A DNA stretch of 64,000 nt. Source: an uncultured Phycisphaerales bacterium. GTDB taxonomy: Bacteria > Planctomycetota > Phycisphaerae > Sedimentisphaerales > Anaerobacaceae. Under the pieces are notes generated by a model that searched no databases, was not told where the DNA came from, and worked only from the letters and a program-made list of their open reading frames with translations. The stretch lies in contig OY970359.1 in NCBI GenBank assembly GCA_963718665.1, positions 2,080,001 to 2,144,000 of the forward strand, in the 5' to 3' direction. The translations under genes and the position numbers were made by a program. Each line of letters begins with the position of its first letter. Positions within the stretch are counted from its first letter, which is position 1. Below are positions 1 through 64,000 of this stretch, in pieces.

Positions 1-411
1 GGTTATGAAAATTGCAGCAGCGATGAAAACGTAGATGATGAAAGCGTGGATGTGGGAACATATCGCGGCCCATTTGCGTATCTGTTCCCGAAACGGCTCA
101 TTGACGGCGTAAAGCAGGATCAGCGTCATCGACATTAAAAACAGAGACATTTCGTCATAGACAGGTATGAGCCAGCCGGCATCTTCTCTGACGAGGTCAG
201 TCAGGTCATCGGACGCATCCGTGTTGTTCGTCAGAAAGAACTCCTCAGTCGCTTTTTTCTTACGCTCGGCGGTGTCCACACCGGTTAAAGGTGCGGTCTG
301 GATCGGGACGCGCAGTTGATGCCTGCACGTCGGACACTTGCCGTTTCTGCCGGCCAGGTCGTCATTCACTGCTATCCGCTGCCCGCAATATATACACTTG
401 AAGTGTATCAC
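1..411 (-). CDS. Partial hypothetical protein with N-terminal zinc ribbon and downstream hydrophobic segments (runs off the window)
   Basis: Manual translation from GTG at 411: VIHFKCIYCGQRIAVNDDLAGRNGKCPTCRHQLRVP (CxxC...CxxC). Not in the ORF track because it is truncated. Confidence 0.7.
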   Translation of the reverse strand, partial: MIHFKCIYCGQRIAVNDDLAGRNGKCPTCRHQLRVPIQTAPLTGVDTAERKKKATEEFFLTNNTDASDDLTDLVREDAGWLIPVYDEMSLFLMSMTLILLYAVNEPFREQIRKWAAICSHIHAFIIYVFIAAAIFIT

Positions 412-429
412 GACTCGGCTCCTGTTATT

Positions 430-497
430 GTCATTCCCGCGAAAGCGGGAATCCAGTATTTAAGCGTTTTATGGACTCCTGCTTCCGCAGGAGTGAC
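430..497. repeat. REP/dRS3-like inverted repeat pair
   Basis: GTCATTCCCGCGAAAGCGGGAATCCA ... TGGACTCCTGCTTCCGCAGGAGTGAC: two hairpins in inverted orientation just downstream of proB. Confidence 0.75.
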
Positions 498-511
498 ATA
501 TAAGCAATCGC

Positions 512-1612
512 TCAATAATCGACAAATACGATATCTTCCGGTATCGCGACGACGTCCCTGCGTTTGGGGCCGAGGAGCTTGCGAATTTCGGTAGAGTGTT
601 TGCCCGCGAGGGTTTCAAGCTCTGCGCTGCTAAAATTCGTTACGGCCTTTGCCTTGTCGTTTAGCCAGACGACCTCGCCCGCCTCAAACGCTCCCTCGAT
701 TGATTTTATGCCGCTGGGTAATAAGCTCTTTTTATTCTTTACCGCCCGAATAGCGCCGTCGTCGATATTTATCACCCCGGCAGGGGTGCTGTTGAGAATC
801 CATCTTTCGCGGTTACTGAGTTTGCGTTTGGGTAAAAACAGCGTACCGATTGTCTCGCCTGCGATGATTCGCTCGATGACGTTTTCGGTTTTGCCGTTGG
901 CCAGGACGATTTTGCAGCCCGCGTTGGAGGCGACTTTGGCGGCCTCGATTTTGGTCTTCATACCGCCCGTGCTGAATTTGCTGCCTTTGCTGCCTGCGCT
1001 TTTGATTATACAATCTGTGATTTCAAAGACCGTATCTATCGGCTTTGCGTCGGCGTATTTTTTGGGGTCTTTATCGTACAGGGCGTCGATATCGGTCAGT
1101 ATTATAAGCAGGTCGGCGTCGATTTTGCTTGCGACAAGTGCGCTTAGGCGGTCGTTATCGCCAAAAGCTGTACCGATTTCGGCGGTTGAGATACTGTCGT
1201 TTTCATTTAAGACAGGCACAACGCCGAGTTTCAAAAGCGTCTCAATCGAGTTTTGCAGGTTCAGGTAGGTCTTGCGGTTATTCAGCACCTCAGCGGTCAA
1301 TAGTACCTGGGCGACGGTAACGCCGAATTGCTCGAATGCCTTTCGGTATTCCGCCATCAACATTGGTTGGCCTATGGCCGCACAGGCCTGACGCATCCGG
1401 ACATCGCCGGGCTTGTTTGAAAGCTTCAGTTGTCCCGCTCCCATACCGATTGCGCCGGAGGTGACAATCACCACCTGCTTACCCATCTTAAGCAGTGAAC
1501 CGACTTGGCCTGCCACCTTTCCTACATACCCGGCGTCGATACTGTCATCCTTCGACAGGATGTTCGTGCCAAGTTTTAAGACAATCCTTTTTGCCTTTGT
1601 AAAGTCACGCAT
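512..1612 (-). CDS. proB: Glutamate 5-kinase
   Basis: VLKLGTN, VTSGAI, NEND, FGDNDRLSA and TGGMKTK motifs plus C-terminal PUA domain; start moved to MRDFTK. Confidence 0.97.
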   Translation of the reverse strand: MRDFTKAKRIVLKLGTNILSKDDSIDAGYVGKVAGQVGSLLKMGKQVVIVTSGAIGMGAGQLKLSNKPGDVRMRQACAAIGQPMLMAEYRKAFEQFGVTVAQVLLTAEVLNNRKTYLNLQNSIETLLKLGVVPVLNENDSISTAEIGTAFGDNDRLSALVASKIDADLLIILTDIDALYDKDPKKYADAKPIDTVFEITDCIIKSAGSKGSKFSTGGMKTKIEAAKVASNAGCKIVLANGKTENVIERIIAGETIGTLFLPKRKLSNRERWILNSTPAGVINIDDGAIRAVKNKKSLLPSGIKSIEGAFEAGEVVWLNDKAKAVTNFSSAELETLAGKHSTEIRKLLGPKRRDVVAIPEDIVFVDY

Positions 1613-1651
1613 AAATCGCCCATTTTGCCACAGAGCAAGCTCTTTTATTTT

Positions 1652-1747
1652 AGCCACAGAGGGCACAGAGACCACAGAGAATTGTAACCACAGATTTCAC
1701 GGATTTCCACAGATTCCTTTGTCATTCCGAGCGCAGTCGAGGAATCT
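1652..1747. repeat. Cluster of short intergenic repeats (CCACAGAG/CCACAGAT 9-mers plus a GTCATTCCGAGCGCAGTCGAGGAATCT unit)
   Basis: ccacagagggcacagagaccacagag and ccacagatttcacggatttccacagatt; similar units recur near 4086 and 4289. Confidence 0.6.
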
Positions 1748-1779
1748 ATTTTTCTGCCATTCAACAAACAAACCGGTCT

Positions 1780-2262
1780 TTACTTAGGCCACAGTATTTT
1801 GACAATAGACGCTTTAATTAACTCAAGCCATCCCAAGAGATGAAGGATTGTAAGTAATGCCGCAAAAAGAATAACAATATCACGTATTCGCTTGATTATC
1901 TGGCGTTTTCTTTCTTTTCTGGCTTTCTTAGCAATTTGCTGGAGCGTTTCAATAAGGTCAGAAGCAATGCTTTTGACTTCCTCTGTTCGCGGGTAAAACT
2001 CCTCGTTGTATTCTGCTTCGGTAATAGGTTTGGACGACCAACTATTTAAGTCACATACTTTTTCTTGGAGTACTTTGAAATCTTCTTGCACCTTATGACC
2101 TATCTCAGGTATTTTTGAAAGCAACCAGAGAATTACTTCTTTTTGGCCGAAATCAGGAGCAAACCTGATAAATGTGGGTGAATGATTACAAGACTGTTCA
2201 TCAGTCCATCCTTGCATATTTTCAGCAAGTTTTTCTATCATTTTGATTTCGTTCGATCTCAT
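1780..2262 (-). CDS. Hypothetical protein with C-terminal transmembrane helix (AT-rich)
   Basis: ORF with AAGGAG SD before MRSNEIK and a C-terminal hydrophobic helix. Confidence 0.65.
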   Translation of the reverse strand: MRSNEIKMIEKLAENMQGWTDEQSCNHSPTFIRFAPDFGQKEVILWLLSKIPEIGHKVQEDFKVLQEKVCDLNSWSSKPITEAEYNEEFYPRTEEVKSIASDLIETLQQIAKKARKERKRQIIKRIRDIVILFAALLTILHLLGWLELIKASIVKILWPK

Positions 2263-2420
2263 TATACTCTCCTTGCATATTGCTACTATTTTAATTCGAA
2301 CAGGCATTATAAGCAATCATTTGCATAAAATGTCGTTGACTCATACGGCTTAAGAGATATACTTAAAAGGTACTATAATTGGCTTGCAGAGGTCAATCTG
2401 TCATTCTGAAAGGAGATATT

Positions 2421-2708
2421 GTGAAACAATACGAGCGATTTATTATCTATGGTTTATTCCTTATACTTCTCATTTTAGTTGGATGGTTCATAGATAATAA
2501 AACCAAGACAGATAGATATAAATGTTGGCCCATGAGTAATGGCGATTATGTTGGATCATATATTCTTGATACAAAAACAAGACATGTTTATATTGTTAGA
2601 AATGTGGGCACTCATATTCGCGACTTGGGAGTAATCGGCGTTTTTTACGGCAGTATCAATAAGGATGGAAGTATCGACTTCAACGATCTTCCAATGAGAG
2701 ATAAATAA
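2421..2708 (+). CDS. Small hypothetical membrane-anchored protein (AT-rich)
   Basis: AGGAG SD before GTG; N-terminal TM segment FIIYGLFLILLILVGWFI. Confidence 0.6.
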   Translation: MKQYERFIIYGLFLILLILVGWFIDNKTKTDRYKCWPMSNGDYVGSYILDTKTRHVYIVRNVGTHIRDLGVIGVFYGSINKDGSIDFNDLPMRDK

Positions 2709-2749
2709 ATGAGAACAGCTTTTGTTAAGTCTTTTGTGCCTTTTTGTGG

Positions 2750-4075
2750 CTAAGCTAATTTTTTGTGGCTAAATTTTTTTTTACCTTCTGCGTAGTCGGC
2801 GACGATTTGGCCTGAGCCGAGGAGTTTCCATTTATAAATCAGGAGGCCTTCAAGACCGACGGGGCCGCGGGCGTGAATCTTCGTCGTGCTTACGCCCACT
2901 TCCGCGCCTAAGCCATAGCGGTAGCCATCGCTGAAACGTGTGCTGCAATTCCAGAAAACGCCAGCGGAATCCACTAAATCGAGGAACCTTTCAGCGGTCG
3001 CCTTATCCTGCGTAACAATCGCATCGGTATGATGCGAGCCATAGTGGTTTATATGTTCGATGGCCTCGTCAACGCTTTCGACGACCTTTATAGACAGGAT
3101 GTAATCGAGATATTCGGTTGACCAGTCCTTTTCGGTGGCGGGTTTGACTTTGATGATTGAACGGGTTTTCTTGCAGCCGCGAAGCTCTACGTTTTTTGCG
3201 TCGAAAGCGGCTTTCACCTTTGGCAAAAACTCCTTCGCGATTTTACTATCGACGAGAAGCGTTTCGGTAGCATTGCAGACGGCTACATACTGGCACTTCG
3301 AATCGACGGCGATTTTGACCGCCATATCGAGAGCCGCTGCCCCATCGACGTAAACGTGGCAAATACCTTCCGCGTGGCCAAGGACGGGGATATTTGTGTG
3401 GTTCATTATGTAGCGGACAAATTCATTTGAGCCGCGTGGAATGACGAGGTCGATGTCCTCATCCATCTTGAGCATTTCAGCGACATCCTGCCGGGTTTCT
3501 AATAACTGAATCCACCCATCTGGTATTCCTTCTGAACGCTGTCCGCTGTCCCCTGAACGCTGACACGTTGCTTCGGCAATTACTTTTGCGAGTATTTTAT
3601 TTGTATTGGCTGCTTCGCTTCCTCCTTTGAGAAGGACGGCGTTTCCGCTTTTCAAACACAGCGTTGAAATCTGGACAAGGGCATCGGGTCTTGATTCGAA
3701 TACGACGCCGATGACGCCGATGGGGCAACTGACTTTGTAGAGATTCAATCCTTCGTCGAGTTCGGTTGCAGTGAGCGTTTTGCCTACGGGGTCATCGAGT
3801 TTGATTAAGCTTTCGATACCAGCACAGACATCCGCGATTTTGCCCTCGTCGAATTTCAGGCGTTTGAGCAGGGGTTTTGCTAATTTGCCCGCCGCGGCGG
3901 GTAAATTTTTTTCTGCCAGCCGAAGGTCTTTCTGATTGGCGGCGATTATTTCCGCACTTCTGTTTTTCAATGCCTCGGCTATCCGCGCAAGGGCGGCGTT
4001 CTTCGCATCGGTTTTAACAGCCGATAACAGTATCGACGCCGACTTCGCTTTTTTGGCTTTTTCCGCTATACTCAT
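2750..4075 (-). CDS. proA: Gamma-glutamyl phosphate reductase
   Basis: PIGVIGVVFESRP, KGGSEA, CNATETLLV, NCSTRFSDG and STTKIHARGPVG motifs. Confidence 0.97.
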   Translation of the reverse strand: MSIAEKAKKAKSASILLSAVKTDAKNAALARIAEALKNRSAEIIAANQKDLRLAEKNLPAAAGKLAKPLLKRLKFDEGKIADVCAGIESLIKLDDPVGKTLTATELDEGLNLYKVSCPIGVIGVVFESRPDALVQISTLCLKSGNAVLLKGGSEAANTNKILAKVIAEATCQRSGDSGQRSEGIPDGWIQLLETRQDVAEMLKMDEDIDLVIPRGSNEFVRYIMNHTNIPVLGHAEGICHVYVDGAAALDMAVKIAVDSKCQYVAVCNATETLLVDSKIAKEFLPKVKAAFDAKNVELRGCKKTRSIIKVKPATEKDWSTEYLDYILSIKVVESVDEAIEHINHYGSHHTDAIVTQDKATAERFLDLVDSAGVFWNCSTRFSDGYRYGLGAEVGVSTTKIHARGPVGLEGLLIYKWKLLGSGQIVADYAEGKKKFSHKKLA

Positions 4076-4202
4076 AAATTCAAACCACAGATTACACAGA
4101 TTCCACTGATTTTTTACTTTTTCCTTTTTACTTTTTGCTTTTGTGTTTTATTGTCTTCGTGGTAAAATTGTAATTTGAAAATAGTAAATAAGCAATGATT
4201 AT

Positions 4203-4273
4203 GCGGGTGTAGCTTAGTGGTAAAGCTCCAGCCTTCCAAGCTGGTCATGTGGGTTCGATTCCCATCACCCGCT
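4203..4273 (+). tRNA. tRNA-Gly (TCC)
   Basis: GCGGGTG acceptor stem, anticodon arm CCAGC-CTTCCAA-GCTGG, T arm GTGGG-TTCGATT-CCCAT; CCA not encoded. Confidence 0.95.
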
Positions 4274-4535
4274 TTTTTTACAAGATTTACCGCGGAGTTC
4301 GCAGAGACCACAGAGAAAAAAATATAAAAACGAACTCTATGATGAATTGATAGGGGACAAGTCACATTGGGCGATGGCGATAATCTGAGAAAAACGGAAA
4401 ATCACAAAAAATTTTCAAGTTCGCCAAAGCTGCCATATTTGCATCTAACCAGTTGTCTTTGTTTGAGTTAGGGGTTCGGAGGCAACGTCCTATAATAAAA
4501 TTTTAAGAATTTTTTTGAAAGTGCGGAGTTTTATA

Positions 4536-4619
4536 TTGACGAAGTGGTAAGAAGTGGTAATAATTCCCAATAAGTGGTTAATGGGTGGCGATAAGTATCA
4601 GACAAGTGGAGACAAGTGA
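4536..4619 (+). promoter_or_regulatory. mraZ promoter with array of MraZ-type operator boxes
   Basis: TTGACG -35 at 4536; GTGG boxes at 4544, 4554, 4574, 4585 and 4606 with about 10-bp spacing, directly upstream of mraZ. Confidence 0.75.
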
Positions 4620-5099
4620 ATGCTTTTGCTAACAGGAGAATACGAGCATACCATCGATGAGAAGGGCAGGGTGCTGGTCTCCAACAAGCTCCGCAATCAA
4701 ATCGATACCAAAGAGCACGGCAGCGATTTTTATCTTGTTGTCGGGGCAAACGGCATATTGTCTTTATATCCGGAGAAATGTTTTCAGCTTATGACGGTTG
4801 CTATGGCACAGAAAAATACCGCCCCGGATGAAATTGTAGCTTTCGAGCGAATGAACTTCGCTTTGGCAGGGAAGGTCGAGTTAGATAGCCAGGGACGGCT
4901 ATTATTAAATGAAAAACTGCGCAAAAGGGCAGGTTTAAAAGATAACGTAACGCTGGTAGGTGTGCGGGACCACATCGAGCTTTGGAACACGCAGGACTGG
5001 GAGCAGTATCTTTCGGACAATATGGCGCAGTACCAGAAGCGCGTGGCCCAGGCCCGGCAGGAAGTTTTACAAAAGCAGAGTCAGGATTTAGAGGGATGA
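4620..5099 (+). CDS. mraZ: Transcriptional regulator MraZ
   Basis: GEYEHTIDEKGR, LDSQGRL and GVRDHIELW motifs. Confidence 0.95.
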   Translation: MLLLTGEYEHTIDEKGRVLVSNKLRNQIDTKEHGSDFYLVVGANGILSLYPEKCFQLMTVAMAQKNTAPDEIVAFERMNFALAGKVELDSQGRLLLNEKLRKRAGLKDNVTLVGVRDHIELWNTQDWEQYLSDNMAQYQKRVAQARQEVLQKQSQDLEG

Positions 5100-5110
5100 A
5101 AGGAGTCATT

Positions 5111-5326
5111 ATGTTGGAGTTGTATCCGGACCATTGCGAAGTCGTCAAAGAAGGGTTGAAGGGCACCAGGGCAATCGACGAGCAGACGTTTGCCTCGCTT
5201 GAGGTGCTGAATGACCGGCTGGAAAGGGTAAAAAAGCTCGGCGGCAAGTTCGTTAATGTAGCGTTCTCGCCGGCGGCGGAGCATCTGAGGAAGCAATCCG
5301 GCAAATTAGCGGTTGGTCATATTTGA
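5111..5326 (+). CDS. Small hypothetical protein (71 aa) between mraZ and rsmH
   Basis: AAGGAG SD, ATG at 5111; fills the gap in the operon (MLELYPDHCEVVKEGLKG...). Confidence 0.7.
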   Translation: MLELYPDHCEVVKEGLKGTRAIDEQTFASLEVLNDRLERVKKLGGKFVNVAFSPAAEHLRKQSGKLAVGHI

Positions 5327-5342
5327 ATGACGGCGTTTAAAA

Positions 5343-6242
5343 GTGGATGGTTCGGCGGCGCAACATATACCGGTTCTTGCTGAAGTACTTGTTGAGCAGA
5401 TAAAGCTGCCGCAGGATGCGGTGGTGGTCGATGCGACCATAGGACAGGGAGGTCATAGCTTACTGTTTGGCAAGAGATTGGGCCCCAAGGGAGCTATAAT
5501 CGGCCTGGACGTTGATATAAATGCTATCCGAAGGGCCCAATCTGTTTTAGAGGGCTTGCTTTGCAGGGTGATTCTGGTCAATTCCAATTTTTCCGAAATA
5601 ACGGAAGTTGTGCGCGGGCAGGGGATGGAGAAGGTTGATTTTATACTGGCGGATTTAGGGTTTTGCTCTGCCCAGTTAGAGGATGACCGGATGGGTTTAA
5701 GTTTTCAAAAAAATATGCCGCTGGATATGCGTTTGGATAAAAGATTAAAGACCACTGCTGCCGATATAATCAGCAGAGCAGATGAGAAGACGCTCGCGGA
5801 TTTGATTTACAAGTTCGGCGAAGAAAGAGCATCGAGGCGGATAGCAAGATTTATCGTCGAGCGTCGTCATCGTGAGCCGATTACGACGACGGGGCAGCTT
5901 GCCGCGATTATATCGAGCGCGACGGGAAAAGGCGGACAATGGTCACGGATTCATCCGGCGACAAGAACTTTTCAGGCGCTGAGAATCGCGGTGAACAACG
6001 AGCTTGAAAATCTTGAGACGCTGCTCGGTTCGGCGCCGGCCCTGCTTGAGGCAAACGGTTACATAGCGGTCATCAGTTTTCACAGCTTGGAAGACCGGAT
6101 AGTGAAAATGGATTTTAAGAGTAACGAGAAGAATGGGGTTTATAAAGTTATTACGAAAAAACCGATATCGGCATCGCGTGATGAGATATCTGAAAATCAC
6201 AGGGCAAGGAGCGCAAAGCTAAGGATAGCGCAGAAAGTTTAA
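5343..6242 (+). CDS. rsmH: 16S rRNA m4C1402 methyltransferase
   Basis: HIPVL, DATIGQGGHS, PLDMRLD, HPATRTFQALRI, ISFHSLEDR and RARSAKLR motifs. Confidence 0.97.
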   Translation: MDGSAAQHIPVLAEVLVEQIKLPQDAVVVDATIGQGGHSLLFGKRLGPKGAIIGLDVDINAIRRAQSVLEGLLCRVILVNSNFSEITEVVRGQGMEKVDFILADLGFCSAQLEDDRMGLSFQKNMPLDMRLDKRLKTTAADIISRADEKTLADLIYKFGEERASRRIARFIVERRHREPITTTGQLAAIISSATGKGGQWSRIHPATRTFQALRIAVNNELENLETLLGSAPALLEANGYIAVISFHSLEDRIVKMDFKSNEKNGVYKVITKKPISASRDEISENHRARSAKLRIAQKV

Positions 6243-6267
6243 GGGAATCGTTTAAGGGAGTCATAAA

Positions 6268-7188
6268 ATGACATCGGACGCAAAAATTGGGTTGTTGCTG
6301 GGACTGGTATTCATATTTGTTATCGCATTCATAATTAACGGCCTGCCGGGCCTTCACCAGAAGGATGACAGCAACAAGCTTACGACCAATATGGTCGGAC
6401 TGTCAAGCAATCCGTCCGGTATCGGCGCCAACGAACGAAAAGTCCAGATGGCTCTGGACCAGCCCGCCACTCCAGCGGGGGAAACTGCGCAGCCGGCAGT
6501 CGCAACCCAGGCACAACAGCAACCGATGACAAACCCCGCCCAGCCAGCGCCGACAGGAGCAGTGGCAAGTCAGCCAGCGGCAGGCAACGAGATAGTCGGG
6601 CCACCTCAGGCAGCGCCAACAACTGCCATTGGGCCGACTGCTTCCGCTCCGGCACAGGATGTCCCGGCAGTTAATACGCAGCCGACGACGGCACCTGAGA
6701 CCGCGAAGTCCGCTCCAGCGAAAATATATGTAGTTCAAGCCGGCGACAGTATCAGTGGAATCGCCAAAAAACTTTACGGCGTTAAAGAAGGCGTGAAACA
6801 GAAAAATATCGATGCCATATTCGCAGCCAACCGCAAGACACTTAACAAAATTGACGACCTTCAGGTCGGCCAAAAATTAGTAATACCATCGCTACCGGGT
6901 TCAACTGCCGCGTCATCATCGCCTGCTGAAGTCCTTACGGACAAGAATTTCACAAAGGTCGAATCGGTAGGTCAGCAGCATTCGACGGTCAAGGCGGACA
7001 AGCCGGCGGCAGCGGTAAAACCGGGAAATGTTTACGTCGTGAAAGAAGGCGACAGCTTGTGGAAAATCGCGGCGACTCAGCTCGGCGACGGCAATCGCTA
7101 TAAAGAGATAGTCAAGGCAAACAGCAGCATATTGTCCAGTGAGGACGATATAGCGATTGGGATGCAGTTGAAAATGCCGGCCAAGTAG
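6268..7188 (+). CDS. Membrane-anchored protein with two LysM peptidoglycan-binding domains
   Basis: N-terminal TM, P/A/Q/T linker, YVVQAGDSISGIA and YVVKEGDSLWKIA LysM repeats. Confidence 0.9.
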   Translation: MTSDAKIGLLLGLVFIFVIAFIINGLPGLHQKDDSNKLTTNMVGLSSNPSGIGANERKVQMALDQPATPAGETAQPAVATQAQQQPMTNPAQPAPTGAVASQPAAGNEIVGPPQAAPTTAIGPTASAPAQDVPAVNTQPTTAPETAKSAPAKIYVVQAGDSISGIAKKLYGVKEGVKQKNIDAIFAANRKTLNKIDDLQVGQKLVIPSLPGSTAASSSPAEVLTDKNFTKVESVGQQHSTVKADKPAAAVKPGNVYVVKEGDSLWKIAATQLGDGNRYKEIVKANSSILSSEDDIAIGMQLKMPAK

Positions 7189-7208
7189 TTGAGCCGGCCG
7201 GTTTCTTT

Positions 7209-7493
7209 TTGGTTGTTACACGGCTTATGAGGTTGGGGTTTCGCCTGGTTTTTGTTGCGTTATACTGCACTTCGGTGATGCTGTTCGCGGCATCACTTCG
7301 CAACGCCAATGACAGGGTTTTCTACAAAATCTGTGCTGCGCGTGTGTCCCAGAGTCGCCTCAAGCAGCAGCTTGCGGGCAAACAGCTGCGGCTGGAAAAT
7401 CTGATTAACCCAACAAGCGTTTCCCAGCAGGTTAATCAGCAGATTAATCAGCAGGTTAAGCCGATTAAGCAGATTAAGCAAATTAAGAAGTAA
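7209..7493 (+). CDS. FtsL-like small bitopic protein
   Basis: Single TM followed by short coiled coil ending LENLINP; immediately upstream of ftsI. Start codon uncertain. Confidence 0.55.
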   Translation: MVVTRLMRLGFRLVFVALYCTSVMLFAASLRNANDRVFYKICAARVSQSRLKQQLAGKQLRLENLINPTSVSQQVNQQINQQVKPIKQIKQIKK

Positions 7494-7528
7494 ACGGTAT
7501 TTTCCGATTACAGGGATTCTTTCGGGCA

Positions 7529-9283
7529 ATGAGTAACGAGCATCGAGTATCGAGCGGTCGTATCACCGTCTGGCTGTTTGCGGCGTTAATCATTGCTTTT
7601 ACGGTCCTGGCAACGCGATGTCTTTATCTCCAGTTTTTCAGAAACGGGTACTATATCGACTTATCCTCGAGGCAGCAGCAGACCGTTGCGACCATATCGC
7701 CCCAGCGGGGCGCTATTCTGGATTGTCGTGGAAGGGTGCTGGCCGCCAGCGAGGAAATCCAGACGGTTTTCGTTGAGCCAAGAGTTCTGGATGACCCTAA
7801 GGAAACCGCAAGCGAGCTGGGGGACGTTCTGGATATCGGCGCTCATAACATTTGCAAGATGATTACCGAAAGCGAAAATCCTGGTTTTACCAAGATTAAA
7901 GTAGGTGTTGACCCCAACGAAGCGATTGCGGTGCGTAAAATTCACGGCGTTGGGATCCAGTCCGACTGGGAGCGTCATTACCCGATGGGGCCGCTTGCGA
8001 CTCATATTGTGGGATTCACAAGCGCGGATAATCGGGGTCTTGAGGGCGTGGAGCTTGCGTATAACAAGGACCTGGCGGGTTCGGCTGGGCGCAACATTTT
8101 TATTTCGGACGCTTTCCGCAGGCCCATTCGTCTCAGGGAGCACGACGCCGACGTTACCGACGGGGTTGGAATTATCCTTACCATCGACGCGACGATACAG
8201 CAGTTTACGCGCAAGGCGCTTCTGGAGCAGTATAAAAATTACCGCGCCGAATCGGCGATAGCGATAGTGGCTGAGCCGAAGACGGGTGCGATTCTGGCGA
8301 TGGTTTCACTGCCCGATTATGACCCTGCCAATTTCAATACGGCGGATGTTAATTCACTTCGCAACCGCACGATAACCGACCAGTTCGAGCCGGGAAGTTT
8401 GATTAAGCCGATGGTTATGGGGGCTGCTATTGAGGATGGAATCGTCAGTTTGAAGGAAAAGATATTCTGCGAAAACGGCAACTACTGCGGCAAGGGATTT
8501 GGCTGCATCAGCGAATACAAAAACGGATTCGGCTATCTGACGCCGCGTGAGATTCTGGTCAACTCGAGCAATATAGGGATGGCGAAAGTCGGCCAGAAAA
8601 TGGGCAAGGATGAAGTTTACCAAGCGCTGCGGAATTTCGGTTTCGGCAAAGAGACGGGGATTGATTTGCCGGGTGAGGTTTCCGGATTGCTCTGGCCTCC
8701 GGCGAAATGGACCGGCTACAGCGTTACGCGGATACCATTTGGCCAGGAGGTAACCGTTACGGCGATACAGCTTGCCCGGGCATTTTGCATACTTGCCAAC
8801 GGCGGGCATCCCGTAAATATGCACGTGGTTAAAGCGGTTGTTGACAACGAAGGCAACATCGTGAAGCTGACACAGGCCCCGCCGCCGCTTGCATATTGTA
8901 TTGACCCCGATGTTGCCAAATGGCTTGTTACGGACGCTATGGTGGGCGTGGTCAACGAGGGGACGGGCAAAAAAGCGAAGCTGAAAAGATGGCAGGTTTT
9001 CGGCAAGTCGGGCACCGCCAATATCGCCAAAGTCGGCGAAAGGGGCTACGCCGAGCACCAGTATATCGCATCATTTGTCGCGGGCGCACCGGTCGAAGAC
9101 CCGCAGGTGATTGTTCTTGTATCGGTTCGCAGGCCTGATATGTCATTGGGCAAGGGCTACACGGGCGGAGCAATATCCGCTCCCGTTGCGGGCAAGATAA
9201 TCGAAAAAACGCTTACCTATCTTGAGAATCGCCAGGGTTCGCAGAAGAGTTATCTGGCGGCAGATAATCCCAAGGTTCACTGA
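7529..9283 (+). CDS. ftsI: Class B penicillin-binding protein, FtsI/PBP3-like
   Basis: RGAILDCRG, RHYPMG, GLEGVE, EPGSLIK (SxxK), SSN and KSGTA motifs; mraZ-rsmH context. Confidence 0.88.
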   Translation: MSNEHRVSSGRITVWLFAALIIAFTVLATRCLYLQFFRNGYYIDLSSRQQQTVATISPQRGAILDCRGRVLAASEEIQTVFVEPRVLDDPKETASELGDVLDIGAHNICKMITESENPGFTKIKVGVDPNEAIAVRKIHGVGIQSDWERHYPMGPLATHIVGFTSADNRGLEGVELAYNKDLAGSAGRNIFISDAFRRPIRLREHDADVTDGVGIILTIDATIQQFTRKALLEQYKNYRAESAIAIVAEPKTGAILAMVSLPDYDPANFNTADVNSLRNRTITDQFEPGSLIKPMVMGAAIEDGIVSLKEKIFCENGNYCGKGFGCISEYKNGFGYLTPREILVNSSNIGMAKVGQKMGKDEVYQALRNFGFGKETGIDLPGEVSGLLWPPAKWTGYSVTRIPFGQEVTVTAIQLARAFCILANGGHPVNMHVVKAVVDNEGNIVKLTQAPPPLAYCIDPDVAKWLVTDAMVGVVNEGTGKKAKLKRWQVFGKSGTANIAKVGERGYAEHQYIASFVAGAPVEDPQVIVLVSVRRPDMSLGKGYTGGAISAPVAGKIIEKTLTYLENRQGSQKSYLAADNPKVH

Positions 9284-11419
9284 TTATTTATAGCCGAGGT
9301 ATCCGGCTTCGGCGCAGAACAGCAGGATGTCCCTTCCCAGCGGCGCAGCATCGGATGAACCCGCCTGACCTCCTTCTACGAGAACAGAGACGGCGATTGT
9401 TCTTCCTCTCGCGTCTTTTGCGAAACCGGCGAACCAGGCGTGCTCCGGCTGCGTTGTAGAGCCGGTTTTGCCGTATAGTCGTATTCCCCGCGAAGAAAAA
9501 TTTCCTAACACAGGCGCAAATTCCCTGTTGGCGGTTCCACCCGATTCTTCCACCACGGCGTGCATCCCCTCATAAACGGTTGCCAGTGTTACGGCCGAGA
9601 TATTGAGGTTGACCGGCTCAGGTTTTGGCGAGCAGGGGTCAGCAATGAGTCGCGGCGGGAAATAAACGCCGCCTCTTGCCAAACAGGCCATCGCGTTTGC
9701 CGCCTGCAAAGGTGTTACTCTGAGGTTGCCCTGTCCGATTCCGAACCATCGTCTTTCGTCCGGCTCAAGGGGGGGGAGTTGCTCGAAACTTGTAATTGTG
9801 TCGTTTACGGGAGTGTTTGCTATCTGTCCCTGTGCCTGCCTGAACAGTCGAGTCGGGTAGTTTGGCTCCGGTGATTCGTTGCTCGATTGCGGGGGGGCAG
9901 TAACCGAATCGGGCAGGGCGGGTCGGCCATAGCCGAACCTGAAAAGCCAGCTTTGCAGAACGACAGGGTCGATTCGGTCGGCCAGATGCGAAAAATAAAC
10001 ATTGCAGCTTCCTTTTAAAGCGTTGCGGGCGGTATTCGGCCACATAGTGTCATGTCCCCAATGGTTTCTGAGATATATGAGACAGTTTGGCCAGCCCTGC
10101 GGGGCTCTATGCGAGGGGCAGCTTATTATTTCGCCCGCGGTAATTTTGCCGGATTCCATTCCCGCTACCAGAATCAGTGGTTTTACCGCTGAGCCTGGCG
10201 GATAATGCATATTTATTGCACGGTTGCGTAACGGCTCACAGGGGTCGCCGGCGAGTTTGTCATAGGTTTGCCGAGCCAGATTCAAATCGTAATTCGGCAG
10301 CGACACCAGAGCGAGAATATCGCCTGAGCCGGCGTCGATAACAACCGCCGCGATTGGAGATTTGCAGTTGGGATTTCGCGAGCAGTCGGTTATGAGCTGC
10401 TCGATTTTTTTCTGCAGTTCGATATCGATTGTCAAGCGGACGTCCCGGCCGAACTGCGCCTCTGTTTGGCGCACCAAATTGCGGTCTATGTCGTATACAA
10501 TCTCACCGCGTTTGCCCCGCAAAATCGGCTCACAAACGTATTCGATGCCGTCTTCCCGCCCGCAAAGCTCGTCGTCAAGGTAGTTGGCCAACCTGTCGTC
10601 GGCGTAAATGTCTTTGTCTTTCTGACCGGGCGGGCCTACCCAGCCGATTGTCTGCGACGCGGTTTGGCCGAAGGGATATACACGCTGACCCTTTGCTATG
10701 ACCTCCACGCCGGGGACTTTGAGAAATTCCACCCTTGCGGCAAATACTGCGTCCTCCGATTTCAATTCAACAACCGGCTGGGCTTTTTTAAGTTCAGCGA
10801 TATCGTCCACTTTGTTTATCAGCAGGAGGCGGTCACAGGGGTCGGGGAATTTATTTTCAAAATCCGCTATTGCTTCGGTGAGCGGGACATAATTAAGGTT
10901 CCGACTGTATTTTTTCAGTATGTCGGTACTGGGGCCGTTTCTGGCCCAGGCGAAAAACGTCCGCAGGTTCCATATTTTGTCGTTTATTTTTTGAAGCCGG
11001 ATGACCACGTCCTGGCGCGGCATATCGAATTGCACACATTTGTCGATTAACAGCTCGATGTCTTCCTGCCGGTCGGCGAATTGCTGCTGCAGGCCCGATG
11101 TGTTGGCGTCCAGCTCTTTCGATTTGGCGCGAAGCGATAACGCCTGGAGGACGCGTTCATCAAGATACCGGCTCAAATCATAGTTTACCGCAAGCCAGAA
11201 TTTCGGTTCATCTTCGGCGAGGATTTGCCCCTTCCTGTCGAGTATTTTTCCCCGCATTGTTCTGACCTGCTGGAACGAGCCGCTTTGAATCCGTAGCTGC
11301 GCGACCTGCTCTCTGTAAAACGATTTTGAGAGCAACTGCATATCTATCAGGCGAAGCACGCAAACGCCGAGCAAAATTGTGCCCGCGATTATCAGGATGG
11401 CCATTCGTTTTTTATACAT
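9284..11419 (-). CDS. mrdA: Class B penicillin-binding protein PBP2
   Basis: RGKILDRKG, PPGSAVK (SxxK), SCN and KTGS motifs; follows mreBCD. Confidence 0.88.
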   Translation of the reverse strand: MYKKRMAILIIAGTILLGVCVLRLIDMQLLSKSFYREQVAQLRIQSGSFQQVRTMRGKILDRKGQILAEDEPKFWLAVNYDLSRYLDERVLQALSLRAKSKELDANTSGLQQQFADRQEDIELLIDKCVQFDMPRQDVVIRLQKINDKIWNLRTFFAWARNGPSTDILKKYSRNLNYVPLTEAIADFENKFPDPCDRLLLINKVDDIAELKKAQPVVELKSEDAVFAARVEFLKVPGVEVIAKGQRVYPFGQTASQTIGWVGPPGQKDKDIYADDRLANYLDDELCGREDGIEYVCEPILRGKRGEIVYDIDRNLVRQTEAQFGRDVRLTIDIELQKKIEQLITDCSRNPNCKSPIAAVVIDAGSGDILALVSLPNYDLNLARQTYDKLAGDPCEPLRNRAINMHYPPGSAVKPLILVAGMESGKITAGEIISCPSHRAPQGWPNCLIYLRNHWGHDTMWPNTARNALKGSCNVYFSHLADRIDPVVLQSWLFRFGYGRPALPDSVTAPPQSSNESPEPNYPTRLFRQAQGQIANTPVNDTITSFEQLPPLEPDERRWFGIGQGNLRVTPLQAANAMACLARGGVYFPPRLIADPCSPKPEPVNLNISAVTLATVYEGMHAVVEESGGTANREFAPVLGNFSSRGIRLYGKTGSTTQPEHAWFAGFAKDARGRTIAVSVLVEGGQAGSSDAAPLGRDILLFCAEAGYLGYK

Positions 11420-11458
11420 AGATGACGTTTAAAATATGTCGAGAGATTCAAGGCGGGA

Positions 11459-11962
11459 TTATTTTCGCCCGCGACGCCTATTTTTTATAGGCATCAGCCA
11501 GTCCAAAAACAAGAATAAAACGGGTCCCAGCACCGCCGAATAAATCGATGTTCCGATTAAAGCGATGAAGCCGCCGGGTCTCGATGTTTGACCGGCGACG
11601 CGTGCCAGCAGCCAGGCCAGGATTGCCGTGCCAAGCCCGACGACGAATATGGTAATCGCCTCGTGGGGCACTTTTTTGATGGATATCAGCCGGTGCAGAT
11701 ACGACAGGCCTGTTCCGAACAGCCCAAAACTGATTATCAGGGGGCCTATAGAGAATCCGGTTGCGGCGATGTCGGCCGCGAAGCCGAGCACAAACGAGCT
11801 GATAATCGATTCTTTTTCGTTACAGCGGACGGCGAAAAAGACCATCGCAATTAAAAGCAGGTCCGGTGTTACGCGGAGGTCCGTTACCGCGATTGTGTTG
11901 ATCCAGCTTTTCTGCAGAAGTGTGGCAATCAGAACCAATACCGCAAAACGCGGCCAGTGCAT
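11459..11962 (-). CDS. mreD: Rod shape-determining protein MreD
   Basis: Multi-TM protein with PDLLLI motif between mreC and mrdA. Confidence 0.85.
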   Translation of the reverse strand: MHWPRFAVLVLIATLLQKSWINTIAVTDLRVTPDLLLIAMVFFAVRCNEKESIISSFVLGFAADIAATGFSIGPLIISFGLFGTGLSYLHRLISIKKVPHEAITIFVVGLGTAILAWLLARVAGQTSRPGGFIALIGTSIYSAVLGPVLFLFLDWLMPIKNRRRGRK

Positions 11963-12019
11963 CTTATTTCTCCAGGGTGATATAAAGAAAACCAATTGGC
12001 AGAGCAAGGAGTCGCATAT

Positions 12020-12871
12020 TTATTTTCCGCCGGATGTTTTGGCGTTCTCGGCCCGAGTCAGATTGCCGGAGCTCTGCGGGTTCATTATTATTACCGCCAC
12101 GTTGTTAAGCTTTGTAATATCGCAACTCGGTTTTACGGTGATATCCCACAGCGCCGGGTTTTTGCTGTCTCTTTTGCACTGCTGTATCTCGCCGACAACC
12201 ATGGCGGAATCCAGAAATCCTGGTTTTTTACGCAGCATCACCGGCTCGCCGACCTTGATTTGGTGTTTTACCGGCACCATTTTTATTTTCGCCGAGTTAT
12301 TGCCGGCTCCCTGCATCAGCATATTTGTTTCAATGTCAGGTATATTTACCTGGACGGTCGAGGAGGCGTCGGTGAACAGCCGGACCTTGGCGGTGCGGCC
12401 CGACAGGTCTGATATGGTCCCGATGACGCTGTTGTCGCCTATGACGAACATATCTTTGCACACACCGTCGTCTTTTCCGCGGTTGATAATCAGCTCGCTT
12501 CGCAGTCCTGATACAGACGCGATGATAATATCCGCAGGCACTAATTTGGCGCCTTCGAGGTCGCGCAATCTCGTGCGCAAGCCCGACAACTGCTGAATCG
12601 TCTGGTTTTTCTGGAGCAATTCCGCTTCAAGATTTGCAATATAGTTTTGATACTGTGATTCTTTTTTTTCGGCATCATCTTTGAGCGGAAGCTCGGTTTT
12701 GGCCGAGAGAGGCATCTGCCTGCCTGCGCTCAGCGGCCAACGGAAAAGACGCGCAAAGGCGAACTGGAACTTACTTGTGATTCCAAGCGGAGAAAACAAA
12801 AGGATTAACCCGCCCAGCATAAACCAGGCGAACAACATCCTGCTGGAGATTCTGATTCGCTTCCCTGCCAT
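12020..12871 (-). CDS. mreC: Rod shape-determining protein MreC
   Basis: TM, coiled coil, IINRGKDDGV and VIGTI motifs; follows mreB. Confidence 0.88.
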   Translation of the reverse strand: MAGKRIRISSRMLFAWFMLGGLILLFSPLGITSKFQFAFARLFRWPLSAGRQMPLSAKTELPLKDDAEKKESQYQNYIANLEAELLQKNQTIQQLSGLRTRLRDLEGAKLVPADIIIASVSGLRSELIINRGKDDGVCKDMFVIGDNSVIGTISDLSGRTAKVRLFTDASSTVQVNIPDIETNMLMQGAGNNSAKIKMVPVKHQIKVGEPVMLRKKPGFLDSAMVVGEIQQCKRDSKNPALWDITVKPSCDITKLNNVAVIIMNPQSSGNLTRAENAKTSGGK

Positions 12872-12913
12872 AACTAAATTTACAAATTCTGGTTATTACA
12901 GCATCCTGTGCCG

Positions 12914-13969
12914 TTACCAGCCGGAGTCGGAATGCTCCATTGTGTCCTTCCACAACTCCAGGTTCTCCAGGTAAACACTCGTGCCCCGCGCCACCGCCGT
13001 CAGCGGGTCTTCGACGCGAATTACCTTTAAGCCCGTGGCGTTTGCCAATACCGTATCCATTCCTCGTAGGAGTGCCCCGCCGCCGCAGATGTGAATTCCA
13101 TTTTCGATGAGGTCCGCGGCTAATTCAGGGTCTGCCTTTTCGAGTGTCCTTGTTACCGCGTCAATAATGGCAGCCACCGGCTCCTTCAGCGCCTCGCGAA
13201 TTTCTTCGCTTGTGATAACAATTTTCCTCGGAAGCCCTGAAATGGTGTCTCTTCCTGAGACCTCCATAGTCAGCTCTTCTTCAAGCGGCACCGCTGAGCC
13301 GATTTGTATCTTTACCTTTTCCGCTCTCGGTTCGCCGACGAGCAGGTTGTATGTTCGTTTGAGATGATTGATAACCGCCTCATCCATATCGTCGCCGCCT
13401 ACGCGGATTGATTCACAGGTAGCAATATCCGCCAAGCTCATAATTGCGACTTCGGTTGTACCACCGCCGGTATCGACAATCATCGAGGCCGTCGGGTCGG
13501 TAATCGGAAGCCCCGCTCCGATGCCCGCCGCCATTGGTTCGTCAACAAGATATACTTTTCGTGCGCCTGCTCGTTCGGCGCTGTCGATAACCGCTCTTCG
13601 CTCGACCGCGGTAATTCCGCTTGGTACGGCTATAACCACACGGGGCCTTATGAGATTGCCCCTGCCGTGAACCTTGCGGATAAAATAGCTTAGCATTGCC
13701 TCGGTGATTTCGAAATCGCTGATTACGCCGTCTTTGAGGGGTCGAATTGCGCTGATTGAGCCGGGGGTTTTGCCTAACATTTCGCGAGCGATGAGTCCGA
13801 CCGCTTCGCCGTTGTTGAGGACCTGGTTGGTTCCTTTGCGGACCGCGACGACCGAGGGTTCATTGAGAACTATTCCCTTGCCGCGGACACAAACCAGTGT
13901 ATTACAGGTACCGAGGTCGATACCCATATCCATGCTGAACCTGCCCAATATAGTGTCTATAAACTTCAT
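12914..13969 (-). CDS. mreB: Actin-like protein MreB
   Basis: GIDLGTCNT, NEPSVVA, RPLKDGVI, EPMAAGIG, DTGGGTTE and GGGALLRG motifs. Confidence 0.97.
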   Translation of the reverse strand: MKFIDTILGRFSMDMGIDLGTCNTLVCVRGKGIVLNEPSVVAVRKGTNQVLNNGEAVGLIAREMLGKTPGSISAIRPLKDGVISDFEITEAMLSYFIRKVHGRGNLIRPRVVIAVPSGITAVERRAVIDSAERAGARKVYLVDEPMAAGIGAGLPITDPTASMIVDTGGGTTEVAIMSLADIATCESIRVGGDDMDEAVINHLKRTYNLLVGEPRAEKVKIQIGSAVPLEEELTMEVSGRDTISGLPRKIVITSEEIREALKEPVAAIIDAVTRTLEKADPELAADLIENGIHICGGGALLRGMDTVLANATGLKVIRVEDPLTAVARGTSVYLENLELWKDTMEHSDSGW

Positions 13970-14053
13970 CGAGTCCGTTCTCAATATATAAAAATGCCCG
14001 GTTTACCCGGGCACATTATATCGCATCCTGCCTGCCGGCTCAACAAGGAAATT

Positions 14054-14212
14054 TTATGGAATTGTAAATAGCGTGTTGTAGTCGAAATAGCACTTTACAG
14101 CGACAAATGCCGCCGTGGCCAGCACTGCGCCGAACGCCACCGCCAGTATGACTGTGTAAAGATTGCTCATTGCCTCTGGTTTCGTGCCGCGTATTGGTGC
14201 TTCAGGACTCAT
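14054..14212 (-). CDS. Small single-TM hypothetical protein (52 aa)
   Basis: Manual translation MSPEAPIRGTKPEAMSNLYTVILAVAFGAVLATAAFVAVKCYFDYNTLFTIP; GAGGA SD; below the ORF-track cutoff. Confidence 0.6.
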   Translation of the reverse strand: MSPEAPIRGTKPEAMSNLYTVILAVAFGAVLATAAFVAVKCYFDYNTLFTIP

Positions 14213-14242
14213 ATCCAATCCTCAATAAGCTTATCTCAAACC

Positions 14243-15115
14243 TTACAGGTTGGTCGAGGCGTTGTCACCTACTTTTGGCGGCTGCTGAACCAACTCAAGG
14301 ACGCCGACAGCCCTTTCGGTATCCACATTCACAATGAGAACGTCGCAGATGAAATCGTCACCGCGTGTAACGTGGAACTTCATTCCCTCTTTTACGCCGT
14401 CCGCCGAGCCGATTGATATTGTGGCCAGCGAATTCTTGGCATCAACCTCAGAAATTTGCGCCTTGAGGTTTATCGTTTCGTTTGTGGACTGCGCGGGCAG
14501 GGCATTGCCTTTTTCCTGTGTTACGGGTGCGCCTGCCGCCGCGACCTTGCCGCCGGTCTGGATAATCTTGTCCAAACGGTTCTGCAAGTCCGCTTTCTCT
14601 TCAATAAGCCGACGTTTTTCGGCCTCAGCCGCATCTATTAACGCGTTCTTTTCAACAACTGCTGCGCTGGTTTGGTCCAACTCTTTGCTGAGTTTTATTT
14701 GTTCGGCTTTTAACTGTTTGACATCTTCCTGGGCTGTGCTGAGCAACTGCGTCTGCTTGTCGGTGGTTGCCTGGAAATCTTTTGTGATACTTGCCCAACT
14801 GTTGACTCTTTCGAAAAGCTCGGCTTTTTCTCTTTCGATACTGGTAATCTTCGTCTGCAGGTCGTCTGCCTTGGTCTTCAGCGACGCAACCTGGCTGTCC
14901 AGCGACTTCTCAAGGTCGTCTTTTTGCTGAATTTTTTCCTTGAGCTGATTGTTCAAACTTGCCTTTTCCTGTTCGAGCGCAGCGCGGTCGGAACTAAGCT
15001 TGGAGCACTTTTCTTTGTAGTTATTCGCGTTGGCGATGTATGTTACCACAATGCCGCACAGAAAGATTGCTGATATAGTCAATAGAACTATGAGTATCTT
15101 AGTAAGATTGCTCAA
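14243..15115 (-). CDS. Membrane-anchored long coiled-coil protein with C-terminal beta domain
   Basis: N-terminal TM, heptad-rich middle region, C-terminal ISIGSADGVKEGMKF; AGGAG SD. Confidence 0.85.
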   Translation of the reverse strand: MSNLTKILIVLLTISAIFLCGIVVTYIANANNYKEKCSKLSSDRAALEQEKASLNNQLKEKIQQKDDLEKSLDSQVASLKTKADDLQTKITSIEREKAELFERVNSWASITKDFQATTDKQTQLLSTAQEDVKQLKAEQIKLSKELDQTSAAVVEKNALIDAAEAEKRRLIEEKADLQNRLDKIIQTGGKVAAAGAPVTQEKGNALPAQSTNETINLKAQISEVDAKNSLATISIGSADGVKEGMKFHVTRGDDFICDVLIVNVDTERAVGVLELVQQPPKVGDNASTNL

Positions 15116-15267
15116 GATTAGCTCCTTTCACACCAGTTTTACTAAATTCATATCGAGGGATTATACCTTGCTCCCCAATACCTTACAACATCTTATATTT
15201 TACGTTTTTTAGCGCTTTACGTCAAGTTAATTTTGTTAAAATAGGGTATTCTGCTTAGGAGTCATTT

Positions 15268-16308
15268 TTACCGTCCCATATTGTTCTTTTGGGCACATTG
15301 AAAAACCGCCTTAGCAGCGGCAATTCGGGCAAACTGGGAATCGCTTTTCAGCAATTCGGGCAGGAACTTTTTGAGGGTTGGCGTCCTGATTTGGCCTATT
15401 GCCATGGCCGCCAGCGTCTGAATTCGTGCCTTTGTTTCCTGGTCTGTTGCGGCTGAAACATCGTGCGTCAGCGCGTTTGCCACTATCTTTTCGCCCGCGG
15501 TGTCGCCCAGATAGCCAAGCTGTTCGGCCGCCACAAGACGAACCTCAGGCAGGTCATCTTTCAGCATCGTCAAAAGCGAATCTTTTGCCCGTGATGTTGC
15601 CAGCGCTCCCATTGCCCGGATGCCGAAGACGCGGTCGTCGGCGTATGCGCTTATGAGTGTTGCCCAAAGTTTCTGATATATTTTTTCGTCTCCTAACCGG
15701 GCTATCGCCTCAATGGCGTTCAGCCGAACCCTGTCATCAGATGCCTCATCATGAATCAGTTGGTAGAGCAATGGCAGGGCGTCCTTATCTCCGATTTTAC
15801 CAAGCAGAAAGGCGGCATTTGCCCGTACGAGCTGATCGTTGCCGGCTAAAGCCGCGTGGATTTGCTGGATGTATGATTTTGAGCCGCCCAGCATCACCAT
15901 TGCATAATCGGCGGCCAGGCGAACATTTTCATCGTTGTCTTTGAGCAGTTGCGCGACGTCGTTTTTGCCGGCCGAGTATTTAGCGTCCCCGATTGCCACC
16001 GCCGCGGCAAACCTGATAAGGATAAGCTCGTCCTTTGTTAACCGCTGGACGCCCGCCATAAACTGCTGATTATTCGTTCCGGCTGCCATCTCGATTGCAT
16101 TGACCCTGACCTGCGGGTTGCTGCTGGAAAGCCCCTCCAGAATAATTTTTGCCGCCTCGGTTTTGAGGTCATTGTTTGCGGAATTGTCGGCACTGACGCC
16201 GGCGGTTTGCTGTTTTTCAGAGTCGGTCTCGCAACCGACAAAAGCAATCAGGGCGAGTATGACAGATACGAAAATAATATTATTTTTTGCCGGATGTTTC
16301 TTTGCCAT
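15268..16308 (-). CDS. HEAT-repeat lipoprotein
   Basis: Lipobox FVGC; repeated VRxxAAxxLG HEAT units. Confidence 0.85.
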   Translation of the reverse strand: MAKKHPAKNNIIFVSVILALIAFVGCETDSEKQQTAGVSADNSANNDLKTEAAKIILEGLSSSNPQVRVNAIEMAAGTNNQQFMAGVQRLTKDELILIRFAAAVAIGDAKYSAGKNDVAQLLKDNDENVRLAADYAMVMLGGSKSYIQQIHAALAGNDQLVRANAAFLLGKIGDKDALPLLYQLIHDEASDDRVRLNAIEAIARLGDEKIYQKLWATLISAYADDRVFGIRAMGALATSRAKDSLLTMLKDDLPEVRLVAAEQLGYLGDTAGEKIVANALTHDVSAATDQETKARIQTLAAMAIGQIRTPTLKKFLPELLKSDSQFARIAAAKAVFQCAQKNNMGR

Positions 16309-18061
16309 TCAGGTTACTCCTTTTTTCGCATTTGGTTCGTTGTTTGAGACCGAGTCGCTCGATAATTATCTCTATTATGATTAAAACGAGACACAACTGA
16401 CAAGTAAAATCCAGCCACGGACCGTGTTTGCTGAAAAACGTGGTCCTCGCGTCAATCGGCACTATATCGGCAAACCAGCCCTTTACGCCTTGGCGGTCGA
16501 ACGCTTTTTGCGGAAGATTTCCGGCGGCGTAGCCGTTTTTAATCCGGCCAAGGGTGTCAATCATACAGCTTATCCCTGTGTTGACGCTTCGCAGCACCGC
16601 TAACCGGTTCTCCACCGCCCGAAAAGCGCAAATCGCCGCGTGCTGTGAAAGCTCGGTGGCGGGCAGGACTTTGCCGTTTTCGAATCGCACAAACCACCCG
16701 TCGTTGCTTATGTTCACAAGCCAGTCGATTTGCTTTTGGCCTTTCTCATCCAGTGCGAATTTTCTCGCCATAACGGGCACCGCGTCCTCGTAGCAAATCA
16801 TTACGCTGAATCTGTATTTGCGGTTCGTATTCGGCGTCTGCATATCAAACACCGTGTATTGCGTGCCCGGGTCAATCGTATAATCGAAATCGTAAGGCGA
16901 CATTGTCAGGAACAGCTTGTGAACCAGCGGAATATTTGAAAAGGGGAGCATCTCGCCGAAGGGCACGAGATATATTTTCGAGTACTTTTGAGGCGCCTGG
17001 CTGCCGTCGGGCTTATACAAAAAAGCGGAGTTAAATTTCTGCGCAAGCCGGATGTTATTTGCGTCGTATCGTGGTGTGGCGTCGTATGCTCCGGCCAGAA
17101 TGTACGCTCCCTTTTTCGCGTGCTCGCGGATTGTTTCATCGAATAACTTATAGGGATGGTCATCAACCAAGAGACGCAAAATCTGCGGGTTCAATATCGA
17201 CTGCACCATTGTCTCGGGCCAGACGACAAGTTTTGCGTTTGCCGAGATACACTGGCTGCTTTGCTCCAGCAGCTCATTGAAAATCTGTTCTTCCGCGACA
17301 AACGATTTCTTGACGGATATCGGGATGTTTGTCTGCACCGCCCCAATTAACGGCCCCTGTGTGACGAATTGAGCCGACTGGTTTATTCGCCAGTGACCAT
17401 AAACGATAGTTCCGGCGATTGCCGCGGCAACGATTAAAATTGAGAATTTAGAATTGAGAATGTAGAAACGCCCCCAGGATCCGATTGGTTTTTTTTCTGA
17501 ATTCTGAATTCTAAATTCTAAATTCTTGGCTGAGATTATTATATCAGCTAACAACCCATTAACCATCGCTACCAGGAACGAAACGCCCGCTGCGCCGAAT
17601 ATGTCGGCTATCTGGATTAGAGTGGTATTTGCGTATTGGCTGTGAGCGAGATAATTCCAGTAGAAGCCGCCTAAGAAAAGCCCCTGCATTTGCTCGATAC
17701 CCACAATAAGGACGGGTACGGCGATGAAAAGCGGGAATTGTTTCTTAATGCACCATCGCAAAGATAACGCCAGTAAAGGCCAAAGCAGGGCGGTATAAAG
17801 GCAAAATGCAATCCAGCCCACGACTGTTACAAAGCTCATCCAGTATATATTGCCGAGCCAGTAACAGGTCGCGACAGCAAAGGCGGTCAGATAAAGCTTG
17901 GACGGCTTAGTTTCAAAGAAGCAAACAAGAATAAACGGCACATACGCCACCCATGCCAATGGCCACCAGCCAATCGGCTGCTGCGCCAGCGTCAACATTA
18001 TCGCTGTCGCAGCAAACGCGGCGAAAAGACACAAAATCTCTTTCGTTTTTTGGATGCTCAA
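16280..18061 (-). CDS. lnt: Apolipoprotein N-acyltransferase
   Basis: VWPET, YSKIYLVPFGE, ICYED, NISNDGWF, RAVENR and NTGIS motifs. Confidence 0.95.
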   Translation of the reverse strand: MSIQKTKEILCLFAAFAATAIMLTLAQQPIGWWPLAWVAYVPFILVCFFETKPSKLYLTAFAVATCYWLGNIYWMSFVTVVGWIAFCLYTALLWPLLALSLRWCIKKQFPLFIAVPVLIVGIEQMQGLFLGGFYWNYLAHSQYANTTLIQIADIFGAAGVSFLVAMVNGLLADIIISAKNLEFRIQNSEKKPIGSWGRFYILNSKFSILIVAAAIAGTIVYGHWRINQSAQFVTQGPLIGAVQTNIPISVKKSFVAEEQIFNELLEQSSQCISANAKLVVWPETMVQSILNPQILRLLVDDHPYKLFDETIREHAKKGAYILAGAYDATPRYDANNIRLAQKFNSAFLYKPDGSQAPQKYSKIYLVPFGEMLPFSNIPLVHKLFLTMSPYDFDYTIDPGTQYTVFDMQTPNTNRKYRFSVMICYEDAVPVMARKFALDEKGQKQIDWLVNISNDGWFVRFENGKVLPATELSQHAAICAFRAVENRLAVLRSVNTGISCMIDTLGRIKNGYAAGNLPQKAFDRQGVKGWFADIVPIDARTTFFSKHGPWLDFTCQLCLVLIIIEIIIERLGLKQRTKCEKRSNLNGKETSGKK

Positions 18062-19008
18062 TCCATTATGCCTTTCAAGGCAGTCACTATCTCCGAAGAG
18101 ACATACTGTTTTTGATTGTTCATTCGGATGGCAAACTGGTTTGTGAAAAGTTCGAGCAAATCTTTATCAGACAGTACCTGTTTTGGTGAGTATCCGATAT
18201 CCGGTATAAGCCGTTTTAATTCGCCTATTTCGACTATATTCAATTTGTGTTCTTTTTCATTATTCACGCGGGTATCGAGTTGTGCCAGTCGTTGCCTTGC
18301 TTTTTTGACGTAATCGGCGGAGATTTCGATTCCCACGTAGTTTCTCCGCAGTTTTCTCGCTGCGACCGCTGTTGTTCCTGAGCCGACGAACGGGTCGAGA
18401 ACGCAGTCGCCGGCGTTTGAGCTTGCTGCGATGATTCTCATCAGCAACTGTTCAGGCATCTGGCAGGGGTGCCAGCCGGTTCGCTCTTTGAATGTCCCGC
18501 ATACCCGCGAGTCCTCCCATACGTCGTCGGGGATCTTACCCGCCGGGTTAGCTCGCCTATCGTCATAAATCAACTGCCGGTCCGACGGGACTCGCACGGC
18601 GTGGTCGTTGAATGTGAAGTTTTTCGGATTATTCACAAAGTAAAATATATGCGTATGCGAGCGGGCGAACTTGTCTTTTGTCTGCTGGCCAAAGGTGTAG
18701 TGCCAGATTATCCAGTTGCGCATTACAAGGGCCAGTTCATCGGTGATGACCTTCACATTCGCAGCGTAGTCATCGCCTATGGCGATATAAAACGAACCGG
18801 TTGGCTTTAAGACCCTTTTGCACGCGGTCATCCAGTCCTTTGTCCACGCGATGTAGTTATTGCGTTCGACCTTGTCGTGATATTTATCGTATTTGTATCC
18901 GATATTGAAAGGCGGGTCTGCGAATATCAAATCCGCGAATGGTTCGCTGACTTTATTTAGCACATCGATACAATCGCCGCAAATTATCTTATTCAATAAT
19001 TCCTGCAT
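18058..19008 (-). CDS. N4/N6 DNA methyltransferase, beta class, orphan
   Basis: FADPPFN catalytic motif precedes HPCQMP and DPFVGSGTT SAM-binding motif. Confidence 0.92.
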   Translation of the reverse strand: MQELLNKIICGDCIDVLNKVSEPFADLIFADPPFNIGYKYDKYHDKVERNNYIAWTKDWMTACKRVLKPTGSFYIAIGDDYAANVKVITDELALVMRNWIIWHYTFGQQTKDKFARSHTHIFYFVNNPKNFTFNDHAVRVPSDRQLIYDDRRANPAGKIPDDVWEDSRVCGTFKERTGWHPCQMPEQLLMRIIAASSNAGDCVLDPFVGSGTTAVAARKLRRNYVGIEISADYVKKARQRLAQLDTRVNNEKEHKLNIVEIGELKRLIPDIGYSPKQVLSDKDLLELFTNQFAIRMNNQKQYVSSEIVTALKGIMD

Positions 19009-19329
19009 ACGGACACATTGTAACTCAAAACCCTGTTCTTGCAAGCTTACCCTCGAATGTCTTAATCGGGGGTTTTAAGCAGGGGTCAAAACTTAAAACT
19101 TTCGGCATTGTTATTGACCAGAAGAGTAACGACCCGGAGGTGTGGACTATCACACGGCGGAAAAATGGCGTGGTTGGGTTAAAAAAAGAAACCCGCCTTC
19201 GTTGGCCCTCCGTCGAACTATGCGCTATGTAGGGCAGGTACTACGGCGGATGAACCCCCAAGCCCTGTTGATTGGGGATTGGGGATTAATCGCGAATCGA
19301 TTTAGGTATTCGTAAGCCGGCTTATTTTA

Positions 19330-19545
19330 TTATACTTCCATCTGAGGGGTTTCGGCAGGTGCGGGGGTGGTTACAGCGGGGGCAGTGCTTTTGCTTTTAT
19401 GATGAAGTTTCACGGCATGGTGGCTTTTTTGAGAGGTGGCAACCGCTTTGTGATGATGGTGTTTGCTCTTGGCGAAGGCGGTATTGCTGCCGGCAAACGC
19501 GAGAGTCAACGTGAGGAGAATGATAGCAATTGTTCTGAGTTTCAT
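19330..19545 (-). CDS. Small secreted His/Lys-rich protein
   Basis: Signal peptide MKLRTIAIILLTLTLAFAGSNTAFA followed by KSKHHHHK...HHAVKLHHKSKS. Confidence 0.7.
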   Translation of the reverse strand: MKLRTIAIILLTLTLAFAGSNTAFAKSKHHHHKAVATSQKSHHAVKLHHKSKSTAPAVTTPAPAETPQMEV

Positions 19546-19864
19546 TTTTTCACCCTTTCTGAAATATATTTTTTTTAGAATGCCTTCGGGCACATCACCC
19601 TTTTATTATTCAATCCGGAACGGACACGTATCCGCAGGAGGAAAGGCATTAAAACATAAGTAATGTTTTCGTCCGAATATATTTGATTTCTTGAGAGGAA
19701 ATCGTGCACTTTTCAATATTTCGTGGTGCCGGGGGCTTGTTGAACAAGAAAGGGCATATTGAGGTCGGACCCTTCGATAAACTCAGGGCAGGCAAGTGCT
19801 TGCTATTATCTTAATTTTGGCTATACTGGTGGGTCAGCAAGTCACAAATGGAAAGGGTAGTGCG

Positions 19865-20344
19865 ATGGCGCAATGGGATGAGCAGTTTAGCAAATTAAAG
19901 CAAATAATAGAAATGATGAATGACCATAACCTTGTTGAGATACAGATAAAACAGGGCGAGGAGGAGCTTTGCGTCAAGAAGGCGCAGCCGGTGCAGCAGA
20001 TTACGGCGGTGCCGATGTTCGGCGCGGGATTGGCCGGCGCATCGCCGGGGGCGGCGGCTCCTGCGGCGGGGCAGGCGCAGGAACCGGTATCGCAGGAAGA
20101 GAAGCCCGCGGAGATAAAATCGCCGTTAGTAGGGACCTTTTACGCCCAGCCCAGCCCGGATTCGGAGCCGTATGTTGAGCTTGGTTCGCGGGTTGAGCCG
20201 GATACGGTGGTTTGTATTATCGAAGCGATGAAGGTGATGAACGAGATAAAGGCGGAGATGAGCGGGGTTATCGTCGATGTTGTGGCGGCCAATGGCAGTG
20301 CGGTCGAGTATGGGCAGGTGCTGTTCAAAGTGCGACCCGATTAG
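19865..20344 (+). CDS. accB: Acetyl-CoA carboxylase biotin carboxyl carrier protein
   Basis: SPLVGTFY and EAMKVMNEI biotinylation motif. Confidence 0.96.
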
Positions 20345-20376
20345 TCATTTATGATTTCTGATTGTTGATTTGTGAA

Positions 20377-21714
20377 ATGTTTTCAAGAGTTCTAATAGCG
20401 AATCGTGGTGAAATAGCGTTGCGTGTTATCCGGGCTTGTCATGAGCTTGGGATAGCCGCGGTGGCGGTGTATTCGGAGGCGGACAAGGGTGCGGCGTATC
20501 TTGATATGGCAGACGAGGCGATATGCATCGGGCCTGCTGTGCCGGCACAGAGTTATCTTAATATACCGCGAATAATGAGCGCGGCGGAGATTACCAACGC
20601 CGACGCGATACATCCGGGGTATGGGTTTCTGGCGGAGAATGAGAATTTTGCGCAGATTTGCCGGGAGTGCGGGATAACGTTTATCGGGCCGCCTCCTGAG
20701 GCAATGCGGCTGCTCGGAGACAAAGTTGAGGCGAGGAAGTTAGCGAAGAAAGCAGGGGTAAGTTTGGTGCCCGGTTCTGACGGCGTTGTTGAGAACATCG
20801 AGCAGGGTTTGAAGATAGCGGCTGGAATAGGATACCCTGTGATGATAAAGGCAGTGGCGGGCGGCGGCGGGCGCGGGATGCGGGTGGCTCATAATGAGAT
20901 GAGTTTTCGCTCGGGGTTCGCGTCGGCGCAGGCGGAAGCGGATGCGGCATTCGGGGATGGTTCTGTGTATCTCGAAAAGCTGATTGTTGAGCCGAGGCAC
21001 GTCGAGGTGCAGGTGATGGCGGACGGGACAGGCAACGTGCTGCATTTTTACGAGAGGGATTGCTCGATACAGCGAAGACATCAGAAGATGATTGAGGAAT
21101 CGCCATGTCCGGTCATAAATGAAAAGACGCGTCAGAAGCTTTGTGAGTCGGCGATACGGATTATCAAACACGCAAACTATGTAAACGCGGCGACGGTCGA
21201 GTTCCTTTTGGACAAGGACAAACATTTTTATTTCATCGAGGTCAATACGAGGATTCAGGTCGAGCACCCGGTATCGGAGATGGTTACGGGACGGGATTTA
21301 ATCAAGATGCAGTTACAGGTGGCATCGGGGGAGAAGCTGGGGCTGACGCAGAAGGATATTAAGCACAGGGGCGTGGCGATTGAGTGCCGGATAAACGCGG
21401 AGGACCCGGCGAATGGTTTTTCGCCTTGTCCGGGGACGATAACGCGATATATCCCGCCCGGCGGGCCAGGGATTAGAGTCGATACGCATGTCTATCAGGG
21501 CTGGACGGTGTCGCCGAATTACGATTCGATGCTGTGCAAGCTGATTGCGTATCAGCCGACGAGAGATGAGGCGATTGCGACGATGCGGAGGGCGTTGTCG
21601 GAATTTGTTATTGAGCCGATTAAGACGACAATACCGGCGAGCTTGTCGATTCTCTCTCATAACCTGTTTGTTAAGAGCAAGATTGACACGGAATTTGTCG
21701 AGAGGAATTTCTAA
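20377..21714 (+). CDS. accC: Biotin carboxylase
   Basis: [36 protein letters not shown] and NTRIQVEH motifs. Confidence 0.97.
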
Positions 21715-21727
21715 TCGACCTGTAGGA

Positions 21728-23005
21728 TTATTTTTCCAGGGCAATCAAATCATTGTAGGATTCGCGTTTTCGGATAATCTCAAATTTATCGCCATCGACG
21801 AGGACTTCGGCTGCGCGGCCGCGGGCGTTGTAGTTGCTGGACATAGTGAAGCCATAAGCGCCGGCGGTGAAGATGGAGAGTAAATCGCCTCGTTTAACGG
21901 GGGGCAATGCCCTGTCTTTGGCGAAGAAATCGGCGGGTTCGCAGATCGGACCGACGACGTCAACAAACTCCAGCCCTTTAATATCGAGCTTTTCAGTTCT
22001 TTTTATGTAAGAGAATCTTTCCTCAACCGTTGCGGGCCAGATGAAGTGAAACGCGTTGTACAGCGGGGGCCTGATGAGGTCGTTCATACCGGCATCGACG
22101 ATGACGAATTTTTTGCTTCCGCTTGTTTTACAATACAGGACTTTTGTCAGCAAAACAGCGGCATTGGCGGCGACGCTTGCGCCGGGTTCGAGGATGAGTT
22201 TGAGTTTTTTGTCCTTGAGCATCGGTACGATTGCTTTGGCGTAGTCATCGGCTGATGGGGATTGTGCGGTGACGTAGTCGGCGCCATAGCCGCCTCCGAT
22301 ATCGAGCGTCTCAATTGTGAAGTCCTTTTTTCGCAATTTATCCACAAGGGCCAGAATTTTATTAATCGCCTCGACGTATGGCCCAACGGTATGGCCCGCG
22401 GAGCCGAGGTGCATATCGATTGCGCACAGTTTGACTGCGGAATTTTTACCGAACTGGTCGAAAACTTTTTCCGCCCGTTCGATATCGACGCCGAATTTGG
22501 TTTCTTTGACGCCGGTGGTTGTATATTTATGCGTTTTGGGGTCGACGTCGGGATTGACGCGAAGTGCGGCTTTAGGAGTTTTACCTTTTTGCTTGGCAAG
22601 GCAGATTAGATTTTCAAGCTCTGCCTCGGATTCGATGTTGAAATAGGCAATGCCGGCATCGAGGGCTTCGATGATTTCTTTGTCGGTTTTGCCGACGCCT
22701 GCGTAAACGATTTTCGCGGGGTCGGCGCCCGCCTTGAGTGCGCGGTAAAGCTCGCCGCCGCTGACGATGTCGAAGCCGTAGCCCGCTTTTGCCATAAATT
22801 TGAGTATGTTGATGTTGCCGCAGGCCTTAATTGCATAGCAGACCGTTGTGTCGATTGTGTTGTAGGCGTGCTGAATTTTCCTGAGGTGTTCGAGGAACGT
22901 GGCCTTGCTATAGATATATACCGGCGTGCCGACCTGCTCGGCTATTTTGTCAACCGGCACCTGCTCCGCGAAGAGCTTACTTTGTTTGTAATTAAAATGA
23001 TCCAT
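21728..23005 (-). CDS. lysA: Diaminopimelate decarboxylase
   Basis: YAIKA (PLP lysine), VSGGEL, GPICEPAD and GAYGFTMSSNYN motifs. Confidence 0.96.
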   Translation of the reverse strand: MDHFNYKQSKLFAEQVPVDKIAEQVGTPVYIYSKATFLEHLRKIQHAYNTIDTTVCYAIKACGNINILKFMAKAGYGFDIVSGGELYRALKAGADPAKIVYAGVGKTDKEIIEALDAGIAYFNIESEAELENLICLAKQKGKTPKAALRVNPDVDPKTHKYTTTGVKETKFGVDIERAEKVFDQFGKNSAVKLCAIDMHLGSAGHTVGPYVEAINKILALVDKLRKKDFTIETLDIGGGYGADYVTAQSPSADDYAKAIVPMLKDKKLKLILEPGASVAANAAVLLTKVLYCKTSGSKKFVIVDAGMNDLIRPPLYNAFHFIWPATVEERFSYIKRTEKLDIKGLEFVDVVGPICEPADFFAKDRALPPVKRGDLLSIFTAGAYGFTMSSNYNARGRAAEVLVDGDKFEIIRKRESYNDLIALEK

Positions 23006-23077
23006 ACGGGAACATAGTATAAGAAAAGATAAAGCAAATGCAAGGTTGAGGATTGGCGGCCGGGGTGTTTTTGGCGC

Positions 23078-23127
23078 AAAGAAAAAGTGGAAGATTCCGT
23101 ATCAGTTACGTTGGGACCTTCCACTTT
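23078..23127 (-). terminator. Rho-independent terminator between the Lys-rich peptide and lysA
   Basis: Minus strand AAAGTGGAAG...CTTCCACTTT stem followed by TTCTTT. Confidence 0.65.
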
Positions 23128-23165
23128 CCGCATAACCTTTGCCGGCTTAAGCCGGAAGCGTTATG

Positions 23166-23225
23166 CTATTTTCTCCTTTTCTTCTTTGCAGTTTTCTTCT
23201 TTGCAGCTTTTTTCTTCTTTGCCAT
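23166..23225 (-). CDS. 19-aa lysine-rich peptide MAKKKKAAKKKTAKKKRRK
   Basis: GGAGGT SD at 23234-23239, ATG at 23225, TAG at 23166. Confidence 0.7.
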   Translation of the reverse strand: MAKKKKAAKKKTAKKKRRK

Positions 23226-23421
23226 TGTTTGTTACCTCCATATGGCACAAAAACCAGTTTACGTACAATAACATAAAAAATTTAGAACTCACCAGCCGAA
23301 TTGTCAAAGAGGCAAAAAGTAGTAGCTATACTTTCTATCGTCCAAATACCTAAGAATCCTTCAAAGAAATTTTTGTTGATATGGTTTTAAGTAACGCAAG
23401 AATCGTTTATGATGGCGAATT

Positions 23422-24051
23422 ATGAGCGAAAAAAGAATAGCTTTATTTGGCGGAACGTTTGACCCGATTCATCTCGGTCACACAACCGTTGCCGCCGCAG
23501 CGGGCGAAGGTATTGGCGCAGACAAAGTCATATTTGTTCCTGCGAAGCGTTCGCCGTTGAAGGCGTTTTTCCCGGAGGCCGGCGACGAGGACCGTCTGGC
23601 AATGATTAAGCTCGCGACGGAGGGCAACGGCAGGTTCGGGTTCAGTGATTACGAGCTGAAGAAGGCGGGGCCGAGTTATACGCTGGAGACCGTAAGATAT
23701 TTTAAACGGGAGCTTGGGAGCAATGTTTCGATTTGGTGGCTTATAGGCGCCGATACTCTTGAGGATTTACCGCATTGGTATGGGGTTACGGAGCTGATTG
23801 ACGAATGTAACCTTGCTGTGATGCACAGGGCGGGTTTTGCGGCGTCGGATTTTTCGAAGTATATTTCGCTTTGGGGAGAGAGCCGGGTTAAAAAGATGCA
23901 GCGAAACGTTGTTGAAACGCCGTTAGTCGATATCAGCAGCACCGAGGTTCGAAAGCGATTAGCGGCGGGGCGTGAGGTCGGCGGGATGATAAGCCCGAAG
24001 GTGCTGCAATATATCCGCGAACATCGGCTGTATGGGATACGGGACTATTAG
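23422..24051 (+). CDS. nadD: Nicotinate-nucleotide adenylyltransferase
   Basis: GGTFDPIHLGH, SYTLET, IGAD and ISSTEVR motifs. Confidence 0.96.
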   Translation: MSEKRIALFGGTFDPIHLGHTTVAAAAGEGIGADKVIFVPAKRSPLKAFFPEAGDEDRLAMIKLATEGNGRFGFSDYELKKAGPSYTLETVRYFKRELGSNVSIWWLIGADTLEDLPHWYGVTELIDECNLAVMHRAGFAASDFSKYISLWGESRVKKMQRNVVETPLVDISSTEVRKRLAAGREVGGMISPKVLQYIREHRLYGIRDY

Positions 24052-24734
24052 CGGGGCCGTGTTTTTTTCGATAGTTTCGTCAGTTTGTTAGCAGCCAGTT
24101 TATCCAGCCAGCCACACCACTGTTTCATACCCTCACCAGTTTTTGCGGATACGAGGAATATTTTTGTTTTTTTATTCAGTTTGGAAATGTCGGCTTTGGC
24201 TTTTTTGATATTGAAGTCGGTGGCGTCGAGGATGTCTATTTTGTTGATGAGCACGGCGGCGGCCCTGGCGAAAATCATCGGGTATTTGGCGGGTTTGTCG
24301 TCGCCTTCGGGGACGGAGAGGACGGCTATTTTGTCGGTTTCGCCGAGGTCGAATGTCGAGGGGCAGACGAGGTTGCCGACGTTTTCGATGAAGAGCAAAT
24401 CGAGACTGTCGATGGGGAGCTTGTGAAAGGCGTGGCTAATCTGGGCAGCGGACAAATGGCAGGCGCCGTCGGTATTAATTTGATGGGCGGGTGCGCCGGC
24501 TTTCCTGATGCGTTTGGCGTCGATATCGGTCTGGATGTCGCCTTCGATGACGCCGATTTTTAGTTTACCCCTGAGAGTTTCGATTGTTTTTGCGAGCAGG
24601 GTGGTTTTGCCTGAACCGGGCGACGAAATCACGTTGAGGCAGGGAATTTTGCGGTCTTTAAGAAACGAGCGGTTTTTTGCTGCGTATTCTTCGTTGGCGA
24701 TAAGGATTTTCCTGCGGACTTTTATTTTGCGCAT
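24048..24734 (-). CDS. hypB: Hydrogenase nickel incorporation GTPase HypB
   Basis: SSPGSGKTT, IEGD, GACHL, ENVGNLVCP and EGDDKPAKYP motifs. Confidence 0.96.
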   Translation of the reverse strand: MRKIKVRRKILIANEEYAAKNRSFLKDRKIPCLNVISSPGSGKTTLLAKTIETLRGKLKIGVIEGDIQTDIDAKRIRKAGAPAHQINTDGACHLSAAQISHAFHKLPIDSLDLLFIENVGNLVCPSTFDLGETDKIAVLSVPEGDDKPAKYPMIFARAAAVLINKIDILDATDFNIKKAKADISKLNKKTKIFLVSAKTGEGMKQWCGWLDKLAANKLTKLSKKTRPR

Positions 24735-24735
24735 T

Positions 24736-25080
24736 TCATTTATCCTCGAATGTTATTTCTTCAAGTAAGAGCGGCGCGTCGGGCAGCAACTCGAAATCAT
24801 CGTGCCGGCACTTCGGGCATTTTGACTCGTGCAGGTCGAACTCGAATGTCGCGCGGCACTTTTTACATCTGGCTTTTATCGGCTTTTGCTCGATATCAAG
24901 TTTTAAATTTTCGCAGACGGTATCTTTGCTGATGGTCTCGAAGGCGAATTTCAGGGTCTCGGTATTTATGGCGTTAAACACGCCGCAGCTTATTTTGGCG
25001 GCGAGAGGCCTGGCTTTTTGTTTTTTTGCTTCAGCCGATATGGCTTTGAGGATGAATTGAGCGACGGTTGCTTCGTGCAT
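24736..25080 (-). CDS. hypA: Hydrogenase nickel metallochaperone HypA
   Basis: N-terminal MHE and two CxxC motifs. Confidence 0.95.
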   Translation of the reverse strand: MHEATVAQFILKAISAEAKKQKARPLAAKISCGVFNAINTETLKFAFETISKDTVCENLKLDIEQKPIKARCKKCRATFEFDLHESKCPKCRHDDFELLPDAPLLLEEITFEDK

Positions 25081-26168
25081 CAGCAAATCCTCGGCAATTC
25101 TCTGCCGTACGGCATCTGGACAATTCTTCTGCCGCCGATTCTGGTGATTGTTTCAACAACGGGAGCATCATCGGTCTTGAGGACTTCTCCGATTATAGCC
25201 GTTTGTTGTCCAAGAGGATGCCGGCGGCAGATATTGACGCAGTCATCGGCGATTTCGGGGGCGACGATGGCGACGAACTTGCCTTCGTTTGCGATGTTCA
25301 GGACATCAAAACCGAGTGCGTCGGCGGCCGCCTGGACCGTCGGGTTAATTGGGATATCGGCGTCATTAATTCTGATGTCGAACGAGGTTTGCAAGGCGAT
25401 TTCGTTGAGCGTTGCGGCGAGTCCTCCGCGGGTGGGGTCTCGCATAAATTTTACCCCGTTAGAAACTGTTGGATAGTGTAGTTGAATATCGTTGTGGTTA
25501 TTTTTTCTAACGGGGTGAACGCCTTTGGTCTCGGTGAGCAGCTTACAGGTCAAGTCAGCAAGGGCGGCACAGTCGCTTTTGAGCTGCGATTTAAAGCCGA
25601 TGTCCTGCCGCAGTGACATAATGGTCATACCGTGGTCGCCGATTGAGCCGTTGATTAAGATTTTATCGCCTGCTTTGATGTTGCCAAAGCCCAGTTCGAC
25701 CCCCTCAAGGCGGACACCGATACCCGCGGTGTTGATAAATATCTGGTCTGCGGCGCCGGTTTCAACGGTTTTGGTGTCACCTGTAACAATCGCGACGTTG
25801 TTTTGGGCGGCGGTTGCGGCGATGCTGTCTAAAATTTTATCCAGCACGTCAAACGCGAGGCCTTCCTCGATAATTAGGGCCAGCGATATCGCGACAGGTC
25901 TTGCACCGCTGACGGCGAGGTCGTTTATCGTTCCGCATACGGCGAGTTTTCCGATGTCGCCTCCGGGGAAAAACAACGGCTTTACGACGTAACTATCGGT
26001 AGTGAAGCAGATTGATTTTGAATCGAGATTCAGTTTGGCGGAGTCGGTAAGTTCGGCGAGGGTGTTGTTGGCGAATCTTGGGAGTATATGTTTGCGGATG
26101 AACTGGTCGCTGAGCTGTCCTCCTCCGCCGTGCGCAAGCAGGATTTTGTCGTGCACATTCTGGCTCAT
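25080..26168 (-). CDS. hypE: Hydrogenase maturation protein HypE (with 22-aa in-frame insertion)
   Basis: HGGGG, TTDSYVVKP, DPTRGG, ANEG and C-terminal PRIC motifs. Confidence 0.96.
   Translation of the reverse strand: MSQNVHDKILLAHGGGGQLSDQFIRKHILPRFANNTLAELTDSAKLNLDSKSICFTTDSYVVKPLFFPGGDIGKLAVCGTINDLAVSGARPVAISLALIIEEGLAFDVLDKILDSIAATAAQNNVAIVTGDTKTVETGAADQIFINTAGIGVRLEGVELGFGNIKAGDKILINGSIGDHGMTIMSLRQDIGFKSQLKSDCAALADLTCKLLTETKGVHPVRKNNHNDIQLHYPTVSNGVKFMRDPTRGGLAATLNEIALQTSFDIRINDADIPINPTVQAAADALGFDVLNIANEGKFVAIVAPEIADDCVNICRRHPLGQQTAIIGEVLKTDDAPVVETITRIGGRRIVQMPYGRELPRIC
25452..25517. mobile_element. 66-bp MITE-like element with 13-bp terminal inverted repeats inside hypE
   Basis: ACCCCGTTAGAAA ... 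TTTCTAACGGGGT; reading frame preserved. Confidence 0.75.
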
Positions 26169-27247
26169 TTGTTTCGTTTTTCCCGTCTGCCGTATTTGAA
26201 CCAGGCGGAGCAGGCGCCTTCGGAGCTGACCATACAGGGGCCTACCGGGGTTTGCGGTTCGCAGACGCGGCCGAAAAGCTCGCACTGGGGCGGGTCGATG
26301 AGGCCGCAAAGCACTTCACCGCAGCGGCAGCCGGTCGTGTCGTTCTCGGGTTTTTCGGTTAAGCCGAATCGCTTTAATGCGTCGAATTTGCCGTATTTTT
26401 CTTTGAGCTGGAGTGTGCTTTTCGGGATTTTTCCAAGCCCTCTCCAGTAGCCGTCCATCGGCTCGAAACATTCGGAGATAATGTTTTGTGCAACCTGGTT
26501 ACCATGTTCGGTAACGACGGCTGTGTAAATTGTTTTTGCTTCGGGTTTGCCCTCGATTATCTGTCGGCAGATTTCGGCAAGGCCTTCGATTATCTGCATC
26601 GGTTCGAAGCCCGCCACGACGCAGGGTTTGCAGAATTGCTCTACAATTCCCCTGAATGCGCCATAGCCGGTTATGACGCTGACATGGCCGGGGCAGAGAA
26701 ACGCGTCTATTTTGTTATTTTTGTCGCTTAGCAGCGCCTGCATCGCGGGTACGACGATTTTGTGGTTGTTCAGGATACAGAAGTTGTTGATGCCTTCATT
26801 TGCGGCCTGTTTTACGGCGACGGCTGTCGCGGGCGTGGTTGTTTCAAAGCCGACGGCGACAAAGACCACCGTTTTGGAGGGGTTGTCCCTGGCTAATTGC
26901 AGGGCGTCTTCGCTGCTGAGGACAATCCTGACGTTGCCTGCGGATTTTTTGGTTTCGAGAGAGCCGCCTTTGCCGGGGACGCGAATCATATCGCCATACG
27001 TTGCTATGAGGCAGTCATTTCTGTCCGCAAGCTCAAGGACGGTGTCGATGTATCCCTGGTGCGTTACGCAAACTGGGCAGCCGGGGCCCGATAAAAGTTT
27101 CATTGATTTGGGAATCATGCCTCTTATGCCGTTTCGGAATATTGAGACGGTGTGTGTGCCGCAGACCTCCATAATATTGATGGGCCTGCCGGTGATTTCA
27201 CACGCGGCGTCCATAAGAAGTTGTGCGTTTCTGATTCTTCGAAGCAT
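26165..27247 (-). CDS. hypD: Hydrogenase maturation protein HypD
   Basis: MEVCGTHT, GPGCPVCVT, GFETT, PGHVS and GPCMVSSEGAC motifs. Confidence 0.97.
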   Translation of the reverse strand: MLRRIRNAQLLMDAACEITGRPINIMEVCGTHTVSIFRNGIRGMIPKSMKLLSGPGCPVCVTHQGYIDTVLELADRNDCLIATYGDMIRVPGKGGSLETKKSAGNVRIVLSSEDALQLARDNPSKTVVFVAVGFETTTPATAVAVKQAANEGINNFCILNNHKIVVPAMQALLSDKNNKIDAFLCPGHVSVITGYGAFRGIVEQFCKPCVVAGFEPMQIIEGLAEICRQIIEGKPEAKTIYTAVVTEHGNQVAQNIISECFEPMDGYWRGLGKIPKSTLQLKEKYGKFDALKRFGLTEKPENDTTGCRCGEVLCGLIDPPQCELFGRVCEPQTPVGPCMVSSEGACSAWFKYGRREKRNK

Positions 27248-27260
27248 AGGGCCGGGTTAT

Positions 27261-27503
27261 TTATCCTGAGATTTTATTTTGGGTATCGTTGAACTCGTCG
27301 ATTTCCTCGATGAGCTGCCAGGTTTTTCGTGCCTCGTCTTCGTCGATAGTTGATATGGCGAAGCCCGCGTGAACCAGGACAAGGTCGCCGAGCTTGGCAT
27401 TGGGCAACAGGGTAGTTCTCGCATTGAACTGATTACCCATTGCGTCAACTATCGCCCTGTCTTCTTCGAGTTTAACTATTCTTGCCGGTATCGCTAAACA
27501 CAT
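27261..27503 (-). CDS. hypC: Hydrogenase chaperone HypC
   Basis: MCLAIP and VLVHAGFAI motifs. Confidence 0.97.
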   Translation of the reverse strand: MCLAIPARIVKLEEDRAIVDAMGNQFNARTTLLPNAKLGDLVLVHAGFAISTIDEDEARKTWQLIEEIDEFNDTQNKISG

Positions 27504-27516
27504 AACGAGACATTTC

Positions 27517-29823
27517 TCAGTCGTATTCTAATGACTTGTGAACTGCTATAGCGGCCTGGCCGACGGAAACGCAACCGTCGTTGGCCGGAAAATCACGATT
27601 GTATAATACTGAAAAGCCGCTTCTTTGCAATAACCGGACAAGACGCTGGGCTAAATACCTGTTGCAAAAAACGCCTCCGCTTACAGCGACTTTACTTAAT
27701 CCTTTATTTTTCCTTGCCGCCTTTGCCATTTCGAGCAAGCCGGCGGCGGCAGCATTATGAAACTTCGCGGATATAACCGCTGTTTCCTGCTTGTCTTCTA
27801 TGTCAGCCACAATCTGTCTTATCATTATACGCAAGTCAAGCGTCAACGGTTTGTCGGATTGTCCGGCGAGTTCAAAATCATACTGCTGGTCGCAGTCCGG
27901 CGCAGCAATCGCCTCAAGGGTTATTGGCAGTTGTGCTTCAAAGTGGTTGTAATTTCCCAGGCCGAGCATAGCCGCGACGGCGTCAAATAACCTGCCCAAA
28001 CTTGATGTCTGGATGGTGTTTATTTTTTTATTTATTTGCCCGAAGATGAGTTGCTGTTTGGATTCATCCGGCTCGATTTTATCAAGGAGCCAGCTGAATT
28101 TATTTGGTTCAAATTCATTTCCGTATGCCTGCGCCAAAAGTGCAATCGCAGGTCTTATCGGCTGCTTACTTGCGGCATCGCCGCCAGCTAACGGGTAATA
28201 GGCCAAGTGCCCGAATCGTTCAAAACCATTCAGGTCGGCGATGAGACATTCGCATCCCCAAATCGCGCCGTCTGTTCCGTAGCCGGTTCCATCGCAGGCG
28301 AGGCCAATCACCGGCTTATCTAAATTGTGTTCTGCCATAACAGCTGCGATATGCGCCCAGTGGTGCTGAACCTCGATGATTTTTACGTCAGGCAGTGAGT
28401 GGGCATATTGCGAAGACAGATAGGCAGGGTGTAAATCACAGGCGACTAACTTTGGATTTACTTCGAACAGGCCGCGCAGGTGTTCGATTGATTTTCTGTA
28501 GTGATGATATACCGCGGCGTCTTCAAGGTCGCCGATGTGCTCGCTGCATATAAGCTGGTTGGCTTTGACGAATGAGAATGTGTTTTTCAAATCAGCCCCG
28601 GCGGCGAAGACGTCGCATTGACTGGCTTGTTTTATGGTAACGGGTGCGGGCACGTAGCTTCTCGACCTGCGGAGTAATACGGGCTTGTCTTCGAGGAAAT
28701 GAACGATTGAATCATCGACCTGCCTGTAAATTTCCCTGTCGTGCATCAGGAACGCGTCGGCGACGTCCCCGAGGCGTTCAATCGCCTCATCATTTTTACA
28801 AATCAACGGCTCATCGCTTATATTGCCGCTTGTCATTACCAAAACTTTAATTCCCTCGGCAAAAAGCAAATGATGCAGGGGAGCATAACAAAGCATAAAT
28901 CCGAAGGTGTTTGTTCCTTCGGCCACGGATGATGCAATCTGTGAGCCGGCATTCTTTGGCAAAAGCACAATCGGGCTTTGAGGGCTTTTCAATGCGGCTT
29001 CGGCCTCATTGCTTACTGCCGCGTGCTGTTTTATCGTCTCAATCGAATCCGCCATCATTGCGAAGGGTTTATGCTCTCTTTTTTTGCGTTCGCGAAGTCG
29101 GATTACCGCTTCATTATTGAAGGCATCGACCGCCAGGTGAAATCCGCCTATGCCTTTTATGGCGAGGATTTTGCCTTCTTTCAATAACTGTGCAGTTTGG
29201 GTAATTATCTTATCGGTTCCGGTTTGAGTTGTGTTGCCCCTGTTATCGGCAAGCCAGATTTTGGGACCGCATTGCGGGCAGGCGACGGGCTGGGCGTGAA
29301 ACCGGCGGTTTGCCGCATTGTGATACTGGCCGGCGCATTTTTCGCACATCGCAAACGCCGACATCGTTGTATTGGGTCTGTCGTAGGGAATGGTTCTGAT
29401 TATCGAGTATCTTGGCCCGCAGTTGGTGCAGTTGATGAAAGGATAGCGGTAGCGGAAATCATTTTTGTCAAAAAGTTCCCGTAGGCAGTCAGCGCAGGTG
29501 GCGATATCCGCTGTTACTCGTGAGATTGGGGTCCCGCCGGCGTCGCTTTGTTTTATCGTAAATTCTTTTCCGCTTTCGACGATTGGAATTTCAGCGGCAA
29601 AGCAGGACGTAATATCCGCCAAAGGCGGGGCGTCTGGTCCGTTGAGCCGTTTGATAAATTCGGCGATTTTGGTTTCTTCGCCCTGTAATTCGATGGTAAC
29701 ACCCTTTGTGTCGTTATAGACAAAGCCGGCAAGGTTCAGTTGCGTGGCGAGCCGATATACGGCAGGGCGAAAGCCCACCCCCTGAACCTGCCCCATTATC
29801 AAAATCTTTTTTCGTATGACCAA
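27517..29823 (-). CDS. hypF: Carbamoyltransferase HypF
   Basis: GQVQGVGFRP, CTNCGPR, RRFHAQP, KGIGGFHL, QHHWAH and DGTGYG motifs. Confidence 0.97.
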   Translation of the reverse strand: MVIRKKILIMGQVQGVGFRPAVYRLATQLNLAGFVYNDTKGVTIELQGEETKIAEFIKRLNGPDAPPLADITSCFAAEIPIVESGKEFTIKQSDAGGTPISRVTADIATCADCLRELFDKNDFRYRYPFINCTNCGPRYSIIRTIPYDRPNTTMSAFAMCEKCAGQYHNAANRRFHAQPVACPQCGPKIWLADNRGNTTQTGTDKIITQTAQLLKEGKILAIKGIGGFHLAVDAFNNEAVIRLRERKKREHKPFAMMADSIETIKQHAAVSNEAEAALKSPQSPIVLLPKNAGSQIASSVAEGTNTFGFMLCYAPLHHLLFAEGIKVLVMTSGNISDEPLICKNDEAIERLGDVADAFLMHDREIYRQVDDSIVHFLEDKPVLLRRSRSYVPAPVTIKQASQCDVFAAGADLKNTFSFVKANQLICSEHIGDLEDAAVYHHYRKSIEHLRGLFEVNPKLVACDLHPAYLSSQYAHSLPDVKIIEVQHHWAHIAAVMAEHNLDKPVIGLACDGTGYGTDGAIWGCECLIADLNGFERFGHLAYYPLAGGDAASKQPIRPAIALLAQAYGNEFEPNKFSWLLDKIEPDESKQQLIFGQINKKINTIQTSSLGRLFDAVAAMLGLGNYNHFEAQLPITLEAIAAPDCDQQYDFELAGQSDKPLTLDLRIMIRQIVADIEDKQETAVISAKFHNAAAAGLLEMAKAARKNKGLSKVAVSGGVFCNRYLAQRLVRLLQRSGFSVLYNRDFPANDGCVSVGQAAIAVHKSLEYD

Positions 29824-29989
29824 AGTTTTCTATCTCAATACCAGTGTAAATCAATACGCCCAATTCTGGCAATCGGTTTTACCGGATTATAGCCGATGGT
29901 ATTAAGATAGCAATTACGGCATAGGGTCGCTTTAGCTGCGATTTTTCATTTGTCAGAAGCGTATATGTCTGGTATTATTACTGGCAGCA

Positions 29990-30062
<73 letters not shown>

Positions 30063-30516
30063 TTGTCATAACCTATTTAAGTACTTGCCCTTCGTTACTC
30101 ATTTACTTAAACCCCACTTTGATGTGAAATTGCTCTTGGCGTCATTTTGGCGCCAGTCTTTTTTGACTCATCGACGCTTTCGAGCAGCTTGTTTTGTTGA
30201 ATTGGTCGGCGTTCCTTTGGTTCCGCGATATAATTCCTATGTCGGGAGCGTCTTCGTGGGCTTTTGAAGTTATGCAGGAAGGCGGCATAATGGTTGAGAT
30301 GAATATTTTTACAGTACGGGAGTGCCCCAATGAGATAAATTGACGTAAGTGCTTGACGTGAAGGGTATTAGATGGATAAATAAGAAGTCGCGGTAACTTC
30401 TTATACAGAAGGAAGCAGTCTGTGTCTGCCGTATTATAAAAACTGTATAATCATTGTTGGATGGCATGTTCCCGTATGCGTCCTTCTAACATGCGAAAAA
30501 TTTTAGGGAGTCATCA

Positions 30517-31248
30517 ATGGATTTAAATCACAGGATAAAGGAAATTGCTGAGATATGGGGAGCAGACTTTTGTGGTGTAGCTGACTTGTCACTGGCCCAT
30601 GATGCGATCCTGGCACAATGCGGACCGGAGATAGCAGCATATCCCCGGGCAATTTCTGTTGGGATTGTGTTGCTGCATACCATTGTTGATCAACTGCCAC
30701 ACCGTGCCAATCGGGCAGTGGCAGTAAGCTATCGGCACCACGGTTATGAAGTGATCAATCAGCGCCTTGATTTTCTTGCTTCTCGTGTAAGTGGTTTAAT
30801 TCAACGAGAAGGATATCAAGCTTTACCTCTCTCGGCGGCGAAGCGGGTAGATGACGAACGGCTCTGTGCGGCGTTTTCACACAAGCTTGCGGCACATTTA
30901 GCCGGATTAGGCTGGATTGGCAAAAGCTGCTTATTGGTGACCCCCGAAGAGGGGCCGCGAGTGCGTTGGGTCACAGTTCTCACCGATGCTCCGTTACCCG
31001 CGACAGGCAAGCCGATGGAAGAACAGTGCGGCAGTTGTAATGAGTGTGTGGAGATATGCCCCGTCCATGCCTTTACGGGGGAAGCTTTTCGCGCATCTGA
31101 GCCGCGTGAGAAACGGTATGATGCCAATAAGTGTGATAGATACTTTGTAGCGATGAGGAAAAAAGACCCTGAGTTGGCAGTATGTGGCTTGTGCTTGTAT
31201 GTCTGCCCATATGGAAAACAGCGAAATCCTGAGCGGGCGGGTCTGTAA
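30517..31248 (+). CDS. QueG/reductive dehalogenase-like double 4Fe-4S protein
   Basis: [41 protein letters not shown] and CGLCLYVCP motifs. Confidence 0.8.
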
Positions 31249-31385
31249 ATCAATGTGCCACCTAACAACCGCATCCCGTATTATAAAAAAACTCATCCGA
31301 TGCTAAGTATTTGGGAAACCTGGTATTTTAAGCAGTTTATTTTGTTGAAACTGGTTGACATAGCATATCTCGTTTTTCTTTGCTA

Positions 31386-31821
31386 CTATATCTGGTAGTC
31401 CGTCTGCTGACCCTTTTTCGCTTTATCGAGAGCGTCCTGCAATGTCGTTGACCGCAGGATATTGGTAACAGCCCAATGAACCTGGTTCCAAATAGGTCTT
31501 GCTATACAATCAGCGGCCCGTGCGCAGGAGCTTTCGTTCATCACGCACTCAACGGTTATGACCGGCCCTTCAAGAACATTGAATATCTCACTGAGCTTAA
31601 TCATTTCCGGCGGTTGAGCCAAAATATAGCCACCCCTAGCACCACGCTGACTTCCTATAAGGCCCGCCGATTTTAGTATCACCATTAATTGCTCAAGATA
31701 TTTAACCGAAATATATCCTGGTCTTAGCAATCACCTTGGTCTGGAGAGGCCCTTTGCCAAAATGGTCCGCCAGTTCCAATATTGCAAGCATCGCATATCT
31801 TGTTCGAGTCGATAGTTTCAT
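31386..31821 (-). pseudogene. Rrf2-family regulator (CymR/IscR-like), frameshifted
   Basis: MKLSTRTRYAMLAILELA...IAK in one frame and ISVKYLEQL...SQRGARGGYILA...C..C..C in another; shift near 31710-31727. Confidence 0.85.
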
Positions 31822-31836
31822 GGTTAATTCTCCACT

Positions 31837-31978
31837 ATTCCTACTGCACTGGTAGTATATTATACGAACAAACTGCAAACTGACATTAAAAAATAACAAA
31901 ATTTTTTTAAAAAAGTGTTTGACGCAGGTTTTTTGATATGGTATCATTCCCATTATATCCGTAGGATTAGTAGGATAT
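31837..31978. promoter_or_regulatory. Two putative Rrf2 operator quasi-palindromes in the divergent promoter
   Basis: ATTCCTACTGCACTGGTAGTATA (31837-31859) and ATATCCGTAGGATTAGTAGGATAT (31955-31978). Confidence 0.5.
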
Positions 31979-32011
31979 GGTTATACGAAACATAACACAG
32001 AAAGGTAATAT

Positions 32012-32206
32012 ATGGCTATAAAACAAGATAATAATGAAAACGCAGCAAACGACGCCATCATTAAAGATATTCGAAACGCGGTTGTAGGCCTTGATTATGG
32101 AACCGTAACAATAAAGGTGCACAACGCAAAGATAACACAAATCGAGATAACCCAGAAAAGACGCTACGATGACAGCGGCTTAGTTGAGAGAGGGGGTGGC
32201 ATTTAA
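32012..32206 (+). CDS. YezD/DUF2292-family small protein
   Basis: LDYGTVTIKVHNAKITQIEITQKRR pattern; family typically leads sulfur operons. Confidence 0.8.
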   Translation: MAIKQDNNENAANDAIIKDIRNAVVGLDYGTVTIKVHNAKITQIEITQKRRYDDSGLVERGGGI

Positions 32207-32341
32207 CGTAAGCAGTGTTTTAGGCCAAGCGGTCAGGCCGCGTTGGCTGAAGTGATATATGTTTGAATAAAAAATATTAATTACCCGCAGGAACAACCAG
32301 TCATCTGGAAACCACCTGCCAGACAGTAAGGAGATTTTCAG

Positions 32342-33154
32342 ATGAAGAAGTTACTTGTTGTAAGTTTGGTTGTTTTTGTAAGTATTTTTGCGAATATGGC
32401 TTTAGCAGGTGTTCCACTAAACAATGTTGAAGGAGTCGGCGGTATCGCATTTAACCCCCTTGCGTACACGGCAGGCACAAACGGTGACGCAAATTCATTC
32501 TTCGGCGAAAACATCAGCAAGCCGCAGATTGGTTTGTGGAACATTCATCTTCACGAAAAAGGTATCGACTGGACAACGTTCGGCGTCGCGGAAACATTTT
32601 TCAAACGTGTCGAGCTTTCATACGGCCACGAGACGGTTGACTTTACAAATTCCAAGACAATAAATAAAGACAATTTCGGAGCGAAAGTGCTGCTGCTTTC
32701 CGAAGGCGATATTCTGCCGGCGATTTCAATCGGAGGGGTCTTTAAAAACACCACACAGGAACTACTCAACTCATCAAATTCAGGAGCTGACTACTATTTG
32801 GTTGGAACAAAGCTCATTAAGGCGCTGCCATGGCCGGTGCTGTTATCCGGCGGCGTGCTTTCCACCAATAGCCAGACACTTGGCGTTCTCGGATTCAACG
32901 ACAGCAGAAAAGAAGTGTTGTTCGGAAACGTCGATGTCATTCCGCTGTCAAACGCCGCGGTCGGCTTCGAATACAGACAGGGAGCACATTACGACGATTG
33001 GAAAGATGCCAACTACTGGGATGCACACGTTGCCTGGTTTGTGAACTCGAACCTGATGCTGGTTGCGGCGTACGTCAACACCGGTGACCAAGGATCAACG
33101 AAAGCATTTGGTCTCGGCGACGGACTCGTATTAAGCGCTCAGTACCAATTCTAA
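32342..33154 (+). CDS. Outer-membrane beta-barrel protein (DUF3034-like)
   Basis: Signal peptide, EGVGGIAFNP motif, alternating strands, C-terminal aromatic YQF. Confidence 0.65.
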   Translation: MKKLLVVSLVVFVSIFANMALAGVPLNNVEGVGGIAFNPLAYTAGTNGDANSFFGENISKPQIGLWNIHLHEKGIDWTTFGVAETFFKRVELSYGHETVDFTNSKTINKDNFGAKVLLLSEGDILPAISIGGVFKNTTQELLNSSNSGADYYLVGTKLIKALPWPVLLSGGVLSTNSQTLGVLGFNDSRKEVLFGNVDVIPLSNAAVGFEYRQGAHYDDWKDANYWDAHVAWFVNSNLMLVAAYVNTGDQGSTKAFGLGDGLVLSAQYQF

Positions 33155-33193
33155 ATTTAAAAAACTCATATTGTAACGAAAGGAGTGTATTAA

Positions 33194-34486
33194 ATGAGCA
33201 AAATTGACCAGAAACTGAAATCGGAATCGATACTGCTACACGGCGGGCAGGAGCCCGACCCGACAACGGGCTCCAGAGCTGTGCCGATTTACCAGACAAC
33301 ATCGTACCAGTTCAAAAATACCGAGCACGCCGCCAACCTATTCGGCCTCAGAGAGTTCGGCAACATTTACACGCGAATTATGAACCCCACCAATGACGTG
33401 CTCGAAAAGCGAATCGCTCTTCTGGACGGCGGCGTCGGCGCACTGGCAGTCTCAAGTGGGCAGGCGGCAAGCACGCTGGCGGTTCTGAATATCGCGCAGG
33501 CAGGCGATGAAATTGTGTCCGCGGATAATCTTTACGGCGGGACATACAACCTGTTTCATTACACGCTGCCGAAGTTCGGGGTAAACGTCAAATTCGTAAA
33601 ATCGAATGATTTGGCCGCGTTTCAAAAGGCCATAACGCCACGGACGAAGGCGATTTACGCAGAATCGATAGGCAACCCGAAATTAGACGTTGCGGATTTA
33701 GAGGGCATTTCCAAGGTTGCCCACAAAAACGGTGTTCCTTTTATACTGGACAACACCGTTTCACCCTACCTGCTCCGACCATTCGACTTCGGAGTGGACA
33801 TCATTGTGTATTCGGCGACGAAGTTTATCGGCGGGCACGGGACATCCATTGGCGGGTTAATTGTCGATTCCGGAAAGTTCGACTGGACAAACGGCAAGTT
33901 CCCGCTGATTGCAGACGCGGACCCGAGTTATCACGGCCTGAATTTCGTCGAGGCGCTGAAGCCATTGGGCAATATCGCCTATATTATCAAGGCCCGTGTA
34001 ACTCTCTTGCGCGATGTCGGGGCTGCCCTATCGCCATTCAACGCGTTTCTGTTCCTTCAGGGACTGGAAACACTGCACCTGAGAATGCCGAGACACTCGG
34101 AAAATGCGCTGGCAGTGGCTAAATATCTGAGCAAACACCCCAAGGTCTCGTGGGTGAATTACCCGGGTCTTGATTCAAGCCCAGACAAAGAAAGAGTGAA
34201 AAAATATCTGCCCAAGGGTGCTGGAGCAATTCTGGGCTTCGGGATTAAAGGCGGCTCGGAGGCAGGAAGAAAGTTTATCGATTCGCTGGAACTGATTTCG
34301 CACCTTGCAAATATCGGCGATGCTAAGACCTTAGCCATTCATCCGGCTACGACCACGCATCAGCAGTTGTCGCCTGAGGAGCAGTTAGCGACCGGCGTAA
34401 CGCCTGATTTCGTGCGGCTGTCAATAGGCATCGAGAACGTCGATGACATAATCGCGGATATCGAACAGGCATTGAAAAAGGTATGA
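33194..34486 (+). CDS. metY: O-acetylhomoserine aminocarboxypropyltransferase (sulfhydrylase)
   Basis: [33 protein letters not shown] and [10 protein letters not shown] motifs. Confidence 0.92.
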
Positions 34487-34507
34487 ACATAAGTAAGGAG
34501 AAATAAA

Positions 34508-35443
34508 ATGAGCAGGATATTTAAAGATATAACCAGGACCATCGGCAACACGCCGTTGGTGCAACTGAACAGAATTACGGAAGGCCTGAACGCCACGGTA
34601 TTGGCCAAGCTGGAATCGTTCAATCCTCTTTCGAGCGTCAAGGATCGCATCGGGATAGCGATGATTGAAGATGCCGAGAGAAGAGGTCTGCTTGGCAAGG
34701 ACTCAGTGATTATCGAGCCGACGAGCGGCAACACCGGAATCGCGCTGGCGTTTGTCGCGGCGGCGAAGGGTTACCGGCTGATACTGACTATGCCCGAAAC
34801 GATGAGCGTCGAAAGGAGGCAGTTGTTCAAAATCTTCGGCGCGGAATTGGTGCTTACCGAAGGCCCGAAGGGAATGAAAGGCGCAGTCGAAAAATCGGAA
34901 GAGCTTGCCAAAACTACACCAAACAGCATTATCCTGCAGCAGTTCAACAATCCTGCTAACCCGGAAATACATCGCAGAACAACTGCTGAAGAGATATGGA
35001 ACGATACCGACGGCAAGGTGGATATATTGGTGGCTGGCATCGGCACAGGCGGCACTATTACCGGAGTCGCCGAGGTAATCAAGCAACGCAAAAAGACATT
35101 CAAGGCGATTGCTGTCGAACCCGAATCCTCGCCGGTGCTGTCCGGAGGAAAGCCGGGGCCACATAAAATCCAGGGGATAGGCGCGGGCTTTGTGCCGCAG
35201 GTTTTGAACAGGGAAATAATCGACGAGATTATAAAAGTTAAAGACGCGGACGCGGGCTCTACTGCCAGACTATTGGCGAAGCTGGAAGGTATTCTCGGCG
35301 GTATCTCGAGCGGAGCTGCTTTATGGGCTGCGCTGGAAGTGGCAAGGTGGCCTGAAAACGCTGGCAAGACAATCGTTGTTGTCCTGCCCGATACTGGTGA
35401 ACGATACCTTTCCACATGGTTGTTCCAGGAAGTACAAACATGA
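34508..35443 (+). CDS. cysK: Cysteine synthase A
   Basis: [27 protein letters not shown] and PDTGERYLS motifs. Confidence 0.96.
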
Positions 35444-35519
35444 TAACAGAGAAAGTGAGAGAGCAATTAAGCAGTGTTGGCGTTGTCGCAGGTAACATAG
35501 GAAAGGAGATAAGATACCT

Positions 35520-35699
35520 ATGCCGTTTATTAACCTGAAGCTGGTCGGCAAACTGACCAAAAAGCAAAAGGAAATAATCGCTCGCGAGTTTTCTCAAACG
35601 TTGTTTGAGGTCGCGGGTAAAAAGAAAGAAAGCACGTATCTGGTCATTGACGAAGTCAAAGGGATCGATTGGGCACAGGGGGATAAATTCTTCGGCTAA
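35520..35699 (+). CDS. 4-oxalocrotonate tautomerase family protein (59 aa)
   Basis: Manual translation MPFINLKLVGKLTKKQKEIIAREFSQTLFEVAGKKKESTYLVIDEVKGIDWAQG...; catalytic Pro1; AAGGAG SD. Confidence 0.85.
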   Translation: MPFINLKLVGKLTKKQKEIIAREFSQTLFEVAGKKKESTYLVIDEVKGIDWAQGDKFFG

Positions 35700-35717
35700 A
35701 CTGGTAATAGAGAGATT

Positions 35718-35784
35718 ATATACTGCTCCCCCTTAAAAAATACCACCATATTTTGGCCTATTCCTTAACGGGGGAGCAGTATAT
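35718..35784. repeat. Inverted repeat element (MITE-like or long terminator)
   Basis: ATATACTGCTCCCCC ... GGGGGAGCAGTATAT, 15-bp perfect arms. Confidence 0.65.
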
Positions 35785-35957
35785 TAGCTTTGTCTTCCAA
35801 TTGTATCTGGCCGGCGTCATTCTGGTGTCAGTGATGTCTGTGTTACGAGTGTATTTACAGTGCGTAACCAGTTTATTGCCACTATGGAGCCATTATTGAC
35901 GCCCAAATATCACACATAAATATATGAAGGACAAGCACTTGCGAGCGGAAATCATAT

Positions 35958-36002
35958 ATGGCATGCAAGAGGTCGCGGGTCCGAATCCTACTGGCTCCAT
36001 TG
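35958..36002 (+). repeat. att-like direct repeat: tRNA-Ala 3' half, copy 2
   Basis: ATGGCATGCAAGAGGTCGCGGGTCCGAATCCTACTGGCTCCATTG. Confidence 0.9.
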
Positions 36003-36391
36003 CTATAAGTTACTGTCCCACTCAAAAATTCATCCGGCCATAAAAGTTGACGTTTTTTGGATGTGGATGGGGGGAAATTGCTTATTGGCAAGTTGATATT
36101 AACTGATTTTGGAAGGGGCTTTCTCTGGCCGGAACGCGTTTTTTTGCTTAATCTCCATTCTCGTACTATAAAAAATTCGTCCAACGCACGAAACGGCGCG
36201 CATCCGACAGCAGGATTACGGGTAAGTTAGCTACAAAACTATCAGGCGGCATTGCAGATTCCGATACGCTGAATCTCCCCATCTATGCGAAAAAACATAG
36301 TCATTTCACCTGTATTGTCTACGTTTTTGAGTTGACTTGATGCTTAAATATGGGCCTGATGGGTGGGGGATTAGTAATGAAAGGTTCAATT

Positions 36392-36730
36392 ATGACCGCC
36401 ATCTGGAAGGTAACGGAAGCAGACATCCTAAGCAGGGGTGAAGTGGAGGAGATTTGGTCGCAGTTATGTTTAAGGTCAGTTCGCTCGCGGAATGGCCGCC
36501 AGAGCCGGGTCATCTTCTGCCTGTCTGCCTTTTGCGGTCTGCGCGTATCGGAGATATGCGGCCTTCGCCTCTGTGATGCCAAGTTGACCATTCTCCGTCC
36601 GGTGCTGGAGATAAGACCACAGATTGCAAAACAACATCGACGCCGTAGTGTGCCACTATGGAGATTACCTACGGCCCTGGCCTGTCTTTTGGATTGGAAG
36701 GCCCAGCGTCGGGAAGGGCAGCGGAGATAA
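36392..36730 (+). pseudogene. Truncated tyrosine recombinase/integrase
   Basis: FCGLRVSEICGL (box I Arg) and AKQHRRRSVPL present; ends before the HxxR and catalytic Tyr motifs. Confidence 0.8.
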
Positions 36731-36828
36731 CTCCCTGCTTAACTCTACTTTCTCGCGCAGCGCAGGGTTTCCCTGCCAAATCACTTGACCAAATACGTTT
36801 TTCTAGTATTATCTATCTCGTTCAAAAC

Positions 36829-36936
36829 TATCGCATCTATGGCCCGCATCAGCCGAGCAGCTTTTTCCCTCTGAGCATTATCAAACAAACCACGCTGCAT
36901 TCGGTCTTAGGGCACAAGGCCAATCAGGATTAAGCC
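36829..36936 (-). pseudogene. Remnant of the UmuC/Y-family polymerase C-terminus
   Basis: Manual translation GLILIGLVP*DRMQRGLFDNAQREKAARLMRAIDAI with internal stop; QxxLF clamp-binding motif. Confidence 0.6.
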
Positions 36937-37062
36937 ATTGGATTGTTGTAACCTGAGTAAGATTTTGATATTATTGCAGAATTGAAAAGCTTGGTTGCGT
37001 AGCCGAGCGTTTAGTATGGGAAATGTCAGATTGTTTATAGTTTTGCTAATTGAGAAGATAAA

Positions 37063-37914
37063 ATGGATAGTATACAGCAAATAATTTCCAAATTTCTTAA
37101 TCTCGGTATTGTTAGTATAGCTCTTTCTGTCCTACTTTATGATAAATTTGATTTTCCTCATCGTGATATCGTGGTCAGCATTGTTATTATAGTTATCGTT
37201 CTGTTTTTAGTATTTATGATATTATATTATGCGATTCGATGTGCTTTATATGAAATTAAGGTTCGTACCCAGAGCATAATTGGAGAAAGGATGGAATATA
37301 CATGCCAATTTATTAATAACAAGGGGACGCTTGGTGATACTGTTCGATATAGACTACGTAATATTTCTACTATACCTCTGATGAAAGTATTTGTAGATTC
37401 GGAAGGTTTTGCTAAGAATATTAATTTCGTGCCAAATTATTATTTTGAGGAGAGAAGCAAATTGCCCGACGGCAAAATTAAAGTTATTGGAAACAATGTA
37501 TCATTATCCGAATACCCAGAATATTCTTCGGGGATTAAAATTTATCAAGGTTTGTGGGGGGTAACCATTGAACCTCCACTTCAACCTTCTGAATCAGTAA
37601 TATTTGCAAGAAGTAGTATCGATGATGTTGTTGAAGATAGGGCTTTTGCACCGGAGGGGACCGATTTTATTTTTGCCTCCACAATACCATTTCGTTCTCT
37701 TTATATTGTTATTCATGCTCCTCCTGGGTATAAGATATCAAAGGCAAAACGAACTGTGGTTTCACAATCTGGAAAGGAAATTGTATTTGGTAATAATAGG
37801 GGCAGCTTCGCCGAGATAAATCGGAATACCATGATCTGGAAAATATCATATTCAAATCCATCCTTAAGATATAAAATACATTTTTCGTTAGAAGAAGTTT
37901 CAAATGCCGGATGA
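37063..37914 (+). CDS. Hypothetical protein: two N-terminal TM helices plus beta-rich soluble region
   Basis: Intact 283-aa AT-rich ORF; no family recognised. Confidence 0.8.
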   Translation: MDSIQQIISKFLNLGIVSIALSVLLYDKFDFPHRDIVVSIVIIVIVLFLVFMILYYAIRCALYEIKVRTQSIIGERMEYTCQFINNKGTLGDTVRYRLRNISTIPLMKVFVDSEGFAKNINFVPNYYFEERSKLPDGKIKVIGNNVSLSEYPEYSSGIKIYQGLWGVTIEPPLQPSESVIFARSSIDDVVEDRAFAPEGTDFIFASTIPFRSLYIVIHAPPGYKISKAKRTVVSQSGKEIVFGNNRGSFAEINRNTMIWKISYSNPSLRYKIHFSLEEVSNAG

Positions 37915-38498
37915 ACATGAGAAAATATAGAATATTTAGGTTTCTATGCACAAAATGTGGTAGGTGTTGCAGAACTCGCCGAATTGGAGAAACCGTAGTT
38001 TTATATGAAAGGGACATTGTTATTCTTGCCGATGCACTTGGAATAAAAGAGGATGCTTTCATATCCATCTATGCTAAATGCTATGAATACAATTATATTA
38101 CTCAATCTTCTTGTCTATGCATACGCAGAATTGTTCTTCCATGCAAAAAAGGTTGTCCGTTTTTGGAAAAAAATATTTGTTCAGTCCATAGTTTTAAACC
38201 TTTTCAATGTGCGGCGTGGCCTTATCTTGAACCGACGTTAAGTTTTGCACATTATAATATGAAATCTTTAGCTTGGTGTCCCGGTTTTGGGCGAGGTTAT
38301 GTTTTGCCTATGGACAAGATTCACAAGTTAATAAATGAACAGAAACAATATGAATCTGATTATTATTCACAAGTTAAAGATCCTACAAGTAAAGTTTGTA
38401 AATGGTTAAATATAATGAAAACGGAAAAGGCATTTGTTATTAAATGCGATAATGATGGTTATTTTAGAAAGGCTACTTTATTGAGAGGAGATGTTTAA
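37911..38498 (+). CDS. YkgJ-family cysteine cluster protein (CxxCxxCC)
   Basis: CTKCGRCC, CPFL, CSVH, KPFQCAAWP and CPGFG motifs; ATGA overlap with the upstream gene. Confidence 0.85.
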   Translation: MNMRKYRIFRFLCTKCGRCCRTRRIGETVVLYERDIVILADALGIKEDAFISIYAKCYEYNYITQSSCLCIRRIVLPCKKGCPFLEKNICSVHSFKPFQCAAWPYLEPTLSFAHYNMKSLAWCPGFGRGYVLPMDKIHKLINEQKQYESDYYSQVKDPTSKVCKWLNIMKTEKAFVIKCDNDGYFRKATLLRGDV

Positions 38499-38546
38499 AT
38501 GAGTGTTCAGTTACCACCAAAACCAGTTGCACCTAAAACTAAATAA
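38499..38546 (+). CDS. Putative 15-aa peptide MSVQLPPKPVAPKTK
   Basis: ATG abuts the upstream TAA; GAGGAG SD ends 8 nt upstream. Confidence 0.5.
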   Translation: MSVQLPPKPVAPKTK

Positions 38547-38843
38547 GACTGATCAGCAACAATTAGAAATACCGATTGACGACAGTTAAAAGTGCCGTTT
38601 GAAACAGAATGGTATTAGGCTGTCTGGATTTTGGTTTTAGGAGAATTCAGATGGTCAGGGATGTTTGACGTCAGCTATCTGGACGCGCCAATTCTTGAAG
38701 TGGACTACTCGAAATTTCTGCAATCGGGTGCAATGGGATGCAATCCCACGCAATATTTGCAAAATAAACTTGCGATTTTACTATCTTTATAGTTCATTGT
38801 GGCCACAATGGTTACGGTAAAAACGCGAATTTTTGACCAATGC

Positions 38844-38890
38844 GCATGGCATGCAAGAGGTCGCGGATTTGAATCCCACTGGCTCCATTG
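38844..38890 (+). repeat. att-like direct repeat: tRNA-Ala 3' half, copy 3
   Basis: GCATGGCATGCAAGAGGTCGCGGATTTGAATCCCACTGGCTCCATTG. Confidence 0.9.
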
Positions 38891-39050
38891 GCATATCCGG
38901 GGTAACTTTGCTTTTTTATGCCCTCTGTTTTCGCTGTTAACTATTTTGCTGCCAATCGGCTGGTCTGAATTATTGCCGGCCACATTTCTCCGTTGCCAAT
39001 GAGTATTCTCTGTGTTATCTTAACCGCTGTAAAACTGATGGAGAACGCTG

Positions 39051-39962
39051 GTGGAACTGACATGGTCAATTAGATTGAGAATCGCGGCGGCAGCGGCAGT
39101 GGGTATCGCCGTAATAGGCGTATATGCTTGGCCTATTGTTGCGCCCGCGGATCCGTTCGGTGTTGTCTCTGTTACCAACAGCACAATAGGTTCTTATGGC
39201 GTACTTGTATTGTTGGGACTGGCATTTGGCGTCGGTCTGATAGCGTATTTCTTATCGTGGCCATACGGCAGTCGAATCGGGATATTGGCAGTGCCGGCGG
39301 GGCTGGCTGTCTGGGCGGTGCGCAGCGGCGATATAGGGACATTGATGCAGCTCAATACCTCTATCGTTCACAGGCAGCAGATTTACTCGACGTTTTGCTG
39401 GGAGCCGTTGCTTTGGCTGTCAATAGTAGTTGCGGGTTACCTCGGTGTGTTTCTCGCCTCGCAAATTGTGCACCCGGCTGCAACCGGCGAAGCAGGCAAA
39501 CCACAAAAACGCAGTTTCGGCGTTCTTCTCAATATCGTAATAGCGGTTGTTGGTTCCGCGGTAGTTGCTCAGTTTTTTATCGGAATTTTAGCGCGTGATT
39601 TCACGATATGGGATTCGGCATCCGGCGCCGCAGTAGCTCAGCCCGCAATAGGCCAGATTGTATTTGCCGTGCTTGTTTCGTTTGGTATTGTCGGCTTTTT
39701 GACTCAAATGGTACTCGGTGTAGATTACATCTGGCCCGTTATAGGAACATGTCTGGTAAATTTCGTGGCAGTAAGCGCTTACGGCAAGTACAAAGTTCTT
39801 GAGTACTTCATCGAGCGCTGGCCTGCGATGTTTTTCTCCAATTCGGTTCTGGCGGTGTTGCCTGTTCAGATTGTGGCTTTCGGCTCACTCGGTGCAATCG
39901 CCGGATACTGGATGGCCGTCCGATATGATTACTGGCACCAGCACGAGGTCAAAGGCGAATAA
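39051..39962 (+). CDS. Multi-pass membrane protein, unknown function
   Basis: About 8 hydrophobic segments; GGAG SD before GTG. Confidence 0.8.
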   Translation: MELTWSIRLRIAAAAAVGIAVIGVYAWPIVAPADPFGVVSVTNSTIGSYGVLVLLGLAFGVGLIAYFLSWPYGSRIGILAVPAGLAVWAVRSGDIGTLMQLNTSIVHRQQIYSTFCWEPLLWLSIVVAGYLGVFLASQIVHPAATGEAGKPQKRSFGVLLNIVIAVVGSAVVAQFFIGILARDFTIWDSASGAAVAQPAIGQIVFAVLVSFGIVGFLTQMVLGVDYIWPVIGTCLVNFVAVSAYGKYKVLEYFIERWPAMFFSNSVLAVLPVQIVAFGSLGAIAGYWMAVRYDYWHQHEVKGE

Positions 39963-40255
39963 AATACCCCATTTTACCCCGTTCTGAGGGGGAGTTTCAT
40001 CTTTTTTTGGCACCAATTATTGGCCTTAACTTGTTGCTGCATAAACACTTAAGCTCTATTCGTCCCATAACCAGCCATTGCACTGACAACAAAGTTGGAA
40101 TTCGTTGTTTTCAGTCCTTAAATTAGCCGAAGAATTATTTGGATTTGCAGATTAACTGTGCACCCTGGGGCGGCGATTAAAATCGTTGCTAGTGAACAGT
40201 CGATTTGCTCGTCGCGTAGAAATAATGACGGCCCAATCTGCAAAAGGAGTTAACG

Positions 40256-40447
40256 ATGCTGGTGCTGAGCAGACAAAAAGATGAGTCGATAATAATAGGC
40301 GACGACGTGGAAGTTACGATAGTGGACGTCCGCGGTGATAAGGTTCGCCTTGGGATAACCGCGCCGAAGCATATATCGGTGCATCGCAAAGAGGTATATG
40401 AGGCGATTCAGCGGGAGAAGAAAGAGGCACAGAAACAGCAGCAGTAG
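40256..40447 (+). CDS. csrA: Carbon storage regulator
   Basis: [17 protein letters not shown]...[19 protein letters not shown]. Confidence 0.97.
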
Positions 40448-40470
40448 GTGAGTTTTCTCGGGTGTGATTG

Positions 40471-40510
40471 ACCGGCCTGTCGAGAGCAAATACGACAGGC
40501 CGGTTTTTTT
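40471..40510 (+). terminator. Rho-independent terminator after csrA
   Basis: ACCGGCCTGTCG ... CGACAGGCCGGT followed by a T run. Confidence 0.85.
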
Positions 40511-40682
40511 ATGCGCCAGCCTGTCCGCCGAAGGCGAGTTTTGCCTTGAGGGAATTCACTATGGCTGGTAGAGTAATGATGACCCTCCTTCGCACAAAGC
40601 TACGGAGGGTAGGCGAAGAACATAGGACATCGAACGTCCAGCTTCGAACATTGAACGCATAATGAAGAAGGGATTTTGACAA

Positions 40683-41960
40683 ATGAGGGTATTATTGATA
40701 GGCGGCGGGGGCAGAGAAGACGCGATAGCGTGGAAATTGGCGAAGTCGAAAGAGCTTAAAAAGCTGTATATCGCGCCGGGGAATCCGGGCACGGCCAGAT
40801 GGGGAGAAAACGTCGCTATAAAGACAGAGGATATTGGCGAAATAGTCAAATTCGCCAAAGAAAACAAGGTTGAGCTTGTGATAGTGGGGCCTGAGGACCC
40901 GTTAGCGGAAGGTGCGGTTGATGCATTGGAGGCGGCGGGTATAAAGGCGTTTGGGCCGAGTAAGGCGGCGGCACAGTTGGAGGCGGACAAGTCGTTTTCA
41001 AAACAGATAATGCGGTCGAGCGCGGTATCAACTGCTGAAGGCAGGACATTCACCAGGTTCGAGGACGCCAAGGCATATATCGCCAGCAGAGATGAGCCGG
41101 TGGTGGTAAAAGCGGCGGGATTAGCGAAGGGCAAGGGGGTTATAGTTTGCGACGAGCCATCCGACGGGATATTGGCGGCTGAGAAGATAATGGTGGACAG
41201 GATATTCGGCTCGGCGGGCGATAAGGTTGTTGTGGAGGACAAGCTGATAGGCGAAGAGGCGTCGATACTGGCGTTTGTCGATGGCAGGAGCATATATGTA
41301 ATGGAGTCGGCACAGGACCATAAGCCGGTGGGCGACGGGGACACGGGGCCGAACACCGGTGGTATGGGGGCATACAGTCCTGCGCCTGTGGTTACGGACG
41401 CGATGATGAGCCAGATAGAACGGGAGATTTTGGTGCCCGTTGTGGATTGTATGAATCGCAACGACACGCCATATAAGGGTGTGCTGTATGCGGGGCTTAT
41501 GGTAACGGCGGGGGGGCCGAGGGTTTTGGAATTCAATGTTCGATTTGGCGACCCGGAGACACAGCCGATTATGATGCGGCTGAAGAGTGATTTGCTTGAG
41601 GTTTGCCTTGCGGTTTGCGAGCAGAAATTGGACCAGGTGACGCTCGAATGGGACGAGCGGCCTGCGGTATGCGTGGTGATGGCGTCGGGCGGATACCCCG
41701 GCGATTACGAGAAAGGGAAAGTTATAACTGGTATAAACGAGGCCGAACAGTTGAAAAATGTTGTTGTGTTTCACGCAGGGACAGCGATGAAAAACGGCAA
41801 ATTGGTAACGGCGGGGGGCAGAGTGCTCGGTGTAACGGCAATCGGGGCAACGATTGCCGACGCGCAAAAACAGGCGTATGAGGCGGCGGGGAAGATAAAC
41901 TTTGAGGGATCGCATTATCGGCGGGACATCGCGGATAAAGCGATAAGGGGCAAAAAGTAA
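40683..41960 (+). CDS. purD: Phosphoribosylamine-glycine ligase
   Basis: GGGGRE, GLAKGKGV, QDHK, GPNTGGMGAY and EFNVRFGDPE motifs. Confidence 0.97.
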   Translation: MRVLLIGGGGREDAIAWKLAKSKELKKLYIAPGNPGTARWGENVAIKTEDIGEIVKFAKENKVELVIVGPEDPLAEGAVDALEAAGIKAFGPSKAAAQLEADKSFSKQIMRSSAVSTAEGRTFTRFEDAKAYIASRDEPVVVKAAGLAKGKGVIVCDEPSDGILAAEKIMVDRIFGSAGDKVVVEDKLIGEEASILAFVDGRSIYVMESAQDHKPVGDGDTGPNTGGMGAYSPAPVVTDAMMSQIEREILVPVVDCMNRNDTPYKGVLYAGLMVTAGGPRVLEFNVRFGDPETQPIMMRLKSDLLEVCLAVCEQKLDQVTLEWDERPAVCVVMASGGYPGDYEKGKVITGINEAEQLKNVVVFHAGTAMKNGKLVTAGGRVLGVTAIGATIADAQKQAYEAAGKINFEGSHYRRDIADKAIRGKK

Positions 41961-41979
41961 TTTTTGGCGACGAGGACGT

Positions 41980-44900
41980 ATGCCGTCGGTTTTGAATAAG
42001 CGAGACAAAAAAGGCAGCAACCCCTTCGGCGGCGCTGGGGGCAGGAGAGCCATAAGGTGGTTTCTCGAATTTGTGGCGTTCGGGATTTTGATATGGTTTG
42101 CTTTTGCAATCGGCGGCAGGTTGCTGCCCCAGATTGCGCTTAATCAGCTTTCGGATTTGACCAATACCAAAATAGACGTTAAATCGATTGAGTTTCGATT
42201 TGACGGGTCGGTTTTCATCAAGGACCTTGCGATTAAGCCGAAGAATCCGACTAATTATGACAATTCCATTTTAAAGGCGGATACGGTCCGCGTGCATTTC
42301 CGGCTGAGGAGTTTGCTGGCGCTAAGCCCGAAAGTCAAGGAGGTGTTCGTTGATGATTTTACGCTGAGAATACAGTATGATTCCAACAGTGGCGAGTGGA
42401 ACCTGTCGGGAATGAAAGCACAGTTCGCCGGGGGGAAAATCGGTCGGCTGCCGCTTGTATGGTTAGAACACGGCACAGTTGAATACAGCAAAGTTATAGA
42501 CGGGCACGTGAAAGTTATTGCAAGTTCGCCTGTGTCGGCTGGTTTCAGGCCCGCAAAGAAACTCATCGGCGGATACAGTTTTGATATTTCGAGCGCGAGC
42601 AAACAGGATTTGAGCAAGAGCGCCGTTTTTGGGAACTGGAAGCCGGGGAAAATTGAATTGGGGGGAAGAATTTCCTCGACGGATGTTCCCGGTTTTGAGC
42701 GGGCGTGGACGATTCGGGCGATTGACGCGGAAATGAGTTATGAGCCGAACGGATTATATACGCTTATGGCGAAAGTTAAGGGTTTTACTTCCCCGGCGAG
42801 TGAAACGCGGGATTTGTTCGCGTTCGACACTAAATCGGTGGCGGACAAGGCGCCTTTTATTAACGCGCTGCAGATGTTTTTCAGTCAATATAACCCGTCC
42901 GGGACGATTGATATTGATTTGCAGGCATCGGGGAATCTGAAGCGATTGAACGAAAGCAAAATAGAGGGCAAGGTTATCTGCAATGATGTTGTATTGTGCG
43001 ACCGCAATTTTCCTTATACGGTTGAGCATCTGACGGGGCAGGTTGAGCTGACCGAGAAGAGCGCGAAATTGAATAATATAGTTGCTCGTCACGGGACGGT
43101 GGAGCTTGCTCTTGACGGCTGGGTGAAGGATTTCGGGCCGGATTATGAATGCAATTTACAAATTACCAGCAACAATATGCTGCTGGATAATGACCTTTAT
43201 AACGCGATTAACCGTGAGGAGCAGAAGTTCTGGCAGGAGTTTTCGCCGAGCGGATTGGCGGCGACAAATTATTCTCGCAGCAAGCTGCCGGGTGGCGATA
43301 AAAGTGTGCTGACTGTTCAGCTACTCGACGTCCAGGGGAAATACGCCGGATTGGGCTACCCTCTTAAAAATATGACGGGCAGGATGATTTTTACCGACGG
43401 CAATATGATTCTTGACGGCGTAACGTCGCAGTGGGGCCAGCGTAAGATAACGATTAACGGCAAGGTTGGTTTGGGGCACGGCGAACATCCATTATACGAT
43501 ATTGTGGCCAAAGGTGAGAACATACCATTGGATGCGACGTTAGAGGAGGCGCTGCCGCCCGCACAGAAGGAGTTTTACAATCAGTTTGAGTCACATGGGC
43601 TGTTTGATGCGACAATAAGTGTTGCCAGCACCGATAAAGGTGAAATGTTTGCGGCGGAGGTATTCCCGAAGAACAGCTCGCTGAAAGCGAAGGCATTGCC
43701 CATACCTGTTGATGATGTTACGGGCAGGGTTGTTTTCACACCGGATACGGTTGATATCAAGGGTATCGAGGGACATTATAAAGGCGGGACGGTGAAATTT
43801 TCTGGAAAGGCATGGTTGGCTGCAGACAAGAAGGTGCCGGGTTATTGCCTGTCGATGCGGGCTGTAAAGGTCGGGTTAAGCGACGATTTGGCGGATGCGC
43901 TGCCGGGGTCGCTTGGTAAAGTGATAGGACAGTTGCAGCTTGGCGGCGAAGTGAATCTTATGGCCGATATGAGCAAAAATGCCGATGCCAACTGCGGCGA
44001 TAATCAGTTCATCATAGAATGTTTAGGCAATACGATAGATTGCAACCTGCTGCCCGAGCCACTGCACGATATTACGGGCAGGATAGCGATAACACAGTCG
44101 GAAATAGCAATTGATAACATCACAGCCAGGGCAACGCATACTGTTCGCGGCTTGCCGATTGAATCGGTGATGAGATTGGCGGGCAGTGTGTCCCTAAGCG
44201 AGGCGAACGGCCCCGCAGATGAGATTCACGTTACGGGCGGGGAGGTAAATTTCTCCGGCGAGAACATCAGGTTCAAAAAGAAGTCAATGGCGAAAATAGA
44301 TACCGTCCTGAGCTATGATGCTGAAATGAGGCAGTGGCGGTCGCGATATTTTGTTGCTGATTATTACGACGGCAAAATGACAGGCAAACTCCAGTTGACT
44401 AAATCAGACAAGGGCGGGTTTGATTATCTTCTCGAAACAGGCGTTGATGGGGCGGACCTGAAAAAGTTCCTTTCGGACACCGATAAGGAGGTTCGACCCG
44501 ATGAGCATTATTCTACCGGCTCAATAAGCGGGTCGCTTAGCATTATCGGCTCATTGGTTGACGACAATATCCGGCTTGGACGATGCCGGGCGAAAATAAC
44601 CGATATGCAGGTAGGCAAGATGTCGCCGATTGCGAAACTTCTCGCGGTGCTGAATCTGACCGAGCCGAGCGATTATGCCTTCGACCAGATGACGGTTGAC
44701 GCGTATATCCAGGATAACAAGATGTTCCTGCGGCAACTGGATTTATCGGGCAAGTCGGTGGCGTTTTACGGGTCGGGCTGGTTTGACCTGAAGACCGATG
44801 ATATAAAAATGACGCTTACGGCTCGCAGCCGCCGGCTTGCGTCAGCGAATCCATCTGTATGGCAATCGCTGACGGAGGGATTAAGCAGGGCGGTCGTGCG

Positions 44901-45003
44901 GGTCGATGTAAAAGGCAAAATCAGCGACCCGCAGATTACTACTATGCCATTGCCGGTGATTAAAGAAACGCTGGAAATTCTCGGCACGCCCAAAAACGAG
45001 TAG
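41980..45003 (+). CDS. Large AsmA-like envelope protein
   Basis: N-terminal TM, long repeated beta-strand pattern, AsmA-like C-terminus. Confidence 0.65.
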   Translation: MPSVLNKRDKKGSNPFGGAGGRRAIRWFLEFVAFGILIWFAFAIGGRLLPQIALNQLSDLTNTKIDVKSIEFRFDGSVFIKDLAIKPKNPTNYDNSILKADTVRVHFRLRSLLALSPKVKEVFVDDFTLRIQYDSNSGEWNLSGMKAQFAGGKIGRLPLVWLEHGTVEYSKVIDGHVKVIASSPVSAGFRPAKKLIGGYSFDISSASKQDLSKSAVFGNWKPGKIELGGRISSTDVPGFERAWTIRAIDAEMSYEPNGLYTLMAKVKGFTSPASETRDLFAFDTKSVADKAPFINALQMFFSQYNPSGTIDIDLQASGNLKRLNESKIEGKVICNDVVLCDRNFPYTVEHLTGQVELTEKSAKLNNIVARHGTVELALDGWVKDFGPDYECNLQITSNNMLLDNDLYNAINREEQKFWQEFSPSGLAATNYSRSKLPGGDKSVLTVQLLDVQGKYAGLGYPLKNMTGRMIFTDGNMILDGVTSQWGQRKITINGKVGLGHGEHPLYDIVAKGENIPLDATLEEALPPAQKEFYNQFESHGLFDATISVASTDKGEMFAAEVFPKNSSLKAKALPIPVDDVTGRVVFTPDTVDIKGIEGHYKGGTVKFSGKAWLAADKKVPGYCLSMRAVKVGLSDDLADALPGSLGKVIGQLQLGGEVNLMADMSKNADANCGDNQFIIECLGNTIDCNLLPEPLHDITGRIAITQSEIAIDNITARATHTVRGLPIESVMRLAGSVSLSEANGPADEIHVTGGEVNFSGENIRFKKKSMAKIDTVLSYDAEMRQWRSRYFVADYYDGKMTGKLQLTKSDKGGFDYLLETGVDGADLKKFLSDTDKEVRPDEHYSTGSISGSLSIIGSLVDDNIRLGRCRAKITDMQVGKMSPIAKLLAVLNLTEPSDYAFDQMTVDAYIQDNKMFLRQLDLSGKSVAFYGSGWFDLKTDDIKMTLTARSRRLASANPSVWQSLTEGLSRAVVRVDVKGKISDPQITTMPLPVIKETLEILGTPKNE

Positions 45004-45134
45004 CGTGGCTGATTAAATCAATTAGATTCTGCTGATTACTGCCGAAGCGGTGTATTTGGAGGGGACCTAACTTCTTATTTTGCAGCAAGATATGGCTTGG
45101 GGATAAAATTCTGCAAAAAATTTCAAAAAAAGTG

Positions 45135-45185
45135 TTGACAGGGACGATGTTAGTGATATACTTGTAATAGTTGAGATAGGACAAG
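45135..45185 (+). promoter_or_regulatory. Sigma-70 promoter with overlapping YtrA/GntR-type operator
   Basis: TTGACA (45135) and TATACT (45157); palindrome CTTGTAATAG...ATAGGACAAG at 45161-45185. Confidence 0.65.
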
Positions 45186-45200
45186 TAAAGAGATTGAGAT

Positions 45201-45584
45201 ATGCAGATTAAAATAGACAATGCTTCGGACAGGCCCGTATATCAGCAGATAATAGACCAGGTGAAACGCGATATTGCGCTTGGCCGGCTCGGTAAAGATG
45301 AAAAATTGCCGACGGTGAGACAATTAGCCGGGCAGCTTGCGATTAACCCGAACACAATCGCCAAGGCATACCAGCAGATGGAGCGGGAGGGGATTATCAC
45401 AACAAGGCCCGGGTCTGGTGCGTTTGTGGCGAACTTAAACAGCGATTTGAGCAGCTCGGTAAAGAAGAAGCTTATCAGTGAGGATTTGGAGAGGGCAGTG
45501 GTGGACGCGTTTCACATGCAGATTGACGGCCAGACACTGCTTAAATGGTTCAATGAGGCCATTGAGAAGTTCAACCTCAAGTAA
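45201..45584 (+). CDS. GntR family regulator, YtrA subfamily
   Basis: PVYQQI, LPTVRQLA and NPNTIAKAY motifs; short C-terminus; precedes an ABC ATPase. Confidence 0.92.
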   Translation: MQIKIDNASDRPVYQQIIDQVKRDIALGRLGKDEKLPTVRQLAGQLAINPNTIAKAYQQMEREGIITTRPGSGAFVANLNSDLSSSVKKKLISEDLERAVVDAFHMQIDGQTLLKWFNEAIEKFNLK

Positions 45585-45599
45585 TTGAGAGGACACGCT

Positions 45600-46532
45600 A
45601 TGGGCGAATATGCAATACAAACCGAAAATATCGTGAAGTACTTCGATGGGCGACGTGTTCTGGACGGCATAGACCTGAAGGTGCCGCAGGGCGGTATATA
45701 TGGTTTATTGGGACGCAACGGTGCGGGCAAGACGACGATAATCAGAATTTTACTTGGTCTCGAACCGGCAACGAGAGGCAGAGCGATTGTGTTAGGTGCA
45801 TCATCGTGGCAGTTGCCTGTGTCGGTGCTGGGACAGATAGGTTATGTAGCGGAAGGGCATAACCTTATTCCGAATTACAGCGTCCGTCGCATTGCGGAGC
45901 TATATCGTAATTTATCGGCAAAGTGGAATGAGCAATTTTTCCGTCGGCTTATAGAAACATTCCGGCTGCCGATGGAGCGAAAGGTCAGTCAGCTTTCGCG
46001 TGGTATGAGGGCGCAGTTGAATCTGTCGCTTGCGATGGCGACTGAGCCGAAGCTTTTGATTCTGGATGACCCGACGCTGGGGCTGGATACGGTTGCGAGG
46101 AGGCAATTTCTTGAGTTGGCGGTGGAGCTTATCAGCCGAGACGGCAGAACAATTCTCTTCAGCTCTCATATTTTGAGCGACGTGGAACGACTTGCTGACA
46201 GGATTGGAATACTCAGGGCGGGGAAATTAGTTGTGGATTGTGAACTGGAGGAGCTGAAAAAGCGGGCGAAGAAACTGCGGCTGATTTTTGATAAGGAGCT
46301 GCCGAGGGAGCTCCCTATTACCGGGATAATAGCGGAAAAAAGGCAGGGGAGGGAATTAGTCCTTACTGTCGCAAACTGGAATGAAAACAAGCAAACGTTT
46401 CTTAACACATTCAAGCCGACAAGCTGCACAGAGATACCGATGACCCTGGAAGAGATATTCATCGAATGCACGGCGTCGGGGACGGATGCGGCAGTCGATT
46501 ATGAACAAGGAGAGCCGATATGTTCACGTTAA
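45600..46532 (+). CDS. ABC transporter ATP-binding protein
   Basis: GRNGAGKT, LSRGM, LILDDP and SSH motifs. Confidence 0.93.
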   Translation: MGEYAIQTENIVKYFDGRRVLDGIDLKVPQGGIYGLLGRNGAGKTTIIRILLGLEPATRGRAIVLGASSWQLPVSVLGQIGYVAEGHNLIPNYSVRRIAELYRNLSAKWNEQFFRRLIETFRLPMERKVSQLSRGMRAQLNLSLAMATEPKLLILDDPTLGLDTVARRQFLELAVELISRDGRTILFSSHILSDVERLADRIGILRAGKLVVDCELEELKKRAKKLRLIFDKELPRELPITGIIAEKRQGRELVLTVANWNENKQTFLNTFKPTSCTEIPMTLEEIFIECTASGTDAAVDYEQGEPICSR

Positions 46533-47149
46533 TAGCGCGAGAGATAGAAGACAACCGCGTGTTCTTTATCGCGGCAGCAATTTTAGTGGCTATCTTCGGC
46601 GTATTGTTTGCAGGGCAGTTATATTACGGCGAGGTGAATGATAGGCCCTTCATAGTAATTCCTGTGTTGAATGCGATGTCAGGGATGTTGATTTTCTGTG
46701 CGATGGGTGCGGCGCAAATGTACCGGGACAAGACAAAAAGGATATCAGCGCTGCTGGCGACGCTGGCAGTAACTCGAAGGCATATTTTTATTGCGCGTGT
46801 CATTGCGGGTTTTCTGCTGGTTTTAATTGTTTTTATTCCGATAGCGGGGGCAAACATCGCGGCTATTTTGACGAGGTCTATCGAACCATCCCATTTTGTC
46901 CGCTTGCATTATACTGAAATTTCCATCCCGGTGTTCCTGCTTGGGTTTGCCTGCTATTGCATTGGTTTGCAGGCGGGGTGGACATCGAGCAGGGTTGCGC
47001 CGACACTTGGGCCGATTGCGCTGGGTTTGATTTTGGTACCGGTTATTTTGATTAAAGGTTTCGGGTGGGAGATTTACGCGATACTGGTTTTGTTAATTGC
47101 GGCGTGCCTGATACGCGCGTGGTATAAGTTTTCGACGGCTGCCCTTTAG
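46520..47149 (+). CDS. ABC-2 type permease-like membrane protein
   Basis: Six hydrophobic segments; overlaps the ATPase gene. Confidence 0.7.
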   Translation: MFTLIAREIEDNRVFFIAAAILVAIFGVLFAGQLYYGEVNDRPFIVIPVLNAMSGMLIFCAMGAAQMYRDKTKRISALLATLAVTRRHIFIARVIAGFLLVLIVFIPIAGANIAAILTRSIEPSHFVRLHYTEISIPVFLLGFACYCIGLQAGWTSSRVAPTLGPIALGLILVPVILIKGFGWEIYAILVLLIAACLIRAWYKFSTAAL

Positions 47150-47160
47150 GAGATGACAAA

Positions 47161-48852
47161 ATGAATAAGCCGACCAGTAATCTGATAAACATAGTAGCGA
47201 CGGGATTTATCGTTTTGGTATTGCTTTCGCTGCTGTTGTTCTGGGGAAGGTTCTTATGTGTTGTTCGTCTCATTAGTAATAGGCCCTCGGGTTCTTCGCA
47301 AATTATAATCAGACCTTCGGGATTAGTCCCCGGCGAGCCGGCGCCGAAACGAGCAGTAGAGGAGCCGGTTGTCCGATACGAAGCGAGAACACCCAGCCAA
47401 AACGAGCCGAACTTTCGATATTCCAGCATCTATACCAGCATAGACACAGTGCTTGTCTTCAGCAGGGCTATCGGTGCTTTCTGGGATATTGCGGCGGAAA
47501 TAGTGCCGTATTATGATGTTAATGAAAGAGTTTACTACTGGTATGACGAGGGGAACGGAAGATACTTTTGCTTCGATAAGCCCAGCGGTTTAATAATCCG
47601 TAACTATAAATCTTCTGAGCCGAATGATAAGAGTATGTCCAGCAAGACGGAGTTTTTTGCCGGCCCTAACGGAATCTCTGAGAAGGCGGATTCATCTCTT
47701 GGGCGGTTCTACGACCCGATTGTAACAGAAGGGTGGGCAACGATAGGTCTTTACGACAAGAAGACGCGTTGTTTTTATTTAATCGACTTTGCCGGAGGCA
47801 GCGTCAGCAAAGGGCTCCAATTAGCGGAAGGAGACAGGCGTGAGCCGATTGCGATAGTTGGAATCAGAAACGAATTGCCTATTGTGTCAGGTATTGGAGG
47901 GAGTTCGCCACAGATATGGAACGCCGAGAAGGATGTGTGGGAGCAACAAGAAATGTTTTTGCCCGGCGGCGATAAATCGAGCCATGGATACGACTTCGTC
48001 GACTGGGATTGGACCTATACATATATCCCTGTGTTAGACAAGACGGGGCAGATTTATATTTATAATACGAGCGAGCAGTCCTTAACTCAGGCCGGGTATT
48101 TGCCGATGCCGCAATCCTTGCTTATGGGAGAGCAGCGAAACGATATTGCCAGGCCGAAAGATGTTCTGGCCTATTGGATTCAGCCGTTTTATGCGGTTTT
48201 GAGGTCGCCCCGCGAAGGCAAAAAGGTGGGGCGGATTATTGATACGAAATATCTTGGGATGGGCGTTGCTTGTGCTTCGAGAGAAGGTATGACGATGGCA
48301 ATAGATGTTTTTGACCCGAATGAGAAGATGATATATCGTGGCGATACCACTATGTATTCGTCGGGCTCGACACTGGCGACGATAGATTTATTCTTTCTTG
48401 AGAATCTTCAGCCGCCTGTGTTTGAGATTGCTTCATATTTGTGTGGTAATCGTATCGAGGCGTCTGCAGGCCATCGGGCTTTATTTGTTCTGCCTAATTC
48501 ATTTGTGGGTATGCTGGGCAGGTATAACGGGCCGAAATTTGACCGGGAGGTATTTTTGCCGTTGTTAATGGGGCCGTCTTTGATTCTGTCGATATGGCTT
48601 GCGTTTCGCGTAAGAAAAGACGCGAAAATACTCGGCCTTTCCGGCACAGCAAAGAAATGGTGGACAGTGGGGACAATAGCATTTGGTCTGCCCGCGTATA
48701 TCACTTATCGTCTGACCAGGCCAAAAGAAACTTTAGTTACCTGTCAAAACTGTGGCATGATGAGACGCCCCGATACGGAGATATGCCATCGATGTGGTAG
48801 CAAATGGGAAGTGCCTGAGCTTACGCCGCCGAACTGGCGGATTTGCGATTAA
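47161..48852 (+). CDS. Membrane protein with large extracytoplasmic domain and C-terminal zinc ribbon
   Basis: N-terminal TM, two C-terminal TMs, CQNC...CHRC. Confidence 0.75.
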   Translation: MNKPTSNLINIVATGFIVLVLLSLLLFWGRFLCVVRLISNRPSGSSQIIIRPSGLVPGEPAPKRAVEEPVVRYEARTPSQNEPNFRYSSIYTSIDTVLVFSRAIGAFWDIAAEIVPYYDVNERVYYWYDEGNGRYFCFDKPSGLIIRNYKSSEPNDKSMSSKTEFFAGPNGISEKADSSLGRFYDPIVTEGWATIGLYDKKTRCFYLIDFAGGSVSKGLQLAEGDRREPIAIVGIRNELPIVSGIGGSSPQIWNAEKDVWEQQEMFLPGGDKSSHGYDFVDWDWTYTYIPVLDKTGQIYIYNTSEQSLTQAGYLPMPQSLLMGEQRNDIARPKDVLAYWIQPFYAVLRSPREGKKVGRIIDTKYLGMGVACASREGMTMAIDVFDPNEKMIYRGDTTMYSSGSTLATIDLFFLENLQPPVFEIASYLCGNRIEASAGHRALFVLPNSFVGMLGRYNGPKFDREVFLPLLMGPSLILSIWLAFRVRKDAKILGLSGTAKKWWTVGTIAFGLPAYITYRLTRPKETLVTCQNCGMMRRPDTEICHRCGSKWEVPELTPPNWRICD

Positions 48853-48988
48853 CCAAAACAACCTCCCGGCGTGAAGTGGAACCACACCCCCACTTCAAAC
48901 TGCACAAGGTTATCTGCCAAAAAGGCAGTCGGGAGGTTGTTTTTTTATAACCATCTGTTTATACGGAAGTTAGGAGAGGGTATAATCC

Positions 48989-49004
48989 CGGCACGGGGTT
49001 TGCA
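48989..49004 (+). promoter_or_regulatory. Putative sigma-54 (-24/-12) promoter of clpB
   Basis: CGGCACGGGGTTTGCA: GG-N10-GC spacing, 40 nt upstream of the ATG. Confidence 0.6.
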
Positions 49005-49044
49005 TACTGTTGAGGGATAGTTTATATGAGAAAGGGCAGAAGAT

Positions 49045-51624
49045 ATGAAGTTTGATAAATTTACGTTGAAAACCCAGGAAGCGTTGGCCACGGCTCAGCA
49101 AACCGCGATGGCTAAATCGAATACGGTGCTTAGCCCATTGCATTTATTGAGCGCGATTGTCAGCGACGACGAGGGCATCGGGCCGGAGATTTTCAAGAAA
49201 ATAGGCGCCAACGTCGGACGTATCAAAGATATGACGGAGAGCGAAATGCATCGTCTTGCGCAGGGCAAGACCAGCGGACAACTTATGCCTGACCCGGCTT
49301 TTAACCAGATTGTGTTAGATGCGCAAAATATAGCGGACTCGATGGGCGATGAGTACCTAAGCGTCGAACATTTGCTGATGTCTCTTGCCTCGGTTCAGAG
49401 TGAGGCCAAAGAGATTCTCCGGCTAAACTCGGTGACTGAAAAGCAAATAGAAAAGGCGATAAAAGATATTCGCGGCGGGGAAAAAATAACAGACCAGAGT
49501 CCCGAGGGAAAATACAAATCGCTGGAACGATACGGTATTGATTTATTAGATATGGCGAGGAAGGGCAAGCTCGATCCTGTTATAGGCAGGGACGAGGAAA
49601 TCCGGCGATGTATGCAGGTCTTGAATCGGCGGACAAAGAATAACCCCGTACTGATAGGTGAGCCGGGCGTGGGCAAAACCGCGATAGTTGAAGGATTGGC
49701 GCAGAGGATTGTCGCCGGAGACGTGCCTGCCGGATTGAAAAACAAGAGAATTATTGCGCTGGATATGGGCGCACTCATAGCGGGGACAAAATTCAGAGGA
49801 GAATTTGAGGAACGACTGAAAGCAGTATTAAAGGAAGTGATTGCAGCGGATGGCGAGATAATTCTTTTCATTGATGAATTGCACACAGTTGTCGGCGCGG
49901 GTAAGGCCGAAGGCGCAGTCGATGCCGGGAATTTGCTGAAACCATCGCTTGCCAGGGGCGAATTGCGATGTATCGGCGCGACGACGATTGACGAATATCG
50001 CAAACACGTTGAGAAGGATGCCGCACTGGAGCGGAGATTCCAGCCGATTATGATAGACCCGCCGAGCGTTGAGGACACGATAACGATTTTGCGCGGGCTT
50101 AAGAATCGATATGACACCCATCACGGCGTGCGGATAACGGATTCGGCGCTTGTCGCTGCTGCGACTTTGTCGAACAGGTATATTTCGGATAGATGGCTGC
50201 CCGATAAGGCGATTGATTTGATTGATGAAGCGGCGTCGAAACTGCGAATAGAAAATGACTCGCTGCCGGCGGAATTAGATGATATCCGCAGAAGGGTAAT
50301 CCAGTTGCAGGTTGAGCGGGAGGCGCTGAAAAAAGAGACGGATGAGGCGAGCAAAGACCGTCTCAAAAAAGCTGAGAAGCAATTGGCTGATTTGCAGGAG
50401 CAGGACAGAAAGCTGTCGGCACAATGGGACCGCGAAAAGGGCGAGATAAATTACATCAAGGAATTGAAACAAAAAATCGACGCCGCACAAATTCAGTTCG
50501 AGGATGCTCAGCGCAAAGGCGAGCTTGAGACGGCGGCAAGATTGAAATATGACACGATAACCAACCTGAAAAAAGAGCTTGAGGCAAAAGAAGCCCAGCT
50601 TGTAAAAAGCGAAAGGACAATGGTTCATAACGAGGTTACCGAAGAACATATCGCGGAGGTTGTCGCCAAGTGGACAGGGATACCTGTTGCGAGATTAATC
50701 AGCGGCGAACGCGACCGGCTGATGAAAATGGAAGAGCATATTCGCCAGCGAGTCGTGGGGCAGGATGAGGCAGTGGAGGCGCTTTGTAACGCGGTGAGAC
50801 GAAACCGCGCAGGATTAAGCGACCCTCACAGGCCAATAGGCGTGTTTTTATTCCTGGGGCCGACAGGTGTGGGCAAAACGGAATTGTCAAAGGCGCTTGC
50901 GGACTTTTTATTCAATGACCCCAGCGCCATGATTCGCATAGATATGAGTGAGTTTATGGAGTCACATTCGGTGGCTCGGCTTATAGGCGCGCCTCCCGGA
51001 TACGTCGGTTATGAAGAGGGCGGCCGATTGACGGAAGCGGTGAGACGCAAACCATATTCGGTAATTTTGCTCGATGAGATTGAAAAGGCGCATCCGGACG
51101 TGTTCAACGTGCTTTTGCAGGTTTTTGACGATGCCCGGCTGACTGACGGCAAGGGGCGGACTGTGGATTTCAAAAACACCGTGATAATTATGACGAGCAA
51201 CATCGCCAGCGAGCAGATACAGAAAATGACTGAGGAGAAAGGCGATGAATGGGAGATTGAGGCGCATGTCAAGGAAGTGCTCAAGGTCGTCTTTAAGCCG
51301 GAGTTTTTGAACCGGGTTGATGAGGTGATTGTGTTTCATACGCTTAACGAAGAGCACCTGCGAAAGATTGTTGATATACAGTTGCGATACCTGGGTGAGC
51401 GGATGCGAGAGCGGAAAATGGAAGTACAGTTTACCGATGCCGCGAAAAAGCTGATTACCGACGAGGGGTATGACCCAACGTTCGGGGCAAGACCCATGAA
51501 GCGGGTAATACAGCAGCGATTAGAAAACCCATTAGCCGTGGAGCTGCTGGCAGGCAAATTCACAGACGGCGACACAATCAAAATCGACGCCAAACAGCAC
51601 AAATTCACTTTCGAGAAAGTGTGA
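49045..51624 (+). CDS. clpB: ATP-dependent disaggregase ClpB
   Basis: Two AAA+ modules ([16 protein letters not shown]) with a long coiled-coil middle domain. Confidence 0.97.
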
Positions 51625-51647
51625 AACTGTATGCCGACAGCAGGTGG

Positions 51648-54011
51648 TTAAGAGCCGCCTTGTTGCAGCCATTCATTAGCGAGCGTTGCGAAATCAGCGA
51701 AGTCAATCGAGCCATCTCTGTTGAAATCGGCATTGCCGCACCAGCTTGGCTGAGTGCAGACGTCCAGCCAGTGTGAGGCCAAGGCGGCAAGGTCATAGAT
51801 ATTGACAAGACAATCTCCGATACCTGCTCCCTGGGCACTTGCGATATCTGCGGAGGGGCAGTTGATATTACCGCAGTCCGATAACCCGTATATGTTGGAC
51901 CAGTCCTGCTGGTTCATATCGGGAAGAATTCCGCCAAGAGTTGCATCGTTATTCAACCCGTGCCCAAATGTGCAGGATATTGGCTTGTTGTTGGCGTCAA
52001 ACGCCGGCAGAAGGTCCCTCGGATTCACCGGATTGGGATACCGGCTTGACCCGCCGAACACGGGATTCGGGTCTAATCGTCCATAAACGGTCTGTGTGCC
52101 GACGAGCGTCGCACTAAGCCCAGAAACAGTGACCACATTCGTCATATCCGGGGGTATTAACCGCGCATTGTCTAAATAGAACTTTCCTGTTCCGGTTTCA
52201 TCTCCGTTGAGCGATAACTGCGCGGAGATGATAATCTGGAACCACGTCGCATTCGTCAAATCATAGTCCGAAATGACAAGACTGTATGTCTTGGAGGCAC
52301 CATCTGATGCCTGCCAATCCAAACCGGTTAATACATCGGTCTTCTTCTTCCCCTTTCTGTTTACTGCTGTGGCAGTGGTCCACTCTTTCCAGCCACCAGA
52401 ACCAGGACCATTCTGATTGACGTCGCTATTTAAGGCAATTTTATCAGCGACCTTGACCCAGGTATTTCCATCGGCGAAGTCCGTGGGTAACGCCGTCAAG
52501 TCAAACATAAGCGTATAGCCAGCCAGTGAGGTGGGCAGTTCATCCAATGATGGCGCATCCCACTGAAGAATCCAGTATTTACCAGTCCACTGTACACCGA
52601 GCGAGCCGCTGCCAAGCGTGACCCCGACTGTGCTGGATTGAGTAAGAACGGGAGAATCATCGAACCCCGGGACCCAGCCATCGTTGCTGTCGGGACTTTC
52701 CCAGTTGCCGCACAACAACGGACAGCACTGCTCACCCCAGTAGTAGTAGTTGAGTTCCCCATTTGTTATATTGTTGCCGTCGCTGCTCAATGTTCCATCA
52801 AAATATCCACCTCTATCCTCTGTTGGGGAAGATTCGTATTTGAAGTCCATTTCAAGGTCGCCTCTACTTCCGTCAAAGCTATCGACTTCCCAAGTTTCCC
52901 ACGGTGGGGTGACAGTGTTGTCGTCGAACGTCAGCATCCCTGTGTGCCCTGCGTTGACGTGGCCCTCCTCATCAAAAGGTTCACAAACCAGCACAAGTTG
53001 TCCCACAGGTGCCGAATTGTGATATACGCGATATGTTTTTGTTATCTCCAGCGGGTATGATGCCACCGTGTTATTTGTCAGAGAGTCCCTGAAAACTCCC
53101 AATTGAGTGTCCAAAAACTGCGCATCAGCCATACTGTTGGGGTCGATATAGAGCAGGTGCTGGTCATTGGCTTCGGATATGATATAGTTGATACATGTGA
53201 AGTAATAGTTTATCGCGGTTATCAGGTCTTGTTTTGACTGCGCCAGGACCGAATTGCCATCCGGCAGGACCTTCAGCAGATTCGCATAGCGTTCGAGAAA
53301 ATCTCCATTTATATTGAACTTGACGTTGGGTTCTTCGCCGCAAAAGGTGCTGTTTATTAACTCTTCCACTTTCGGGTCATTGGTATCGATGGCCAAATTG
53401 TATGCCTGCCTGAATTCCAGTTGGCTTTTCAGTGCCGCCAGCATCCCCTGGAGAATCAGTACCTCACCGTAATCGACTATCACTGTTTTGTTCAGACCTG
53501 TTTCACTCGGCTCCAAGAATATCTCGAAACGGTCGGTGGGTGAATCGCTGATAGAATTTAATTCCGCGATGATATCGTTTATTTCAGGGATTATCGAGCT
53601 TTGTATTCTCTGTGAGACCTCATTTGCGTCCGGTGCCCAGGCCGGTATCTCGTAACAACTGCCGGATTTCAAAACGTTGACCTTGAGTTCGGCAAAGTAA
53701 TCCCCGACTATGGTTACGCCAAACTCGTTGGCAATATTGATAAAATTGTTGACATCGCCGTTTTCGATAAACAACATAGCCGTTTTGGTCGCTGCGTGCA
53801 AAAACACAAGTTCGCTGTCGCTGGCGCAGATGCTTTTCTGCATTCCTTGATCGAGGATATAATACGCCTCGTGCACGCCGGATAATGTGCCGCTGAATAA
53901 TTCCCACTCAGCCGGCACAGTATAATCGTCGTGGCAGTTGGAGTCGGCAGCCGCAACGTTGGCCAAACAAAAGATAACCGATGCGATAATGGTCCAGACA
54001 TTTTTAGACAT
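51648..54011 (-). CDS. Secreted protein with internal CBM-like beta domain and C-terminal dockerin-like EF-hand repeats
   Basis: Signal peptide; Trp-rich segment ending FYLDNARL; C-terminal ADFNRDGSIDFADFATLANEWL. Confidence 0.75.
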   Translation of the reverse strand: MSKNVWTIIASVIFCLANVAAADSNCHDDYTVPAEWELFSGTLSGVHEAYYILDQGMQKSICASDSELVFLHAATKTAMLFIENGDVNNFINIANEFGVTIVGDYFAELKVNVLKSGSCYEIPAWAPDANEVSQRIQSSIIPEINDIIAELNSISDSPTDRFEIFLEPSETGLNKTVIVDYGEVLILQGMLAALKSQLEFRQAYNLAIDTNDPKVEELINSTFCGEEPNVKFNINGDFLERYANLLKVLPDGNSVLAQSKQDLITAINYYFTCINYIISEANDQHLLYIDPNSMADAQFLDTQLGVFRDSLTNNTVASYPLEITKTYRVYHNSAPVGQLVLVCEPFDEEGHVNAGHTGMLTFDDNTVTPPWETWEVDSFDGSRGDLEMDFKYESSPTEDRGGYFDGTLSSDGNNITNGELNYYYWGEQCCPLLCGNWESPDSNDGWVPGFDDSPVLTQSSTVGVTLGSGSLGVQWTGKYWILQWDAPSLDELPTSLAGYTLMFDLTALPTDFADGNTWVKVADKIALNSDVNQNGPGSGGWKEWTTATAVNRKGKKKTDVLTGLDWQASDGASKTYSLVISDYDLTNATWFQIIISAQLSLNGDETGTGKFYLDNARLIPPDMTNVVTVSGLSATLVGTQTVYGRLDPNPVFGGSSRYPNPVNPRDLLPAFDANNKPISCTFGHGLNNDATLGGILPDMNQQDWSNIYGLSDCGNINCPSADIASAQGAGIGDCLVNIYDLAALASHWLDVCTQPSWCGNADFNRDGSIDFADFATLANEWLQQGGS

Positions 54012-54029
54012 TTTTTGTGTCCTCCTCTT

Positions 54030-54929
54030 TTATTTTTTAGCAATTTTTATGTCAGTTGCATTCAGGTTACTATCAACACGAATACCTTTGCCTGCGATTC
54101 GACTTTCGCCCCGGCGAAGGAAATATGTTCCGTCAGCAGTAAAACTTTGCCTGTGGGTATCCCATATAATGTGATTGCTCTCAAGGGTTGCGCCGTCGGC
54201 AGCGGTTATAATGACGTGGCCTCGCAGGTTTACCAGCGGCCAGTTCGAATTCACGATTGCCCGCCTGCACTGAACCGCCTGTCGCAAACTGCTGTCGTCG
54301 AGTATACGGCAATCGAGATTATTTATTGTGATTTCGATAACATTGCTCAAATCTATATTTAAGCCCCAGTTATTGTGTGTGTCGGATAACCGACGGAAGA
54401 TGCCGCTAAAACCATTGTCGCTTGGAGTTACCTCTTCGGAAAGAGCATTGCCCGGCAGGGCCGTTATCTCGGAAAGGCCTGAATTTTCACAAAAACTAAG
54501 TTGAAGGTCTTTAACTTCTATTGTTCTTGCTGCCGCAGTCCTGAAAATGCCCACAGGTGCGTTTTGCGAGAGAACCGTCCCGCAACTGACAGCGAAACGC
54601 AATTTATTGGTGTTGGGGTCATAGCGATAGTAAGCGAGTCCGGCAAGCTGGTTTTCGGGTGGTAACGTGGTAAGCGACTGAGATTGATAAAAACTTAAAT
54701 ATGGCTTTAAGCTGCTGTGACTGATACAGACAACCACCAATGCTGCCTCGATGATTATCAAAAATGCAAGAACAGCATATCTTCTGCGTATTCGGATTTT
54801 TGCATAAGAGAGCAAACTTACCTCCTGCCCTACGGTCTGTGTAATATACCGGGGATTTCTGCAATTCACCCTTTGCTCCCAGCTTACCAAACCATTTATA
54901 GCATAATGCAAGCCGGATGTATTTGTCAA
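54030..54929 (-). CDS. Hypothetical membrane-anchored protein with LptC-like C-terminal region
   Basis: One TM; VNLRGHVIITAADGATLESNHIIWD resembles the LptC jellyroll. Start uncertain. Confidence 0.5.
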   Translation of the reverse strand: MTNTSGLHYAINGLVSWEQRVNCRNPRYITQTVGQEVSLLSYAKIRIRRRYAVLAFLIIIEAALVVVCISHSSLKPYLSFYQSQSLTTLPPENQLAGLAYYRYDPNTNKLRFAVSCGTVLSQNAPVGIFRTAAARTIEVKDLQLSFCENSGLSEITALPGNALSEEVTPSDNGFSGIFRRLSDTHNNWGLNIDLSNVIEITINNLDCRILDDSSLRQAVQCRRAIVNSNWPLVNLRGHVIITAADGATLESNHIIWDTHRQSFTADGTYFLRRGESRIAGKGIRVDSNLNATDIKIAKK

Positions 54930-55071
54930 GGGTAAAATTTGGGACTTTGCTTGGGAAGAAGAAGGGCGGATTTATCGCTTGCTTTGGGGGTGGGGATAGT
55001 GTCTAATTATAAGGGGTTTTGGGAATAACGATAGTTTTTAGCCGATCAAAACATTGGAGATATGCAAGAAT

Positions 55072-55698
55072 ATGGCTGACCTAAAAGCTTTGGCTGAGGC
55101 AGTGATAAAGGGCGACCCAAACGCGGCGGTAACAATAACCAAGCAGGCGATAGCGGAGAAAATGCCGGCGGGTGACATTCTCAAAAATGGTTTGATAGCC
55201 GGTATGGATGTTGTCGGCGTCAGGTTCAAGAGCAACGAGATTTATATACCTGAAGTTCTGATTGCTGCCCGCGCTATGAAAATGGCGATGCAGGTTTTGG
55301 AGCCGGAATTAGTCAAGGCGGGCGTCAAGCCGGTCGGCAAATTTGTGGTAGGCACTGTCCAGGGGGACCTGCACGACATCGGCAAAAATCTTGTCGCGAT
55401 GATGATGAAAGGCGCCGGTTTTGAGGTAATCGACCTGGGCGTTGACGTAACGTCTGAAAAATTCGTCGAGAAGGCCAAAGTGACCGGGGCGCAGCTTGTT
55501 GGTATGAGCACGTTGCTTACGACGACTATGCCTAAGATGGAAAAGACACTGAAAGAGCTTAGAAACGCCGGTCTTAAGACAAAGGTGATGATTGGCGGAG
55601 CGCCGGTGACGCAGAATTACGCCGATAAAATTGGCGCTGACGGTTACGCGGCGGATGCGGCGACTGCGGTGGATGTTGCAAAACGGCTGATTGCCTGA
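55072..55698 (+). CDS. Corrinoid (B12-binding) methyltransferase partner protein
   Basis: GDLHDIGKN (DxHxxG), cap domain and MIGGAP motif. Confidence 0.93.
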   Translation: MADLKALAEAVIKGDPNAAVTITKQAIAEKMPAGDILKNGLIAGMDVVGVRFKSNEIYIPEVLIAARAMKMAMQVLEPELVKAGVKPVGKFVVGTVQGDLHDIGKNLVAMMMKGAGFEVIDLGVDVTSEKFVEKAKVTGAQLVGMSTLLTTTMPKMEKTLKELRNAGLKTKVMIGGAPVTQNYADKIGADGYAADAATAVDVAKRLIA

Positions 55699-55723
55699 GC
55701 GATTAAATGTTGTTTTAGATATC

Positions 55724-55755
55724 AAAGCAGTCCCGGTTTATGGGGCTGCTTTTTT
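55724..55755 (+). terminator. Rho-independent terminator
   Basis: AAAGCAGTCCC...GGGGCTGCTTTTTT. Confidence 0.75.
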
Positions 55756-55818
55756 ATGCGCAGAGTGGTAAAATCGTAAGTAGTAACAGCGGACATTTTG
55801 TCCCGTAGTGAAAAGAAT

Positions 55819-57435
55819 ATGAGAAAGATAAAAAACGAGGACTTGGCAGGGCTTTTGATGCAGATTAAATTTGCCCCGGCCAAACAACGGCGAAAGCAGC
55901 TCGACAGGGCCGAAGAGCTTCTCGACATAATCGAGAAGGACAAGGAATACCCATTCGAGTTCGTTTGTTACAGGATTACGGGATACAGGCCTGAAGATGC
56001 GGCAGGGCATAGGCTTATAAGGGGTGATGAGCTGGCGGATGACCTGCAGATTTTTATATGGAAGCTGAGCGGCCAGGTTGCACCGCCCGCCAATGAGCAG
56101 AGCGAGGAAGTTTACACCAAAAAACAGCTTGCCAAAAAGATGCACATTTCAACCAAGACCATTGATAGGTGGAGAAAACGAGGTCTGAAGGTTCGCAAGT
56201 ATCTTTGCGAGGACAAGAGGAAACGACTCGGTTTTTTGCAGTCGGTAGTGGATAAATTTCTGGTCGAACATCCCGCCCTGGCTGAAAAGGCGGGACATTT
56301 TTCCCGTGTATCCGAGAGCCAGAAGCAAAAGATAATGGAACGTGCCTGTGAGTTGAGCAGCGAGACGAAAATGAGCAGGCAGCGGATAATACGACAGATA
56401 GCAACCGAGACGGGCAGGGGACAGGAAACGATACGATATATTTTATTGAACTATCAGAAGTCGATTCCGGGTGGTGGCGCGGCAAAATTACGACAAACAG
56501 CACGATTGCTAAGCCCAGCCGAGGCGGTGGAGCTTGACCGATTGCACAAACAGGGGGCGGGCGTAAAAGAGCTTATGGGGCGTTTCGGCAGAAGCAGAAG
56601 CTCGATATACAGGATATTAAAGCATCGCAGGGCGCAATCACTGCTGGCAAAAAGAATTGAATATATCGCAAGCGATGAGTTTACTATGCCCGGTGCGGTG
56701 GAAAAAATTCTGGGCGGCTCGCCACAACGGGGACATTCACCTGTACTTAATCGGCAGGAGGAAATGGAGCTTTTCAGAAAGTACAACTTTCTTAAATATC
56801 GCGCTGGTGTTATCAGAGAGCAGATAAGAGCCGGGCGTATTACCAGCGCTAGGCTTGATGAGATTGAAAAATGCCTCGCAGGGGCGGAGGCGGCCAAAAA
56901 GATAATCATCGAAGCGAATCTGCGATTAGTCGTTAGTATCGCCAATAAGCACACCATTACCGGCGCCAATATCAGTGATTTGGTCAGCCAGGGCAATGTG
57001 TCGCTGATTAAAGCGGCTGAAAAATTCGATTACACAAAAGGTTTCAGGTTTTCGACGTATGCGAGCTGGGCAATCAGCAAGGATTTTGCTCACAGGATAC
57101 CCGGCCAAAAGGCCGGGGCCGACAGGATGACGGCTGATATAAACGAGTTTCAGAAGGAATCCAAAATCGGGCAGAAAGATTTGGCGGCAGTGGAAAGGGC
57201 GAGGAGCGACCTTATCCAGGTCATACGGGATGAGCTTGAGAAACGAGAACAGTATGTAATCATTAACCATTTTGGGCTTGAGGGGACGTTAGTCAAAAAG
57301 AACAAAAAGACGCTGAAACAAATCGGCGACGATTTAGGCCTGAGCAAAGAGCGGGTGCGTCAAATCGAACTTAGCGGTCTGCAAAAGCTCAGGCAATCGC
57401 TAAGCCCGGAACTATTTGACCTGCTTACCAGCTGA
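55819..57435 (+). CDS. Sigma-70 family factor with long N-terminal multi-HTH extension
   Basis: ANLRLVVSIA, FDYTKGFRFSTYASWAI and TLKQIG...LSKERVRQIE motifs; N-terminal ISTKTIDRWR HTH. Confidence 0.9.
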   Translation: MRKIKNEDLAGLLMQIKFAPAKQRRKQLDRAEELLDIIEKDKEYPFEFVCYRITGYRPEDAAGHRLIRGDELADDLQIFIWKLSGQVAPPANEQSEEVYTKKQLAKKMHISTKTIDRWRKRGLKVRKYLCEDKRKRLGFLQSVVDKFLVEHPALAEKAGHFSRVSESQKQKIMERACELSSETKMSRQRIIRQIATETGRGQETIRYILLNYQKSIPGGGAAKLRQTARLLSPAEAVELDRLHKQGAGVKELMGRFGRSRSSIYRILKHRRAQSLLAKRIEYIASDEFTMPGAVEKILGGSPQRGHSPVLNRQEEMELFRKYNFLKYRAGVIREQIRAGRITSARLDEIEKCLAGAEAAKKIIIEANLRLVVSIANKHTITGANISDLVSQGNVSLIKAAEKFDYTKGFRFSTYASWAISKDFAHRIPGQKAGADRMTADINEFQKESKIGQKDLAAVERARSDLIQVIRDELEKREQYVIINHFGLEGTLVKKNKKTLKQIGDDLGLSKERVRQIELSGLQKLRQSLSPELFDLLTS

Positions 57436-57842
57436 TGGCACACGCTAATTTGTTGTCGCAAAGCCATTATTGACAGGGGGTTACGCCTTATTTCTTGAAA
57501 AAATCAGCTCTTTATGGTAATCTTAATAAGAATAAGGCGTATTCGCATAATCGTCACAAATATTTTAGGGTGGTTTTCAGGGTCCTGCAACAATAATTGC
57601 TTTTTTGAGCCGACTATGAAGAATGTTCGCAAAGGACGGTTCAATTGCCATAATTGGTGGATATTAAGCAAAAAAAGGCGTTATTTTTTGAACGTATTAT
57701 GAAATATTTGGCAAAGTCAATAATAGACATCTATTGGGCAACGAATGGCATATCTTCTATAGTCAAATAAGCATTATACTATATGATACCATGCCTTAAA
57801 GCAGAGCATCGCCTGTATGAAAAATATTTTGAGGTAAATAAT

Positions 57843-60380
57843 ATGAAGCAGGTCATAATTTTGATCACAGTGGGAATTGTTTTTGTTTTCTGTTCCTCTG
57901 TTGGCGTGGCTAATATAAATGTTACGTATAACATCAATACCAACTCAACTCGAACACCCATCAGCAAATACATATACGGCACAAACTTTTACATGGACAC
58001 GGATTACACCATTCAAAGAATCGGCGGAAACCGCTGCACCGCCTATAACTGGGAAAACAACTGGTCCAATGCCGGCAGCGACTATTATTTTGAAAACGAC
58101 ACGATGTGGGATTCATCGAATCCCCCGGTACCCGGCCTGGGCTATACTAAACTCATCGACCAGTCTAATTCAGTTAACCAGGACTCTATAGTAACCCTGC
58201 AATTGGCAGGTTACGTTTCCGCTCCAGTCTCTGGGATGGATTTGAATGCCTTCCCTGCTCCATCGCAGTATTTTTATCCCGTTCAATTCGCCAAAGGCGC
58301 TCCATTCTGCAGTCCGCCGAACAATCCAAACACTTCCGATGGCGTTGTTTATATGGATGAATTCGTGAATTTTCTCGTTTGGAAATATGGTTATGCAGGC
58401 ACTCCGACCGGAGTCAAATTCTACTCTTTGGATAATGAGGTTGACATTTGGAATGCAACTCATTACGAAGTTCATCCGGCACATCCCTTATGCCAGGAAA
58501 TTAGAGACAAAGGCGTTGCTTGTGCGACAGCAGTCAAAAATGTTGACCCCAATGCCCAAATAACGGGACCTGTCCTTTGCGTGTTCACGGGGTTCCTAAA
58601 TCTGTGCGGTGCATCCGACTGGTCAAGCGTGCAAGGAAGCCGGCCCTGGTTCATAAGTTATTATCTTGATGAAATGAAAAAGGCGTCGGATGCCAATGGA
58701 AGAAGGCTCCTCGATGTTCTTGATGTTCACTGGTATCCCCCGGAGGATGACGGCAACGGCCATGGTATTTGTACCGACGGTCTTAACGATGCGCGACTGT
58801 TTAACGCAAGAATGCAGGCGCCGAGAACCTTATGGGACACAAGTTATGTTTATCCAAATAATACATATCCTAATGGCGGTTCAAGCTGGGTAAACCAATC
58901 GTATTCGGCGCAATTTTTGCCGATTCTCACAAGATTTAAATCTGACATACAGACTTACTTTCCGGACACCAATATAGGAATCTCGGAATATACCTGGGGC
59001 CCTTCTGAGCAATGGGCAACCGGTATTACCACAGCGGATTTCTTAGGTATTTGCGGCAAGTATGGCGTATATATGACTAATTACTGGGGAAGTGGCGGCT
59101 ATATTGACACAGCGATACAAATGTACAGGAATTACGACGGTCTCCATTCGACTTTCGGTGATACCAACGTTCCTGCGACTATGTCAGATAAGGTGAACAG
59201 CTCTATTTACGCCGCTGTATTCGCAAGCAATGCTAATGAGCTTCATCTTATAGTTATCAATAAAAGCCAAACTGACAATATCACCGGGACATTCAATATC
59301 AACAGTCCGCAAAACTTCTTGGCCGGCAGGGTCTGGAAATTCGATAACACCAGTTCAACCATTTCGGAAACCACCGCAATCAACACCATCACAAATAACT
59401 CGTTCACTTATACCATCCCTGCGATGACTGTTTGCCATATTGTGCTTCAGGTAACCCCGCTAAACGTTTCCATAACTTCGCCTCTCGACGGCGATAGATT
59501 TACATCGGGAAGCGACATTGTCATTGAGGCAAATGCTTCCGCTGTTAACGGCTTCGTAACAAAAGTGGAATTCTTCCAGGGTTCGACAAAACTGGGTGAA
59601 GCTACAGAACCACCGTATTCTTATACGTGGAACGATGTCAACTTGGGCCGATACAGTTTGACCGCACGAGCAACGGATAATAATAACGGGACAACTACCT
59701 CAACGGCAGTAAATATCAATGTTGTCAGCGGCGATGCCACCGGCTTTATTCTTCGCGAATGGTGGACCGGAATCTCCGGAACGGCAGTGAGCAACCTGAC
59801 TTCAGACATAAATTATCCGACGAACCCAAATGGACGGGCATTGATTACCTCACTGGAAGGGCCGACAAACTGGGCGGATAATTACGGGACACGTATTCGC
59901 GGGTATCTGTATCCGCCGGCCACCGGCAGTTACACATTCTGGATTGCTGCCGATGATGCTGGCGAATTGTGGTTGAGCACGGATACCGACCCGAATCACA
60001 AAAGCAAAATTGCCTATACACTGAGCTGGACAAATGCATACCAGTGGAATGAGTACTCGTCGCAGCAATCATCGCCGGTTTCGCTTGTTGCCGGCCAAAG
60101 CTACTATATCGAGGCGTTGCACAAGGAAAATACCGGCGGTGATAATATTGCGGTTGCCTGGCAGGGACCAGGTATAACACAACAGGTAATTGATGGAGTA
60201 TATCTATCACCTTATTTATATAATTTCCAAGATTACTCAACTTTTGCCGGCCAGTGGCTTAAAACTAATTGCAATCGGTCCAATGCATGGTGCAGCGGCG
60301 CCGACCGTGACCGTGACGGCAGTGTACAAATAGATGACCTGATGATATTTGCCGAATGGTGGCTTTATGACAGTGAATAA
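57843..60380 (+). CDS. Secreted GH44 glycoside hydrolase with Ig-like, PA14 and dockerin-like domains
   Basis: RIGGNRCTAYNWENNWSNAGSD, LDNE, LLDVLDVHWYP and ISEY motifs; PA14 (YTFWIAADDAGELWL); DRDRDGSVQIDDL tail. Confidence 0.88.
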   Translation: MKQVIILITVGIVFVFCSSVGVANINVTYNINTNSTRTPISKYIYGTNFYMDTDYTIQRIGGNRCTAYNWENNWSNAGSDYYFENDTMWDSSNPPVPGLGYTKLIDQSNSVNQDSIVTLQLAGYVSAPVSGMDLNAFPAPSQYFYPVQFAKGAPFCSPPNNPNTSDGVVYMDEFVNFLVWKYGYAGTPTGVKFYSLDNEVDIWNATHYEVHPAHPLCQEIRDKGVACATAVKNVDPNAQITGPVLCVFTGFLNLCGASDWSSVQGSRPWFISYYLDEMKKASDANGRRLLDVLDVHWYPPEDDGNGHGICTDGLNDARLFNARMQAPRTLWDTSYVYPNNTYPNGGSSWVNQSYSAQFLPILTRFKSDIQTYFPDTNIGISEYTWGPSEQWATGITTADFLGICGKYGVYMTNYWGSGGYIDTAIQMYRNYDGLHSTFGDTNVPATMSDKVNSSIYAAVFASNANELHLIVINKSQTDNITGTFNINSPQNFLAGRVWKFDNTSSTISETTAINTITNNSFTYTIPAMTVCHIVLQVTPLNVSITSPLDGDRFTSGSDIVIEANASAVNGFVTKVEFFQGSTKLGEATEPPYSYTWNDVNLGRYSLTARATDNNNGTTTSTAVNINVVSGDATGFILREWWTGISGTAVSNLTSDINYPTNPNGRALITSLEGPTNWADNYGTRIRGYLYPPATGSYTFWIAADDAGELWLSTDTDPNHKSKIAYTLSWTNAYQWNEYSSQQSSPVSLVAGQSYYIEALHKENTGGDNIAVAWQGPGITQQVIDGVYLSPYLYNFQDYSTFAGQWLKTNCNRSNAWCSGADRDRDGSVQIDDLMIFAEWWLYDSE

Positions 60381-60411
60381 GCCGGTAAAGGTTAGTTGAT
60401 TGCAAATATAG

Positions 60412-60445
60412 GGGCCGCAAATTATTTTGTGGCCCTTTTTATTTT
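60412..60445. terminator. Terminator hairpin between convergent genes
   Basis: GGGCCGCAAA...TTTGTGGCCC followed by a T run. Confidence 0.7.
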
Positions 60446-60450
60446 GGCGA

Positions 60451-61758
60451 TTACTCGTGTCGGAGGGATTCGATTGGGTCCATATTGGCGGCCCGATAAG
60501 CCGGGTACAGGCCGAAAGCGATTCCAACTGCGCCCGATATGCCGAATGAGAGTAAAAGCGACATGGCGGTGATTACGGTCGGCATATTGCCGAAATGAGT
60601 TACGAAGAAAGGTATAGTGCAGCCGAAGAAGATACCGAGTATCCCGCCGGCAAAGGTCAAAAGCAGGGTCTCTGAGAGAAACTGGAAGATGATATCTTTC
60701 TTTCTTGCACCAAGCGCCCTGCGGATGCCGATTTCACGCGTTCGTTCGCTGACGGTTGCGAGCATTATATTCATAATTCCTATGCCGCCTACGAGAAGCG
60801 AGATTGCGGCGATGGAGCCAAGAACGATGCTGAAGATTCGCTGTGTGCGTTTTGCCTGTTCCAGAAGTTCGAGGGGCACGGTTAATTCATAGTCGTTTTT
60901 TTTATGGAATCTTTCGAGAATGGTCTGGAGGATATCGCGGGTGGGCAAAACGAAGTCGGCGTTGGCGACTTTGACAATGATTTCCTGCAGCTCAACTTTT
61001 TCGACGCTTGCGCCGCTTTGCCCTGATATTTTGACGGACATCTCGCCGAAACGATTTTTAACGGTTGTCAGCGGAATGTAAACATTTCCCGCGTTTGCGC
61101 CGGCTTGTTTTTTTGATGCCTCGGCGTCTTTTGCTTGCTGTTGCTCTGAAGATGCTGCGATGGGCTGCGGGCTTACGATGCCTACGACGGAATAATAGTC
61201 GCTTCCGATTTTGATAAACTGTCCGCGGGGGTCGTCGAATTTAAACAGTTCGTTCATAACTCTTTCGTCGATGACACAGATATCCTGTTTGTAATCCATA
61301 TCGTAGCTGGAGAGGAACCTGCCCATTACCAGCCGGATGGGGGATGTTTCGAGATGCCAGGGGACAGTGCCTATGACTTCGACGGGGATTTTGCGGTTTC
61401 GATACCAGGCCTGATGCGCAACGCGCCGGACTGGGACAATAACTTGTATCCCGGGAATGCTGTTTCGGAAACGTTCGGCGTCATCGTACGTAAGGCCGTA
61501 TTCCTGCAAGCTTTGCTGCTGGCCTGTGGCGTGCTGGTCTTCGGGGGGCTGAATAGTTTTGACGATGATATTGAGCGAGCCGAGTCGCGCGATTTGTGCC
61601 ATTGCGTCTCTGCTTGCGCCTTCGCCGATGGCGAGCATCGCGATAACTGATGCGACGCCGAATATGATACCAAGAGCGGTAAGCGTAGAACGAAGACGAT
61701 GAAGCCACAAACTCTTAATGCCAAGTTTCAGCGTTCTTTTGGTTCTATATAAGAACAT
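60451..61758 (-). CDS. MacB/FtsX-family ABC permease
   Basis: LRSTLTALGIIFGVASV and GGIGIMNIMLATVSERTREIGIRRALGA motifs. Confidence 0.93.
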   Translation of the reverse strand: MFLYRTKRTLKLGIKSLWLHRLRSTLTALGIIFGVASVIAMLAIGEGASRDAMAQIARLGSLNIIVKTIQPPEDQHATGQQQSLQEYGLTYDDAERFRNSIPGIQVIVPVRRVAHQAWYRNRKIPVEVIGTVPWHLETSPIRLVMGRFLSSYDMDYKQDICVIDERVMNELFKFDDPRGQFIKIGSDYYSVVGIVSPQPIAASSEQQQAKDAEASKKQAGANAGNVYIPLTTVKNRFGEMSVKISGQSGASVEKVELQEIIVKVANADFVLPTRDILQTILERFHKKNDYELTVPLELLEQAKRTQRIFSIVLGSIAAISLLVGGIGIMNIMLATVSERTREIGIRRALGARKKDIIFQFLSETLLLTFAGGILGIFFGCTIPFFVTHFGNMPTVITAMSLLLSFGISGAVGIAFGLYPAYRAANMDPIESLRHE

Positions 61759-61761
61759 ATA

Positions 61762-62490
61762 TCAGCGGTTATACCATTGTTTATCTATTCGCCCATCGAA
61801 CAGGCGTATTTCTCTTTGTGAATGTTTGGCGATATCCTCATCGTGTGTGATAACGATTAGGGTTTTCCCCTGCTGGTAAAGCATATCGAGTATATTAAGG
61901 ATGTCCCTGCCGCTCTGGCTGTCGAGGTTTCCCGTTGGTTCATCTGCCAGAACTATCAAGGGGTCGTTTGCCAGCGCCCTGGCGATAGCGACTCGCTGCT
62001 GCTGGCCGCCGCTTAGCTCCGACGGTCTGTGGTTGACGCGGTCGCCAAGCCCAACCATTTCAGCTAATTCTATTGCTCTGGCTTTGCTTTGATGTTCAGA
62101 CATACCCTGATAGAACATCGGGACTTCGATATTTTCAAGAATGTTCAGTTGCGAAATCAGGTTGAATGACTGGAAGACAAAGCCGATGTGCCTGCCGCGT
62201 ATTGCGGAAAGCTCGTTATCGTCGAGAGTTGAGACGTCATGGCCGCCGAGATAGTATTTCCCATTCGAAGGTCTATCCAAGCATCCAATGAGATTGAGCA
62301 GGGTTGATTTGCCTGAGCCGCTGGGGCCCATCACAGCAAGGTAGTCGCCTTTCTTTACGACAAGGTCGATTTCCCGCAGGACTTTAAGCTCGACGGCGCC
62401 AAGCTGATAGTTTTTGCAGAGTTTGTCAAAAACAAGGATAGAGCCATCGGCGGTAAAATCAAGGTTCCTGGCTGGAAGTTTGTCCATCAC
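61762..62490 (-). CDS. MacB/LolD-type ABC ATP-binding protein
   Basis: [23 protein letters not shown] and DEPTGNLD motifs. Confidence 0.94.
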
Positions 62491-64000
62491 TCTGCTGCCT
62501 CATACCATTTTTGGATTGTTTGAATTTTTCCTTTGTTTGCTCATCCATCTGATTTGGGTCAAAGGGCATACCAGGCATTTTGCTGACGGCTTTATTGGGG
62601 TCCGGCATTTGCGGCGAGTCGTCGGTTGCCTGGGCCAGTATCGGCTGTGGTTGCTGTCCGTTTTTGGGGAATTTGTCGGCCAGTTGTTTTTCCGACTCTT
62701 TTTTTGTCTCGTTAATTCTGGGCGGGTTAAGCATAACTTCTTCGCCTTCGCTGAGGCCTTCGAGGATCTGGACCCAGGTATCGTTGAACAACCCTGTTTT
62801 CACCTCTTTTTCAATGCTTTTGCCGCCGCTTACAGTAAAACATACTTTTTTGCCGTTTCTGTTTGCGACGACCTGGACAGGCACCACCAAAGCGTCTGAC
62901 ACATAATCGACAAAAATTTCGACGCGGGCGGACATTCCGGGCTTGAGGAAGCTATGAGTGCCTTCAATACTGACCTGTGTTGTATAGACCTTGATGTCGG
63001 GACTAAGCCAGTTTCTCTGCTGGTCCGGTAGTGAGGCGACTTTGATGACTTCGCCGTTGAATGTCTGGTCGGGGAAGGCATCCATAACGATAGTGGCTTT
63101 CTGGCCCGGCTTTATTTTATCGACGGATGACTCGTGGACGTCTATTTCGACCATCATTGAAGATGTATCGGGCAATGAGATAATTGTCTGTCTCTGATAG
63201 ACCGTTTCGCCCGGCGCGATAAGGCCAGCGCCGCGGTATCTGCTCATAGTGTCCATGCTTGAGCCATATACAACTAAACCGGGGGCGGGTGCTTTTATAA
63301 TGCAGGCGGCGAATTGTTTTTTGCTTTTGTCGAGACGGTCCTGTTGAAGGTCCAGCCGGGCCTTTGCACTTTCGAGCTGGGCCTTGGCCTGCGCAAGTTG
63401 AGAACGCGCCTTGGCGTAAGTGCGTTCCAGGACGCGTTTTGATTCGAAGTAAGCGCTTAAAAATGTCTGGACCTGTTTTGGGAAATCATAAAGCTTGTAG
63501 AGATTAAGCGAGACAATCGCCTCTTCTTCCTGTATTTCATAACTATCTTTTGAAAGCTTGTCGCGGTCCAGTTCGATTTTAGCGACGTAATTTGCGTCAA
63601 AAAGCTCCTGCGTTCCTTCGAGCTGGTATTTCGCGTTTGCGAAATTCGCCTTCGCCAGTTTGATTTTATCCTCCCAGCCTTCAATATCCTGTAAACCCTG
63701 GCCTCCGAGTTTGTTTGCGTCCTGAATGAAGTTATCAACGTCGATAATAGCCGAAGTATCAACGTTTGGGTCGTTTGCTTCCTTGATGGCGTCGATGATA
63801 TGATTCGCGAGTGTTTCGCCGAGATACTTCTGGAAGTCCATAAGGGCGAACCTGACTTTGAGTTCCGCCGCTGTAATATCGCTTTCGTTTTGTTTAACCT
63901 GTATGTCGTAGGCCTCTTTTGCCTGCGCGTAGCTTGCGTCCTCGGTGGTGAAATCAATTTGGCGCTGAGTGAGCTGTTCTTTTAAGTCGCCCGAATCAAG
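62459..64000 (-). CDS. Efflux periplasmic adaptor (MacA-like), N-terminus outside the window
   Basis: Frame open to the window end; long coiled coil, IKAPAPGLVV, LKPGMSARVEI and GLSEGEEV motifs. Confidence 0.88.
   Translation of the reverse strand, partial: LDSGDLKEQLTQRQIDFTTEDASYAQAKEAYDIQVKQNESDITAAELKVRFALMDFQKYLGETLANHIIDAIKEANDPNVDTSAIIDVDNFIQDANKLGGQGLQDIEGWEDKIKLAKANFANAKYQLEGTQELFDANYVAKIELDRDKLSKDSYEIQEEEAIVSLNLYKLYDFPKQVQTFLSAYFESKRVLERTYAKARSQLAQAKAQLESAKARLDLQQDRLDKSKKQFAACIIKAPAPGLVVYGSSMDTMSRYRGAGLIAPGETVYQRQTIISLPDTSSMMVEIDVHESSVDKIKPGQKATIVMDAFPDQTFNGEVIKVASLPDQQRNWLSPDIKVYTTQVSIEGTHSFLKPGMSARVEIFVDYVSDALVVPVQVVANRNGKKVCFTVSGGKSIEKEVKTGLFNDTWVQILEGLSEGEEVMLNPPRINETKKESEKQLADKFPKNGQQPQPILAQATDDSPQMPDPNKAVSKMPGMPFDPNQMDEQTKEKFKQSKNGMRQQSDGQTSSQEP

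Follow-up and report, generated by a model that had tools for sequence, protein, structure and literature searches.

A rare three-gene module encoding a two-helix membrane protein, a YkgJ-type protein and a short proline-rich peptide in a tRNA-bounded islet of a Phycisphaerales bacterium

Organization of the three-gene module

The window, a 64,000-nucleotide stretch of contig OY970359.1 from an uncultured Phycisphaerales bacterium, contains three tightly coupled open reading frames on the top strand. ORF1 (37063-37914, 283 aa) encodes two N-terminal hydrophobic helices followed by an all-beta domain and belongs to an unnamed family. ORF2 (37911-38498, 195 aa) encodes a YkgJ/CxxCxxCC (PF03692) protein, and ORF3 (38499-38546) is a 15-codon frame for the proline-rich peptide MSVQLPPKPVAPKTK, which contains the motif [VI]-x-[LI]-P-P-x4-P. 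ORF1 and ORF2 overlap in ATGA at 37911-37914, and ORF2 and ORF3 meet in TAAATG at 38496-38501. A Shine-Dalgarno (SD) sequence for the peptide, GAGGAG (38485-38490, top strand), precedes the ATG by 8 nt and is part of the 3′-terminal coding sequence of ORF2. The module is AT-rich: the GC content of ORF1 is 0.344 and that of ORF2 is 0.332, against 0.492 for the genome. An earlier note on this DNA had described the three frames as intact, AT-rich and tightly coupled; the coordinates, both junctions and the SD site were all as claimed. DNA contigs of run X1, which may be the source sample, carry the module and the adjacent integrase stub without differences.

The module is cargo of a tRNA-bounded insertion

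All three intact, coupled ORFs are present in an islet of 2.9 kb located between repeats of a tRNA-Ala 3′ end. The integration target is an intact tRNA-Ala(GGC) identified by ARAGORN at 29990-30062 (top strand). Two att-like copies of its 3′ end, each a 55-nt repeat on the top strand, form the left boundary (35956-36010, 87% identical to 30019-30073) and the right boundary (38844-38898, 91% identical to 30019-30073) of the islet. A truncated tyrosine recombinase (36350-36730, top strand) precedes the module. This 126-aa stub matched PF00589 with 22.2 bits, which is under the cut-off, and only over profile positions 18-80 of 172, in agreement with the earlier claim that the neighbouring integrase is broken. 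A copy of the stub with 92% identity is present elsewhere in the host genome (G000:C1:2343594-2343929), and its frame runs further there. The same note had named a broken umuC. The translation of 36784-36906 (bottom strand) may resemble the UmuC C-terminus; it gave no Pfam match at E<=10, and umuC was dropped as an established identity for lack of Pfam support, leaving a possible remnant.

The conserved core gene downstream of the islet starts at 39051. In 4 of 23 same-genus genomes an intact tRNA is found 69-969 bp from this gene, compared with about 9 kb here, and hence about 9 kb has been inserted in the genome under study. Two of the 23 flanks show the tRNA 3′ half only, and in 17 there is no tRNA within the fetched 1.5-kb flank. 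The insertion is made up of two att-bounded blocks, with the module as the cargo of the block farther from the tRNA. The complete islet contains no protease, transporter, regulator or radical-SAM gene, and no known defence gene.

Several further features of the surroundings were recorded. The other att-bounded block (30074-35955) separates the tRNA from the islet. It encodes a 4Fe-4S protein (PF13484) and a tautomerase-like ORF, and presumably also an Rrf2 regulator, an O-acetylhomoserine sulfhydrylase and a cysteine synthase; it looks like a sulfur-assimilation cassette that was apparently inserted. A longer copy of the islet left end and integrase, 86% identical, is located at G000:C1:2343230-2344250; the cargo behind it differs and includes an AT-rich 515-aa ORF. 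About 90 bp immediately upstream of ORF1 (36938-37029) have five further copies in the genome with 76-89% identity, and many contigs diverge at the ends of this repeat, which is possibly a portable promoter or an element end.

Homologous loci and distribution

Among 50%-identity representatives we found 36 relatives of ORF1 at E<=0.001, 15 of them at <=1e-10; gene context was read for one of the 36. The order of a two-helix (2TM) protein, a PF03692 protein and an SD-led peptide was repeated in both homologous loci that were fetched, L004 and L005, so the comparison covers three loci in total, two of them on short contigs. This was the outcome of a check proposed in the earlier note: in 2/2 loci both large genes are present together in the same order and are followed by a small proline-rich ORF. 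The identity to the proteins of L004 and L005 is 38-46% for ORF1 and 32-39% for ORF2. In L004 the ORF1 relative (46% identical) overlaps the PF03692 gene by 7 nt, and a 16-aa peptide, MGVEIPPIKLPPTEKK, is encoded at L004:3011-3061 behind an SD-like GGAG. In L005 the PF03692 gene starts 14 nt after the ORF1 relative (38% identical), and a 29-aa peptide, MNYETISIPPMPRPPRPPRPQPPMPPLPR, is encoded at L005:2715-2804 behind an SD-like GGAGG. Both SD-like sequences occupy the same position as GAGGAG in the window.

The surroundings differ between the loci. The L004 module has a GC content of 0.47 against 0.60 and is preceded by a DNA methylase gene. The 3′ end of the methylase gene is duplicated over 188 bp with 91% identity, one copy being found on each side of this module (L004:1202-1389 and 3168-3355), which suggests that a cassette was inserted by recombination. 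The start of another gene, with 46 residues present, is found at L004:3587-3724; we take it to resemble the N-terminus of an AVAST-type nuclease, and these residues gave no PADLOC or NCBIfam match. In L005 a RelA/SpoT-domain gene is located 309 bp upstream and has a weak match to the PADLOC candidate PDC-S33 (E 6e-7). The three differing neighbourhoods, each suggestive of cargo, fit a role in genetic conflict and are no proof of it.

The module is rare and patchy. Whole-genome searches found it in this genome alone among 41 relatives, and in no other genome of samples of 401 from the phylum, 401 from the order and 401 from the class, which overlap and include many incomplete genomes. Pattern scans of GTDB confirmed no further locus, tblastn searches of plasmids gave no module match, and the module was not found in scans of viral contigs, where only a single weak match of 38 residues (L003) and two generic YkgJ matches at 26% (L008 and L009) were seen.

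The proline-rich peptide

The three peptides (15, 16 and 29 aa) all fit [VI]-x-[LI]-P-P-x4-P and have little in common beyond the prolines and this N-terminal pattern; the hydrophobic positions before PP are kept in 3/3. The motif appeared in none of 20,000 shuffles at each locus when the 165 nt around each stop were shuffled, a test that is partly circular because the motif was drawn afterwards from the same three peptides. For that reason the fairer count is that of an SD, a small ORF and at least 25% proline together, which occurred in 0, 2 and 6 of 20,000 shuffles across the three loci. In the host genome an SD-led ORF of 10-35 aa is located at the stop of 14 of the 2,263 ORFs of at least 150 aa, and among these 14 a proline content of at least 25% is reached at this locus alone. 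Four other small ORFs at stops are proline-rich and have no SD.

None of the three peptides has a signal sequence, and a division into leader and core is not visible in the 15-16 residues of the two shorter ones. The earlier note had proposed that a lysine-containing peptide is modified. The lysine counts are 3, 3 and 0, the L005 peptide having four arginines and no lysine, so modification of lysine is not general and lysine is ruled out as a conserved target; conservation is seen in the prolines and in the pattern at the N-terminus instead. The three peptides have no modifiable side chain in common.

The membrane protein

Of the 36 ORF1 relatives, P0016 (a repeat artefact), P0017 and P0022 (fragments), and P0036 and P0039 (partial matches) were left out of an alignment of the family. 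The AlphaFold (AF2) model, based on an alignment of 33 rows (pLDDT 92.5, pTM 0.84), consists of a first helix at residues 2-25, or 14-25 by a narrower count, a second helix at 34-68 and an all-beta domain at approximately 70-280. The best structural match was 6s7o_E (VIA Z 13.7, rmsd 3.3, 181 aligned residues), which we take to be the ribophorin I chain of oligosaccharyltransferase, followed by an inter-alpha-inhibitor heavy chain (ITIH; Z 11.0) and the N-terminal domains of M1 aminopeptidases (Z 8-11). Aminopeptidase scaffolds and domains of luminal or extracellular proteins make up the best matches, and the soluble domain is predicted to be a beta-sandwich resembling ribophorin I and the M1 aminopeptidase N-terminal domain. 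M1 N-terminal domains help to bind the N-terminal amine of the substrate. An M1-like fold in ORF1 would fit the handling of such an amine, a common fold in itself showing no function. Conserved ORF1 residues include N100, D112, G115, R183 and R269. No Pfam family is common to the 33 family members, ORF1 itself has no Pfam, NCBIfam or PADLOC match, and no solved structure was matched by sequence at E<0.001 by either the ORF1 or the ORF2 family.

Two hydrophobic segments are present in all 12 proteins examined, with a net positive charge on the N side in 11 and on the C side in 8. This bias favours an orientation with both ends inside the cell (N-in/C-in), which would make the beta domain cytoplasmic. 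The hydrophobicity of helix 1 is only moderate (1.7-2.4), and the domain could therefore face outward, away from a peptide that has no export signal. Apart from its two helices ORF1 has no output domain.

The YkgJ-type protein

ORF2 scored 26.2 bits against PF03692, above the cut-off of 23, and four relatives scored 30-36 bits, which bears out its assignment as a YkgJ-type protein; proteins of this family are very widespread, with members over the cut-off in 10 of 14 control genomes. Together with two further close sequences the proteins of the three loci make up a small subfamily of five, found with a query built from three of the five. The motif CX2CX2CC (CxxCxxCC) is present in 5/5, and eight cysteines are invariant in 5/5 (C13, C16, C19, C20, C82, C90, C100 and C123). 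The fourth member, P0042, read as a protein sequence, is labelled Verrucomicrobiota and ends in KGGE, while the L005 protein ends in KGGK. The KGGE tail suggests the kind of C-terminus that an overlapping SD produces; a GG-type tail is absent from the fifth member, P0043. The ORF2 model (pLDDT 66.8) has two predicted beta-hairpins, at 56-77 and 171-189, and that these may be docking edges is a guess. The best Z of a fold search was 2.7, with a model whose Cys motif is below pLDDT 50.

To our knowledge, no activity has been assayed for the majority of PF03692 proteins. Our literature searches found activities for only two YkgJ/PF03692 relatives, FliB and DpdM, and no report of a peptide maturase in PF03692. 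FliB is reported to hold a [4Fe-4S] cluster through CX4CX3CC, to have eight conserved cysteines and to methylate flagellin lysines with SAM (PMC8598068). For DpdM, whose homologue in E. coli is YkgJ, methylation of dPreQ1 is reported and binding of two metals is predicted (10.1101/2023.04.13.536721). Both of these targets are primary amines. ORF2 resembles both enzymes in having an N-terminal four-cysteine motif and four further conserved cysteines. It differs in spacing, which is CX4CX3CC in FliB and CxxxCxxCC in DpdM but CX2CX2CC in the ORF2 subfamily (5/5), and in its surroundings, as there are no flagellin or dpd/que genes beside any of the three loci, two of which are short contigs. The reported substrate of FliB is also flagellin lysine, whereas one candidate peptide here is lysine-free.

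Comparison with known systems

ORF1 had been linked to the 2TM-beta effectors of anti-phage systems. In architecture the link stood: Cap15 and OptE also have two N-terminal membrane helices and a soluble ligand-binding or beta-rich domain and are encoded beside an enzyme gene (PMC12657218). At the level of family it did not. The Pfam model for Cap15/S-2TMbeta matched 0/33 ORF1 family members at E<=0.01 and did not match ORF1 at E<=1, and membership of ORF1 in the Cap15 family was rejected; no Cap15 or OptE chain was among the ORF1 fold matches listed. The domain of Cap15/OptE is a nucleotide-binding beta-barrel with a nucleotide cyclase as partner, whereas ORF1 has a larger predicted ribophorin-I/M1-like sandwich, a PF03692 partner and a peptide gene behind. 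No CD-NTase or mCpol cyclase gene is adjacent in the complete islet or in L004, and the RelA/SpoT-domain gene of L005 is not a cyclase. The second neighbour of ORF1 in the ESM Atlas (0.94) is a cluster automatically named S-2TMbeta, which carries no common Pfam family and gave a recognition score below threshold. It is a point for S-2TMbeta kinship that finds no support in the remaining tests.

Among published arrangements the closest is that of a DUF6338 gene of Pseudomonas stutzeri, which is reported to be followed by expressed proline-rich small proteins (PMC10433244). There too a conserved gene precedes tiny proline-rich ORFs, and their expression demonstrates that peptides of this type can be made by the cell. 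The enzyme is absent from that arrangement, whereas here the gene of a metal-cluster protein separates the peptide ORF from the membrane gene and the motif is kept across loci; the DUF6338 domain was found in 0/33 ORF1 family members. RiPP clusters are similar in that a short precursor-like ORF is coupled to a putative cysteine-rich modifying enzyme in 3/3 loci, but the islet has no radical-SAM, protease or transporter gene. PADLOC 2.0 gave no matches for ORF1, ORF2, eight ORF1 relatives and two ORF2 relatives. Searches of open-licence PMC and bioRxiv literature found no description of the trio; entries for the two large genes may exist in the supplements of large defence-prediction studies. 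Since the module did not qualify as an S-2TMbeta, FliB, DpdM or DUF6338 system in the tests applied, we rate it as an undescribed, new kind of unit with a putative function.

Possible function of the module

Starting from what was observed, namely the order and coupling of the genes, the motif of the peptide, the eight cysteines and the mobile context, we tentatively favour, at somewhat less than an even chance, the explanation that the module is a conserved unit spread by horizontal transfer: ORF2 would methylate the peptide, and the peptide would bind the cytoplasmic domain of ORF1, gating a membrane effector of phage defence. ORF2 likely methylates the co-encoded proline-rich peptide. By analogy with FliB and DpdM, methyl transfer would depend on a metal cluster and SAM and would be directed to a primary amine. 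As one peptide is lysine-free, the candidate methyl acceptor is the N-terminal amine, which all three peptides have. In this model ORF1 would probably be a phage-defence effector. The steps for which we would claim least are that the peptide may bind the predicted cytoplasmic beta-sandwich and switch ORF1, and that it may keep a membrane-damaging effector inactive for as long as infection does not cut off the supply or the tagging of the peptide. The nearest logic for such gating is that of Panoptes (OptS-OptE), in which a 2TM effector is kept inactive by the product of an enzyme (PMC12657218). We counted for this model the gene order in 2/2 loci, the peptide backgrounds, the P0042 tail, the eight cysteines, the FliB/DpdM chemistry, the two hydrophobic segments with their charge bias, the mobility and the Cap15/OptE-like layout. 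Counted against it were the number of loci (three), the circularity of the motif, the P0043 tail, the lack of a defence-model match and of a known defence gene in the islet, the luminal or extracellular fold matches, the moderate hydrophobicity of helix 1, the cysteine spacing and the scarcity of assayed PF03692 proteins.

The peptide could instead be an unmodified partner of the same unit, such as an antitoxin, adaptor or decoy, with the YkgJ protein acting as a metal-binding sensor or modifying ORF1 or an incoming phage protein. We hold this to be rather unlikely, although it would account for the lack of a shared modifiable side chain (lysine counts of 3, 3 and 0) and of a visible leader/core division, and FliB is reported to act on a large folded protein (PMC8598068). 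Against it, the micropeptide is coupled directly behind an enzyme-like gene in 3/3 loci. This slot is the usual position of the substrate in peptide-modifying clusters. A distinctly unlikely alternative is peptide signalling of a RiPP-like kind unrelated to phages, where the enzyme would mature the peptide and ORF1 would be a receptor, exporter aid or immunity protein with its beta domain possibly outside. The extracellular or luminal peptide- or protein-handling domains among the fold matches, the absence of a PADLOC match and the expressed small proteins reported behind the P. stutzeri DUF6338 gene (PMC10433244) would agree with it. On the other hand, the complete islet has no protease, transporter or regulator gene, the peptides have no signal sequence, the charge bias favours a cytoplasmic beta domain, and ORF1 has no output domain besides its two helices.

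It is also conceivable, but improbable, that the cassette has two genes only and that the proline-rich ORF serves translation, through ribosome stalling or coupling, yielding no functional peptide. Pro-Pro motifs slow ribosomes, and the peptides differ in length with little in common beyond prolines; yet the peptide gene closes the series, no further gene being coupled to it downstream in the window, and the hydrophobic positions before PP are kept in 3/3. That the small ORF is a chance sequence would be in keeping with its size of just 48 nt, but we consider this very improbable, as SD and motif recur in 2/2 loci against the genome and shuffle backgrounds.

The favoured explanation of a methylated gating peptide has a bolder form, which we regard as unlikely: a new class of immune switch that signals through a methylated micropeptide in place of a nucleotide, in which a proline-rich peptide of 15-29 aa, continually methylated by a PF03692 enzyme, would keep a 2TM beta-sandwich pore shut, and a loss of translation or SAM caused by the phage, for example by phage SAM lyases, would lead to membrane damage. 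If so, the YkgJ family would gain its first peptide substrate. If the peptide gates ORF1, the module would be a peptide-modification analogue of the nucleotide-gated 2TM effectors. The built-in 15-aa candidate substrate makes PF03692/YkgJ chemistry directly testable with a synthetic peptide. Annotation misses such systems, as the third gene is below every size cut-off.

Elsewhere in the host genome, at G000:C1:2464848-2466472, a short ORF with repeated PHRVVSQPVVRAVV units precedes a radical-SAM-like ORF (CxxxCxxC), and the short ORF is possibly a multi-core peptide precursor.
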